From contig JBKOWN010000109.1 of the NCBI GenBank assembly GCA_046724435.1, forward strand, positions 1 to 50,345: a stretch of 50,345 bases of DNA, read 5' to 3'. Source of the DNA: Actinomycetota bacterium. GTDB lineage: Bacteria; Actinomycetota; Acidimicrobiia; IMCC26256; JACDBD01. The notes below the pieces were generated by a model. It did not search any database. It saw only the letters and a list, made by a program, of their open reading frames with translations, and had not been told where the DNA came from. Shown one piece after another: positions 1-50,345 of this stretch (within the stretch, counting starts at the first letter, position 1; the number at the start of each line of letters is the position of its first letter). A program made the position numbers and the translations under genes.

Positions 1-97
1 TGCGGACGGCGACGGCCCAGCTCGTGGCGCCGCGCATCATCACGCCTTCCATGACGGCCTGGCCGCCCATGTAGCGGGGCTCCGGCCGTCGGGCCAT
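1..97 (-). CDS. DUF1385-family protein (YqhQ-like), N-terminal fragment; the gene continues past the window start
   Basis: Minus strand from ATG 97-95 reads [32 protein letters not shown]. This matches the conserved GGQAV-EGVMMRG N-terminus of DUF1385 proteins, which commonly follow rpmE. The ATG overlaps the rpmE stop (ATGA). Confidence 0.6.
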   Translation of the reverse strand, partial: MARRPEPRYMGGQAVMEGVMMRGATSWAVAVR

Positions 98-315
98 CAA
101 CCCTTGGCCTTGCCGCCCTGCTTCGCGTACCGGCGCTGGAAACGCTCGACCCGGCCGCCGGTGTCAACGAGCTTCTGCTTGCCCGTGTAGAAGGGGTGGC
201 ACTCCGAGCACAGCTCGACCCGCAGCTCGGGCACGGTCGAGCGAGTCGTGAACGTGTTGCCGCACGAGCACCGGACGCTGCACTCGACGTAATCGGGGTG
301 AATGTCAGTCTTCAT
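97..315 (-). CDS. rpmE: 50S ribosomal protein L31 (Zn-binding type)
   Basis: 72-aa [30 protein letters not shown]...[13 protein letters not shown], the canonical L31 sequence with CxC/CxxC motifs. Confidence 0.95.
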
Positions 316-393
316 GATTGTCTCAATCTAGTAGCACCCCGACCCGATTGGGACTGGGGCAAGTGAATGCGAAGTCTCCGGCGCGGCCCAGGT

Positions 394-2097
394 CTACGAG
401 CCGGGCGTCGGGGCCTTGGCGATCTCGGCGAGGAACTCGTCGTTGCTCTTGGTGGTGCGGATCTTGTCGATCAGCAGCTCGAGACCCTTCCCCTCCTCGA
501 GCGCGTTCAGCACCCGGCGGAGCTTCCAGACCTGCTGGAGCTGGTTCCGGTCGAACAGCAGCTCCTCGTGCCGCGTGCTCGACGCCTCGACGTCGATCGA
601 GGGGTAGATCCTCCGCTCGGACAGCCGCCGGTCGAGCCGCAGCTCCATGTTGCCGGTGCCTTTGAACTCCTCGAAGATCACCTCGTCCATCCGGCTCCCG
701 GTCTCGATGAGCGCGGTGGCGACGATCGTCAGCGAGCCGCCTTCTTCGATGTTGCGCGCGGCGCCGAAGAACCGCTTCGGCGGGTACAGCGCGGTGGAGT
801 CGACACCTCCGGACAGGATTCGTCCCGAGGCCGGCGCCGACAGGTTGTAGGCACGGGCGAGGCGCGTGATGCCGTCGAGGATGATCACGACGTCGCGGCC
901 CATCTCGACGAGGCGCTTCGCCCGCTCGATGGTGAGCTCGGCGACCTGCGTGTGCTCGTCGGACGGACGGTCGAAGGTGCTCGCGACGACCTCGCCGTTC
1001 TTGACGTGCCGTCGCATGTCGGTGACCTCTTCGGGCCGCTCGTCGACGAGCAGCACCATGAGGTGCACCTCCGGGTTGTTGCGCTCGACGGAGTACACGA
1101 TCTGCTTGAGGATCGTCGTCTTCCCGGCCTTGGGCGGCGAGACGACCAGACCACGCTGACCCTTCCCGATGGGCGAGACGAGGTCGACGATCCGCCCGGT
1201 GATGTTCGCGGGATCGTCCTCGAGCTCGAGCGGGAGCCGTGAGTCCGGGAACAGGGGTGTGAGGTCCTCGAACTTCGGCCGCTCCCGCGCGGCCTCGGTC
1301 GGAAGGTCGTTCACCTGGTCGACGCGCAACAGCGCGGGGTACTTCTCGTTGCTGGCCTGGGGGCGGGCGAAGCCCTTGAGGTAGTCGCCCTTGCGCAGCG
1401 CGAACCGCCGCACCTGTGATGCCGATACGTACACGTCCTTCGGCCCGGGCAGGTAGCTCGTCGCTCGCAGGAACCCGTAGCCCTCGTCGCGCAAGTCGAG
1501 CATGCCCTCGGTTGGGACCGGCTCCCCCTCGAAGTCGCGCTGCTCGCCGTCCTGTTGGCGGTCGCGTCCGCGGCGCCGTCGCCGGCGTCGGTTTCCTTCG
1601 CCGTACGACTGGCGCTCGTCCTCGGGCTCGATGCGCGGCTTGGTCGCTGCGCTGCCGCCTCCGTTGCCGTCACGCGCCGTGGGCTCCTTCGTTGCGTTGG
1701 AGCTCTTGGCTTCGCTCTGCGAGGCGCCGTCGCCGCCGGACGCGTCGCCACCGCCGTCGGTCGAGGATGCCGTCCTCGCCACCGGTCGTGGCTGGTCGGT
1801 GTCGTCGTCACTCCCGCCCGCCGACGCGATGGCCTCCTCCTCGGCGGCGAGGGCGGCGATCGGGTCGTCGGCCTCGGATGTGCGGCGCGAGCGGACTCGC
1901 TTCGGGCGACCACCGCCGTCGGAGGCGGCCGCGCCGTCCGAAGCGGCGCCACCGTCGGCCGCGCCGAGGATGGCGTCGATCAAATCGGCCTTCTTCATGC
2001 GGGTGGCAGCGTTGACGCCCATCGCACCCGCGATCTGGTGGAGCTCCTCGCGGTCCTTGCTGTCCAGGACCGATCGGTCGAGCTCTGTATCACTCAT
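394..2097 (-). CDS. rho: Transcription termination factor Rho with the actinobacterial-type long disordered R/G/D-rich N-terminal insertion
   Basis: 567 aa. N-terminal Rho_N-like helix ([27 protein letters not shown]), an [13 protein letters not shown] insertion, a cold-shock-like RNA-binding domain, and an ATPase core ([25 protein letters not shown]). Confidence 0.97.
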
Positions 2098-2398
2098 GGG
2101 GGGAAACTCCTCGTGCTGCGGTTGGCACCTGTTCTGGGAACGCCCGCGGCTTCGACACTCCGACTCAGAACTCCTCAGGGCTCTGGTCCATCAGCAGAAA
2201 ACCAGTGACAATGCCGACCCGCTGGTCAGAACGGGACGAAAACCGAAGCCGCCGCAAGCGGGAACGGTGCCCCGAGTGGGGGGCGACGGGTTCCGGGTCG
2301 GGATTCGGGACCGAAGCGTCTCCGGGGATCACCGAACCGGTAACTCAAAAGCTACCGTCCCCAAAGAGAACCCGCAAGTATCTCCGTGTATTCCGGCC

Positions 2399-3574
2399 TC
2401 ATCGGGTGGTGTCGAGCAGGCGGCGCATGAGCCCGTGTGCAACGACCGGCTCGGACCGCGCGACACCGCGTTCGGTGTACTCCCCGCCCTCGGCGTCGTA
2501 CGTCGAGTCGAACAAGAGGTAAGGAACCGGGGCGGAGGTGTGCGTCTTGATCGCGCACGGAGTCGCGTGGTCCGGCATCAGCAGGATCCGGTACGGCTCC
2601 CCGGCTCGATCAAGCACCTGGATGAGTGGAGCAATGACGTCGCGGTCCCATCGCTCGAGGGCGGCCACCTTCTCGTGGACCTCGCCCTGGTGCGCGGCCT
2701 CGTCAGTCGCCTCGACATGGAGGAGGAAGAAGTCGCGGTCCTCGAGTGACGCCAGCGCGGCGTCGCGTTGGGCGCCGTAGTCGTTGTCGAACCCGGCGGT
2801 GGCGCCGGGAACGTCGAGGACTTCGAGCCCCGTGAGCACCCCGAGCCCTCGCACGAGGTCGACGGCCGACGTGAGCCGGCCGCGTACGCCGTAGCGCGGC
2901 GCGAAGGACGGGAGGTCGGGCCGAACGCCCTGGCCCCAGAGCCAGATCTGCGTCGCCACCGAGCCGACCTCGGCCGCGCGCTCTGCGACAATCGGCTGCG
3001 ACGCCACCATGAGCGCGATGAGCTTCTCAGCCGCCGCCCCGACCGGGAGCACGACCGATTTCCCGGTGAGGTCGTGGGGCGGTACGCACTCGGCGTCGCC
3101 GAGCTCCCGCGGCACGACGCACAGATGGCGGTATTCGACACCGGGATGGAAACGAACACCGTCGCGCCCGCCGCCGAGCGCGGCGTCGAGCGCCGCGAGG
3201 ATCGGCGCGCTCTGCTCATTCGTCGGGTGACCGGCGGCGAAGTCGACCATCGTCGGCGGTGTCGCGTCGTCCAGCGTGACCAGGTTGCAACGGAAGGCAA
3301 CGTCGTCGGGGCCGAGCTCGATGCCCATCGCCGCCGCCTCGATCGGCGCACGCCCGGTGTGGAAGCGCGCCGGGTCGTATCCGAGAATCGCCATGTTGCC
3401 GACGTCGCTGCCGGGAGGAAGCCCGTCGGGGATCACGGCCGCCCTTCCGACCTCGGCGCGCGCTGCGAGGCGGTCGAGCGCCGGCATCTGGGCCGCCTCG
3501 AGCGGTGTGCGGCCGTCGAGCTCGGGGAGCGGCTCGTCGGCGCAACCGTCCGGCACGAGCACGACGTACTTCAC
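2399..3574 (-). CDS. Cofactor-independent phosphoglycerate mutase (ApgM) family protein; candidate non-orthologous homoserine kinase
   Basis: ORF 2399..3598. I place the start at GTG 3574 (VKYVVLVPDGCADEPL...), 7 nt after a GAAGGAGG Shine-Dalgarno. The metalloenzyme/ApgM-like sequence runs throughout (LVPDG..D, HVEATDEAAHQG, MPDHATP). It occupies the thrB position between the hom-thrC block and rho. Confidence 0.8.
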   Translation of the reverse strand: MKYVVLVPDGCADEPLPELDGRTPLEAAQMPALDRLAARAEVGRAAVIPDGLPPGSDVGNMAILGYDPARFHTGRAPIEAAAMGIELGPDDVAFRCNLVTLDDATPPTMVDFAAGHPTNEQSAPILAALDAALGGGRDGVRFHPGVEYRHLCVVPRELGDAECVPPHDLTGKSVVLPVGAAAEKLIALMVASQPIVAERAAEVGSVATQIWLWGQGVRPDLPSFAPRYGVRGRLTSAVDLVRGLGVLTGLEVLDVPGATAGFDNDYGAQRDAALASLEDRDFFLLHVEATDEAAHQGEVHEKVAALERWDRDVIAPLIQVLDRAGEPYRILLMPDHATPCAIKTHTSAPVPYLLFDSTYDAEGGEYTERGVARSEPVVAHGLMRRLLDTTR

Positions 3575-3587
3575 CGTTCCTCCTTCG

Positions 3588-3636
3588 CGCCGTCGCAAGC
3601 TCCGGCTCTGCGGTGACGGTCGGCGAAGCCGCCGCC
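3588..3636 (-). repeat. Dispersed structured intergenic element, copy 1 (sense on minus strand)
   Basis: Minus-strand read: GGCGGCTTCGCCGACCGTCACCGCAGAGCCGGAGCTTGCGACGGCG. It is followed directly by CGAAGGAGGAACGGTG, the SD and start of the ApgM-like gene. It aligns with copies at 11174, 21595, 31402 and 46734. Confidence 0.8.
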
Positions 3637-3697
3637 AACGCGGTCAAGGGTAGGCGCGGCATTCTTCGTCTTCCGACCGGATAGCGTCACCGCCACA

Positions 3698-4903
3698 ATG
3701 CGCTCATCGCGGCGGTACCCAACGTCGTTCGCCGCGGTCGTCGGACTCGTCGCTGCGACCGCGCTGTTCGTCGCCTGCAGCGACAGTGGCGGAGGCGGTG
3801 GTTCATCGGCGTCGAGGTCGGCCCCGTCCTCCGCTGGTGGTCAAGTCCGGCTCAAGCTCACAGCGATCGCGAACGTCGAAGACCCGACCGCACTCGCGAC
3901 GCGGGCCGGCGAGAGCACGCTGTACGTCACCGAGCAGGCCGGTCGGGTCCGGGCGATTCGAGACGGAGCGATCGATCCGCAACCGGTGCTTAATATCACC
4001 GACCAGGTGGGCAGTGGCGGCGAGCGCGGGCTCCTCGGTATCGCGTTCGCACCCGACGGCACGAAGATGTACGTCTATTACACGAACCGGGACGGCGACA
4101 TCCGACTCGACGAGTACACGATGTCCGGCAACTCGGTGAACACCGCGTCTCGCCGCCAAGTGCTCGCGGTGGACCACCCTCCCGCGCCGAACCACAACGG
4201 CGGACAGACGAGCTTCGGGCCCGACGGCATGTTGTACCTCGGGCTGGGCGACGGAGGCGGCGCCGCCGGCGACCAGGGCGAAGGCCACGTCGAGGGCGGC
4301 AACGCGCAATCGCGCAACACGATGCTGGGCAAGATCCTCCGCATCGACCCGACGCCGTCGGCCGGCGCGCCGTACACGATCCCCTCCGACAACCCGTTCG
4401 CGAACGGCGGCGGCCTGCCGGAGATCTGGGCGTACGGCCTGCGCAACCCGTGGCGCTTCTCCTGGGACCGCAAGACCGGTGACATGTGGATCGCCGATGT
4501 CGGGCAGAGCCAGTGGGAGGAGATCGACTTCGCGCCCGCAGGCCGAGGTGCAGGCGCGAATTACGGGTGGAATCGCCTCGAGGGAACGCACCAGTTCTCC
4601 GGGTCGGCGCCGGACGACGCCGTCGCCCCGATCTTCGAGTACTCGCACGAGGGCGGAGGGTGCTCGATCTCGGGCGGGTACGTGTACCGCGGGTCCAAGA
4701 TCCCGGCCCTCGCCGGCGAGTACGTCTACAGCGACTACTGCGAAAGCACGCTCCGCACCGTCAAGGAGCGCGACGGCAAGCTCGCCGGACAGCGCGACCT
4801 GGGTGTCGAAGCCAGCCAGGTGACTTCGTTCGGCCAGGACCAAGACGGCGAGCTGTACGTCCTGTCGCAGGCCGCCGGCCTCCAGCGCATCGACCCCGCG
4901 TAG
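3698..4903 (+). CDS. PQQ-dependent soluble aldose/sorbosone sugar dehydrogenase (YliI-like) lipoprotein
   Basis: 401 aa. Signal peptide with lipobox (LFVAC). Beta-propeller sGDH motifs HNGGQTSFGPDGMLYLGLGDGG and YGLRNPWRFSWD. Confidence 0.85.
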   Translation: MRSSRRYPTSFAAVVGLVAATALFVACSDSGGGGGSSASRSAPSSAGGQVRLKLTAIANVEDPTALATRAGESTLYVTEQAGRVRAIRDGAIDPQPVLNITDQVGSGGERGLLGIAFAPDGTKMYVYYTNRDGDIRLDEYTMSGNSVNTASRRQVLAVDHPPAPNHNGGQTSFGPDGMLYLGLGDGGGAAGDQGEGHVEGGNAQSRNTMLGKILRIDPTPSAGAPYTIPSDNPFANGGGLPEIWAYGLRNPWRFSWDRKTGDMWIADVGQSQWEEIDFAPAGRGAGANYGWNRLEGTHQFSGSAPDDAVAPIFEYSHEGGGCSISGGYVYRGSKIPALAGEYVYSDYCESTLRTVKERDGKLAGQRDLGVEASQVTSFGQDQDGELYVLSQAAGLQRIDPA

Positions 4904-4906
4904 TCG

Positions 4907-5695
4907 TCACTCCACGCGTGGCACGACGGCTCCGGCGATCCGCCGCGTGATGCCGGCCGGCATGGCGCTCGAGAACAGCGCGCCCGCCTGGTTGAGCGCG
5001 CCCGGAACGCACACCGCCCGCCCGTGCTCGTACGCGCGCAACGCCGCGTCGACGACCGGCTCCGGCCGCTGCCACATGAAGCTCGGTACCGAGCCGGAGT
5101 CGAGGCCGGCGCGCTCCTGGAACTCGGTGCGCGTGAACCCGGGGCACAGGACCATGACCTTGACGCCCGTCCCGCGGAGCTCCTCGTGCAGGGCCTGGCT
5201 GAAACTCGTGACGAACGCCTTCGTGCCTCCGTAGGTCGCGTTGAGCGGTGTCGGCTGATAGCCGGCGAGCGACGACACGTTGATGATCCCGCCCCGACCG
5301 CGCTCGATCATCCCCGGGAGCGCGGCATGCGAGAGCTGCATGACCGACAGCACGTTGAGACGGATCGCCCGGGCCTCGGCCTCGCGCGGGAGCTCGGCGA
5401 ACTTGCCGAACGTGCCCATACCGGCGTTGTTGACGAGGAGGTCGATCGCCGGCTCGGCGGACTCGAGCCGCGCCTCGACTACCGCCATCCCCTTCTTCGT
5501 CGTCAGGTCGCTCGCGAGAACCTCGACTTCGGCGCCGTGCTCCTTCTCGAGCGCCGCCGCGAGCTCCTCGAGCCGGGTCTCGTCGCGCGCGACAACCACG
5601 AGGTCGTCGCCACGAGCTGCCAGGGCGCGCGCGAACACAGCGCCGATGCCCGACGATGCGCCCGTGACAAGTGAAACCGGCTTGCCCATGTGCAT
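4907..5695 (-). CDS. Short-chain dehydrogenase/reductase (SDR) family oxidoreductase
   Basis: The longest ORF extends to 5917, but the upstream part overlaps thrC. ATG 5695 (MHMGKPVSLVTGASSGIGAVFARALA) has a GGGAGG SD about 8 nt upstream. TGxxxGIG Rossmann motif and YxxxK-type core. It starts 17 nt after the thrC stop. Confidence 0.85.
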   Translation of the reverse strand: MHMGKPVSLVTGASSGIGAVFARALAARGDDLVVVARDETRLEELAAALEKEHGAEVEVLASDLTTKKGMAVVEARLESAEPAIDLLVNNAGMGTFGKFAELPREAEARAIRLNVLSVMQLSHAALPGMIERGRGGIINVSSLAGYQPTPLNATYGGTKAFVTSFSQALHEELRGTGVKVMVLCPGFTRTEFQERAGLDSGSVPSFMWQRPEPVVDAALRAYEHGRAVCVPGALNQAGALFSSAMPAGITRRIAGAVVPRVE

Positions 5696-5712
5696 GTCCC
5701 TACCTCCCGGGT

Positions 5713-6774
5713 TCACAGACCGAGCTCGGCCGCGACCGCATCCGGCGTCGGGTCGACCGCCGGTCCTACGTCGACTTCGTCCATAGCGCGCTGTGGGTCC
5801 TTGAGGCCGTGACCAGTCAGCGTGCACACGACGGTCTCGTCCGCGTCGACCTGCCCCGCCGCGGCCGCCTTGAGCAGCCCGGCCACCGCTGCCGCCGACG
5901 CCGGCTCGACGAAGCAACCCTCAGCCGTCGCCAGCAAGCGGTACGCGTCGAGGATCTCGCCGTCCGTGACTGACCCGATGTGACCGCCCGACTCGTCGCG
6001 GGCCTCGATCGCGCCATCCCAGTTCGCGGGGTTCCCGATACGGATCGCGGTTGCGATGGTCTCGGGGTACGGGACGGGCTCGCCGTGCACCAGCGGGGCC
6101 GATCCCTGCGCCTGCCATCCGAGCATGCGGGGACGCCGGCGCGGGCGGCCGTGGTCCTCGTACTCGAGGTAGCCCTTCCAGTAGGCGCCGATGTTCAGGG
6201 CGTTCCCGACCGGAATGCAGTGCGCGTCGGGCGCGCCGCCGAGCGCGTCGATGACCTCGAAGGCCGCGGTCTTCTGCCCTTCGATCCGGAACGGGTTGAT
6301 CGAGTTGACGATCGTGACCCGGCGGCTCTCGGCAAGCTGCCGGACCACGCCGAGGGCGTCGTCGAAGTTTCCCCGTACCGGGACGACGCGTGCGCCGTGG
6401 ATGAGCGCCTGCGCGAGCTTCCCCGTCGCGACATGGCCTTCGGGTATGACCACCGCGCAGATCAGCCCGGCGCGCGCCGCGTACGCGGCCGCTGACGCCG
6501 ACGTGTTGCCGGTCGAGGCGCAGATGACCGCCTTGGCGCCGTCCTCCACCGCCTTGGACATCGCCAGCGTCATGCCGCGGTCCTTGAACGAGCCCGTAGG
6601 GTTGAGCCCCTCCAGCTTGAGCAGCACGCGCGCGCCCGTCCGCTCGGAGAGGCGCGGCGCGTCGACGAGCGGCGTGCCGCCCTCCAGGAGCGTCACGACC
6701 GGCGTCGCCTCACTGACGGGCAGGTGGTCGCGATAGGCCGCGATAACGCCCGGCCACGGTTGCGCCTGCGTCAT
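5713..6774 (-). CDS. thrC: Threonine synthase
   Basis: 353 aa, PLP-enzyme sequence ([29 protein letters not shown]). Its start overlaps the hom stop (ATGA). Confidence 0.95.
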
Positions 6775-8078
6775 TCGTCCTCGTCACCCAGGACACGCAC
6801 GACGGACCCGACACGGTGAACGACGTCGACGTCGCGCAGCGCATGGACCGTCGCGCGAAGGTTGGCTTCCCGAGCGCGGTGGGTCGCGAAGATGAGGCGG
6901 GCGTCGGCGCCGATGCCCCGCTGCTGCATCGACTTGATTGATACCCCGTGCTGGCCGAACTGGTCGGCGATCTTGGCCAGCACGCCCGGGCGGTCGGCGA
7001 CTTCCATGCGCAGGTAGAACTGCGACTCGATCTCGTCCATCGGCCGGATCCGTCGCTTGGCGAGGGCGCCGATCGTCGCACCCTTCCCGCCGGACGCGAA
7101 GTTCTTCGCCGCGTCGATGAGGTCTCCGAGCACGGCGGACGCGGAGGGGCCGCCCCCGGCTCCTCGCCCGTACAGCATCAACTCACCGACCGCGTCGCCC
7201 TCGATGAACAACGCGTTGAACGACCCGCGCACCGAGGCCAGCGGGTGGTGCACGGGGATCATCGCCGGGTGCACGCGCACCGCCACCTCGCCGTCGAGGC
7301 CCTCGGCCACGGCGAGCAGCTTCACGACGTAGCCCAGGTCGTGCGCGGACGCGATGTCGTGGTCGGTGATCTCGGTGATGCCTTCCCGGTACACGTCGCC
7401 GGCGACGACCCGAACGCCGAAGGCGATCGACGCGATGATCGCGGCCTTGGCCGCGGCGTCATCGCCTTCGATGTCAGCGGACGGATCCCGCTCCGCGTAG
7501 CCGAGCGCCTGTGCCTCGGCGAGGGCGTCGCCGAATGAGGAGCCCTCTTCCGTCATGCGCGTCAGTACATAGTTGGTCGTCCCGTTCACGATCCCGGTCA
7601 CGCGCCGGATGCGATCCCCGGCCAGGGACTCGCGCAGCGGGCGAATGAGCGGGATGCCGCCGGCGACGGACGCCTCGAAGAGGAGGTCGACGCCCGACCC
7701 CTCGGCGGTCTCGAAGAGCTCCTTGCCGGCGTTGGCAAGGAGCTCCTTGTTGGCCGTCACGACGGGCTTGCCGGATTTGAGCGCTTCGGTGATGAGCGAG
7801 CGTGCCGGCTCGATGCCGCCAATCACCTCGACGACGATGTCGATGTCGGGGTCGGTGACGACGGCCTCGCCGTCCTGTGTGAACCGGTTCGCCGGGAGCG
7901 GCACGTCTCGCTCGCGCGCGGGGTCACGCACGGCCACACGGGTCACGTCGAGGTGCACGCCCGCCCGCTGCTCGATCAGATCGGCGTTGTCCTGCAACAG
8001 ACGTACGAGCGCCGAGCCGACGTGCCCGCAGCCGAGGAGACCGACGCGCACGGTCTCGTCCTGCACCGGGTCTGCCAT
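6771..8078 (-). CDS. hom: Homoserine dehydrogenase with C-terminal ACT domain
   Basis: Start chosen at ATG 8078 ([24 protein letters not shown]). The longer ORF to 8273 would overlap lysA. NAD-binding GxGxxG, catalytic domain and ACT-like C-terminus. Confidence 0.95.
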
Positions 8079-8094
8079 GACGCCAGTCTCGCGC

Positions 8095-9390
8095 TCAACG
8101 CTCATCGAGGCGGGTGAGATCGTCGGGCGTTTCGCGCCGGACGACCAACCGCGCCTGCCCGTCGCGGACGAACACCACCGCCGGCCGGGGCACCTTGTTG
8201 TAGTTGGACGCCATCGAGTAGCCGTACGCGCCTGTGGCGGGTACGGCGAGCAGATCTCCGACGCGGACGCCATCCGGAAGGCGGGCGTCCGCCACCACCA
8301 GGTCGCCCTGCTCGCAGTGCTTGCCTGCGATCGAGCACGCGAGCGGGCGAGGCTCGTCGATGCGGGAGGGCAGGTACGTCTCGTAGCCGGCGCCGTAGAG
8401 CACGGGCCGGGGGTTGTCGCTCATGCCGCCGTCGACGGCGACGTACGTCCGGCCGTGCGGAATCCTCTTGACCGTCCCCACCCGATACAAGGTGATCGCC
8501 GCCGGCCCGGAGATCGAGCGGCCGGGCTCGACCATGAGCCGGGGCACCTCCCCGAGCCCGGCATCGGCGACGCACTCCTTCACGGTCGTCCGCAGCGTCG
8601 ATTCGTAGTCCGCCAACGGCATCTCCGGATCGGTCGCGAGGTATCGCGACGCGAGTCCGCCGCCCATGTTCAGCTCTCCCACGCGAGCCCCCGTGGACTC
8701 CTCGATCGACCCGCAGAGCCCGACGACGATGGCCACCGCCCGCGCGTAGGCGTCGAGTCGTTCGATCATCGAGCCGATGTGGCAGTGGAGACCACCGAAC
8801 CCGAGCGATGGGCTCTCGATCACACGGCGCGCGGCTTCGAGCGCCACATCGTCGTGGGTGGTGAAGCCGAACTTCGAGTCGAGTGTGCCGGTCTCGATGA
8901 ACTCGTGCGTGTGCGCCTCGACGCCGGGGGTGACGCGCACGAGCACCGACGGCCGCGCCGCGCGTTCGGTCGCCAGACGCTCGAGCCGGTCCAGCTCGTC
9001 GAACGAGTCGGCGACGACCCGGCCGACGCCGGCATCGAGCGCCGCCGTCAGCTCCGCAGTGGACTTGTTGTTGCCGTGGAAGACGACCCGTTCGGGCGGG
9101 AAGCCTGCGTGCAACGCGACGTGGAGCTCGCCGCCCGTTGCGACGTCGAGGTGCAAGCCCTCCTCGGCCACGAGGCGGGCCATGGCGACGCACAGGAACG
9201 CCTTGCCCGCGTACGCGACGCCGCCGGCGCCGAAGAGGCCCGCGTACTCCCGACAGCGGCGGCGGAGATCGTCCTCGTCGTAGACGAAGAGGGGCGTGCC
9301 GAGCCCGTCCGCCAGCGTCTCGAGCAAATCAGCGTCCTGGAGCGCGGGCGGGACCAGTGCCCGGTCGAGCGGCGCGCCGGGGTCGATCAT
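8095..9390 (-). CDS. lysA: Diaminopimelate decarboxylase
   Basis: Start at ATG 9390 (MIDPGAPLDR...GTPLFVYDEDDLRRR), overlapping the argS stop (ATGA). Orn/DAP/Arg decarboxylase family motifs (YAGKAF, HCHIGS, GGGL, CESGD-like CEQGD). Confidence 0.95.
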   Translation of the reverse strand: MIDPGAPLDRALVPPALQDADLLETLADGLGTPLFVYDEDDLRRRCREYAGLFGAGGVAYAGKAFLCVAMARLVAEEGLHLDVATGGELHVALHAGFPPERVVFHGNNKSTAELTAALDAGVGRVVADSFDELDRLERLATERAARPSVLVRVTPGVEAHTHEFIETGTLDSKFGFTTHDDVALEAARRVIESPSLGFGGLHCHIGSMIERLDAYARAVAIVVGLCGSIEESTGARVGELNMGGGLASRYLATDPEMPLADYESTLRTTVKECVADAGLGEVPRLMVEPGRSISGPAAITLYRVGTVKRIPHGRTYVAVDGGMSDNPRPVLYGAGYETYLPSRIDEPRPLACSIAGKHCEQGDLVVADARLPDGVRVGDLLAVPATGAYGYSMASNYNKVPRPAVVFVRDGQARLVVRRETPDDLTRLDER

Positions 9391-11036
9391 TGCTCCGCGT
9401 CCTCGTCGAGCCGAGCCATCTCGTCGGGAGCCGAGACCCCGAGCAGCCCGAGCGCGTCGGCGAAACCGATCCGGCACGCTTCCGAGAGCCAGAGCCTTGC
9501 CTGGGTGAGCGCGTCGTCGTCGCTGATCACACGGCAGTCGCGGTAGAAGCCATGGAAGTGTTTGGCGAAGTCGCGCACCCAGGTCGTCACTCGATGAGGC
9601 GCGCGCAGCTCTGCCGCCTCCCGCACCGCCTCGGGATACAACGCGAGCGATCGCAGCAGGTCCGCCTCGCGTTCGTGCACGAGCACGGAGAGGTCGACCT
9701 CCTCCAGGGACCGGCGCGTGACGCCACGCTCGCTCGCCTTGCGGCCGATCGAAGCGATGCGCGCATGCGCGTATTGCACGTAATAGACGGGATTCTCCAT
9801 CGACTGTGACGTGACGACGTCGAGGTCGAACGTCTGCGGCGTGTCGATGCTCTGGAGCAGGAACGTCAGCCGAGCCACGTCGGGGTCGACCTCGTCGAGG
9901 ATGTCGGCGAGGGTGATGATGTTGCCGGCGCGGCGCGAGAGCCGGACGAGCTCGCCGCCGCGTTCGATCCGCACGAGCTGTCCGAGGATGATCTCCGGCT
10001 CACCGGGCGGGAACCCGAGTAACTCGAGGCCGGCTTGGAGGGACTTCACCTGGCCGTGGTGGTCGGCGCCCCAGATGTCGACGAGGTGCTGCCAGCCGCG
10101 GGCGAACTTGTCGCGATGGTACGCGAGATCCGGAAGGAGGTACGTCGGGGTCCCGTCGGTCTTGACGATCACACGATCGCGTTGGTCGCCGAGCTCGGAG
10201 GTCCGCAGCCACACCGCGCCGTCCTGCTCGTAGGTGTGCCCGCGCTCGCCGAGGATTCGCAATACCTCGGCCACGTCCCCACGCTCGTGCAGTGTGCGCT
10301 CCGAGAACCAGGTGTCGAAGCGCACGCCGATCCGCTCGAGGTCGCGCTGCACCGAGCGCACCGCGTCCCGGTAACCCCACTCCGTCGCCTGCTCGGGTGT
10401 CGCGTCGTCGCCGAGCTCGTCCCGCAAGCGGGCCGCCATGTCGACCAGGTACTCGCCCCGGTAGCCGTCTTCGGGCGGCTCCTCGCCCTGGTAGCGCGCG
10501 TACAGCGAAGCGCCGAACGTGTCGAGCTGACCGCCGGCGTCGTTCAGGTAGTACTCCCGGTGGACGATGGCGCCTTGCGCCTCGAGCAGGTTGGCCACCG
10601 CGTCGCCGACTGCCACCCACCGCGCTCCCCCGGCGTGGATGGGCCCCGTCGGGTTCAGGGACACGAACTCGAGGTTGATCCTCAGGCCGTAGAGGTCGTC
10701 GTCTTGCCCGTAAGAGTCGCCGGCGGTCACGACCTCGCGCAGGACGTCGTGGAGCCACGACGGGGAGAGGAAGATATTGAGGAACCCCGCGCCCGCCACC
10801 TCGATGTGGTCGAGGTGCGGCGGCGCCGCCGACTCCATCTCGTCCTTGATCCGGTCGGCGATGTCGCGGGGCGGGAGCTTCGCCGTCTTCGCCATCTGCA
10901 GCGCAACCGGGCTCGCCCAGTCGCCCCGCCCCTGATCCGGGTCGCCGGGCTCGAGCGCGACACCGTCCGGCGGCTCGGGAAGCCCGGCCGCGCTCAGCGC
11001 GTCAAGCAGGCTGGTGCGGAGCTGGTCACGGATCAC
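9387..11036 (-). CDS. argS: Arginine--tRNA ligase
   Basis: 549 aa. Class I aaRS with a HIGH-like NPTGPIHAGG motif and the DALR anticodon-binding C-terminus (YYVQYAHARIASI). Confidence 0.97.
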   Translation of the reverse strand: MIRDQLRTSLLDALSAAGLPEPPDGVALEPGDPDQGRGDWASPVALQMAKTAKLPPRDIADRIKDEMESAAPPHLDHIEVAGAGFLNIFLSPSWLHDVLREVVTAGDSYGQDDDLYGLRINLEFVSLNPTGPIHAGGARWVAVGDAVANLLEAQGAIVHREYYLNDAGGQLDTFGASLYARYQGEEPPEDGYRGEYLVDMAARLRDELGDDATPEQATEWGYRDAVRSVQRDLERIGVRFDTWFSERTLHERGDVAEVLRILGERGHTYEQDGAVWLRTSELGDQRDRVIVKTDGTPTYLLPDLAYHRDKFARGWQHLVDIWGADHHGQVKSLQAGLELLGFPPGEPEIILGQLVRIERGGELVRLSRRAGNIITLADILDEVDPDVARLTFLLQSIDTPQTFDLDVVTSQSMENPVYYVQYAHARIASIGRKASERGVTRRSLEEVDLSVLVHEREADLLRSLALYPEAVREAAELRAPHRVTTWVRDFAKHFHGFYRDCRVISDDDALTQARLWLSEACRIGFADALGLLGVSAPDEMARLDEDAEQ

Positions 11037-11149
11037 GAAGCGGGTCCGGCGACACGCAGTGCGTCGCCCGTTCGCGCATGGTAGTTCGCGCTTCCTGGAG
11101 AACCGGCGTAGTTCAAAGGGCCGCTTGCTAGCCTCGACTACTTACGGTT

Positions 11150-11167
11150 GCCCTCGTAGCTCAGGGG
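11150..11167 (+). repeat. 18-nt duplicate of the 5' end of tRNA-Arg (GCCCTCGTAGCTCAGGGG)
   Basis: Identical to tRNA positions 1-18 at 11264-11281. The 96 bp in between carry element copy 5. Confidence 0.85.
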
Positions 11168-11173
11168 CGCGGC

Positions 11174-11226
11174 GGCGGCGGCTTTGCCGACCGTCGCCGC
11201 AAGAGCCCGAGCTCGGCGAGGGCGAC
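11174..11226 (+). repeat. Dispersed structured intergenic element, copy 5 (most diverged, with indels)
   Basis: GGCGGCTTTGCCGACCGTCGCCGCAAGAGCCCGAGCTCGGCGAGGGCGAC. The 5' half is identical to the consensus and the 3' half is diverged. Confidence 0.7.
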
Positions 11227-11263
11227 CAGCAAAATTGGCGCGCTGGTACCGTGAACTTTCACG

Positions 11264-11338
11264 GCCCTCGTAGCTCAGGGGATAGAGCAGTGGCCTCCGG
11301 AGCCATGTGCGCAGGTTCGAATCCTGCCGAGGGCGCCA
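11264..11338 (+). tRNA. tRNA-Arg (anticodon CCG), CCA encoded
   Basis: Manual cloverleaf. Acceptor stem GCCCTCG/CGAGGGC, D stem GCTC/GAGC, anticodon stem GTGGC/GCCAT with loop CTCCGGA, T arm GCAGG-TTCGAAT-CCTGC, discriminator G plus CCA. Confidence 0.9.
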
Positions 11339-11592
11339 GCCATCCCGGGCCGGGAGCTGAGCGGAGGATCTCGATGAGCAGGATCCAGACGTTGCTCAGC
11401 GAGCCCGCGTACGCGGCGAGGATCGCAACGGGCAACCACTAAAGGCCGCCTCCCGATTCGGCAGCGAGCGTGATTCCCGCTGCGATCGGTACGCCAACGC
11501 CCCCTCCTCGGGGGGGAGTAGCTATCCCCGGCCTTCGCTTCGCCGGCGTCGTCCGCACGGCCGGGTTGGCCACCGTGCGCGAGCCTGGGCCC

Positions 11593-12483
11593 ATGACGGG
11601 ATCGACGGGATCGACCTTCACCGTTCCGGGCCGCGGCGACGTGGAGCTGTTCGTGCGGCACTGGCCCGCAACGGGCACCGTGCGTGCCGTCGTGCAAGTC
11701 TCGCACGGGCTGGGCGAGCACTCCGCCCGCTACGAGCGGCTCGCCGCCGCACTCAACGCCGCCGGGTTCGAGGTCTACGCGCACGACCACCGTGGACACG
11801 GACAGAGCGTCCGTGACGCAAGTGAGCTCGGGCACTTCGGCCCCGATGGATGGAACGCGTTGGTCGATGACCTGGTCACGGTGGGCGAGGCGATCGATGC
11901 CCGCAGGGGCGGTGCCCAGCGTGTGCTGCTCGGGCACTCGATGGGCTCGTTCGCGGCGCAGCAGTACCTGCTGGACCACAGCGCCGATATCGCGGCCGCG
12001 GTGTTGACGGGGACGTCCGCGATCGACGCGGTCTTCGGCGCGCTCGACGCGGACACCTCCCTCGATCGCATGCCCGGGAACGAGGCGTTCGAGGGGCGCA
12101 CGGACTTCGACTGGTTGAGCCGCGACCCCGACGAGGTCGACCGCTACATCGCCGACCCCGCGTGCGGCTTCAGCGCCGACGCCGACGCGCTGGCCGACAT
12201 GGCAGCGGCTGCGAAGCTACCCGTAGAGGGCGACGTGCTCCGGAGCATCCGCCCCGACCTCCCGATCCTGCTGATGTCCGGGAGCAAGGACCCGCTGAGC
12301 GGCGCCATGACACTCGTGGAGCTCGTCGCACAGCGCTACCGCGATGCCGGGGTCCGCGATGTGACCGTCATCGGCTATCAGGACGCGCGCCACGAGATCT
12401 TCAACGAGACGAACCGGGACGAAGTGACATCAGATCTCGTCGACTGGATCGCCCGCCACACCGAGTCGATCCGGCAGCGGTGA
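11593..12483 (+). CDS. Alpha/beta hydrolase, monoacylglycerol lipase/lysophospholipase-like
   Basis: Start chosen at ATG 11593 (MTGSTGSTFTVPGRG). HGLGEHSARY...HDHRGHGQS and the nucleophile elbow GHSMGS. Resembles mycobacterial Rv0183-type lipases. Confidence 0.85.
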   Translation: MTGSTGSTFTVPGRGDVELFVRHWPATGTVRAVVQVSHGLGEHSARYERLAAALNAAGFEVYAHDHRGHGQSVRDASELGHFGPDGWNALVDDLVTVGEAIDARRGGAQRVLLGHSMGSFAAQQYLLDHSADIAAAVLTGTSAIDAVFGALDADTSLDRMPGNEAFEGRTDFDWLSRDPDEVDRYIADPACGFSADADALADMAAAAKLPVEGDVLRSIRPDLPILLMSGSKDPLSGAMTLVELVAQRYRDAGVRDVTVIGYQDARHEIFNETNRDEVTSDLVDWIARHTESIRQR

Positions 12484-12692
12484 AGGCGCCGTCGTCGGTC
12501 GTACCTCTCACACGTTGCCGGCACCGTTCGCCTGCGCGGTAGCGCCGGGACACTGCCCGGTCTGCGCGGGCCGCCACGGACCCACCCCACAACACCGCGA
12601 CCGCGAGCACAGCCGCCGTGTAACGAGCGATCCGCATGTCGTCCCTGCCCGCGATGAGCGCATCCTTCCATATCCCGGCGTAGCCTGCGGCA

Positions 12693-13496
12693 ATGCCCGC
12701 ACTCGATGGCAAGGTCGCGTTGATCACGGGAGCGGCGTCGGGTATCGGCCGGGCGACCGCCGAACGACTGGCGGGAGAAGGCGCCCGCGTGGGCGTCGTC
12801 GACCTGACCGAGGACGCCGGCCGTGAGGTCGCCGAATCGGTCGGGGGTGTCTTCCATCGAGCCGACGTCGGCGAGCCGCACGAGGTCGACGCAGCGTTCG
12901 CGACCGTCGAACGCGAGCTGGGCGGCGTCGATATCGCGTTCCTCAACGCGGGCATCGCCATAGGTCACCCGCAGATCGAGACGCTCCCCGACGACCTGTA
13001 CCGGCTGATCATGCGCGTCAACGTGGACGGAGTCGTGTACGGCACGCGCGCCGCTGTCCGAGCGATGGAACGACGCGACGGCGGTGCGATCGTCGCAACC
13101 GCGTCGCTTGCAGGGCTGATCCCGTTCCCGCCCGATCCCGTCTATGACCTCAGCAAGCACGCGGTGGTCGGTTTCATCCGCAGTGTCGCCCCATCGCTCG
13201 AGGCGAAGGGCATCACGGCGAACACGGTGAACCCGGGCATGACCGACACCAAGATCATGGGCGAGGACGCCCGCCGGGCGCTGCGAGACGCCAACTTCCC
13301 TCTCATGCCGCCGAGTCAGATCGCCGAGGCCGTGCTCGGGATCGTCACGGGCGGACGAACAGGCGAGTGCTGGGTCTGTCAGCCCGGCCGGGAGCCCGAG
13401 CCGTACCGCTTCCATGACGTTCCGGGACCGCGCTCCGAGGGCGCGCAGGGTCGGGTACCGCCGGGCGTCCGCGAGGGGACACTCGACAGCGGCTGA
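12693..13496 (+). CDS. SDR family oxidoreductase
   Basis: 267 aa. MPALDGKVALITGAASGIGRATA Rossmann motif, NAG and YxxSK (YDLSKHA) catalytic motifs. Confidence 0.9.
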   Translation: MPALDGKVALITGAASGIGRATAERLAGEGARVGVVDLTEDAGREVAESVGGVFHRADVGEPHEVDAAFATVERELGGVDIAFLNAGIAIGHPQIETLPDDLYRLIMRVNVDGVVYGTRAAVRAMERRDGGAIVATASLAGLIPFPPDPVYDLSKHAVVGFIRSVAPSLEAKGITANTVNPGMTDTKIMGEDARRALRDANFPLMPPSQIAEAVLGIVTGGRTGECWVCQPGREPEPYRFHDVPGPRSEGAQGRVPPGVREGTLDSG

Positions 13497-13577
13497 TCGG
13501 CTGAACCCCTGACAGCCCCGGACGGGGCACCTTCTATCCTGGGATTCCTCCGGCCGATCCCGGAGGGAGAGGACATC

Positions 13578-14084
13578 GTGGAAGACAACCCGAGCGCGGC
13601 ACGCGAGCCCGTCCAGCCCGAAGTGGTCCAGCAGTCGCCGGCGCCCGAGGGTGACGGCGGCGACGGAAGCCAGCCCCCGCAGGAGCAGGTCACCCGCCCG
13701 ACGAAGCTCATCCGGATCGCTTCGATGGTCCGCAACATGCTCGAGGAGGTTCGCCGCGCCCCGATCGACGACGCCGGGCGCAAGGCCTTGCGCGAGATCC
13801 ACGAGCGGTCGATCCACGAGTTGGAAGGGGTGCTCTCTCCGGATCTGCGGGAGGAGCTGTGCGAGGTCGTGCTGCCGTTCAAGGACGACGCGCCGACCGA
13901 GTCCGAGGTCCGGCTCGCGCAGGCCCAGCTCGTCGGGTGGCTCGAGGGGTTGTTCCAGGGCATCCAAGCCACGTTGTTCACCCAGCAGATGGCGGCCCAG
14001 GGGCAATTCGACGAGATGCGCCGCCGCGCCATCGAGTCGGGCCAGCAACCGCCGCAGGCTCCACCGGGGAGCGGATACCTCTGA
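13578..14084 (+). CDS. bpa: Bacterial proteasome activator Bpa/PafE family (DUF2587)
   Basis: 168 aa. The core AQAQLVGWLEGLFQGIQATLFTQQMAA is closely similar to M. tuberculosis Rv3780. The C-terminus ends GSGYL, with a penultimate Tyr as in the GQYL proteasome-docking motif. GGAGGGAG SD before GTG 13578. Confidence 0.85.
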   Translation: MEDNPSAAREPVQPEVVQQSPAPEGDGGDGSQPPQEQVTRPTKLIRIASMVRNMLEEVRRAPIDDAGRKALREIHERSIHELEGVLSPDLREELCEVVLPFKDDAPTESEVRLAQAQLVGWLEGLFQGIQATLFTQQMAAQGQFDEMRRRAIESGQQPPQAPPGSGYL

Positions 14085-15466
14085 TGCAGGAACCGGTGGC
14101 GGCGTCCGACCCACCGCGGATGTTCGGCTCCTCGTGGACGCCGGACAGCTGGCGCGCGCGTCCCGCCAGCCAGCAGCTCGAATGGCCCGACGGCCCCGAG
14201 CTCGACACAGCGCGGGCGGATCTTCGCCGTCAGCCACCGCTCGTCTTCGCCGGCGAGGCTCGCCAGCTCACGGAGTCGCTGGCGGCGGTGGCCGCCGGTG
14301 ACGCGTTCCTGCTGCAAGCGGGTGACTGCGCCGAGTCGTTCGACGCGTTCTCTGCCGAAACGATTCGCGACAAGCTCAAGGTGATTCTCCAGATGGCCGT
14401 CGTGCTGACCTACGGCGCGGGCGTGCCGGCGGTGAAGGTCGGACGCATCGCCGGGCAGTTCGCCAAGCCGCGCACCGCGCCGACCGAGACCCGAGACGGC
14501 GTGGAGCTGCCTTCCTTCCGTGGCGACATGGTCAACGACTTCGCGTTCGACGCCGGCGCGCGCCGGCCCGATCCGCAGCGGATGGTGCGCAGCTACAACC
14601 AGTCGGCAGCCACGTTGAACCTGCTGCGCGCGTTCACGAAGGGCGGCTACGCCGACCTCAGCCGCGTGCACCAATGGAACCTGGAGTACGTGGCCACCAG
14701 CCGGGAGGGCCGGCGGTACGAGGCCGTCGCCCAGGAGATCGAGCGGGCGTTGCGGTTCATGGCCGCGTGCGGCATCGACCTCGCCGCCGAGATGCAGCTC
14801 CACCAGGTCGATTTCTTCACCGCGCACGAGGCGCTGGTCCTCGACTACGAGGAGGAGCTCACCCGGCGCGACAGCCTCACCGGGCGCTGGTACGACTGCT
14901 CGGCCCACCTGCTCTGGGCGGGCGAGCGCACCCGTCAACCCGGCGGCGCCCACGTCGAGTTCCTGTCCGGCGTCGAGAACCCGGTCGGCGTCAAGCTCGG
15001 ACGCGACGCCTCACCCGAGGACGTGCTGGCGCTCTGCGAGCGCCTCGACCCGTCCCGCCAGCCCGGCCGGCTCGTGCTGTACAGCCGCATGGGCGCCGAC
15101 CACGTCGAGGAGAAGCTCCCGCCGCTGCTCCGCGCGGTGCGGATGTCGGGCCACCCCGTCGTGTGGGCCTGTGACCCGATGCACGGGAACACTTTCGTGC
15201 ACGACAGCGGTTACAAGACAAGGCGCTTCGAGGACGTGATGCGCGAGCTGCGCGGCTTCTTCGCCGCCTGCGACGCCGCAGACGTGTGGCCCGGGGGCGT
15301 CCACGTCGAGCTCACGGGCGAGAACGTCACCGAGTGTCTCGGCGGCACCGAGGAAGTCCTCGGCGACCACCTCGAGCACCGCTACGAGACGATGTGCGAC
15401 CCTCGGCTGAACGCCCGCCAGTCGCTCGACCTGGCCTTCCAGGTCGCCGAGCTGGTGCGTCGCTGA
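14084..15466 (+). CDS. aroG: Class II 3-deoxy-7-phosphoheptulonate (DAHP) synthase
   Basis: Start at ATG 14084, overlapping the bpa TGA. AFLLQAGDCAESF, KPRT and the C-terminal region are typical of AroG class II (M. tuberculosis Rv2178c-like). Confidence 0.93.
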   Translation: MQEPVAASDPPRMFGSSWTPDSWRARPASQQLEWPDGPELDTARADLRRQPPLVFAGEARQLTESLAAVAAGDAFLLQAGDCAESFDAFSAETIRDKLKVILQMAVVLTYGAGVPAVKVGRIAGQFAKPRTAPTETRDGVELPSFRGDMVNDFAFDAGARRPDPQRMVRSYNQSAATLNLLRAFTKGGYADLSRVHQWNLEYVATSREGRRYEAVAQEIERALRFMAACGIDLAAEMQLHQVDFFTAHEALVLDYEEELTRRDSLTGRWYDCSAHLLWAGERTRQPGGAHVEFLSGVENPVGVKLGRDASPEDVLALCERLDPSRQPGRLVLYSRMGADHVEEKLPPLLRAVRMSGHPVVWACDPMHGNTFVHDSGYKTRRFEDVMRELRGFFAACDAADVWPGGVHVELTGENVTECLGGTEEVLGDHLEHRYETMCDPRLNARQSLDLAFQVAELVRR

Positions 15467-15515
15467 GCCACGACGGCGCCGCCGGGGACGTCAGAGTGGC
15501 GCCCCCTCGGGAGGA

Positions 15516-18500
15516 GTGATGGGAGAGAGCGAGTTCGAGGACCTCGGCCCCAACTCGGGCTTGGCCGAGGACATGCACAGCCGGTACGTCGAGGATCCGG
15601 CGTCGGTGCCCGAAGGGTGGCGCGAGTTCTTCGACCACCGCGAGGAGACGGAACCAGAGCCCCAGGCTCCCCCACGTCCCTCGCCGCCTCCGGCACCGGC
15701 GGCTCCGGCTGCGACCGCACCCGCTCCCTCGCCGCGCCCGCCGGGCGCGCAACCTGCCTCGGCCGCTCCGGCGCCTGAGACCGACGGGGCCGACCGGCCC
15801 GTCCCGATGCGCGGCGCGACGGCGCGCATCGTCGAGAACATGGAGGCTTCGCTCGCCGTCCCGACAGCCACCTCCGTGCGCACCGTCCCGGCCAAGCTGC
15901 TCGAGGTCAACCGGCAGATCCTGAACAACCATCTCGCGCGCACCGGTGGAGACAAGGTCAGCTTCACGCACCTGATCTCGTACGCGGTGCTGAAGGCGCT
16001 GGCGCGCGTTCCGGCGATGAGCTCGTCGTTCGAGATCGTCGACGGGCAACCGAACATCGTGCGCCACGAGCACGTGAACCTCGGGCTCGCGGTCGACGTC
16101 GAGAAGAGCGACGGGTCGCGCACGCTCCTCGTCCCCAACGTCAAGCAGGCCGACACCCTCGACTTCAAGACATTCCACGCCGCCTACGAGGACGCAATCG
16201 GGAAGGTGCGATCCGGCAAGCTCTCGCCCGACGATTTCGCCGGCACGACCGGGACGATCACGAACCCCGGGACGATCGGCACGATGCATTCCGTGCCCCG
16301 GCTGATGTCCGGTCAGGGCTTCATCATCGGGGTCGGCGCGATCGGCTTCCCCGCCGAGTTCGAAGGCGCCGACCAGGCGACCATCGCGCGACTCGGCGTC
16401 AGCAAGACGATCACCCTGACGAGCACGTACGACCACCGCGTCATCCAGGGTGCCGAGAGCGGTCGCTTCCTGGCCGTCGTGCATGACCTCCTTCTCGGGA
16501 GCGAGGAGTTCTACGACGACATCTTCCAGAGCTTCGCCGTCCCGTACGAGCCGGCGCGGTGGAGCGTCGACGTCAGCCCGCGGCACGCGGGCGAGCTGGG
16601 CACGGTCGCGTCGATCGACAAGGCCGTCGGGGTCCAGCAACTCATCAACATGTACCGCGTGCGCGGCCACCTCATCGCGAACCTGGACCCACTGGGCGCC
16701 AAGGAGCCGCAGACACATCCCGAGCTCGACATCAATCACTACGACCTGACGATCTGGGACCTCGACCGCGAGTTTCCGACGGGCGGCCTCGCCGGTCGGC
16801 CCACGATGAAGCTGCGCGACATCCTCGGCGTCCTCCGGGACGCGTACGCGCGCACGATCGGCGTCGAGTACATGCACATCCAGGAACCCGACCAGAAGGC
16901 CTGGATCCAGGAGCACGTCGAAGGGGTGAGCTGGGAGCCGAGCCGCGAGGAGAAGGGCCGGATCCTGGAGCGCCTCGTCGCCGCCGAGGCATTCGAGCGC
17001 TTCCTCCACACGAAGTACCTGGGCCACAAGCGGTACAGCCTCGAGGGCGCCGAGAGCACGATCCCGATGCTCGACGCCCTGCTGTCGGCCGCGGCCGATG
17101 ACGCCGTCGAAGAGGCCATTCTCGGAATGCCGCACCGAGGACGGCTCAACGTCCTCACGAACGTCGTGGGCAAGTCGTACGCGCAGATCTTCCTCGAGTT
17201 CGAGGGTGCGCTCGATCCGCTCTCTGCGCAGGGATCAGGGGACGTCAGGTACCACGTCGGCGCGACCGGCAAGCACGCGTCGCCTGAGGGCAACGAGGTC
17301 GTCGTCGCGCTGGCATCGAACCCGAGTCACCTCGAAGCCGTCGATCCCGTCGTCGAGGGCATGGCGCGCGCCGAAGAGGATCAGAAGGGCGACCAGGAGC
17401 GCAGGAAGATCTTGCCGGTGCTGCTCCACGGCGACGCCGCGTTTGCGGGGCAGGGCGTCGTGGCCGAGACGCTCAACCTGTCCGAGGTGCCCGGATACGA
17501 CGTCGGCGGCACCGTGCACCTCGTCGTCAACAACCAGCTCGGGTTCACGACCGCGCCGGAGATCGGCCGGTCGGCCGTGTACGCGACCGACATCGCCAAG
17601 ATGGTGCAAGCACCGATCTTCCACGTCAACGGCGACGACCCCGAAGCGTGCGTCCGGGTGATGCGGCTCGCGTTCGCGTTCCGACAGAGGTTCCGCAAGG
17701 ACGTCGTCGTCGACATGATCTGCTACCGGCGGTATGGCCACAACGAGGCCGACGAGCCCGCGTTCACGCAGCCGCGCATGTACGAGCTCATCGAGGCCCA
17801 CCCGTCGCCACGCACCCGGTACACCGAGACGCTGGTGCGCCAGGGTGACATGACCGCCGACGAAGCACGGGGCGTCGGCGAGGACTTCCGGGCCCGACTC
17901 GACGCCGCGTTCAGCGAGACGCACCAGAGCGCGCCCCCCGACCCGAGCCAGGCCGCGACCCCGGACGCGCCGAGCGAGCCTCGGTTGCCGGCGCCGCAGC
18001 CCGATCCGTCGGTGCGCGTTGCCACCAACGTCGAGCGCTGGACCCTCGAGCGCGTCGTCGACGGGCTGATGGCACGCCCCGAGGGCTTCACGGTGCATCC
18101 GAAGCTCGAGCGCATCCTTCAGGCCCACCGCGTCGCGTTCGAGAAGGGCGAGGTGGACTGGTCCCTCGCCGAGACTTTCGCGTTCGGGTCGTTGCTCCTC
18201 CAGGGAACGCCCGTCCGCCTGGCGGGGCAGGACACCCGGCGCGGCACGTTCAGCCAGCGGCATGGAGTGCTCGTCGATCAACGCACCGAAGCGGAGTACT
18301 TCCCGCTCGGGCACCTGGCCCCGGATCAGGCCCCGTTCATGCTGTACGACTCGGTGCTGTCGGAGTTCGCAGCCCTGGGCTTCGAGTACGGATACTCGGT
18401 GGAGTATCCGGAAGCGCTCGTCCTGTGGGAAGCGCAGTTCGGCGACTTCTTCAACGGCGCCCAGGTCATCATCGACCAGTTCGTTGCGGCCGCCGAGGAC

Positions 18501-19208
18501 AAGTGGGGCCAGCCCAGCAGCGTCGGACTGCTCCTTCCCCACGGGTTCGAGGGCCAGGGCCCCGAGCACTCGAGCGCGCGCATCGAGCGCTTCCTGGACC
18601 TCTCCGCGGAGGACAACATGCGGGTCGTCTACCCGTCGACGGCGGCGCAGTACTTCCACGTCCTGCGTCGGCAGGCGCTGGCGACACGGCGAGTGCCACT
18701 GGTGTGCTTCACGCCCAAGCGCTATCTGCGGATGCCGCAGAGCCGGTCGCCGGTGGCGGAGCTCACCGAAGGCGGGTTCCGCTTGACGCTCGACGACCGG
18801 GCCGAAGTGGATCGTGACGGGGTCCGGCGAGTGCTGTTGTGCACCGGGAAGATCGGGCACGAGCTCATGGACAAGCGGGACGAGCTGGGCGCGCCGGCGG
18901 CGGTCGTGCGCGTCGAGCAGCTGTACCCGTGGCCGGAGGACGACATCCTCACGACCATCGACTCCTACCCGAACGCGCGGGAAGTGTGGTGGGTGCAGGA
19001 GGAGCCCGCGAACGCGGGCGCCTGGAACTTCGCCCACGCCCGTCTCGCGCGGGCGCTGCGCGATCGGGCCGAGCTCCGTCACGTCGCGCGGGAAGCGAGC
19101 GCGAGCCCCGCGACCGGCAGCCAGACGATTCACGAACGCGAGCAGGAGCAGCTCCTCGCCGCCGCGTTCGAAGGTCTCCTGGGCGAGTCGACGGTCGCCG
19201 AGAACTAG
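15516..19208 (+). CDS. kgd: Multifunctional 2-oxoglutarate dehydrogenase/decarboxylase E1 with N-terminal E2-like acyltransferase domain (Kgd/OdhA type)
   Basis: 1230 aa. Pro/Ala linker, a succinyltransferase-like domain (DHRVIQGAESGRF) and a ThDP E1o domain (HRGRLNVL, GDAAFAGQGVV). The start is GTG 15516 or ATG 15519, after a GGGAGGAG SD. Confidence 0.95.
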   Translation: MMGESEFEDLGPNSGLAEDMHSRYVEDPASVPEGWREFFDHREETEPEPQAPPRPSPPPAPAAPAATAPAPSPRPPGAQPASAAPAPETDGADRPVPMRGATARIVENMEASLAVPTATSVRTVPAKLLEVNRQILNNHLARTGGDKVSFTHLISYAVLKALARVPAMSSSFEIVDGQPNIVRHEHVNLGLAVDVEKSDGSRTLLVPNVKQADTLDFKTFHAAYEDAIGKVRSGKLSPDDFAGTTGTITNPGTIGTMHSVPRLMSGQGFIIGVGAIGFPAEFEGADQATIARLGVSKTITLTSTYDHRVIQGAESGRFLAVVHDLLLGSEEFYDDIFQSFAVPYEPARWSVDVSPRHAGELGTVASIDKAVGVQQLINMYRVRGHLIANLDPLGAKEPQTHPELDINHYDLTIWDLDREFPTGGLAGRPTMKLRDILGVLRDAYARTIGVEYMHIQEPDQKAWIQEHVEGVSWEPSREEKGRILERLVAAEAFERFLHTKYLGHKRYSLEGAESTIPMLDALLSAAADDAVEEAILGMPHRGRLNVLTNVVGKSYAQIFLEFEGALDPLSAQGSGDVRYHVGATGKHASPEGNEVVVALASNPSHLEAVDPVVEGMARAEEDQKGDQERRKILPVLLHGDAAFAGQGVVAETLNLSEVPGYDVGGTVHLVVNNQLGFTTAPEIGRSAVYATDIAKMVQAPIFHVNGDDPEACVRVMRLAFAFRQRFRKDVVVDMICYRRYGHNEADEPAFTQPRMYELIEAHPSPRTRYTETLVRQGDMTADEARGVGEDFRARLDAAFSETHQSAPPDPSQAATPDAPSEPRLPAPQPDPSVRVATNVERWTLERVVDGLMARPEGFTVHPKLERILQAHRVAFEKGEVDWSLAETFAFGSLLLQGTPVRLAGQDTRRGTFSQRHGVLVDQRTEAEYFPLGHLAPDQAPFMLYDSVLSEFAALGFEYGYSVEYPEALVLWEAQFGDFFNGAQVIIDQFVAAAEDKWGQPSSVGLLLPHGFEGQGPEHSSARIERFLDLSAEDNMRVVYPSTAAQYFHVLRRQALATRRVPLVCFTPKRYLRMPQSRSPVAELTEGGFRLTLDDRAEVDRDGVRRVLLCTGKIGHELMDKRDELGAPAAVVRVEQLYPWPEDDILTTIDSYPNAREVWWVQEEPANAGAWNFAHARLARALRDRAELRHVAREASASPATGSQTIHEREQEQLLAAAFEGLLGESTVAEN

Positions 19209-19819
19209 GCCGTCGCGCCGAATCCCCGGAGCAGGGCTTCGACGAGCTTGTCGACGAAGGCCTCGCTCATCGGCTCCTCGGTGATCAGCAGCCGGTGGAA
19301 GATCGGCCCCACGAGCATGCTGCTCATCACGCCGACGTCCGTGTCACTCGGGAGCTCGCCACGCTCGACGGCGCGCTGCAGGAGGCGGCGCGTCCTGGCT
19401 TTGCGCTCGCTCATGAACTTCCGGTACCCCGCGTCGAGCTCCGGGTAGCGGCGCCGCTCGAACACCATCACCGCCATCACCCGGCCGACCGGACTGTCCT
19501 TGAACGCCCTGATCAGCGAGCGAGCCAGGCCGCGCAGGTCGTCGCCGAGGTTGCCGGTGTCGGGGAACGCGAGGTCATCCGAGGCGAGGCAGCCTCCCGC
19601 CTCGACGATGAGATCGACCTTCGACGGATAGCGCCGGTAGATCGTCGCCCGGCTCACGCCGGCGCGCGCCGCCACGTCCTCCACGCTCACACCCTCGAAG
19701 CCGCGCTCGGCGAACAGCTCGACGGCCGCCTCCCGGATCGCGTTGTCGGCGATCGGCGAGCGCGGTCGCCCGCGCGGCCGCTCGGGTGCGTCGGTCGCGC
19801 TGACGGCGGTGTCGCTCAT
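19205..19819 (-). CDS. TetR/AcrR family transcriptional regulator
   Basis: 204 aa. N-terminal HTH (AAVELFAERGFEGVSVEDVAARAGVSRATIYRRYPSK). Its start overlaps the stop of the upstream MFS gene (ATGA). Confidence 0.9.
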   Translation of the reverse strand: MSDTAVSATDAPERPRGRPRSPIADNAIREAAVELFAERGFEGVSVEDVAARAGVSRATIYRRYPSKVDLIVEAGGCLASDDLAFPDTGNLGDDLRGLARSLIRAFKDSPVGRVMAVMVFERRRYPELDAGYRKFMSERKARTRRLLQRAVERGELPSDTDVGVMSSMLVGPIFHRLLITEEPMSEAFVDKLVEALLRGFGATA

Positions 19820-21480
19820 CTCGGCTCCGGGGGTTCGGCAGGCACGTAGGCCGGCTCGACACGCGACGTCACTTCTACCGGCGTCGGCGTCTCGCCCGGT
19901 GTCGCATCGGGCGGGGCGGTATGCCCGGCCTCGTACTGGGCCTCGAGCTCCTCGACGGGCCGCCGGGCCCTGGCCGGGAGCCAGATCAGCGCCGCGATGG
20001 CGCCGAGGATGAGGGCCGCCGCTCCCACCAGATAGCCCTGGTGCATCCCGTCGACGAACGCGGTACGGGCCGTATTCGCCAGGGAGCTTCCTGCCGGGCC
20101 GCCGATCTGGCTGGCGGCCTGGAGCGCGAAGCCGAGGGAGTTCTTGGCGTCGTTCGCCACGCCGCTCGGGAGTGGCTGCCCGGCGACGGCATCACCGACC
20201 TTCGAGCCGTACGTCGATGCGAGCACGCTGCCGATGATGGCAACGCCCAGAGCGCCGCCGACCTGACGCGTCGTGTCGTTCACGGCAGAACCGACGCCGG
20301 CCTTGGCGAGCGGCAGCGAGCCCATGATCGACTCCGTCGCGGGTGCCATCGTGAGACCCATGCCGACGGCCACCAGCGTCAAACGCCAGAAGATGTTCCC
20401 GTAACCCGTCGACACCTCGAGTCCCGCGAACGAGAGGACGCCGAGCCCGGAGAGGAACAGTCCGCTCGACACGACGACCTTGGTGCCGACCCGCTCCACG
20501 ATCCGCGCGCTGAGCGGCGCGACCACCATCATCGTCAGCGCCAGCGGGAGCAGACGAATGCCGGCTTCCAGCGGCGTGTAACCCAGCACGAATTGGAAGT
20601 ACTGCGTCAGCAGGAAGATCGTGCCGAACAACGCGAAGAAGAGGATGGAGATGCTCGCGCTGGCGCTCGTGAACCGGGGGTTCTTGAAGAAGTTCAGGTC
20701 CAGCATCGGATGCGTGCTGCGCCGTTCCCACACGAAGAAGGTCACCAGCATGACGGCTGCGAGACCGAGCGCGCCCAAGATCGTCGAGTCGCTCCAGCCC
20801 TTGGTCGGAGCCTCGATGAACGCGTAGACGAGCGAGACGAGACCGGCGATGGAGAGGCCGGCGCCCACGAGGTCGAGCCTCGGCGCGGTCGGGTCCTTCG
20901 ACGTCGGCATGATGAGCACGCCGGCGCCGAGCGCGACGGCGACGATCGGCAGGTTCACCAGGAAGATCGAGCCCCAGTAGAAGTGCTCGAGCAGGAAGCC
21001 GCCCGTCACGGGACCGATCGCAACTGCCAGGCCGGCGACGCCCGCCCAGATGGCGATCGCGCGCCCGCGCTCCTTCCCCTCGAAGACGTTGGTGATCAGC
21101 GAGAGCGTCCCCGGCATGATGAACGCTCCACCGACGCCCATGAGCGCGCGTGCAGCGATGAGCTGGCTGGGTGAGCCCGCCATGGCCGAGAGCAGCGATC
21201 CCAGCCCGAACACGGCCAGTCCGACCTGCAGCCCGCCGCGCCGGCCGAAGCGGTCACCGAGGCTGCCGGCCGTCAGCAGCAGGCCCGCGAAGACGAGCGT
21301 GTACGCGTCGACCATCCACTGGAGCTGGCTTGTCGTGGCGTCGAGCCCGCCCTGGCTCACCGGGCGCGCCAGCGTCGGGAGAGCGACGTTCAGGATCGAG
21401 TTGTCGACGACGATGATGAGGAGGCTCAGGCAGAGGACCGCGAGGATCCACCACCGCCGCTGATGCACCTGGTCGCCCAT
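19816..21480 (-). CDS. MFS transporter, DHA2 (EmrB/QacA-like, 14-TMS) drug:H+ antiporter family
   Basis: Start chosen at ATG 21480 (MGDQVHQRRWWILAVLCLSLLIIVVDNSILNVALPTL). Motif LGDRFGRR. Many hydrophobic segments. Confidence 0.9.
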   Translation of the reverse strand: MGDQVHQRRWWILAVLCLSLLIIVVDNSILNVALPTLARPVSQGGLDATTSQLQWMVDAYTLVFAGLLLTAGSLGDRFGRRGGLQVGLAVFGLGSLLSAMAGSPSQLIAARALMGVGGAFIMPGTLSLITNVFEGKERGRAIAIWAGVAGLAVAIGPVTGGFLLEHFYWGSIFLVNLPIVAVALGAGVLIMPTSKDPTAPRLDLVGAGLSIAGLVSLVYAFIEAPTKGWSDSTILGALGLAAVMLVTFFVWERRSTHPMLDLNFFKNPRFTSASASISILFFALFGTIFLLTQYFQFVLGYTPLEAGIRLLPLALTMMVVAPLSARIVERVGTKVVVSSGLFLSGLGVLSFAGLEVSTGYGNIFWRLTLVAVGMGLTMAPATESIMGSLPLAKAGVGSAVNDTTRQVGGALGVAIIGSVLASTYGSKVGDAVAGQPLPSGVANDAKNSLGFALQAASQIGGPAGSSLANTARTAFVDGMHQGYLVGAAALILGAIAALIWLPARARRPVEELEAQYEAGHTAPPDATPGETPTPVEVTSRVEPAYVPAEPPEPR

Positions 21481-21532
21481 GGGCCGGCCTTTCGAGACGA
21501 GGGGCGGCGTACTCGTGTTTGTAACGCAGCCG

Positions 21533-21558
21533 GATACGAAACGCATCCGTCTCGTATC
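21533..21558. promoter_or_regulatory. Inverted repeat GATACGA-N12-TCGTATC upstream of the MFS-TetR operon; candidate TetR operator
   Basis: 7-bp perfect arms at 21533-21539 and 21552-21558, 53-78 nt upstream of the MFS start codon. Confidence 0.3.
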
Positions 21559-21594
21559 GAATGTGACGAAGGTCTCAGCCCGATCCCTTCATGG

Positions 21595-21643
21595 CGTCGT
21601 CGCAAGTTCCGGCTCTGCAGTGACGGTCGGCAATGCCGCCGTC
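21595..21643 (-). repeat. Dispersed structured intergenic element, copy 2
   Basis: Minus-strand read: GGCGGCATTGCCGACCGTCACTGCAGAGCCGGAACTTGCGACGACGC. It begins at the stop codon of the small membrane protein gene and lies about 115 nt upstream of the MFS start. Confidence 0.8.
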
Positions 21644-21839
21644 ACTGCGCGCGCAGCGCCTTCCACCCGACGATGCCGACCGCGAGGCCGAACGCGATCG
21701 AGATCGCCGCCAGCGCGCCGTGGACGACGTAGAACCCGGCCGATCGGTTCTCGCCGGCCATGTTGACGAGACGGGTAATCCAGACGAACAGGGCCCACCC
21801 GCCCGCGGCGAGCAGGAGGATCGAGACGCGGTGGCTCAC
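21642..21839 (-). CDS. Small two-TM membrane protein (65 aa), function unknown
   Basis: GTG 21839 overlaps the dapA-like TGA (GTGA). Sequence VSHRVSILLLAAGGWALFVWITRLVNMAGENRSAGFYVVHGALAAISIAFGLAVGIVGWKALRAQ has two clear hydrophobic helices. It is in frame with the tail of ORF 21642..22538. Confidence 0.55.
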   Translation of the reverse strand: MSHRVSILLLAAGGWALFVWITRLVNMAGENRSAGFYVVHGALAAISIAFGLAVGIVGWKALRAQ

Positions 21840-22738
21840 GAGGCGGCGGCGATCGCGTCGATGGCGCGCTGGGTGGCGTCGGGCGACGCGTCGAGGAGCG
21901 GCAGCCGGACCTCGGCGGTGGGGATGCGGCCCTGAGCGTGCAACACGCTCTTGAAGACCGCCGGGTTCGGCTCCGTGAACAGCGCGTGGGTGACGGGCAG
22001 CAGGGCCTCGGCGTGAGCGCGCCCCTCGTCGACCTTGCCCGCGAGCCCGCATTCGATCATGGCGACGAACCGCTCTGTACACACGTGCGCGCTGGCGCAG
22101 ATGGTGCCGGCGCCGCCGAGGAGCACGAGCGGGAACAGGAACGTGTCGGTGCCCCCGAGGACGGAGAACCCATCGACGGCGTTCGTGAGACGAAGGAGAT
22201 CGAGCGTGTCGTCGTCGAGGGCCGCCGGGGCCTGCTTGACCCCGGCGAAGTTCGGGGTGCGCGCAAGTTCGTGCAGGTTGCGTGCGCTCAGGTTCCGACC
22301 CGTTCGGACGGGGATGTTGTAGACGACGAGCGGCACCGGGCTCACTTCGGCCACCGCCTTGAGGTGCGCCACGATCCCTGCCTCCGACGGGCGCACGTAG
22401 TACGGCACGACGACGAGCGTGGCCACCAGCGCCGGTGTATCCGCCAGCTCCTTCACCGCCCGGCGCGTCGTTCGGGTGTTGTTCGTGCCCGCGCCGACGA
22501 TCAGTTGCGCCGAACGCTCGGCGCACACCGTGGAGCACGCGGCGATCACAGCCTGCTTCTCGTCGGGATCGAGCGCAGTCGACTCGCCAGTGGTCCCGAG
22601 TGCGACGATCCCGGCCGCGCCGGCGTCCAGGTACTCGTGGCAGAGACGCTCGAGGGCGTCGGTCGCCACCGACCCGTCACCGGAGAACGGCGTGATGATC
22701 GGGATGTAGACGCCGCGGAGATTCGCGTCGGTCGCCAT
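21836..22738 (-). CDS. dapA: 4-hydroxy-tetrahydrodipicolinate synthase (DHDPS/DapA) family protein
   Basis: 300 aa. GTTGES motif, YNIP, GVKQA (Schiff-base Lys context). Exact substrate not certain. Confidence 0.8.
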   Translation of the reverse strand: MATDANLRGVYIPIITPFSGDGSVATDALERLCHEYLDAGAAGIVALGTTGESTALDPDEKQAVIAACSTVCAERSAQLIVGAGTNNTRTTRRAVKELADTPALVATLVVVPYYVRPSEAGIVAHLKAVAEVSPVPLVVYNIPVRTGRNLSARNLHELARTPNFAGVKQAPAALDDDTLDLLRLTNAVDGFSVLGGTDTFLFPLVLLGGAGTICASAHVCTERFVAMIECGLAGKVDEGRAHAEALLPVTHALFTEPNPAVFKSVLHAQGRIPTAEVRLPLLDASPDATQRAIDAIAAAS

Positions 22739-22782
22739 CGCGCGGAAGGCTACTCCCGGATGCGTCGAAGTAGCCTCACCTA

Positions 22783-23664
22783 GTGTCCGAGCCCTGGCAG
22801 ACGATCCTGACGCTGGCAGCCGGCGTCGCGACCGGAGTTCTGTCTGGCATGTTCGGCGTGGGCGGCGCGGTGGTGTCGACGCCTGCGATCCGCGTGCTCG
22901 GCGCGACGCCGCTCGAGGCCGTCGGGTCGACCATCCCGTCGATCGTGCCGTCGGCGGTGAGCGGCTCGCTGCGGTACCGGCGCGAGGGGCTCATCGTCGG
23001 CCGCGTGGCGTGCTGGACGCTCGCCGCCGGTCTGGCCGCCACCGTGGGCGGCGCCCTCCTCGCCGGCACGGTCCCCGGCAACGGCCATCTCCTCATGATC
23101 TTCACTGCCGCGCTGCTTGCGTTCACTGCATACCGCCTGGCACTCGCGCCGCGCACAGAACCCGCGCCGGCACCGACGCAATCGACGCCCGACGTCGAGG
23201 ATCCCGTCGGCGACCTCGCGATGCCCACTGCCGATCTCGCCCGCGCGCACGACGACGAACCCGAGCGATCGTCTCCCATGACGCGGCGCGACGAGGTGTG
23301 GCGGCTCGGGCTGATCGGGCTCGCCGCCGGCGCGGTCAGCGGCCTACTCGGCATCGGCGGCGGCGTCTTGCTGGTGCCCGCGTTCGCGAGTTGGGTGCGA
23401 CTCACGGTCAAGGAGTCGGTGGCGACCTCGCTCGTGTGCGTGGGCGCGCTCGCGATACCCGGAATGATCACCCACGCCGTGCTCGGCAACATCGACTGGG
23501 CGTTCGCCATCCCGTTGGCGATCGCGGTGATCCCGGGCGCGCAGCTCGGCGCGCACCTCGCTATCCGCTCCAGCGAGCGCGCCTTGCGACTGACGGTCGC
23601 GATCGGTCTCGGCTCGATCGCGCTCGTCTACGGAGTAGGCGAGATCCTCGCGCTCTTCGTCTAG
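22783..23664 (+). CDS. TauE/SafE family sulfite/anion exporter with an inserted low-complexity central loop
   Basis: 293 aa. Duplicated halves each carry the LSGxxGxGGG motif (SGMFGVGGAVV and SGLLGIGGGVLLVP). An acidic, P-rich loop of about 55 aa lies between the halves. Confidence 0.85.
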   Translation: MSEPWQTILTLAAGVATGVLSGMFGVGGAVVSTPAIRVLGATPLEAVGSTIPSIVPSAVSGSLRYRREGLIVGRVACWTLAAGLAATVGGALLAGTVPGNGHLLMIFTAALLAFTAYRLALAPRTEPAPAPTQSTPDVEDPVGDLAMPTADLARAHDDEPERSSPMTRRDEVWRLGLIGLAAGAVSGLLGIGGGVLLVPAFASWVRLTVKESVATSLVCVGALAIPGMITHAVLGNIDWAFAIPLAIAVIPGAQLGAHLAIRSSERALRLTVAIGLGSIALVYGVGEILALFV

Positions 23665-24365
23665 GCCTCGGCGAGCTCTCGCGCTCGGTCGAACACTTCG
23701 TCGAGCATCGACTCGGTGAGCTTGCCCGTGAACGTGTTCTGCTGGCTGGGGTGGTAACAGCCGAGCACGACCGCTCGTGCGGTGGGGACCTCCACCCCGT
23801 GCCCGAAGCACGGACGCGGTGACGGCAGCGGTGATCCGCTCTCGGCGAGGACGCGCGCGGTGGCGTCGTACGCGAACTTCCCGAGCACCACGATCACCCG
23901 CACCTGTTCGAGGAGGGCCAGCTCGTGAACCAGGTAGGGCAAGCACCGGTCGCGCTCCTCTGGCGCCGGCTTGTTCGCGGGCGGCGCGCAGCGCACGGCG
24001 GCCGCGACGTACGCGTCCCGCAGCTTCAACCCGTCGTCGGCTCGCACGGACGTCGCCTGGTTGGCGTATCCGGTGCGGTGGAGCGCGCCGAACAGCCAGT
24101 CGCCGGAACGGTCGCCGGTGAAGATCCGGCCCGTGCGGTTCCCACCATGGGCGGCGGGTGCCAGCCCGACGACGAGCATCCGTGCCTTCGGATCGCCGAA
24201 TCCCGGTACGGGACGACCCCAGTACTCCTCGTCGCGGAAGGCGGCGCGCTTCTCGTGGGCGACGCGCTCGCGCCACTCGACGAGTCGCGGGCACGCCCGG
24301 CACTCGATGATCTGTTCAGTGAGCGCCGTCAGCGCGCCGACCTGATCGCGCGCAACTCTGCCCAC
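23661..24365 (-). CDS. Uracil-DNA glycosylase, family 4/5 (UdgB-like, Fe-S type)
   Basis: The C-terminal 234 aa of the 534-aa ORF. CRACPRLVEWRE, GLAPAAHGGNRTGRIFTGD, HPSQQN. Start inferred at GTG 24365; upstream of that the frame is antisense to the DagK-like gene. Confidence 0.75.
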   Translation of the reverse strand: MGRVARDQVGALTALTEQIIECRACPRLVEWRERVAHEKRAAFRDEEYWGRPVPGFGDPKARMLVVGLAPAAHGGNRTGRIFTGDRSGDWLFGALHRTGYANQATSVRADDGLKLRDAYVAAAVRCAPPANKPAPEERDRCLPYLVHELALLEQVRVIVVLGKFAYDATARVLAESGSPLPSPRPCFGHGVEVPTARAVVLGCYHPSQQNTFTGKLTESMLDEVFDRARELAEA

Positions 24366-24401
24366 GTCCTGATCGTATTCGTGCCAGTACGGTTCCCAGC
24401 T

Positions 24402-25316
24402 GTGCGTCTGCTCCTGATCGTCAACGAGACCGCCACCGCGGTCACAGCGCGGCGGCGGGTCCTCGTTCAGCGGGTGCTGGGCGCTGATCACAAGCTCGAG
24501 GTGGAGGAGACATCGCGGCGCGGCCACGCGACCCGCATCGCCCGGGGCGCCGCCCTCGACGGGGTCGACGTCGTCGTCGTGCTGGGCGGCGACGGCACGC
24601 TGAGCGAAACGGCCGACGGGCTCGCGGGTACGAGCACCGCCCTGGCGCCCTTGCCCGGCGGATCGACCAACGTGTTCGCGCGCAGCATCGGCGTCGCGTA
24701 CGACCCGGTCCAGGCGGCCGAGCGGCTCGTCGTGTCGCTCGCGCGCAGCAACTTCCGGCGCATCGGGCTCGGCGTCGCCGACGGGCGTCGCTTCCTCTTC
24801 CACGCCGGGCTCGGCTTGGACGCTGCCGTCATCAGCCAGGTCGAGCGACGGGCATTCCTGAAGCGGTACGGCACGCACCCCCTGTTCGTCGCGATGACCA
24901 TCGATACGTGGCTGCGTCACTACGACCATCACCGCCCCCGGTTCCGGGTGGAGCAGGACGGCGAGTCGATCGGCGACTCCGCGTTCACGATCGTCTCGAA
25001 CCAAAGGCCGTGGGCGTACCTCGGAAAGCGCCCGTTGATGCTCGCTCGCCACGCCGGCCTCGACGTGCCGCTCACCGTGACGCTCTTCCGCTCGCTGGAC
25101 CTGTCGATGCTCGTCGGCGGCGCGATCTCGGCGCTGAACGGCGGGCAGCGCCTGATGCACCATCCGAAAGTCGTCCAACGGGGCGATGTCCACTCGCTCA
25201 CCGTCACCGGGTACGGGCCCTTCCCCTGGCAGGTCGACGGCGACTACCTCGGCGACACCGAGCACCTCTCGATCTCGTGGATGCCCGATGCGCTGACGAT
25301 CGTCATGCCTCTGTGA
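24402..25316 (+). CDS. Diacylglycerol/lipid kinase catalytic-domain family protein (YegS/DagK-like)
   Basis: RLLLIVNE...VVVLGGDGTLSE...PLPGGSTNVFAR. The start is uncertain (GTG 24402 or GTG 24381). Confidence 0.8.
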   Translation: MRLLLIVNETATAVTARRRVLVQRVLGADHKLEVEETSRRGHATRIARGAALDGVDVVVVLGGDGTLSETADGLAGTSTALAPLPGGSTNVFARSIGVAYDPVQAAERLVVSLARSNFRRIGLGVADGRRFLFHAGLGLDAAVISQVERRAFLKRYGTHPLFVAMTIDTWLRHYDHHRPRFRVEQDGESIGDSAFTIVSNQRPWAYLGKRPLMLARHAGLDVPLTVTLFRSLDLSMLVGGAISALNGGQRLMHHPKVVQRGDVHSLTVTGYGPFPWQVDGDYLGDTEHLSISWMPDALTIVMPL

Positions 25317-25323
25317 TGCGTCC

Positions 25324-26034
25324 TCACGAGCCGAACGCGCGCCGGGCGACGTCGGGCACGTCGGTGATGATGGCGTCCACGCCGACGGCCGCCAGCCGTC
25401 GCATCTCGTCCTCGCCGTTCACGGTCCAGACGTTGACCGCCATCCCGAGGTCGTGCGCCCGCGCGACCGTCGCGGCGGGGGCCTCGCCCTCGAGGGCGCG
25501 CACGTCGGGATGGACGGCGCCGTGCCCGTGCGCGTGCGCGACGTCGACGCCGTCGACCGCGTCCATGCCGACAAGCGTCAGGAACCCGGTCGGAATGGAG
25601 TCGTCGAGGTCGCGCACGCGATCGACGGACTCGAGGTTGAACGACGACACGAGCACGTCGTCGCGACGGCCGCGCCGGGCGACGAGCTCGACGACGGCGC
25701 CGGCGACCCTCTCTCCGGGGTCGTAGTCGGCGTCGCCGGGCAGGTTCTTCACCTCGATATTGACGAGCATCCCCGCGCAGGCGTCGAGCGCCTCCTCGAG
25801 CGTCGGGATCTCGAAGCGCGTCGCGCGGATCTCGGCCGCCGATCGCTCCGCGAGCACGCCGATCCCCCGGGCGTCGGCGTCGTGGTGCACCATCAGCGCG
25901 CCGTCGGCGGTGCGGTGGACGTCGAGCTCGACCCCGTCGGCGCCGAGCGCGCGTGCGGCCGCGAACGCCTCCAGCGTGTTCTCGGGCGCCACCCGGGCGG
26001 CGCCCCGATGGGCGAGGACGCGCGGGACCGCCAC
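25324..26034 (-). CDS. glpQ: Glycerophosphodiester phosphodiesterase
   Basis: 236 aa. VLAHRGAA..PENTLEAF, GADGVELDVHRTADG..VHHD. Confidence 0.9.
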   Translation of the reverse strand: MAVPRVLAHRGAARVAPENTLEAFAAARALGADGVELDVHRTADGALMVHHDADARGIGVLAERSAAEIRATRFEIPTLEEALDACAGMLVNIEVKNLPGDADYDPGERVAGAVVELVARRGRRDDVLVSSFNLESVDRVRDLDDSIPTGFLTLVGMDAVDGVDVAHAHGHGAVHPDVRALEGEAPAATVARAHDLGMAVNVWTVNGEDEMRRLAAVGVDAIITDVPDVARRAFGS

Positions 26035-26152
26035 GGTCAGCCGCCGCGAAACGGCAGGTCACGCCGCACGGCTCTCAAAATTGCCCCTTGCGCGCTCGTA
26101 CCTCGGTCAATACCCTTCGGTATTGCCTCGAGGTGGGCAGCCCGAGGATGCT

Positions 26153-26168
26153 TGTGAAAGTTCGCACG
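26153..26168. promoter_or_regulatory. CRP/FNR-type half-palindrome TGTGA-N6-GCACG upstream of the whiB1-like gene
   Basis: TGTGAAAGTTCGCACG lies 48 nt upstream of the whiB start. It resembles the TGTGA-N6-TCACA consensus. CRP control of whiB1 is known in M. tuberculosis. Confidence 0.35.
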
Positions 26169-26215
26169 AGCGCTTGTACACCACTCGCACGACGACCACG
26201 AGTACCGGAGGCTTC

Positions 26216-26509
26216 GTGGCGCTCACTTGGATCAGAACACACGACTGGGACGTGGACGCGTGGCGCGGTCGCTCTGCGTGCCGCGATTCCGACCCTGACA
26301 TCTTCTTCCCGATCGGGAGCACCGGCCCTGCCCTCGAGCAGATCGAAACTGCCAGACGCATCTGTACCGCCTGCGACGTGAACGAGGAATGCCTCGAGTT
26401 CGCGCTCGCCACCAACCAGGAGGCGGGTGTCTGGGGCGGCACGACCGAAGAGGAGCGCCGCAAGCTGCGCAAGGCGTGGCTGGCGAAGCAACGCCGCGCC
26501 GCCAGCTAG
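26216..26509 (+). CDS. whiB1: WhiB-family Fe-S transcription factor, WhiB1/WblE-like
   Basis: GTG 26216 follows a GGAGG SD. CRDSDPDIFFPIGSTGPALEQIETARRICTACDVNEECLEFAL...GVWGGTTEEERRKL carries four Cys and the GVWGG turn. It sits next to pdtaS, as in mycobacteria. Confidence 0.88.
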   Translation: MALTWIRTHDWDVDAWRGRSACRDSDPDIFFPIGSTGPALEQIETARRICTACDVNEECLEFALATNQEAGVWGGTTEEERRKLRKAWLAKQRRAAS

Positions 26510-26535
26510 GGCAATCCCCTCGCGAGACGCGGCTC

Positions 26536-28020
26536 TCACAACTCGACGGGTGTGCTGGGCGCCAGCGGCACCCGCAGGCGCACGTACGTTCCACCCGAAT
26601 CGCGTGTCGACGGGCCGAGCTCCATCGATCCGCCGAGCTCGCCGTTCACCAGCGCCTGCACGATGGACAGGCCGAGCCCCTTCGACGAGTCGACGGTGAA
26701 CCCGGGGGGAAGCCCGACGCCGTCGTCGATCACCTCGACGACCAGCTCGCCGTCGAGGCGGGCCAGTTGCACGAGCACGCTCCCTTCGGTCGGGTCGGCG
26801 CCGTCGCGCGGGAAGGCGTGGTCTACCGCGTTCTGCATCAGCTCGTTGAGCACCACCGCCAGCGCGGTGGCGACGTCTCCGCGCAGCTTGCCCGCATCCC
26901 CGGAAACCTCGAACCGTAGCGTCACGTCGGGGGTCGAGACGGTCTCCTCGACCGTCCGTACGAGCGGCTTGACGACCTCGCCGAACGGAACGACGTCTCC
27001 CGCGTCGCGCGAAAGCGTCTCGTGCACGATCGCGATCGACCGGATGCGCCGCTCCGACTCGTCGATCGCCTCCTGTGCCTCCTCCGACGCCAGCCGGCGG
27101 CCCTGAAGCCGGAGCAGCGCCGCGATCGTCTGCAGGTTGTTCTTCACGCGGTGGTGGATCTCGCGGATGGTCGCGTCCTTGGAGAGCAGCATGCGGTCGC
27201 GACGGCGCAAGTCGGTTACGTCGCGCATGAGCACCAACGCGCCGATGGCGTCACCTGCTTCGAGCAACGGGAGCGCGCGGATCAGGATCGACGTATCGCC
27301 CCGCTCGACCTCCTCTGTAACCGGAAGCCGTGCGGCGAGCGCGGCGTCGACCGCGTCCTGGTCGAACCCGATCTCCGCCAGCCGTTGTCCCGACGCGTAC
27401 GCGTGAATGCCCATCCGATGCAGCGAGCTGATCGCGTTCGGGCTCGCGAAACGGATCTGCGCGTCGCCGTCCAGGATGATCACACCGTCCGCTACCCGCG
27501 GCGCGTCCTCGAACTCGACCTCGTCGCGCGGGAACGGGAAGCTGCCCTCGGCGATCATCCGGGCGAAGCGGTCGAACACCTCGAAGTACTTGCGCTCGAG
27601 CGAGCCGGCCCGGCGACCGAACTGGAGCGGCGTCTCTCGCGTGACGAGGCCGATCATGGTCCCCTCGCATCGGACCGGGATGCACTTGATCCGCGCTCGC
27701 TCGGTCGATCCGAGCGCCTTGGTCTCGCCCTCGACGATCTCCCCCTCCCGCCACGCCCGGCTGATCAGCGGCCGTTCCACTTCGCCGACGACCGTGCCCA
27801 CCATGTCGTCGGTGTAGAGCGTCTGATCGGTCGTCGGGCGCACCTGGCCGAGCACGACGAACCGATGGCCCTCTTCGCCTTCGATGGCGGCCAGGAACAA
27901 GAGGTCGGCGAAGCAGAGGTCGGCGAGCACCTGCCACGACGCCATCAGCCGGCGGGTGTGGGCGAGCGACGCGCCACCGAGGGCCGTGTTCGTCCGCGCC
28001 AACTCGAAACCGAGCGTCAC
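26536..28020 (-). CDS. pdtaS: PdtaS-like cytoplasmic sensor histidine kinase (GAF-PAS-HisKA_2-HATPase)
   Basis: 494 aa with no TM segments. H-box IHHRVKNNLQTIAALLRLQ, then the N-box/G-box region (LNELMQNAVDHAF, DDGVGLP). Confidence 0.85.
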   Translation of the reverse strand: MTLGFELARTNTALGGASLAHTRRLMASWQVLADLCFADLLFLAAIEGEEGHRFVVLGQVRPTTDQTLYTDDMVGTVVGEVERPLISRAWREGEIVEGETKALGSTERARIKCIPVRCEGTMIGLVTRETPLQFGRRAGSLERKYFEVFDRFARMIAEGSFPFPRDEVEFEDAPRVADGVIILDGDAQIRFASPNAISSLHRMGIHAYASGQRLAEIGFDQDAVDAALAARLPVTEEVERGDTSILIRALPLLEAGDAIGALVLMRDVTDLRRRDRMLLSKDATIREIHHRVKNNLQTIAALLRLQGRRLASEEAQEAIDESERRIRSIAIVHETLSRDAGDVVPFGEVVKPLVRTVEETVSTPDVTLRFEVSGDAGKLRGDVATALAVVLNELMQNAVDHAFPRDGADPTEGSVLVQLARLDGELVVEVIDDGVGLPPGFTVDSSKGLGLSIVQALVNGELGGSMELGPSTRDSGGTYVRLRVPLAPSTPVEL

Positions 28021-28090
28021 AGGAAGAATCGTACGGCGTTGGGTCGGAAACCTCCCTCATGGGGCCGGCGAGCGACCCGAAGCTCGGTCG

Positions 28091-29290
28091 TTACGTTCCG
28101 AAGAGGGCGTCCCCGACGCGAGCCAACCCGGCGACGTCGTAGATGTCGATCTCGAAGTTCGGGACGTTCGCCACGACCTCCGGCACTCGACCCAGCTCGG
28201 TCTTGAGCTCCGCCTCGCGCGTTGCGACCACGGCGAAGTTCCTGAACGACTCGCCGATGGTCCGCAGCACGCGGGCCGTGCGAGGGCTGTCGGCCAGCTC
28301 CGCTACGCCCGTGCTGACGAGCTCCTCGGCGATCGGTCCCGCCTCGACCGTGAGGGCGTCGGCGGCGCGGGCGCCGTCCGCCGAGAGCAGGTAGTCGGGC
28401 AGCGTCTTGTTGAGGACAAGCGCGCCGAGATGAAAGTCGCGCTTGGTGAGCTGCTCGCAGAAGAACTGCGCCTCTCGCAACGGCGCCCCCTCGAGGGTGG
28501 TCACGACCGCGAACGTCGTCCGCCGGTCGTGCAGGAGGCGCTCGACCGCTTCGGCGCGCTGCGCGAACCCGTCGTACATCGACTGGAAGCTCAGGAAGAA
28601 CTCGGCGATGTCCTGCAGGAACTGGCTGCCCAGGATGCGATCGGCGACCTGATAGAAGGGCCGGCTGGCGACGTTGAGGACGCGCGCGCCACGCCGCCCA
28701 CCCATCCGGTAGGGCATGGTGAGCCAGCGCAGGAGGCGCCCGCCGAAGAAGTCGGCCATGCGCTTCGGCGCCTCGAGGAAATCGATCGCGTTCCGGGTCG
28801 GCGGCGTGTCGACGATGATCAGGTCGTACCGTCCGGCTGCGTGCACGTCGAACAGCCGCTCCATCGCGATGTAGTCGTGGCTCTGCACGAACCGGCCGGT
28901 GATGTTCGTGTAGAGGCGGTTCTCGAGGATGCGGTACGCGGTCTCCTCGTCGGGGGCGTGGCGGAGCACGAGCTCGTCCCACGAGCGCTTGGTGTCGAGC
29001 ATCGCGGCGTGCAACTGTCCGCGGGGCTCGAGCCCCGCCCCCTTGAATGCCTCGACCGGCACTGGCTTCTCGACGTTGCCGAAGTCCTCGAGCCCGAGCG
29101 CGTTCGCCAGCCGGCGCGCCGGGTCGATCGTGAGCACGAGCACCTTGCCGCCCAGGCGCGTGGCCGCGGCGACGCCGGCGGCCGCGGCCACCGAGGTCTT
29201 GCCGACGCCGCCCGACCCGCAGAACACGACGATCTCCTTGGTGGCGAGCAGCGACTCGATGCTCGTGGCGCGGGGCTCCGCCCGGGTCAC
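28091..29290 (-). CDS. ArsA/Get3-like anion-transporting ATPase family protein (Rv3680-like)
   Basis: Start at GTG 29290, overlapping the stop of the upstream paralogue (GTGA). P-loop VFCGSGGVGKTS, LTIDPARR, DTPPT. Confidence 0.85.
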   Translation of the reverse strand: MTRAEPRATSIESLLATKEIVVFCGSGGVGKTSVAAAAGVAAATRLGGKVLVLTIDPARRLANALGLEDFGNVEKPVPVEAFKGAGLEPRGQLHAAMLDTKRSWDELVLRHAPDEETAYRILENRLYTNITGRFVQSHDYIAMERLFDVHAAGRYDLIIVDTPPTRNAIDFLEAPKRMADFFGGRLLRWLTMPYRMGGRRGARVLNVASRPFYQVADRILGSQFLQDIAEFFLSFQSMYDGFAQRAEAVERLLHDRRTTFAVVTTLEGAPLREAQFFCEQLTKRDFHLGALVLNKTLPDYLLSADGARAADALTVEAGPIAEELVSTGVAELADSPRTARVLRTIGESFRNFAVVATREAELKTELGRVPEVVANVPNFEIDIYDVAGLARVGDALFGT

Positions 29291-30252
29291 AGCCCGAGCT
29301 CCTGGGCGAGCGCGTCGGCGAGCATCTTCGTGACCCTCAGCCCCTGGTCGCGCACGAAGAGGTACGGCAGGTAGAGCGTCGGGAGCTCGACGGCCTGGCG
29401 CAGCTCGGCGAGGTGGGCGGCTCGGGTCCTGCGCAACGACACCGCGAGACGGGCGGCGTCGAGCACCGCGGTAGCACCCGATCCGACGCGCGAGGTAAGG
29501 ACCGCGCTCGCGTCGTCGCCGCGCAGCGCCTCGAACGTGGCCTCGTCGGTGTGTGTGAAGAGCTCGGGGAGGACGCGGTTCACGATGACCGCGCCGAGCG
29601 GCACCGAGAGCTCGGACCGCGCTCGCCCGACGAGCTCGATCGTCTCGTTGACGGGCATCTCCTCCGGCGTGGCCACGACGTTGAGGCTGGTCACCGAGGG
29701 ATCGGAGAGCAGCTCGACCATCCAGTCGGTCTGCTCGCGCACCATGCCCACCGAGACGAGCTCCTGGATGGCGCGGGGCGCATCGAGCTGACCGATGATG
29801 TGGCCGGTGGCGGCGGCGTCGACGACGACGAGATCCCAGTCGGCCCGGCCCTCGATCGACTCGCGCACCTCCCAGCACACCTTGCCGACAGTCAGGATCT
29901 CCTTCACTCCCGGCGCCGCCGTCGCCACGAAGTCCAGCACGCGTGCCAGCGGGCCGAGCCGTCCGAGCACCGGCACGCGCAGGTTGAGCTTGAGGTACTC
30001 CCTCAGCGAGTCCTCGGTGCGCATCGCCATCGCGCAAACGCCTGGATAGACCTCGCGCGGCTCGAACCCGACCGAAGGCTGCTCGAAGTTGCCGGGGATC
30101 GCTCCCTTTTCGTCCGCTTCGACGACGAGCACGCGCTGGCCCTGTTCGGCGGCGAGCAGCGCGGTGGCCGCGGTCACCGTGCTCTTACCGACCCCGCCCT
30201 TCCCGGTGAAGAACAGCAGGCGCCGCGCCAGGAGGGTGGGCGCGGGTCGCAC
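29287..30252 (-). CDS. ArsA/Get3-like ATPase family protein (Rv3679-like)
   Basis: 321 aa. P-loop FFTGKGGVGKST, VVDAAATGH. Confidence 0.85.
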   Translation of the reverse strand: MRPAPTLLARRLLFFTGKGGVGKSTVTAATALLAAEQGQRVLVVEADEKGAIPGNFEQPSVGFEPREVYPGVCAMAMRTEDSLREYLKLNLRVPVLGRLGPLARVLDFVATAAPGVKEILTVGKVCWEVRESIEGRADWDLVVVDAAATGHIIGQLDAPRAIQELVSVGMVREQTDWMVELLSDPSVTSLNVVATPEEMPVNETIELVGRARSELSVPLGAVIVNRVLPELFTHTDEATFEALRGDDASAVLTSRVGSGATAVLDAARLAVSLRRTRAAHLAELRQAVELPTLYLPYLFVRDQGLRVTKMLADALAQELGL

Positions 30253-30255
30253 GGG

Positions 30256-30486
30256 TCAGATGCTGCCGAAGCCGACCCGCTTCGATCCCTCTTCGGAGTC
30301 GACCTCGATGTAGGCCAACTTGTCGACGGCGACGCCGATCCGCCGGCCCTTCGAGTCGGTGAGCCAGACGATCGTGTCCCCGCCCTTGATCGCCTTGTCG
30401 ATCGTCTTGAACGCCTCCTCGACGCCGCCGTCGAGTTCGAGGGTCAGCTCCTTCGGCGTATGGACAACACCGATGCGGACTTCCAT
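30256..30486 (-). CDS. DUF3107 family small protein
   Basis: 76 aa, MEVRIGVVHTPKELTLELDG...IVWLTDSKGRRIGVAVDKLAYIEV. A typical actinobacterial DUF3107 next to the ArsA-like pair. Confidence 0.8.
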   Translation of the reverse strand: MEVRIGVVHTPKELTLELDGGVEEAFKTIDKAIKGGDTIVWLTDSKGRRIGVAVDKLAYIEVDSEEGSKRVGFGSI

Positions 30487-30528
30487 GGAAGCGATCCCTT
30501 CGCGGTCGCGGGCCCGACTCCGGCGATG

Positions 30529-31368
30529 CTACCGATCCCCCTGCGAGGCAGCCGCCTCGAGATCGAGCCGGCGGTCGTGACGAGCCGCGGCCCGCTCCTC
30601 GGCGCTCATCCACTGGTGCACGACGATCCCGACGCAGAGCAGCCCGAACAGCTCCCCTGAGATCCACAGGAGCCCGGCGCCGGTCCGCTGGTCGGCGAGT
30701 GGACGGGCGCCCCACGTGCGCTCGACCTGGTCGTACCAACCGGACGCGATGACCGTGTTCATCGTGAGCAGCGCGACACCGACGAACGTGTGGAACGGCA
30801 ACAGCACCACCACGTAGAGGAGGCGGGCGCCGTACCCGAGCGCGTGCGGGATCGGATCCAGGCCGACGACATGCGCGAGGAACAAGCACCCTGCCAGCAG
30901 GAAGTACGCGTGGGTGGCGACGTGGAACCATCCGTTGCGCAGCGACAGCTCGTAGAGCGGAGTGAAGTACAGCGTCACGATGCTCGTGCTGAACAACAAC
31001 CACGCCGTCAACGGGTGCGTGAGAACCCGCGCCGGCGTGCTGTGCAGGACGCGCAGGATGCGGCGTTGCGAGGCACGAGAACCGCCTTGGAGCGCCAGCG
31101 TGATGGGCGCGCCGAGGACCAGGAGCAGCGGCGCCACCATCCCGAGCAGGATGTGCTGGACGACGTGGAGGCTGTAGAGCACCCGGTCGTAGGCGGCGAG
31201 CCCCGAGTCGGTGGCGAGGAGAACGACGACGAGACCGGAGAGGAACGCGGCGGTCCTCGTCGCCGGCCACGAGCGGCCGCCCGCGTGGAGCCGCCGCACG
31301 CCGATCAGGTACGCGGCCGCGAGGACGACGACGAACGGGAAGGTCACGTCGAGCGACCAGTCGGTCAC
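30529..31368 (-). CDS. Cytochrome c oxidase assembly factor, caa3-CtaG family membrane protein
   Basis: Multi-TM protein with HVVQHILLGMVAPLLLVLGAPITL. The longest ORF starts at 31485 but would translate repeat copy 3, so I place the start at GTG 31368 (VTDWSLDV...). The start is uncertain. Confidence 0.7.
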   Translation of the reverse strand: MTDWSLDVTFPFVVVLAAAYLIGVRRLHAGGRSWPATRTAAFLSGLVVVLLATDSGLAAYDRVLYSLHVVQHILLGMVAPLLLVLGAPITLALQGGSRASQRRILRVLHSTPARVLTHPLTAWLLFSTSIVTLYFTPLYELSLRNGWFHVATHAYFLLAGCLFLAHVVGLDPIPHALGYGARLLYVVVLLPFHTFVGVALLTMNTVIASGWYDQVERTWGARPLADQRTGAGLLWISGELFGLLCVGIVVHQWMSAEERAAARHDRRLDLEAAASQGDR

Positions 31369-31401
31369 GAGAATGTCCCACGACGGCGCCGGGGGCGCGA
31401 C

Positions 31402-31452
31402 GACGGCGGCTTTGCCTACCGTCGCCGCAAAGCCGGAGCTTGCGACGGCGAC
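31402..31452 (+). repeat. Dispersed structured intergenic element, copy 3
   Basis: GACGGCGGCTTTGCCTACCGTCGCCGCAAAGCCGGAGCTTGCGACGGCGAC. Perfect 8-9 bp GGCTTTGC/GCAAAGCC stem. About 90-120 nt upstream of ctaE. Confidence 0.85.
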
Positions 31453-31541
31453 TGTAAGCCCGACCAGCGCGCTCACGGAGATCACGGTAACCGGGAAGCC
31501 CGTTTCATCACGCGCCCAGAAGCCTTCACCCGCGGTCGGCC

Positions 31542-32156
31542 GTGTGCCAACCTGTCGCCGTGGCGGACGGTGTGGCGGCCGAGGCTGCGGCGACGGCGGC
31601 GGGTCCGACCCGTCGGCAGCCGTCCATGCTGGCCGTCGGCACCGTGGTGTGGCTGGCCTCGGAGCTCATGTTCTTCGGCGGCCTGTTTGCCGCCTATTTC
31701 ACGCTGAAAGCCGAGGCCCGGCAGTGGCCACCGCCCGGCGTGACCCTCGAGACGCTCACCTCGGCGATCTTCACGGTGTTCCTCATCGCGTCCAGCGGCA
31801 CGATCATCCTCGCCGTGCGCTCCCTCGAGCGCGGCGATCGCGCCGGCACCGTGCGCTGGCTCCTGCTGACGTTCGGGCTCGGCGGGCTGTTCCTCGCCAA
31901 CCAGATCCGTGAGTTCTTCTCACTCGACTTCCAGGTGTCGTCGAACTCATACGGCTCGATCTACTACCTGATGACAGGCTTCCACGCGCTACACGTCGGG
32001 GCCGGGCTCCTGCTCATGCTCATCGCGCTGGTCATCGCTACCGGGCCCGGGCCGGTCGCGCGCCGCGGGCCGGTCATCGACTCGATCGGGTACTACTGGC
32101 ACTTCGTCGACGTCGTCTGGGTCGTTCTGTTCACCACGATCTTCGTCATCCGGTGA
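31542..32156 (+). CDS. ctaE: Cytochrome c oxidase (aa3) subunit III
   Basis: VGTVVWLASELMFFGGLFAAYF...YYWHFVDVVWVVLFTTIFVIR. Possible starts are GTG 31542, 31560 or 31572; GGCGGA precedes 31572. Confidence 0.9.
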   Translation: MCQPVAVADGVAAEAAATAAGPTRRQPSMLAVGTVVWLASELMFFGGLFAAYFTLKAEARQWPPPGVTLETLTSAIFTVFLIASSGTIILAVRSLERGDRAGTVRWLLLTFGLGGLFLANQIREFFSLDFQVSSNSYGSIYYLMTGFHALHVGAGLLLMLIALVIATGPGPVARRGPVIDSIGYYWHFVDVVWVVLFTTIFVIR

Positions 32157-32169
32157 CGAGGGACGCGGA

Positions 32170-32967
32170 ATGTCTCGCCGGGCCGTCGCAGCACTCTTCT
32201 TCGGCTTGCTCGCGGCGGGATTCCTCGCCATCGGCTTGCACACGGCCGTCGCCGCGGAGGAGCAGCCGCGGGCCCGCGCCGCCGGCAACGCCGATCGCGG
32301 CCATCGACTCTTCCTCGTCGGCTGCGCGTACTGTCACGGCCAGAACGGCGAAGGCACCGCACAGGGGCCCGACCTGCGCGGCGTGGGGGCCGCGTCCGCC
32401 GACTTCCAGCTGTCGACTGGGCGCATGCCCAACACCGCGCCCGACCGGCAGTCGGTCACCAAGACCTCTCCCTACACGCGGAAGCAGATCGACGACCTGG
32501 TCGCGTACGTCGCGTCCCTCGGTCCCGGTCCGCCCATCCCCGACGTGCACAATCCGCCCGGTGATCTCCAGGAGGGCGGCCAGCTGTACCTCGAGAACTG
32601 CGCCGCGTGCCATGGCGCGGCCGGCAACGGCGGCGCGCTGAGCGTCGGCCGCGACGCGCCGACGCTCCACGGCTCCACGCCGGTCGAGGTGGCGGAGGCC
32701 ATGCGCACGGGCCCCGGGAACATGCCCGTCTTCGGGCCCGGGACGTTCACGCCCCAACAGGTGAACTCGATCGTCCGCTACGTCGAGTATCTCAAGAAGC
32801 CCCAGGACCCGGGAGGGTTGTCGCTCGGGCTCGTGGGACCGATCACCGAGGGCCTGGTCGCGATCCTCGTCGGCCTGGGCGCGCTCATGCTCATGACCCG
32901 TTGGATCGAACCGCCTGCGCTGCGCCACGAGCCACCGACGACGAAGGCGCCGGAGGATGAAACGTGA
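32170..32967 (+). CDS. qcrC: Cytochrome bc1 complex diheme cytochrome c subunit
   Basis: Two CxxCH motifs (CAYCH, CAACH), an N-terminal signal/TM segment and a C-terminal TM anchor. Confidence 0.92.
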   Translation: MSRRAVAALFFGLLAAGFLAIGLHTAVAAEEQPRARAAGNADRGHRLFLVGCAYCHGQNGEGTAQGPDLRGVGAASADFQLSTGRMPNTAPDRQSVTKTSPYTRKQIDDLVAYVASLGPGPPIPDVHNPPGDLQEGGQLYLENCAACHGAAGNGGALSVGRDAPTLHGSTPVEVAEAMRTGPGNMPVFGPGTFTPQQVNSIVRYVEYLKKPQDPGGLSLGLVGPITEGLVAILVGLGALMLMTRWIEPPALRHEPPTTKAPEDET

Positions 32968-33818
32968 ACGACGACGTCCAAGAGAAGAAGGCGACGACCC
33001 GGACCGCGCTCGGCTTCGGCATCACGGCGCTGGCGTCGCTCGGGCTGGCGGTGACCTACGCCCGCGGCGGGCAGGAGCAGATCGAGGGCGCGCTGCTGGC
33101 GTTCGCGCTGGGCGGGCTCGGCTTCGGGTTCGTGCAGGTGGCCAAGTACCTACTTCCCCAGGGCCCCTACGTCGAGGGCCGCGAGGCGCTGCCGTCGAGC
33201 GACGAGGACCAGGCCGCGTTCGGCGCAGACTTCGAGCGCGGCGAAGCCTGGCTCTCCCGGCGCGGGTTCCTCCTGAAGATGCTCGGTCTCGCGGCCGGTG
33301 CGATCGGCATCGCGGCGTTGTTCCCGATCCGATCCCTCGGTCCTAACCCGGGTCAGTCGCTGTTCCGCACGAAGTGGCGCCAACGCTCCCTCGTCGTCGA
33401 CGAGCAGGGCGAGCCTGTGGGAGTCGACACGCTCGACGTCGGCGGAGCACTCACGGTCTTCCCTCAAGGGCACGTCGACGTCGAGGACTCACAGACGATC
33501 CTGATCCGTCTGGCACGCGAAGACGTCGTGACCCGGCCCGGTCGCGAGTCCTGGGGGCCCCAGGGGTACGTCGGGTTCTCGAAGGTGTGCACGCATGCGG
33601 GCTGCCCTGTCGGGCTCTACCAGCAGCAGTTCAAGAAGCTGCTCTGCCCGTGCCACCAGTCGACGTTCTCGGTGCCCGACGGGGCCCAGCCCGTGTTCGG
33701 CCCCGCCACGCGTTCTCTCCCCCAGCTCCCGCTCATGGTCGACGCCGACGGCATGCTGCGCGCGCAAAGTGACTACACCGAGCCCGTCGGCCCCGGCTTC
33801 TGGGATCGCGACACGTGA
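32964..33818 (+). CDS. qcrA: Cytochrome bc1 complex Rieske iron-sulfur subunit
   Basis: CTHAGCPV...CPCHQSTF Rieske boxes. GTG start overlaps the qcrC stop (GTGA), preceded by a GGAGGA SD. Confidence 0.93.
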   Translation: MNDDVQEKKATTRTALGFGITALASLGLAVTYARGGQEQIEGALLAFALGGLGFGFVQVAKYLLPQGPYVEGREALPSSDEDQAAFGADFERGEAWLSRRGFLLKMLGLAAGAIGIAALFPIRSLGPNPGQSLFRTKWRQRSLVVDEQGEPVGVDTLDVGGALTVFPQGHVDVEDSQTILIRLAREDVVTRPGRESWGPQGYVGFSKVCTHAGCPVGLYQQQFKKLLCPCHQSTFSVPDGAQPVFGPATRSLPQLPLMVDADGMLRAQSDYTEPVGPGFWDRDT

Positions 33819-35212
33819 TCGTCAAGCGCCTCGTCCGTTGGTTCGACGACCGGCTCGGCGCCGCCCGCTTCGTCCGCACCGCGCTGAACAAGGTGTTCCC
33901 GGATCACTGGTCGTTCATGCTCGGCGAGCTCGCGCTCTATTGCTTCGTGATCCTGATCCTCACCGGGGTGTATCTCACGTTCTTCTTCACGCCGGGCACG
34001 AAGGAGGTCGTCTACAACGGCAGCTACGCGCCGCTGAAGGGCGTGTCGATGTCGCAGGCCTACGAGTCCGTGCTCCGGATCAGCTTCGACGTGCGCGCCG
34101 GTCTGGTGATGCGACAGATCCACCACTGGGCGGCGCTGATCTTCGTCGGCTCGATCATCGCCCATCTCATGCGCATCTTCTTCACAGGCGCGTTCCGACG
34201 GCCGCGCGAGCTCAACTGGATGATCGGAATCACCCTGCTCCTGCTCGCCATCGCCAACGGCTTCACGGGGTACTCACTCCCGGACGACCAGCTGTCGGGC
34301 ACGGGCCTGCGCATTGCGTACTCGGTGGTCATCTCGGTGCCCGTCGTCGGCGTATGGATCGCCTTCCTCATCTTCGGCGGGGAGTTCCCCGGCAACGAGG
34401 TGCTCACACGGTTCTTCGTGATCCACATTCTCATCGTCCCGGTCGCGATCGCGGTGCTGCTCGCCGCGCACCTGGCCATCCTGGTGCGCCAGAAGCACAC
34501 GCAATACCGCGGGGCGGGCCGCAAGGAAAGGAACGTCGTCGGCGCGCGGCTGTGGCCGACGTTCACGGCCAAGACCATCGGGCTGTTTTTCTTCGTGTTC
34601 GCCGCCTGCGCGGCGCTGGGCGGTCTCGCCCAGATCAACCCGGTGTGGATCTGGGGGCCGTTCCAGCCCGCGGCCGTCAGCGCCGGGTCCCAACCCGACT
34701 GGTACGTCGGTTGGCTCGAGGGGTCGCTGCGGCTGCTGCCCGGCTGGGAGATCAGGGCGTTCGGGCACGAGGTCCCCAACCCGTTCTTCTCGGGCGTGCT
34801 GCTCCCCGGGATCACGTTCATGCTGCTGTACGCGTGGCCGTTCCTCGAAGGTCGCTTCACGAAGGAGAACCGCGAGGAGCACCACCTGCTCGACCGCCCG
34901 CGCGACCGGCCTGTTCGGACGGCCATCGGTATCGGCGCGCTCGCGTTCTACGCCGTGCTGTTCGTCGCCGGCGGGAACGACGTGCTCGCGGCCCGGTTCA
35001 ACGTCTCGGTGAACCTCATCACCAACATCCTCCGCGTCGCGCTCTTCGTCGTGCCAGTGGTCGCCGGGATCTTCACCTACCGATTGTGCAAGGAGCTGGC
35101 TGCTCGAAGCCCGACCGCGGGCAAGCCGGAGGCTCCGCCCGGGGCGGACGTCATCGTGCGCACTCCGGAGGGTGGCTACGTGGACGTCGAGGAGCCGGCG
35201 ACAACGCCGTAG
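33815..35212 (+). CDS. qcrB: Cytochrome bc1 complex cytochrome b subunit
   Basis: 465 aa. Heme-ligand helices (RQIHHWAALIF, FFVIHILIVPVAI). Start overlaps the qcrA stop. Confidence 0.95.
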   Translation: MIVKRLVRWFDDRLGAARFVRTALNKVFPDHWSFMLGELALYCFVILILTGVYLTFFFTPGTKEVVYNGSYAPLKGVSMSQAYESVLRISFDVRAGLVMRQIHHWAALIFVGSIIAHLMRIFFTGAFRRPRELNWMIGITLLLLAIANGFTGYSLPDDQLSGTGLRIAYSVVISVPVVGVWIAFLIFGGEFPGNEVLTRFFVIHILIVPVAIAVLLAAHLAILVRQKHTQYRGAGRKERNVVGARLWPTFTAKTIGLFFFVFAACAALGGLAQINPVWIWGPFQPAAVSAGSQPDWYVGWLEGSLRLLPGWEIRAFGHEVPNPFFSGVLLPGITFMLLYAWPFLEGRFTKENREEHHLLDRPRDRPVRTAIGIGALAFYAVLFVAGGNDVLAARFNVSVNLITNILRVALFVVPVVAGIFTYRLCKELAARSPTAGKPEAPPGADVIVRTPEGGYVDVEEPATTP

Positions 35213-35595
35213 CGGCGGCGCGCCTCGGGCGTGTTCTCGACGATCTGCCATCGCGACAGGACTCCGTCGGTGACCTCGGCCAACCAGATCACGCCGAGCT
35301 TCGATTCCTCCTCCTCGGGGAGATCGAGATGGGAGCCGGTCGTGGTGCCGAGCACCGCCACTCGGGAATCAGCGGCGGTGAGGTGCCACGGGTAGATGAC
35401 GTACTCGGGAAACGACGAGAAGTAGCCCTTCCACGCCTCGACGTTCGCATGGCGCCCGACGACCGGCGTTTCGTCGAGCACAACGAGCCGATGGTCATCG
35501 CTCATGAGCGCCCCGAGCCCGTCCAGGTCGCTCCGGTTGATGCAGTCCACGAAGCTCACGACGGCGGCCAGGGGCGGGAGCGGCACCCTGCCCAT
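35176..35595 (-). CDS. NTF2/SnoaL-like (DUF4440-like) small protein
   Basis: 139 aa. FVDCINRSDLDGLGALMSDDHRLVV...NVEAWKGYF pattern of SnoaL-like folds. It starts 4 nt after the ctaF stop, and its 3' end overlaps qcrB by 37 nt (convergent). Confidence 0.6.
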   Translation of the reverse strand: MGRVPLPPLAAVVSFVDCINRSDLDGLGALMSDDHRLVVLDETPVVGRHANVEAWKGYFSSFPEYVIYPWHLTAADSRVAVLGTTTGSHLDLPEEEESKLGVIWLAEVTDGVLSRWQIVENTPEARRRYGVVAGSSTST

Positions 35596-35599
35596 CCCG

Positions 35600-35995
35600 T
35601 CACTCCGTCGGGGAGGTGTCGCGACTCTGGCGGATCAGGCCGATGACGCCGAACGCGAGCACGATGGCGCCGCCGAGGATGACCCAGACCCCGAACACGA
35701 ATCCGGTGGCGAACACCGCCGCGCCGAAAGCGAACACGAACGGCCAAACCGTTGAGGCAGGGAATTGATCGACCCTGCCCGCGCCGTCGGCGAGGGTCGC
35801 GTCGGATCGGTCCTCGGGACGGGGCGGGAATCGCCGCGCCTGGAACAGCAGGTACCCACCGGCAAGGAGCCCGAGGAGCGAGCTCGCCGCCAGCATCGTC
35901 GTGCCGGCGTCCTCGTAGCTCGTGAACCAGTAGATCGTGCCGACCACGACGAAGAACGCGGTGACGCCGAGATAAAAGAAGGATTCGACCTTCAC
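35600..35995 (-). CDS. ctaF: Cytochrome c oxidase subunit IV (actinobacterial CtaF)
   Basis: GTG 35995 overlaps the cta[30 protein letters not shown]... with four hydrophobic helices, as in Rv2199c-type CtaF. Confidence 0.8.
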
Positions 35996-37650
35996 GTCGA
36001 CCTCGACGCTTCGACGAGGTCGCCGTACTTCTGGTCGAAGAACGGCCGCTCTGAGCGGATCGGGGGCAGCGAGTCGAAGTTGCGCTCGGGCGGCGGCGAG
36101 GTGGTCGCCCACTCGAGCGTCTGGCCGTCCCACGGGTCGTCGCCGGCGGGAGCATCGTGGCGCAGGGACCGGAACAGGTTCCAGGCGAAGATGAGCACGC
36201 TCACGGCGATGATGAACGAGCCGATCGTCGAGATCAGGTTGAGATTGCCGAACCCATCGCTCTCACGGTACGTCACGACCCGCCTCGGCATCCCTTGCAA
36301 CCCGAGTTGGTGCTGGACGAGGAACGTCACGTTGAACCCGATGAACAGCAGCCAGAAATGCCATTTGCCGAGTGACTCGCTCATCATCCGTCCCGTGAAC
36401 TTCGGGAACCAGTAGTAGATCGCGCCGAATCCGGCGAAGCCCGCGGCCGCGAACACCACGTAGTGGAGGTGCGCCACGACGAAGTACGTGTCGGTGACGT
36501 TGAAGTCGACCGGCGCCATGGCCTGGAGCACGCCCGTCAGGCCACCGAGCAGGAAGATGACGAGAAATCCGACGGTGAAGAGCATGGGCGTGGTGAAGCG
36601 CAGCTGGCCGTGCCACATGGTGCCGATCCAGTTGAAGAACTTGACGCCGGTCGGCACCGCGATGAGCAGTGACAACGCGCTGAAGAACGGGAGGAGCACC
36701 ACACCGGTGGCGAACATGTGGTGGGCCCAGACGCCGGTGGACAGGCCGCCGATTGCCAGGGTCGCGAAGATCAGCCCCTTGTAGCCGAACACCGGACGGC
36801 GCGAGAAGACCGGCAGGATCTCCGTGACCACGCCGAAGAAGGGCAGCGCCACGATGTAGACCTCGGGGTGGCCGAAGAACCAGAACAGGTGCTGCCACAG
36901 CACCGGCGTCCCGCCCTTCTGGACCGCGAAGATGTGAGCGTCGAGGTGTCGGTCGGCGAACAGCATGGCTAGCGCCGCGGTGAGCACCGGGAACGCCAGC
37001 AGGACCATCACGCTCGTCACGAGCATGTTCCACACGAAGATCGGCATCCGGAACATGGTCATGCCGGGCGCGCGCAGCATGAAGATGGTCGTGACCAGGT
37101 TCACGGCGCCGAGCACGGTCGCGGTGCTGGTAACGGTCACGCCCACGATCCAGAGGTCGGGTCCGGCGCCGGGTGCGTACGTCGCCCCGGACAGCGGGGC
37201 GTACGAGAACCACCCGAAGTTCGCGGCGCCGCTGGCGGTCAGGAATCCCGAGATCATCACGAGCCCGCCGAACAGGTACATCCAGTACGCCAGGGCGTTG
37301 AGGCGAGGGAAGGCCACGTCGGGCGCGCCGATCTGGAGCGGGACGATGTAGTTCGCCAGTCCGAAGGCGAAGGGCACGGCGAACAGGTACATCATGATGC
37401 TGCCGTGCATCGTGAAGAACTCGTTGTACGTCTCGGGGCTCAGGACGCTCTGGTTCGGTTGCGCCAACTGCGTCCGCATCCCGAGCGCGAGCAGGCCGCC
37501 GATGCAGAAGAACCCGAACGACGTCACGAGGTAGCTGAGCCCGATGACCTTGTGGTCCGTGCTCGTGACCCAGCGCAGGATCCCGGTGTTCGGGCGCGGC
37601 GCGGGCGCGGGCGCGGCGGCGGTGCCGGGACGCTCGGTGGTGACCGTCAC
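35992..37650 (-). CDS. ctaD: Cytochrome c oxidase (aa3) subunit I
   Basis: 552 aa. [20 protein letters not shown] heme/CuB ligand motifs. Confidence 0.97.
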
Positions 37651-38367
37651 GGGCTTCCTCCGCTCGCCGCGCGCTGCTGCGTTGCGATCCAGTCGCGATA
37701 GTCGGCCATGCTCACGGCCTTCACCTCAAAGGTCATCTTGGCGTGGTCGAGCCCGCAGAATTCTGCGCACCGGCCCGTGTACGTGCCCTTGTCCCGCACG
37801 TCGAAGTCGAAGCGGTTCGTCACACCCGGAATCGCGTCGCGTTTGAACAAGAAGCTGGGCACGTAGAACGAGTGGATGACGTCCGGTGACGTGAGCACGA
37901 GCCGCACGGTGCGATCCACCGGCAGGACCATCGTCGGCACCTTGTCGGGTAGGCCGGTAACCGTGATGTCGTCGTCGCGGTAGTGGAACTGCCATTGCCA
38001 CTGGAAACCTTTGACGTCGATCGTGACCGCCGGATGGCTCGAGAGCGCGTCCACCTCGTTCTGGGTTCGGTACGAGAACGCGAACAGCACGGCGACGATG
38101 ATCACCGGCACGACCGTGTACAGAATCTCGAGCTTGACGATGTACTGCGTCTGGGTCGGGAGGTCGTCGTTCCGTCGTCGGTACCGCAACACGGCGAACA
38201 CGATGAGACCCCACACCAGGCCGCCGACGAGCAGAGCCACGATCACGGACCCTTGCCACAGGCCGAAGATGTCGCGGCCCTGGCGAGTCGCCCCACGCCC
38301 GCCGCCGAATTCGAGGCCGCACCCCGAGAGCACGATCACGACGAGGGCGAGCGAAACGCGCCTCATG
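37647..38367 (-). CDS. ctaC: Cytochrome c oxidase subunit II (CuA), lipoprotein-type signal
   Basis: Start chosen at ATG 38367 ([17 protein letters not shown]). CuA site HSFYVP...[12 protein letters not shown]. Its stop overlaps the ctaD start. Confidence 0.9.
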
Positions 38368-38412
38368 GCGGCGGACACTATCCCCCGACTCTGGGGCACG
38401 CGATGATGCGCC

Positions 38413-39891
38413 GTGCTCATCTCGGGCGTGCTCGCAGCCACGTCCAACTCTGACGAGACCTTCTCGATCCCGATCCTCATCGGCGCGGCGGCCCTCGCCG
38501 GTGTCTGGTTGCTGCTCCTGGTCGCCGTGGCGGCCTGGCGCCGACCACCCCGGATCCGGCCCGGCCCTCCCACCCAGGATCTTCCACCGGTGCCACCCGC
38601 CGTATCGGGTCTCTTGTGCAACGACTTCGAGCTGCCCGCCGAGCTTCCACCGGCGACGCTGCTCGACCTCGCAGCCCGGCACGTGGTCCGGCTGGAAGAG
38701 GTCGAGCCGGGCAAGACGATCTGCCGGCTCAGGGGCGCAGCCACCGACCAGCCGCTGACCCCGTACGAGAAGCGGGTGCTCGACGAGGTCCGGCGCAAGG
38801 CCGTCGACGGTGTCGTGCCGACCGACGCGCTGACAACCGGGCCCGAGGACGCGTCGCGCGGATGGCAGCGGGCATTCAGCCGAGAGGTGATCGGCGATGC
38901 GCAGGACCGCGGGCTGACGCGGGACCGCTGGCCCGGCTGGTTGGTGTCGCTCTTCGGCGTGGGCCCGTTCGCGATCGGCGGGCTCCTCTACCTGTCGAGC
39001 GTGGTCGGCGGTGAGAGCAGCAAGCAGCCGGCGGCGGCGGCCATCGCGGGTGGCATCGCGGTCGTCGGCATCGTCTTGATCGTCTTGGCCGACGGCCGCC
39101 TCTCACGATCACTGGCGCAGCTGCCGACGGCGACGGGAAAGGACACGACGGCGCGCTGCCTCGCCCTGCGTGCGCACCTGCGCGAGAACGAGCAGCTCGC
39201 CGACTTGTCGCCGGCAGCCGTGCAGCTGTGGGGTCGGCATTTCGCGTACGCAGGCGTGATGGGCATCGCCCCGACCGCGGTCGCACTCCTACCGTTCGGC
39301 ACCGAGGACGACAACGGCGCCTGGAGTCGCTTCGGCGGTCGGTGGCGTCGCGTGCGCGTCGGCTATCCGCGCGGCTGGCCGCCGGGCTGGGGCAAGCACC
39401 CCGCGCTCGCCAGCTTCCTCGCCGTGCTCTGGGGCGCAGCGGCAGTGGCCGCTCTCTACGGGCTCATCCGTGTCGCGCGGTCAGCGGCCGATCCGATCAC
39501 GTCGACCGACCCTCTCCTGAATCGTGAACAGCTCGACTGGGTCGGACGGAGCGCGCTGCTGCTCACGATCCCGGCCGCGCTCCTCCTTCTGTGGGCGATC
39601 GTCCTCCTGGTGCGGGCCGTGCCCGACTTCTGGGGCAACCGGAAGACCACCGGCGCGTTGGTGCGGGCACGCCGACGACGTCAGATCTTCGGGTCCGGCA
39701 ACAGCAACAACCCGCGGTACTGGTACTACCTCGCCTTCGACGACGGTACGCGCCGGAGGATCCGGTCGTGGCGGGTGCGGCGCGACCTCTACGCCGTGCA
39801 CTCGCAGGGCGAGACGGTCGCCGCGCTGTACACGACAAACCTCGGCTATGTACGCGAGCTCCGGCCGGCCTCCGGAGCGCGCCCTACGTGA
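38413..39891 (+). CDS. Hypothetical multi-pass membrane protein (about 490 aa), function unknown
   Basis: ORF with consistently high GC3. N-terminal TM, a soluble segment, central TM cluster (GWLVSLFGVGPFAIGGLLYL, AAAIAGGIAVVGIVLIVL), later TMs and a basic C-terminal domain. I recognise no family with confidence. Confidence 0.55.
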   Translation: MLISGVLAATSNSDETFSIPILIGAAALAGVWLLLLVAVAAWRRPPRIRPGPPTQDLPPVPPAVSGLLCNDFELPAELPPATLLDLAARHVVRLEEVEPGKTICRLRGAATDQPLTPYEKRVLDEVRRKAVDGVVPTDALTTGPEDASRGWQRAFSREVIGDAQDRGLTRDRWPGWLVSLFGVGPFAIGGLLYLSSVVGGESSKQPAAAAIAGGIAVVGIVLIVLADGRLSRSLAQLPTATGKDTTARCLALRAHLRENEQLADLSPAAVQLWGRHFAYAGVMGIAPTAVALLPFGTEDDNGAWSRFGGRWRRVRVGYPRGWPPGWGKHPALASFLAVLWGAAAVAALYGLIRVARSAADPITSTDPLLNREQLDWVGRSALLLTIPAALLLLWAIVLLVRAVPDFWGNRKTTGALVRARRRRQIFGSGNSNNPRYWYYLAFDDGTRRRIRSWRVRRDLYAVHSQGETVAALYTTNLGYVRELRPASGARPT

Positions 39892-41002
39892 TCTTGAGCT
39901 CGGGGCGGTAGATCTTCTTCGGCGCGAGATCTTCGACGCGCTCGGCGATGGCCACGAAGGCCTGCGACGCCTCATCGTCCGGGTGTGTCACGACGAACGG
40001 GCGGCCCTCGTCGGCGCCGATGCGCAACTCCGGCACCAGCGGCACCTGCCCGAGTAACGGGACACCCAGCTGGTCCGCGAGCTCACGCCCGCCGCCGGCG
40101 CCGAAGAGCTCGTACGCCTTGCCGTCGTCGCCGCGGAACCAGGACATGTTCTCGATCACGCCCATCACGTCGAGGTTCACCTTCTGGCTCATGTACGCGG
40201 CGCGCTGGGCAACACGCTGCGCGGCGGGCTGCGGCGTGGTCACGATGAGCACCTCGGCCCGGGGCAGGAACTGCGCCATCGACAACGCGATGTCGCCGGT
40301 GCCCGGGGGCATGTCGACGACGAGGAAGTCGGGCTCGTCCCAGTGCACATCGGTCAGGAACTGCTCGAGCGCCTTGTGCAACATCGGGCCCCGCCACACG
40401 ACCGGCTGGTCCTCCCGGGCGAAGAACCCCATCGAGATCAGGTTCACGCCGTTCGCCTCGGGCGGGATGATGACGTCGTCGAGCACGACAGGTGGGTGGT
40501 CGATGCCGAGCATGCGCGGCATCGAGAAGCCCCACACGTCGGCGTCGACGGCGGCGACCTTGTAGCCACGCCGGGCGAGCGAGACCGCGAGGTTCGTGGT
40601 CACCGAGGACTTCCCGACACCGCCCTTCCCCGACGCGACTGCGAGCACGCGGGTGCGGGCGTCGGTGAACGGGTTCACGCGGGCGGGCCGGCCGTCGGCC
40701 GCCGAAGCGCCCGCATGCTGCTGACGCAGTCGCTCGGCGACGGCCTGGCGCTGCTCGTCGTCCATGACGGTCAGGTCCACGTCGACCGACTCGACACCGT
40801 CGAGGGGCTGGACGGCCTCGCTGACGCGCCGGGTGATCTCGGGCTTGAGCGGGCACCCGGACACAGTGAGAGCGACGGTCACCGCCACCCGACCTCCGTC
40901 GATGGCGACCTGCTTGACCATGTCGAGGTCGACGATCGATTGGTGCAGCTCGGGATCCTCGACCGGACGCAGGGCCTCGAGGACGGCGGCCTCGGTGGGC
41001 AT
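39884..41002 (-). CDS. apbC: Mrp/ApbC/NBP35-type Fe-S cluster carrier ATPase with N-terminal DUF59 domain
   Basis: Start at ATG 41002 after a GAGGAGA SD. DPELHQSIVDLDMV (DUF59), deviant Walker A ASGKGGVGKSS, and the CPxC-equivalent region. Confidence 0.92.
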   Translation of the reverse strand: MPTEAAVLEALRPVEDPELHQSIVDLDMVKQVAIDGGRVAVTVALTVSGCPLKPEITRRVSEAVQPLDGVESVDVDLTVMDDEQRQAVAERLRQQHAGASAADGRPARVNPFTDARTRVLAVASGKGGVGKSSVTTNLAVSLARRGYKVAAVDADVWGFSMPRMLGIDHPPVVLDDVIIPPEANGVNLISMGFFAREDQPVVWRGPMLHKALEQFLTDVHWDEPDFLVVDMPPGTGDIALSMAQFLPRAEVLIVTTPQPAAQRVAQRAAYMSQKVNLDVMGVIENMSWFRGDDGKAYELFGAGGGRELADQLGVPLLGQVPLVPELRIGADEGRPFVVTHPDDEASQAFVAIAERVEDLAPKKIYRPELKIT

Positions 41003-41056
41003 TGGCGTCTCCTCGCCTCTCCTCGCCCGGGGGGGCATTTCCACTACGTGCATAGG

Positions 41057-41062
41057 TAGAAT
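41057..41062 (+). promoter_or_regulatory. Candidate -10 hexamer TAGAAT, 6 nt upstream of ATG 41069 (possible leaderless transcript)
   Basis: cataggTAGAATaccggcATG. There is no SD between the hexamer and the start codon. Confidence 0.35.
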
Positions 41063-41068
41063 ACCGGC

Positions 41069-41812
41069 ATGACGGAGCCGGCCGCGAAGCCCAGGGGCGC
41101 CGGGCTCAGCGCCGACGAGTTCAGCGCCGCGGTCAGCGCGGTCACGAGCGCCTTCGGGGACCCGACCCGCCGCGACATCTACCTGTTCGTGCGGGCCGGC
41201 GCCGACGGGGTCACCGCAGCCGAAGTGGCCGAGCGCTTCGACCTGCATCCCAACGTCGCCCGCCACCACCTCGAGAAGCTGACGGCCGGCGGGTACCTGA
41301 CCGTCGAGCTGGCTCGCCACGAGACGGCGGGCCGGCCGTCGAAGCGGTACCGCGCCGGCGAGCTCGACACCTCGCTGAACTTCCCACCCCGGCGGGACGA
41401 CCTCCTCGCGACCCTCCTGGCCCGCTCACTGGAACTGCTCGACCCCGACCAGGCCGCCGCCATGGCCGAAGAGGTCGGGTACGACTACGGGATCGCCATC
41501 GCCGCTCGCATGACCCCCGAGACCGACGACGCCGGCGCTGGCCACCGATCGGTCCGCGCCGCCCTGGCAACCGTTGCCGACGCGCTCACCGCCCACGGGT
41601 TCGCCGCCCACGCCGAGGCGAGCGGCGGATCACTCACGATCGTGTCAGAGCAGTGCCCATTCGGCGACGCGGCCAAGAAGTACCCCCACGTCGTGTGCTC
41701 GGTCGATCGGGGCATGATCCGCGGGATGCTCGCCGGGCTGTACGGCGAGACGCATCCTCTGTTCACGGAGAGCCGTCCCGCGGGCGACGAGCACTGCGTC
41801 GCACGCGTCTGA
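41069..41812 (+). CDS. ArsR-type winged-helix regulator with C-terminal Cys-containing sensor domain (SufR-like)
   Basis: 247 aa. FGDPTRRDIYLFV...AAEVAERFDLHPNVARHHLEKL HTH. C-terminal CPFGDAAKKYPHVVC...DEHC cysteine cluster. Divergent from apbC and directly upstream of a cysteine desulfurase. Confidence 0.7.
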   Translation: MTEPAAKPRGAGLSADEFSAAVSAVTSAFGDPTRRDIYLFVRAGADGVTAAEVAERFDLHPNVARHHLEKLTAGGYLTVELARHETAGRPSKRYRAGELDTSLNFPPRRDDLLATLLARSLELLDPDQAAAMAEEVGYDYGIAIAARMTPETDDAGAGHRSVRAALATVADALTAHGFAAHAEASGGSLTIVSEQCPFGDAAKKYPHVVCSVDRGMIRGMLAGLYGETHPLFTESRPAGDEHCVARV

Positions 41813-41821
41813 CGCTCGCTC

Positions 41822-42964
41822 GTGCGGCGCGCGTACCTCGACCACGCGTCCACGTCACCCCTGCGCCCCGCCGCGTTCGAGGCAATGCTGCCGTTCCTGC
41901 GTGACCATCACGCCGATCCCGGACGTCTCCACGCCGAAGGGCGGGTGACGCGCGTGGCGCTCGAGGACGCGCGCGAGCAGGTCGCCACGCTGCTCGGCGC
42001 ACGGCCGCGGGAGGTCGTCTTCACGGCCAGCGGGACCGAGGCAGTGAACACCGCAGTCTGGGGCGCGGTGGCCCGCACCGACGCGCCGGCGCACATCGTG
42101 ACGACTGCAGTCGAGCACTCCGCCGTGCTTGACGCGTGTCACCGCAGCGGCGCCGAGGTGACCGTGGTCGGCGTCGATCGCCTCGGCCGCCACGACCCCG
42201 CCGCGGTGCTCGACGCGATCCGACCCGCGACCGCGCTCGTCACCGTTCAGCTCGCCAACCACGAGGTCGGGACGATCCAGCCGGCGGCGGCAGTGACGGC
42301 GGCGTGCCGAGAGCGCGGCGCGCTCGTCCACGTCGATGCGTGCATGGCGGCAGGGCACGTCGCAGTCGAGTTCGGCGCGCTCGGCGCCGATCTGTGCTCG
42401 GTGAGCGCGCACAAGTTCGGCGGGCCCAAGGGCGCCGGCGCGTTGCTCGTCCGCCGCGGCCTGCGACTGCCGCCGTTCGTGGTCGGCGGCGCGCAGGAAC
42501 GCGCCCGGCGGGGCGGCCTCGAGGACGTCCCGGCCATGGTCGGCTTCGGCGCCGCGGCCGCCGAGGTCTCCGCCGACGGGCGGCTTACGGCGGAGGCCCA
42601 CGCGCAGCGCGAGCTCACCGACCGCGTCGCGCATGATGCCCCGGCGCGCGTCGGTGGTGTCCTGCAGTACGGCGACCCGGTCGACCGGGTGCCGCACCTC
42701 GTCTGCCTGGGCGTCGACGGCGTCGAGGCCGAGCCGATCCTGCTCGGCCTCGACCAGCGGGGTGTGGCGGTCCACTCGGGGTCGGCGTGCTCCAGCGAGG
42801 CGCTCGAGCCGTCGCCGATCCTCGCTGCCATGGGCGTCGACGCCGACCATTCACTGCGCGTCAGCGTCGGCTGGAGCTCGACGGCCGAGGACGTCGACGC
42901 CTTCCTCGACGCCTTCCCGTCTGTCGTGGATCGGCTGCGCGCGCTCCGAGTCGGCGGTGCTTGA
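41822..42964 (+). CDS. Cysteine desulfurase (class V aminotransferase, NifS/IscS-like)
   Basis: 380 aa. YLDHASTSP, SAHKFGGPKGAGAL (PLP Lys), and the active-site loop HSGSACSS. Confidence 0.9.
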   Translation: MRRAYLDHASTSPLRPAAFEAMLPFLRDHHADPGRLHAEGRVTRVALEDAREQVATLLGARPREVVFTASGTEAVNTAVWGAVARTDAPAHIVTTAVEHSAVLDACHRSGAEVTVVGVDRLGRHDPAAVLDAIRPATALVTVQLANHEVGTIQPAAAVTAACRERGALVHVDACMAAGHVAVEFGALGADLCSVSAHKFGGPKGAGALLVRRGLRLPPFVVGGAQERARRGGLEDVPAMVGFGAAAAEVSADGRLTAEAHAQRELTDRVAHDAPARVGGVLQYGDPVDRVPHLVCLGVDGVEAEPILLGLDQRGVAVHSGSACSSEALEPSPILAAMGVDADHSLRVSVGWSSTAEDVDAFLDAFPSVVDRLRALRVGGA

Positions 42965-43015
42965 CCTCGCGCCCGCGCTCGGACTCCACACGACGGGAGT
43001 AGCGTTGCATTCGCC

Positions 43016-43480
43016 ATGATCCCGGTACGGCGCCTGAATCACGCGGTCCTGTACGTGCGCGACGCCGATCGAGCCGCTGCCTTCTACCAGGAGGCGTTCG
43101 GGTTCGAGGTCGTCCAGCGCATCCCCGGCGTCGCCGCCTTCCTGAAAGCGGCGGGCACCACGAACCACCACGATCTGGGTCTCTTCTCGCTCGGCGCAAA
43201 TGCGCCCGGCCCCGAGCGCGGCCGCGTCGGCCTGTACCACCTGGCGTGGGAAGTGCCTTCGATCCACGACCTCGCCGCCGGCCGAGACACGCTCGCGCGC
43301 CTCGGCGCGCTGGTCGGCCAGAGCGACCACGGCGCCACGAAGTCGCTCTACGGCAGGGATCCGGACGGCAACGAGTTCGAGATCATGTGGCTCGTGCCGC
43401 GTGAGCAATGGGGCGACCTCGAGCACGAGGCGTCGACCGACCCGCTCGACCTCGACGCCGAGCTCGCCCGCTGGGGCTGA
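43016..43480 (+). CDS. VOC (glyoxalase/bleomycin resistance/extradiol dioxygenase) family protein
   Basis: 154 aa. RLNHAVLYVRDADRAAAFYQEAFGFEVV and HLAWEV motifs. Confidence 0.85.
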   Translation: MIPVRRLNHAVLYVRDADRAAAFYQEAFGFEVVQRIPGVAAFLKAAGTTNHHDLGLFSLGANAPGPERGRVGLYHLAWEVPSIHDLAAGRDTLARLGALVGQSDHGATKSLYGRDPDGNEFEIMWLVPREQWGDLEHEASTDPLDLDAELARWG

Positions 43481-43490
43481 GTCGCCGCGC

Positions 43491-44432
43491 TCAGGCTGTC
43501 TCCGGCTTCAACACCAGGTGCACGGTGAGATGCTGGCGCAGGGTCCCGCTGTCGGAACCTGACTGGATGCGAAACGCCTGGTTGCCGCTCGATCGGACTT
43601 CACCGGCGACGGGCAGCAGACTCGTCAGGTCGACGGTGTTCTCGCCGCGGAACGTCGTCTTGTAGCTCTGGACCTGGAGCTGGGTGCCGGGCGCCACGTT
43701 CGGAAGCTCGACCGTCTGTTTGCCGGCCGTCTGCGTGCCGCGCACGCCGAGCACGACCCTCGATCCCGTGCGCTTCTTCAGCGTGTACTCGTAGACCTGA
43801 TTGGCTTGGATCCCGTTCAGCCCCAGGTCGGTGGTGGCGCGCCAGCGCGCGCCAACGCCGACCGGCGCCTCGGGGAAGGGGATCGCAAGCGTGCGCAGCT
43901 GGTCGCCGAGCTGCGTGACCAGGCTCGACACCGACGAATCGAGATTCGGCGGAACGTTGAGCGAGCTGTCGACGAGCACGCCCTGCGGTGTGACGGTCAG
44001 CTGCCCCGACAGGCCGGTCAGTCCCGAGAACGCCTGCTGGATCTGCCGCCGCTGGGACTTGCTGGCTTTGCCACCGCGCAACAGTTCGAACGAGGGATAC
44101 GTGAAGCTGATCTGCAGGTTGCCCTCGGGGGTCATTCCCTGCAGCGTCGTCACCACTGTGGCCTTGGTCGGCGGCGGGTTGACGCTGGCGGACGACACAC
44201 CCGACTGCTGGACTGAGAAAGTCACGGTCATGGACGACCGTTGCGACGTTCCCACGGGCGGCGAGAGCCGGAGCTGCTCGAGTGGCGCCTTCCCGGGAGC
44301 GAGGACCTCCACCCTCGGCGTTGGGCTCGGAGTCGCCTGCGTCTCGCGAGCGATCGCCGGCTGAGCGGCCAGCGCGGGACCAGCCGCGAGCACGACGGCC
44401 ACGACGAGGACACGAAGGCTCGAGCTTTTCAT
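43491..44432 (-). CDS. Secreted hypothetical protein (S/T/Q-rich, probably beta-rich), function unknown
   Basis: Start chosen at ATG 44432 (MKSSSLRVLVVAVVLAAGPALAAQPA, a signal peptide), 14 nt after the acn stop. No family recognised. Confidence 0.6.
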   Translation of the reverse strand: MKSSSLRVLVVAVVLAAGPALAAQPAIARETQATPSPTPRVEVLAPGKAPLEQLRLSPPVGTSQRSSMTVTFSVQQSGVSSASVNPPPTKATVVTTLQGMTPEGNLQISFTYPSFELLRGGKASKSQRRQIQQAFSGLTGLSGQLTVTPQGVLVDSSLNVPPNLDSSVSSLVTQLGDQLRTLAIPFPEAPVGVGARWRATTDLGLNGIQANQVYEYTLKKRTGSRVVLGVRGTQTAGKQTVELPNVAPGTQLQVQSYKTTFRGENTVDLTSLLPVAGEVRSSGNQAFRIQSGSDSGTLRQHLTVHLVLKPETA

Positions 44433-44445
44433 GTCGTGGGCTCGA

Positions 44446-46722
44446 TCAGGACTGCTGCCGGAGGACGTTGAGCGCCGAGCCGGCCCGGAACCACTCGATG
44501 TGCTCCTCGGACATCGTGTGCGTGGTCCGGATCTCGTCACGGGACCCGTCGGCGTGGTGCACGACGACTGTGACGGGCTTGCCCGGCGCGAGCTCGGCGA
44601 GCCCCACCACGTCGACCGTGTCGTCAGCCCGGAACTTCTCGTAGTCGGCGGGATCGGCGAGCGTCAGCGCGAGCACGCCCTGCTTCTTGAGGTTCGCTTC
44701 GTGGATCCGCGCGAACGAGCGCACGATGATCGCCCGACCACCCATGAAGCGCGGCTCCATGGCCGCGTGCTCACGCGACGAGCCCTCGCCGTAGTTCTCG
44801 TCGCCGACGGCGGCCCACTCGATGCCGGCGTCCTTGTACTCCCGCGCCAGCTCGGGCAGCGGCTTCACGGATCCGTCCCGCGCGTCGGTGCCGTTGCCGT
44901 GCCCGTCGGCGAACGCGTTGGACACACCCGTGAAGAGGTTCTGGGAGATGTTCGTGAGGTGGCCGCGGTAGCGCAGCCACGGGCCGGCGGGCGAGATGTG
45001 GTCGGTCGTGCACTTCCCCACCGCCTTGAGCAAAACGCGCAGGCCGGTGAGGTCCTCGCCGTCCCACGCCGCGAACGGCTCGAGCAGCTCGAGGCGCTCG
45101 CTGCCCGGCTGAACGAGGACCTCCACCTTCGAGGAGTCGCCCGCCGGGGGCTGGAAGCCGGAGTCACCGGGGTCGAAGCCCTTGTCCGGCAGCTCGTCGG
45201 CGACGGGCGGCTCGAGATGCACCGGTGCTCCGTCGGGCCCGGGCACGCCGTCGTGGACGAAGTCGACGTCGAGCCGGCCGGTGAGCGCCATGCCGACGAC
45301 GGTCTCCGGGGAACCGATGAATGCCAGCGTGTCGGCATTGCCGTCGTTCCGGCGCGGGAAGTTGCGGTTGTACGACGTGACGATCGTGTTGCGCTCGCCC
45401 ATCTCGATGTCGTCGCGTTTCCATTGCCCGATGCAGGGCCCGCAGGCGTTGGCGAGCACGCTGGCTCCGATCGCCTCGAGGTCGTCGAGCAGACCGTCGC
45501 GCTCGATCGTCGCCCGCACCTGCTCGGAGCCGGGCGTGATGAGGAGCGGCGAACGGGTCTCGAGCCCCGCCGCCTTCGCCTGCCGGGCGACGTGGGCGGC
45601 GCGACCGATGTCCTCGTACGACGAGTTCGTGCACGAGCCGACGAGCGCGTACGAGATCTCGGGCGGGTAGCCCTCCGCCTCGACCGCGTCGCGCACCTCG
45701 GAGACGGGCCGGTCGAGGTCGGGCGTGTGCGGGCCGACGAGGTGCGGCTCGAGCTGGTCGAGGTCGATCTCGACGACGCGGTCGTAGAAACGCTCCGGCT
45801 CGTCTTCGACCTCGGGGTCGATCCGCAGGTGGTGCGCGTACTCGTTGGCGAGGTCGGCGATCTCCTCGCGCTGTGTCGCCTTGAGATACATCGCCGACCG
45901 GTCGTCGTACGGGAAGAGGGAGCACGTGGCGCCGATCTCGGCGCCCATGTTGCAGATGGTGGCCTTGCCGGTCGCCGAGATCGACTCACACCCGCCGCCG
46001 AAGTATTCGACGATCGCGCCCGTACCGCCCTTCACGGTGAGGATGCCGGCGACCTTGAGGATCACGTCCTTGGGCGCAGTCCATCCCGACAGCCGGCCCG
46101 TGAGGTGCACGCCGATGACCTTCGGGACCTTCGTGTTGAACGGCCAACCCGCCATCACGTCGACCGCGTCGGCGCCGCCTACGCCGATGGCGACCATGCC
46201 GAGCCCGCCGGCGTTGGGCGTGTGGCTATCGGTGCCGAGCATCATCCCGCCCGGGAACGCGTACTGCTCGAGCACGACCTGGTGGATGATCCCCGAGCCG
46301 GGATTCCAGAACCCTATGCCGTACTTCGCCGACACCGTGCGCAGGAACTCGTACACCTCGGAGTTGGCGTCGAGCGCGTTCTTGAGGTCGATCTCAGCGC
46401 CGACCCGCGCCTGGATGAGATGGTCGCAGTGCACGGTCGTCGGCACCGCGACGCGCGGGAGGCCCGCTGTCATGAACTGGAGCAGGGCCATCTGCGCGGT
46501 CGCGTCCTGCATCGCGACCCGGTCGGGCCGGTAATCGGCGTAGTCGACACCGCGTTCCAACCCGATGGTGTGCGGGTCCTCGGCGTGCGCGAACAGCACT
46601 TTCTCGGCGTACGTGAGCGGCCGCCCCAAGCGGCGGCGGCCGACTGCGACCCGTTCCGGATAGCGGCCGTAGACGTCCTCGACGAGCGCGACCGGCGTCG
46701 CGTGCTCGGTCCTGTCGGCCAT
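44446..46722 (-). CDS. acn: Aconitate hydratase, about 758-aa mitochondrial-type
   Basis: Start at ATG 46722 ([11 protein letters not shown]) after an [42 protein letters not shown] and NSSYED motifs. Its length and N-terminus resemble eukaryotic ACO2-type aconitase rather than the 900+ aa AcnA/IRP type. Confidence 0.93.
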
Positions 46723-46733
46723 ATTGCTCCTCT

Positions 46734-46782
46734 GTCGCCGTCGCAAGCTCCGGCTTTGCAGCAACGGCCGGCAAAGCCGTCC
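46734..46782 (-). repeat. Dispersed structured intergenic element, copy 4
   Basis: Minus-strand read: GGACGGCTTTGCCGGCCGTTGCTGCAAAGCCGGAGCTTGCGACGGCGAC. It is followed directly by AGAGGAGCAATATG, the acn SD and start. It lies 58 nt downstream of the STAND gene stop. Confidence 0.85.
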
Positions 46783-46842
46783 TCGCAGCCGAGGCTACGT
46801 CACGATTCCCGCCCGGGCCTCAGCGGAGGGGCAGGCCGGCCG

Positions 46843-49434
46843 TCAGGCCAGGTTGTCCTCTCCCCGGACAATTGCCACTGCCTCACGCCGGCTGAGGTGG
46901 GAACCCGACGTAAACGACTCGTCGAACCCATCCTCGCCGAGCGCGCGCTTCAGCTGCTCGACGAGCTCGGCTTCGCCGCGCCGGAGGGCCGGCCAAACCT
47001 GTATGCCTGCTCGACGCCGGATGCCCTCTGCTGCGCCGAGGGTGACCGCGGCCGTGTCCGGGGCGCCCGACGCGAATGCCAGCCGGGCGAACCCCGCCAG
47101 GCAGAGGGTGACGCCCACGGTGCTCTCCACGTCCAAGCTCATGGTGAGGCCCTCGTCGAGCAACGGTCGAGCATCGTCGAGCCGGCCCTGCCTGATGGCG
47201 AGGATCCCGAGCTGCGACCAAGAGACGGAGAGCCACGCGCTATCGAACTGCCGGCTCAGGTCGCGCACTTGCATCAAGTGAGGAAGAGCATCGTCGAGGC
47301 GCCCGAGATCGAGCTCCACTTCTCCGACGGTGCTGAGAGCGATGGCGCTCCAGAACGGCTCGTCCTGATCGCGCAGGTGTTCACGGCACAGAGACGCTTC
47401 TCGCAGCGCACCGTCGAAGTCGTTGACGATCGGCAACACCCAGGAGATGGCCAAGTGTGCGATGGCCTCGAGGAATGGGTCGTCGAAGGCTCCCAGCAAC
47501 GGCTCCAAGCGGCCCTTGGCGGCCACAGCCGCGGTGTCGTCGCCGAGCTGCTCGAACGTGGCGGCCGCTGACCAGAAGAGCTCCGCTTGTGCGTGGTCGT
47601 CCAGGGAGGCGACCGCGGGTGTGAGCTCGTCGATCCAGGACCGAACTTCGATGAGGTGATCCCGCATCGCCCAGAACACCCACAGGGCACGGAACAGGTG
47701 CGGCAGCGGCTCGATGTCGTGAGCGAGGAACCAGCGAATGGCCGCACCCAGGTTGGCCCACTCAACCTGCAGGCGCTCCGCCCAGTCGGACTGATCCGAA
47801 CCGCGCAGGGGCCGGTCGGCGCGCTCGGCCAGATCGCGGAAGTAATTCGCGTGGCGTCGTTGGACCTCGGCGAGATCGGCATTCGCCGCCGACTGCTCGG
47901 CGACGAACTCCCGGACGGTCTCGAGCATGCGGAACCGCGGCTCCCGAGCTGTTGCGTCGACGCGCACGAGGCTCTGCCGAGCGAGGGCTTCGATCAGATC
48001 GAGGGTGCTGTCCTCGTCGCGGTCACTCACGTGGGCCGCGGCCTCGATTGCCCAGCCGTCGACGAACACCGCGAGCGTGGAAAGCATGGCTCCTTCGGCT
48101 TTGTCGAGGAGCCCGACGCTCCAATCAACGGTGGCCCGCAGGGTGCGCTGACGTTCGGGCAGATCGACGGGACCGGTGCCCGTGGCGTCGAGGGACGTCT
48201 CGAGCCGGGCCAGCAGGGCGTCTGGGTTGAGCAGCCGCGTGCGTGCTGCCGCCAGCTCGATCGCCAGCGGCACGCCTTCGAGGCGTCGACAGATCTCCGC
48301 CACAGCGCCGGCGTTCTCAGTGGTGAGAGCGAAGTCGGGACGTACCGCACGAGCGCGGTCAACGAACAGCTCGATTGCCGGCGACGACGCCAGCTGTTCG
48401 ACCTGCCAATCGCCGGAAGCCGGCGGAAGCGAAAGTGCGGGAACCGGGTACTCGCGTTCGCCGCGCAGGCGAAGGGCAATCCGGCTCGTGGCCAAGATCT
48501 TCACGCCTGGGCAGCGCGTCAAGACCTCTTCGAGATCAGGAGCCGCGGCAACAACCCGCTCCAAGTTGTCGAGCACGAGCAGGAAGGGCGTATCGCCGAA
48601 GTGTTCGACGAGTGCGTCCAGCGGCGACTGCGAACGCGAGACATCGGCTCCCACCGCACTGGCAATACTCACCAACACGAGCTCTGGCTTGGCGACTGAC
48701 GCGATCGGCACGAAGACTTCCCCCGACAGGTAGCGATTGCCGAGACGTTCGCCCACCGCGACCGCGAGCCGCGTCTTTCCGATCCCTCCGGGACCGGTGA
48801 GCGTGACGAGCCGCGTCTCCGGAAGTTGGATGAGCCCGGCGACGTCGTCGATGACCTCTTCTCGACCGATCAGCGAAGTCGTGTCCACCGGTAGTGAACG
48901 AACCGCTCGCCCGGGATGCTCTGGTGACGTAGGCACCGCCGTACCGGCCGCAGCGAAGCGCTCACTGAGCATCACCGCGAGGTCATCGCGGACCAAACGG
49001 CCAAGCTCCCGGGCGGTACGGAAGTTGCGGTACGAATCTGCGGCCTCACCCCTGATCCGCTCGATCACCTCAGTCAATCGCGGGTCTCGATCGGGCGAAG
49101 GTGCCTTGATGTAGAGCAGACGGGGAAGCGACCCCGAGAGCTCGAACTCGTCCTGCAGACCCGAGATGTCCATACCCGGACTGACCCAGCCGTAACGCTG
49201 CCAGTACAGACCGATGAAGATGTCGCTCTGCTCGAGGTACGCGCGGTACAGCTCCTGAGGAGGGTGCGGGCGCGCTCCCAACTCGAACATCACCGGAGTG
49301 AGCCGGAGCGCCGATATAGCACGCGAGACAGCGGCGCGCTCGGGACCCAGCTCTTCCAGCGTGGAGCTGACAAACACGCGGAGACGTTGGTCGGGAGTCC
49401 GGATCGCGGTGCTGTGCTCGGTCAGCCCTGTCAT
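46843..49434 (-). CDS. STAND NTPase: N-terminal DUF4062-like domain + NB-ARC/AAA P-loop + TPR-like C-terminal repeats
   Basis: 863 aa. N-terminus RVFVSSTLEELGPERAAVSRAISALRLTPVMFE...SDIFIGLYWQRYGW (DUF4062 pattern). Walker A TGPGGIGKTRLA, Walker B FLLVLDNLE, ILATSR, GVPLAIELAAAR (NB-ARC/AfsR-like). Long helical repeat region. No DNA-binding domain seen. Confidence 0.85.
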   Translation of the reverse strand: MTGLTEHSTAIRTPDQRLRVFVSSTLEELGPERAAVSRAISALRLTPVMFELGARPHPPQELYRAYLEQSDIFIGLYWQRYGWVSPGMDISGLQDEFELSGSLPRLLYIKAPSPDRDPRLTEVIERIRGEAADSYRNFRTARELGRLVRDDLAVMLSERFAAAGTAVPTSPEHPGRAVRSLPVDTTSLIGREEVIDDVAGLIQLPETRLVTLTGPGGIGKTRLAVAVGERLGNRYLSGEVFVPIASVAKPELVLVSIASAVGADVSRSQSPLDALVEHFGDTPFLLVLDNLERVVAAAPDLEEVLTRCPGVKILATSRIALRLRGEREYPVPALSLPPASGDWQVEQLASSPAIELFVDRARAVRPDFALTTENAGAVAEICRRLEGVPLAIELAAARTRLLNPDALLARLETSLDATGTGPVDLPERQRTLRATVDWSVGLLDKAEGAMLSTLAVFVDGWAIEAAAHVSDRDEDSTLDLIEALARQSLVRVDATAREPRFRMLETVREFVAEQSAANADLAEVQRRHANYFRDLAERADRPLRGSDQSDWAERLQVEWANLGAAIRWFLAHDIEPLPHLFRALWVFWAMRDHLIEVRSWIDELTPAVASLDDHAQAELFWSAAATFEQLGDDTAAVAAKGRLEPLLGAFDDPFLEAIAHLAISWVLPIVNDFDGALREASLCREHLRDQDEPFWSAIALSTVGEVELDLGRLDDALPHLMQVRDLSRQFDSAWLSVSWSQLGILAIRQGRLDDARPLLDEGLTMSLDVESTVGVTLCLAGFARLAFASGAPDTAAVTLGAAEGIRRRAGIQVWPALRRGEAELVEQLKRALGEDGFDESFTSGSHLSRREAVAIVRGEDNLA

Positions 49435-49595
49435 GGATTCATCCCGGAAGGAGACTCAGCCTACGCGCCGCCACTCCCTCAGCCGCCTGCTTGCCGGAAT
49501 GCGAGAGGCCGCGGCCAGGTTCCACCGGGAACACATCGAGAAACGCGGCGTCCGCGGGAAGCATGGCTTCCGCGGCTCACAGGAAGGAAGGATCG

Positions 49596-50012
49596 ATGGC
49601 GAAATCAATCAAGGACGCCATGACCACCATGCCGGCATCGCTCCCGGCGAGCTCGAGCGTTGCCGACGCCGCACAGCAGATGCGCGACCTCGACATCGGG
49701 GACGTGCTGGTCGTGCAGGGAGGGATGCTCGCGGGCATCGTCACAGACCGGGATCTCGTCGTGCGGGCGATCGCCGAAGGCCGTGACGCCACGTCGACGC
49801 TCGGTGATGTCGTGAGCCCCGAGGTCGTCTGCATCGCGCCCACCGACAGCGCCGACGACGCCATCCGTCTCATGCGAGAGCGTGCGCTGCGGCGGGTACC
49901 GGTGGTCGAGAACGGCAGGCCTGTCGGGATCGTGTCGCTCGGCGATCTGGCAGGCGAACGCGATCCCCGTTCGTTGCTGGGCGAGATCAGCACCGCGCCG
50001 CCGAATCACTGA
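49596..50012 (+). CDS. CBS-pair domain protein
   Basis: ATG 49596 follows a GGAAGGAAGGA SD. 138 aa with two CBS repeats (IGDVLVVQGGMLAGIVTDRDLV and RRVPVVENGRPVGIVSLGDL). Confidence 0.85.
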   Translation: MAKSIKDAMTTMPASLPASSSVADAAQQMRDLDIGDVLVVQGGMLAGIVTDRDLVVRAIAEGRDATSTLGDVVSPEVVCIAPTDSADDAIRLMRERALRRVPVVENGRPVGIVSLGDLAGERDPRSLLGEISTAPPNH

Positions 50013-50345
50013 TCAGTGTGGTTGCCAGGCGTCCGCATCGGTGGTGAGGGCGGCGACGCTCTCGGGCAGGGCGCCCGCGGCCAGGTCGGCGAGGGAAACG
50101 CGCTCGAGAACCGCCCGTAGGTTGGCGCGCAACGCGACCCACACCTCGGGGAGGCGGACGGCGGCGCCCCGATAGTGCAAGGCCTCGGGACGGGACCCTT
50201 GCACGGCGGCCAGCGGTCCCTCGACCGACCGCAGGACCTCCGCGATCGAGATCTCGCTCGGCGCCCGGGTCAGCGCGTAGCCGCCCTCGGCGCCTCGACG
50301 GGTGAAGACGAGCCCCGCGTTGCGCAGGTCAGCGAGGATGTTCTC
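50013..50345 (-). CDS. Rrf2-family transcriptional regulator, C-terminal part (the gene start lies beyond the window end)
   Basis: The in-frame minus-strand read from the window edge is ENILADLRNAGLVFTRRGAEGGYALTRAPSEISIAEVLRSVEGPL..., the typical Rrf2 wing/dimerisation region. Confidence 0.8.
   Translation of the reverse strand, partial: ENILADLRNAGLVFTRRGAEGGYALTRAPSEISIAEVLRSVEGPLAAVQGSRPEALHYRGAAVRLPEVWVALRANLRAVLERVSLADLAAGALPESVAALTTDADAWQPH

Follow-up and report, generated by a model that had tools for sequence, protein, structure and literature searches.

The window, by which we mean the whole analysed stretch of 50,345 nt (G+C content about 70%), harbors five copies (c1 to c5) of a short structured element, the last of which lies directly in front of the aconitase gene on the minus strand. 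Read from the sequence, a -10-like hexamer, TAGCCT (46792-46797), is located 2 nt upstream of c5 and is host promoter sequence outside the repeat. According to the covariance model (CM) alignment, c5 itself begins with a hairpin, P1 (46758-46789; GCUGCGAGGACGGC UUU GCCG G CCGUUGCUGC, with three mismatched pairs), which is followed by an AAA linker (46755-46757) and by a second hairpin, P2 (46737-46754; GCCG GA G CUUG C GA CGGC), the assignment of which also draws on the covariation of P2. A tail (46720-46736) then leads through GACA, the Shine-Dalgarno (SD) sequence GAGGAG (46727-46732) and a CAAT spacer to the ATG (46720-46722) of the gene, which was identified by its Pfam aconitase match. 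Copy c1, also on the minus strand, extends from -10 to start codon over 3572-3652 and comprises the hexamer TACCCT (3647-3652), P1 (3610-3641) and P2 (3589-3606) as placed by the CM, the SD sequence GGAGG (3579-3583) and the GTG start (3572-3574) of a gene for an ApgM-type phosphoglycerate mutase, as given by sequence and Pfam. Copy c2 (11169-11230, plus strand; P1 11169-11200, P2 11205-11223) belongs to a subfamily with a variant P2, GCCC..GGGC; it has no SD and is followed by the promoter of a tRNA-Arg(CCG) gene (11264-11338), and an 18-nt partial copy of the 5' end of this tRNA (11150-11167) precedes it. Copy c3 (21589-21648, minus strand; P1 21617-21648, P2 21596-21613) precedes the gene of an MFS transporter, with about 45 nt between it and the ATG (21546), and c4 (31397-31456, plus strand; P1 31397-31428, P2 31432-31449) precedes cox3 by about 90 nt (start GTG 31542) within a divergent intergenic region.

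An earlier note on this DNA, prepared from the sequence alone, had described an unrecognised element of about 50 nt at five places, and had proposed a CM search. Run on the whole window with filters off, such a model (R1) returned these five copies only, at the same places and strands and with 63.7 to 78.1 bits (c1, 3582-3641, 78.1; c2, 63.7; c3, 74.9; c4, 77.6; c5, 46730-46789). All matches below these reached at most 23.6 bits and represent antisense echoes of the palindromic part or chance; a weak match at 50235-50293 on the minus strand is coding sequence and was rejected as a copy. Similarly, a 25-nt pattern from the 5' half matched five times in the window compared with 0.00 expected from shuffles, and a 19-nt pattern from the 3' half four times compared with 0.38. 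The extent of about 50 nt was too short: c5 begins about 7 nt further 5' (46789), and its 3' end reaches into the SD (46727). The whole element comprises about 65-72 nt.

This dispersed repeat is found well beyond the window. A scan of one genome per species with a 21-nt pattern from the 3' half yielded at least 117 stretches from at least 19 MAG assemblies, mostly from soil projects and, among the matches listed, all labelled Acidimicrobiia, Actinomycetota or (uncultured) Actinomycetes. Scanning metagenome contigs with a pattern from apical P1 added at least 120 more stretches, and more than 230 further copies are known outside the window from soil MAG assemblies and soil metagenomes. Among the matches listed, the family is so far confined to a clade of uncultured soil Acidimicrobiia. 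The pieces fetched contain secondary copies at a density of about one per 20-30 kb beyond those through which they were ascertained, while the window has one per 10 kb; based on this density, a genome may be estimated to carry roughly 100 copies or more. Pattern searches revealed no copies on plasmids, phages or IMG/VR viral contigs. In a search against Rfam, only the tRNA-Arg(CCG) reached the gathering score in the window, and at E<=10 nothing was found at the element positions in two further stretches (L011 and L086). The literature yielded no description, either by a search with the exact sequence or by searches on repeats, Acidimicrobiia and leaderless genes. No database describes this two-hairpin RNA element, and its designation as an unrecognised structured repeat, outside any Rfam family, is upheld.

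An all-against-all comparison of alignment columns from about 150 copies gave the highest rank to a nested set of pairs that are all absent from the fold proposed in the earlier note. In P1, which is 32 nt long, a 5' extension, GCGGCGACGG, is paired with CCGTCGCCGC and is continued by the apical CGGC-UUU-GCCG, resulting in a 14-bp G+C-rich hairpin with one bulged A and a UUU loop; minimum free energy (MFE) folding extends through the apical part. An ARA linker separates P1 from the 7-pair hairpin P2, which in the main family consists of 4 bp, a tandem G.A/A.G and a G-C pair closing a C(U/C)UG tetraloop (GCCG-GA-G[CUUG]C-GA-CGGC), and to which GAC and a purine-rich SD are attached. The ends of the element read GCGGCGAC... 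and ...GACAAGGAG, inverted repeats are confined to P1 and P2 in its interior, and the consensus, as read, is without a stop codon in all sense frames. The GGA of P2 sits in the tandem G.A part of the stem and not in the loop, and there was no evidence for the idea of a CsrA-like GGA-in-loop site.

Covariation was assessed in two alignments, A2 with 115 copies, the 3' half of which was fixed by the search pattern so that P2 was judged on other copies, and A6 with 119 model-aligned metagenome copies that had been ascertained independently through P1. In A2, P1 and the 4-bp stem of P2 displayed 64 double-changed cells compared with 15.7 in shuffles, a value reached in 0 of 500 shuffles, the significance of which is overstated as the copies are mutually related. 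In A6, which carries the additional caveat of having been aligned to the structure of the model itself, P1 and the 7-pair P2 had double changes in 14 pairs (5.9 expected) and in 94 cells (22.6 in shuffles; again 0 of 500 as high), and six of the seven P2 pairs showed compensatory changes. Variants of P2 such as GCCC..GGGC and GCGG..CCGC occurred in 36 secondary copies, and the metagenome set ascertained through P1 contained GCCT..AGGC, GCCGTCG-CTTG-CGACGGC, GCCGTTG-CCTG-CAACGGC, GGCATCG-CCTG-CGATGCC and GTCGTCG-CTCG-CGACGAC. Mismatches in P1 are G.T rather than A.C (105 versus 43; p=4e-7), indicating that the folding strand is the mRNA-sense strand of the downstream gene. Two hairpins of the sense strand are under selection in this family. 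While the stems covary, the apical part of P1 and the loop of P2 are near-invariant, which in part reflects ascertainment, as A6 was collected with a pattern from apical P1 and A2 with one from the P2 half.

The gene context was surveyed in a rough census of 152 copies, for which genes were called by a crude GC3-based ORF finder. The earlier note had pointed to a shared orientation of c2 and c4; all five window copies lie sense to the next downstream gene, and in the census 112 copies have a co-oriented downstream gene and 36 do not. The upstream gene has the same orientation in 72 and the opposite one in 70 cases and hence shows no bias, and in co-directional gaps the element is placed sense 54 times and antisense 18 times. 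Of 150 copies, 66 have a start codon 10-15 nt past the core and 90 have one at no more than 25 nt, 75 of the latter with an SD; in a metagenome replicate, the start was no further than 25 nt away in 58 of 107 copies, distances of 12-14 nt were commonest, and the antisense control was flat. The bases past the core are A or C, C and A, followed by a purine run, and the typical order is GAC, a purine-rich SD, about 5-8 nt and the start codon.

On the other side of the element, hexamers of the type TANNNT end at 3-6 nt from P1, each of these positions being occupied in 6-14 copies compared with about one elsewhere. They precede P1 in 27 of 45 copies in divergent context (about 60%) and in 14 of 52 co-directional copies. 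In Mycobacterium tuberculosis, the centre of TANNNT lies 7-12 bp ahead of transcription start sites (TSS), and a -35 element is not needed (PMC3898074). The spacing observed here, taken together with this distance, therefore suggests that transcription would start at the first bases of P1. About half of the sites are promoter-proximal 5' UTRs, and about 25-40% of the copies are not located beside a start codon, being antisense, between convergent genes, ahead of a tRNA promoter (as c2) or further off (c4, about 90 nt). Scans of c1 and c5 for promoters of the E. coli type and for U-tract terminators yielded nothing; P1 runs into ARA and P2.

The genes behind the element are diverse. The 110 downstream proteins examined fall into 117 Pfam families, none with more than four members, and no functional enrichment was found among them, a diversity which argues against a ligand-specific control. 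Housekeeping functions such as ClpC, Ffh/FtsY, RRF, MetK, Def, PRPP synthetase and aconitase are included. An occlusion of the SD, as in thermometers or riboswitches, was considered and dropped, since native and shuffled elements displayed no meaningful difference: predicted SD accessibility was 0.557 for native and 0.543 for shuffled elements, which is not significant, and for the wider initiation region it was 0.502 versus 0.477 (p=0.001), corresponding to a slight gain. As the SD is predicted to be neither occluded nor markedly exposed, a switch mechanism is unlikely.

Orthologous sites exist with and without the element. Among the loci compared, both states were encountered in 46 of the 110 downstream-gene groups. 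The -10 hexamer is identical or nearly so in filled and empty orthologues. At many empty sites 6-8 nt separate it from the start codon, as in leaderless genes; at filled sites the same -10 is followed by 3-8 host bases, P1-P2-GAC-SD-spacer and the start codon. Examples, each given as filled/empty, are L095/L021 and L071, L067/L115 and L148, L088/L099, L097/L064, L057/L176, L103/L034, L063/L195, L094/L026, L080/L142 and L037/L215. Intercistronic empty sites consist of short spacers devoid of an SD, as exemplified by L086, where the filled site reads TGA-CAC-[element]-AGGAGAACAA-ATG, and L148, where TGATCGCAA precedes the start at the empty one. In total, 40 distinct empty sites were classified, 17 as leaderless-like, seven as having an SD leader of their own and 16 as other, mostly short SD-less spacers, so that an own SD is missing at 33 of the 40. 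As empty sites have the same -10 and mostly no SD, the promoter is that of the host, while the SD comes with the element.

Window and relatives differ in this respect as well. The window is empty at about 13490-13570, where L096 and L092 hold an antisense copy, and at about 35600, where L078 holds a copy. At cox3, c4 is common to the window, L018, L050 and L196, whereas L160 is without c4 and has another copy beside the start. An intact element is missing from six orthologues of the aconitase (identity of 80-88% in the N-terminal 300 aa); two of them, L238 and L242, retain the TAGCCT hexamer, and the 24-nt leader of L242 resembles the first 20 nt of the element and is probably a deletion derivative thereof. 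A 9-nt direct repeat, GCGACGGCG, is present at both ends of the consensus, and a site in L148 at which only CTGCGACGGCGC is retained fits a deletion between these terminal direct repeats. The element is both gained and lost between related species, with the filled and empty states of the pairs being unpolarised as to insertion or deletion.

With respect to the manner of spread, the element has no terminal inverted repeats, and ungapped and gapped comparisons of the flanks revealed no general or fixed-length target duplication (mean flank-repeat score 5.49, control 5.35; six at the highest useful threshold, 2.3 expected). Sporadic flanking duplications of 8-40 nt do occur, namely at L078, L212, L068/L025, L085 and, as the partial tRNA, at c2 in the window. 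The case of L078 had given rise to the idea that the 5' strand of P1 is copied from the target, which fails at the L096/L092 site and generally. No P1...ORF...P2 parent element or long version bracketing a transposase gene was identified in 1.6 Mb of sampled DNA. Subfamilies are distinguished by linked non-pairing positions (GCAAAGCC..CGACA, GCAGAGCC..CGCCA and GCAGGAGCC..CGACC); tandem and partial copies were seen, and modules of P2 and SD occur alone and in tandem. The linked differences and the tandem P2-SD modules show descent from several source copies.

The retention of the -10 at empty sites together with the frequent lack of an SD there leads us to the reading that the element is a portable mRNA leader/RBS cassette, which is gained and lost and turns leaderless or translationally coupled genes into SD-led ones, and we regard this reading as probable on balance. 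The mRNA of the downstream gene would take up the element as its leader. At an adjacent promoter with a -10 ending 3-6 nt before P1, this hairpin would come to lie at the extreme 5' end of the transcript, where it might, by analogy with known stem-loop leaders, hinder 5'-end-dependent decay by RNase E or J. In turn, otherwise leaderless or coupled genes would receive canonical initiation from the SD of the element. This reading is weakened by the copies that do not adjoin a start codon and by a predicted SD accessibility that the native element hardly improves over a shuffled one. The near-invariance of apical P1 and the P2 loop also exceeds what a generic protective hairpin needs and hints at a specific partner. 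It might be speculated that we are dealing with a mobile 5'-UTR cassette that lands precisely between transcription start and start codon, rewires leaderless or coupled genes to SD-led initiation genome-wide and adds a 5' hairpin, possibly with an RNA-binding partner, a bolder version that we consider less likely than not. Such landing might be brought about by insertion into promoter open complexes or by another start-site-directed mechanism. If true, an actinobacterial lineage would thereby possess a heritable, genome-wide way of rewiring how translation is initiated.

A serious rival to the cassette reading is that of a tolerated, purely selfish and non-autonomous element of the REP/REPIN, PATE or MITE kind, although we consider it unlikely. 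The hairpins would then be structures for mobilisation as single-stranded DNA, e.g. by a transposase of the HUH/Y1 type, and the position between -10 and start codon would result from insertion into open complexes, tolerated through a chance SD and without gain for the host. The filled/empty polymorphism with independent insertions in the same intergenic region would agree well with this, as would subfamilies by linked non-pairing positions, which are typical of repeat lineages, the tandem and partial copies, the sporadic duplications of 8-40 nt, the deletion footprint between the 9-nt repeats in L148 and the copies in contexts other than 5' UTRs. However, the lack of terminal inverted repeats and of a general or fixed-length target duplication, the failure to find a long version bracketing a transposase in the 1.6 Mb sampled and the absence from the plasmids, phages and viral contigs searched do not agree with such an origin. 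The excess of G.U over A.C favours the mRNA-sense strand, which fits RNA, single-stranded DNA of the sense strand being possible as well, and the CUUG tetraloop and tandem G.A pairs of P2 are classic RNA motifs. Finally, insertions upstream of promoters should be equally neutral, yet about 60% of the copies in divergent context are positioned exactly at the presumed TSS.

Two further explanations start from the structure itself. The element might represent a shared platform for a trans-acting RNA-binding protein or small RNA that recognises apical P1 (CGGC-UUU-GCCG with the bulged A) and the loop and G.A motif of P2 and thereby controls translation or decay in a global post-transcriptional regulon. 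This appears rather improbable to us. Nearly invariant loop regions on covarying stems are in line with it, as are the GCUU(U)GC motif that, read from the sequence, both loops display, the proximity to the SD of many housekeeping genes, and the P2-SD modules found alone and in tandem. However, the invariance is partly due to the search patterns of A6 and A2, and a recent spread of the repeat accounts equally well for the identity; moreover, a platform is compatible with the cassette explanation and does not exclude it. The fold of the earlier note, in which helix A (GGCUUUGC/GCAAAGCC) and helix B (CCGUCGC/GCGACGG) form a pseudoknot or mutually exclusive hairpins, combined with a role as riboswitch-like switch or as U-tract-less terminator or insulator, is by far the least probable explanation. 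Both complementarities are present and mostly conserved (90.9-93.2% of cells paired), and helix A is complementary to apical P1, so that an alternative conformer is conceivable. Nevertheless, helices A and B showed 0 compensatory changes in both A2 and A6 and were indistinguishable from shuffles; the G-U and T-G wobbles that the note had read as substitutions keeping pairing are not covariation for these helices. Pairs of helix B are lost in 23-46 of about 110 sequences (at most 46 of 113 in A2 and 45 of 110 in A6), because the columns concerned covary with other partners, and a G insertion in a common subfamily (GCAGGAGCC) disrupts helix A. What had been taken for a loop, CCGTCGCCGC, in fact belongs to the 3' strand of P1, pairing with the 5' extension GCGGCGACGG, and MFE folds pick P1. 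A full pseudoknot of P1 and helix A would be sterically implausible, as judged from the sequence, because no linker is present between the two 3' strands. The counts of covariation therefore largely refute this fold. Likewise, the functionally unrelated downstream genes and the unsequestered SD do not conform to a switch, and a U-tract-less terminator is at odds with the even split of upstream genes (72 same, 70 opposite), which gives no bias to upstream 3' ends, and with the lack of a U tract or any terminator-like site. In contrast, a cis-acting 5'-UTR module, which the note had listed as well, fits the orientation, the distances to -10 and start codon and the filled and empty sites.

Among known systems, the closest analogue is REP2 of Neisseria, with the similar IR sequences of Borrelia plasmids. 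REP2 comprises 120-150 bp, occurs in about 25 copies per genome and brings its own promoter and ATG (PMC3184786). Like the element, REP2 and the Borrelia IR sequences are dispersed intergenic repeats without terminal inverted repeats and with two stem-loops predicted at the RNA level (Delihas 2011, PMC3184786), and both are located directly upstream of ORFs and supply an RBS and 5'-UTR sequence to many different genes. The element, at about 70 nt, has about half the size and is far denser (five in 50 kb); its -10 varies between copies and is that of the host, being kept in empty sites, and start codon and spacer vary as well and apparently lie outside the element. REP2 further belongs to another phylum, and G+C content and size are far apart. 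The apparent conversion from leaderless to leadered genes is not mentioned for REP2 in PMC3184786; the feature that the element adds is its placement where the sequences of relatives predict leaderless or SD-less starts.

The earlier note had also suggested a REP/MITE-like repeat, which holds for the broad kind, i.e. a dispersed repeat with filled and empty sites, but not for the defining properties of REP/REPIN and MITE. With the RAYT-mobilised REP, REPIN and BIME sequences the element shares short, G+C-rich, co-transcribed hairpins at high copy number, stem covariation between copies and presence/absence polymorphism, and the 32-nt P1 falls within the 20-40 nt of an imperfect REP palindrome. 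REPs carry a conserved GTAG or CGTC tag at one end (Di Nocera et al. 2013, PMC3733652). The element has no GTAG, and its CGTC is situated within the variable stem of P1, where the T is present in 67 of 113 copies and the column covaries with its P1 partner (A-U 50, G-C 24, G-U 16). Unlike REPINs and BIMEs, copies are singletons or direct tandems and not inverted pairs, and unlike REPs they are located at the 5' ends of genes rather than at 3' ends or in convergent gaps and possess a second, different hairpin and an SD; no RAYT gene was seen in the 8-kb MAG pieces sampled. Filled and empty orthologous sites are reminiscent of MITEs, from which the element differs in having neither terminal inverted repeats nor a target-site duplication of fixed length. 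For PATEs derived from IS200/IS605, two subterminal hairpins that in full-length relatives flank a tnpA or tnpB gene would be expected; the element has two hairpins, and no P1...P2 pair bracketing an ORF was present in the 1.6 Mb sampled.

A further comparison is with the MIRUs (mycobacterial interspersed repetitive units), actinobacterial repeats of 40-100 bp, which are likewise intercistronic within polycistronic mRNA, contain G+C-rich internal inverted repeats and exhibit filled and empty sites between species (PMC3184786). However, MIRUs carry short ORFs overlapping the flanking genes and form tandem arrays of variable number (PMC3184786), whereas the consensus of the element is free of start and stop codons in all sense frames and mostly one copy is present per site. 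The stop codon of an upstream gene comes ahead of P1, and the start codon of the next gene follows the SD, so that an overlap of the MIRU type does not occur. From intrinsic terminators the element is set apart by the ARA linker and P2 following P1 in place of a U tract. Stem-loops at the 5' terminus act as mRNA stabilisers in the leaders of E. coli ompA and of B. subtilis aprE and ermC, and in STAB-SD sequences. The element resembles these in combining a stable hairpin at or near the mRNA 5' end with a strong SD further downstream; they are leaders of single genes and not a mobile repeat family, and for the element a protective role is a proposal only.

In Actinobacteria, leaderless and SD-led initiation exist side by side, and about a quarter of the genes of M. 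tuberculosis are leaderless (PMC3898074). In the family described here, closely related species supply dozens of natural pairs of orthologues of which one has an SD leader and the other has none, by which it becomes testable how genes move between the two modes, and the family adds a two-hairpin RNA supported by covariation from a major uncultured soil lineage. If working as proposed, the element would also constitute a compact natural leader/RBS part for hosts of high G+C content. As a side observation, the copies give rise to spurious ORF extensions and start-codon errors in annotation.

The element, a dispersed repeat of about 70 nt in which the hairpins P1 and P2 are followed by GAC and a Shine-Dalgarno (SD) sequence, also occurs in a compound form with the layout P1-P2(GCCC..GGGC)-SD-P2(GCCG..CGGC)-SD. 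Such forms are found at five of the comparison loci from related soil MAGs and metagenomes (L150, 1810-1900; L169, 5567-5660; L142, ~11340-11420; L231, 660-760; L108, ~3990-4070), indicating that the P2-SD half can undergo tandem duplication, and a solo P2-SD half serves as a leader, e.g., near position 482 of L099. The consensus element further carries a 9-nt direct repeat, GCGACGGCG, once at each end, with one copy at P1 positions 4-12 and the other within the P2 3' strand plus the tail. Near position 11297 of L148 only CTGCGACGGCGC is left, while the corresponding site in L067 is filled; this remnant looks like the footprint of a deletion between the 9-nt direct repeats.

Occupancy also varies between the window and related loci. 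The window has an empty site at ~13490-13570, where L096 (6047-6106, -) and L092 (4399-4458, +) harbor an antisense copy between the orthologues of the window genes 12684-13496 and 13655-15466. An additional segment of ~380 nt (35221-35599) with a 153-aa ORF (35176-35634, -) is present in the window and in L018 and absent from L050 and L078. The element copy of L078 (6912-6971) adjoins the position of this segment and is bracketed by a ~16-nt duplication (CCAGAGCCGCGACACC ... CAGAGAGCGCCGACACC), and the initial 8 nt of its P1 exactly match the host sequence of the empty sites.

Copy c2, which precedes tRNA-Arg(CCG), is flanked on both sides by a duplication of ~40 nt (window 11129-11167 and 11243-11281), which contains a hexamer resembling a -10 element as well as a short leader and the initial 18 nt of the tRNA. 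As these 18 nt (GCCCTCGTAGCTCAGGGG, 11264-11281) are repeated at 11150-11167, the upstream copy is a truncated tRNA 5' fragment. The layout is identical at the orthologous locus in L096 (~3180-3330). In antisense, the P2 module (11205-11223) is similar to the tRNA 5' end (11150-11168), the P2 variant reading GCCCTCGCAAGCTCGGGC versus GCCCTCG-TA-GCTC-AGGGG in the tRNA; this resemblance at the sequence level could be due to chance among G+C-rich words or could hint at a tRNA-related origin.

The region downstream of copy c3 (21530-21590, -) contains a hairpin, UACGAGACGGAUGCGUUUCGUA, that overlaps the ATG predicted to start the MFS transporter gene, and a mini-ORF of 5 codons (ATGAAGGGATCGGGCTGA) starts 3 nt past the conserved core. 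The 119-nt stretch 21530-21648, which includes c3, has a folding z-score of -5.2. Immediately upstream of the aconitase leader lies a gene (46843-49434, -) for an 863-aa protein, whose DUF4062, AAA_22/AAA_16 and TPR domains form a STAND-like NTPase architecture.
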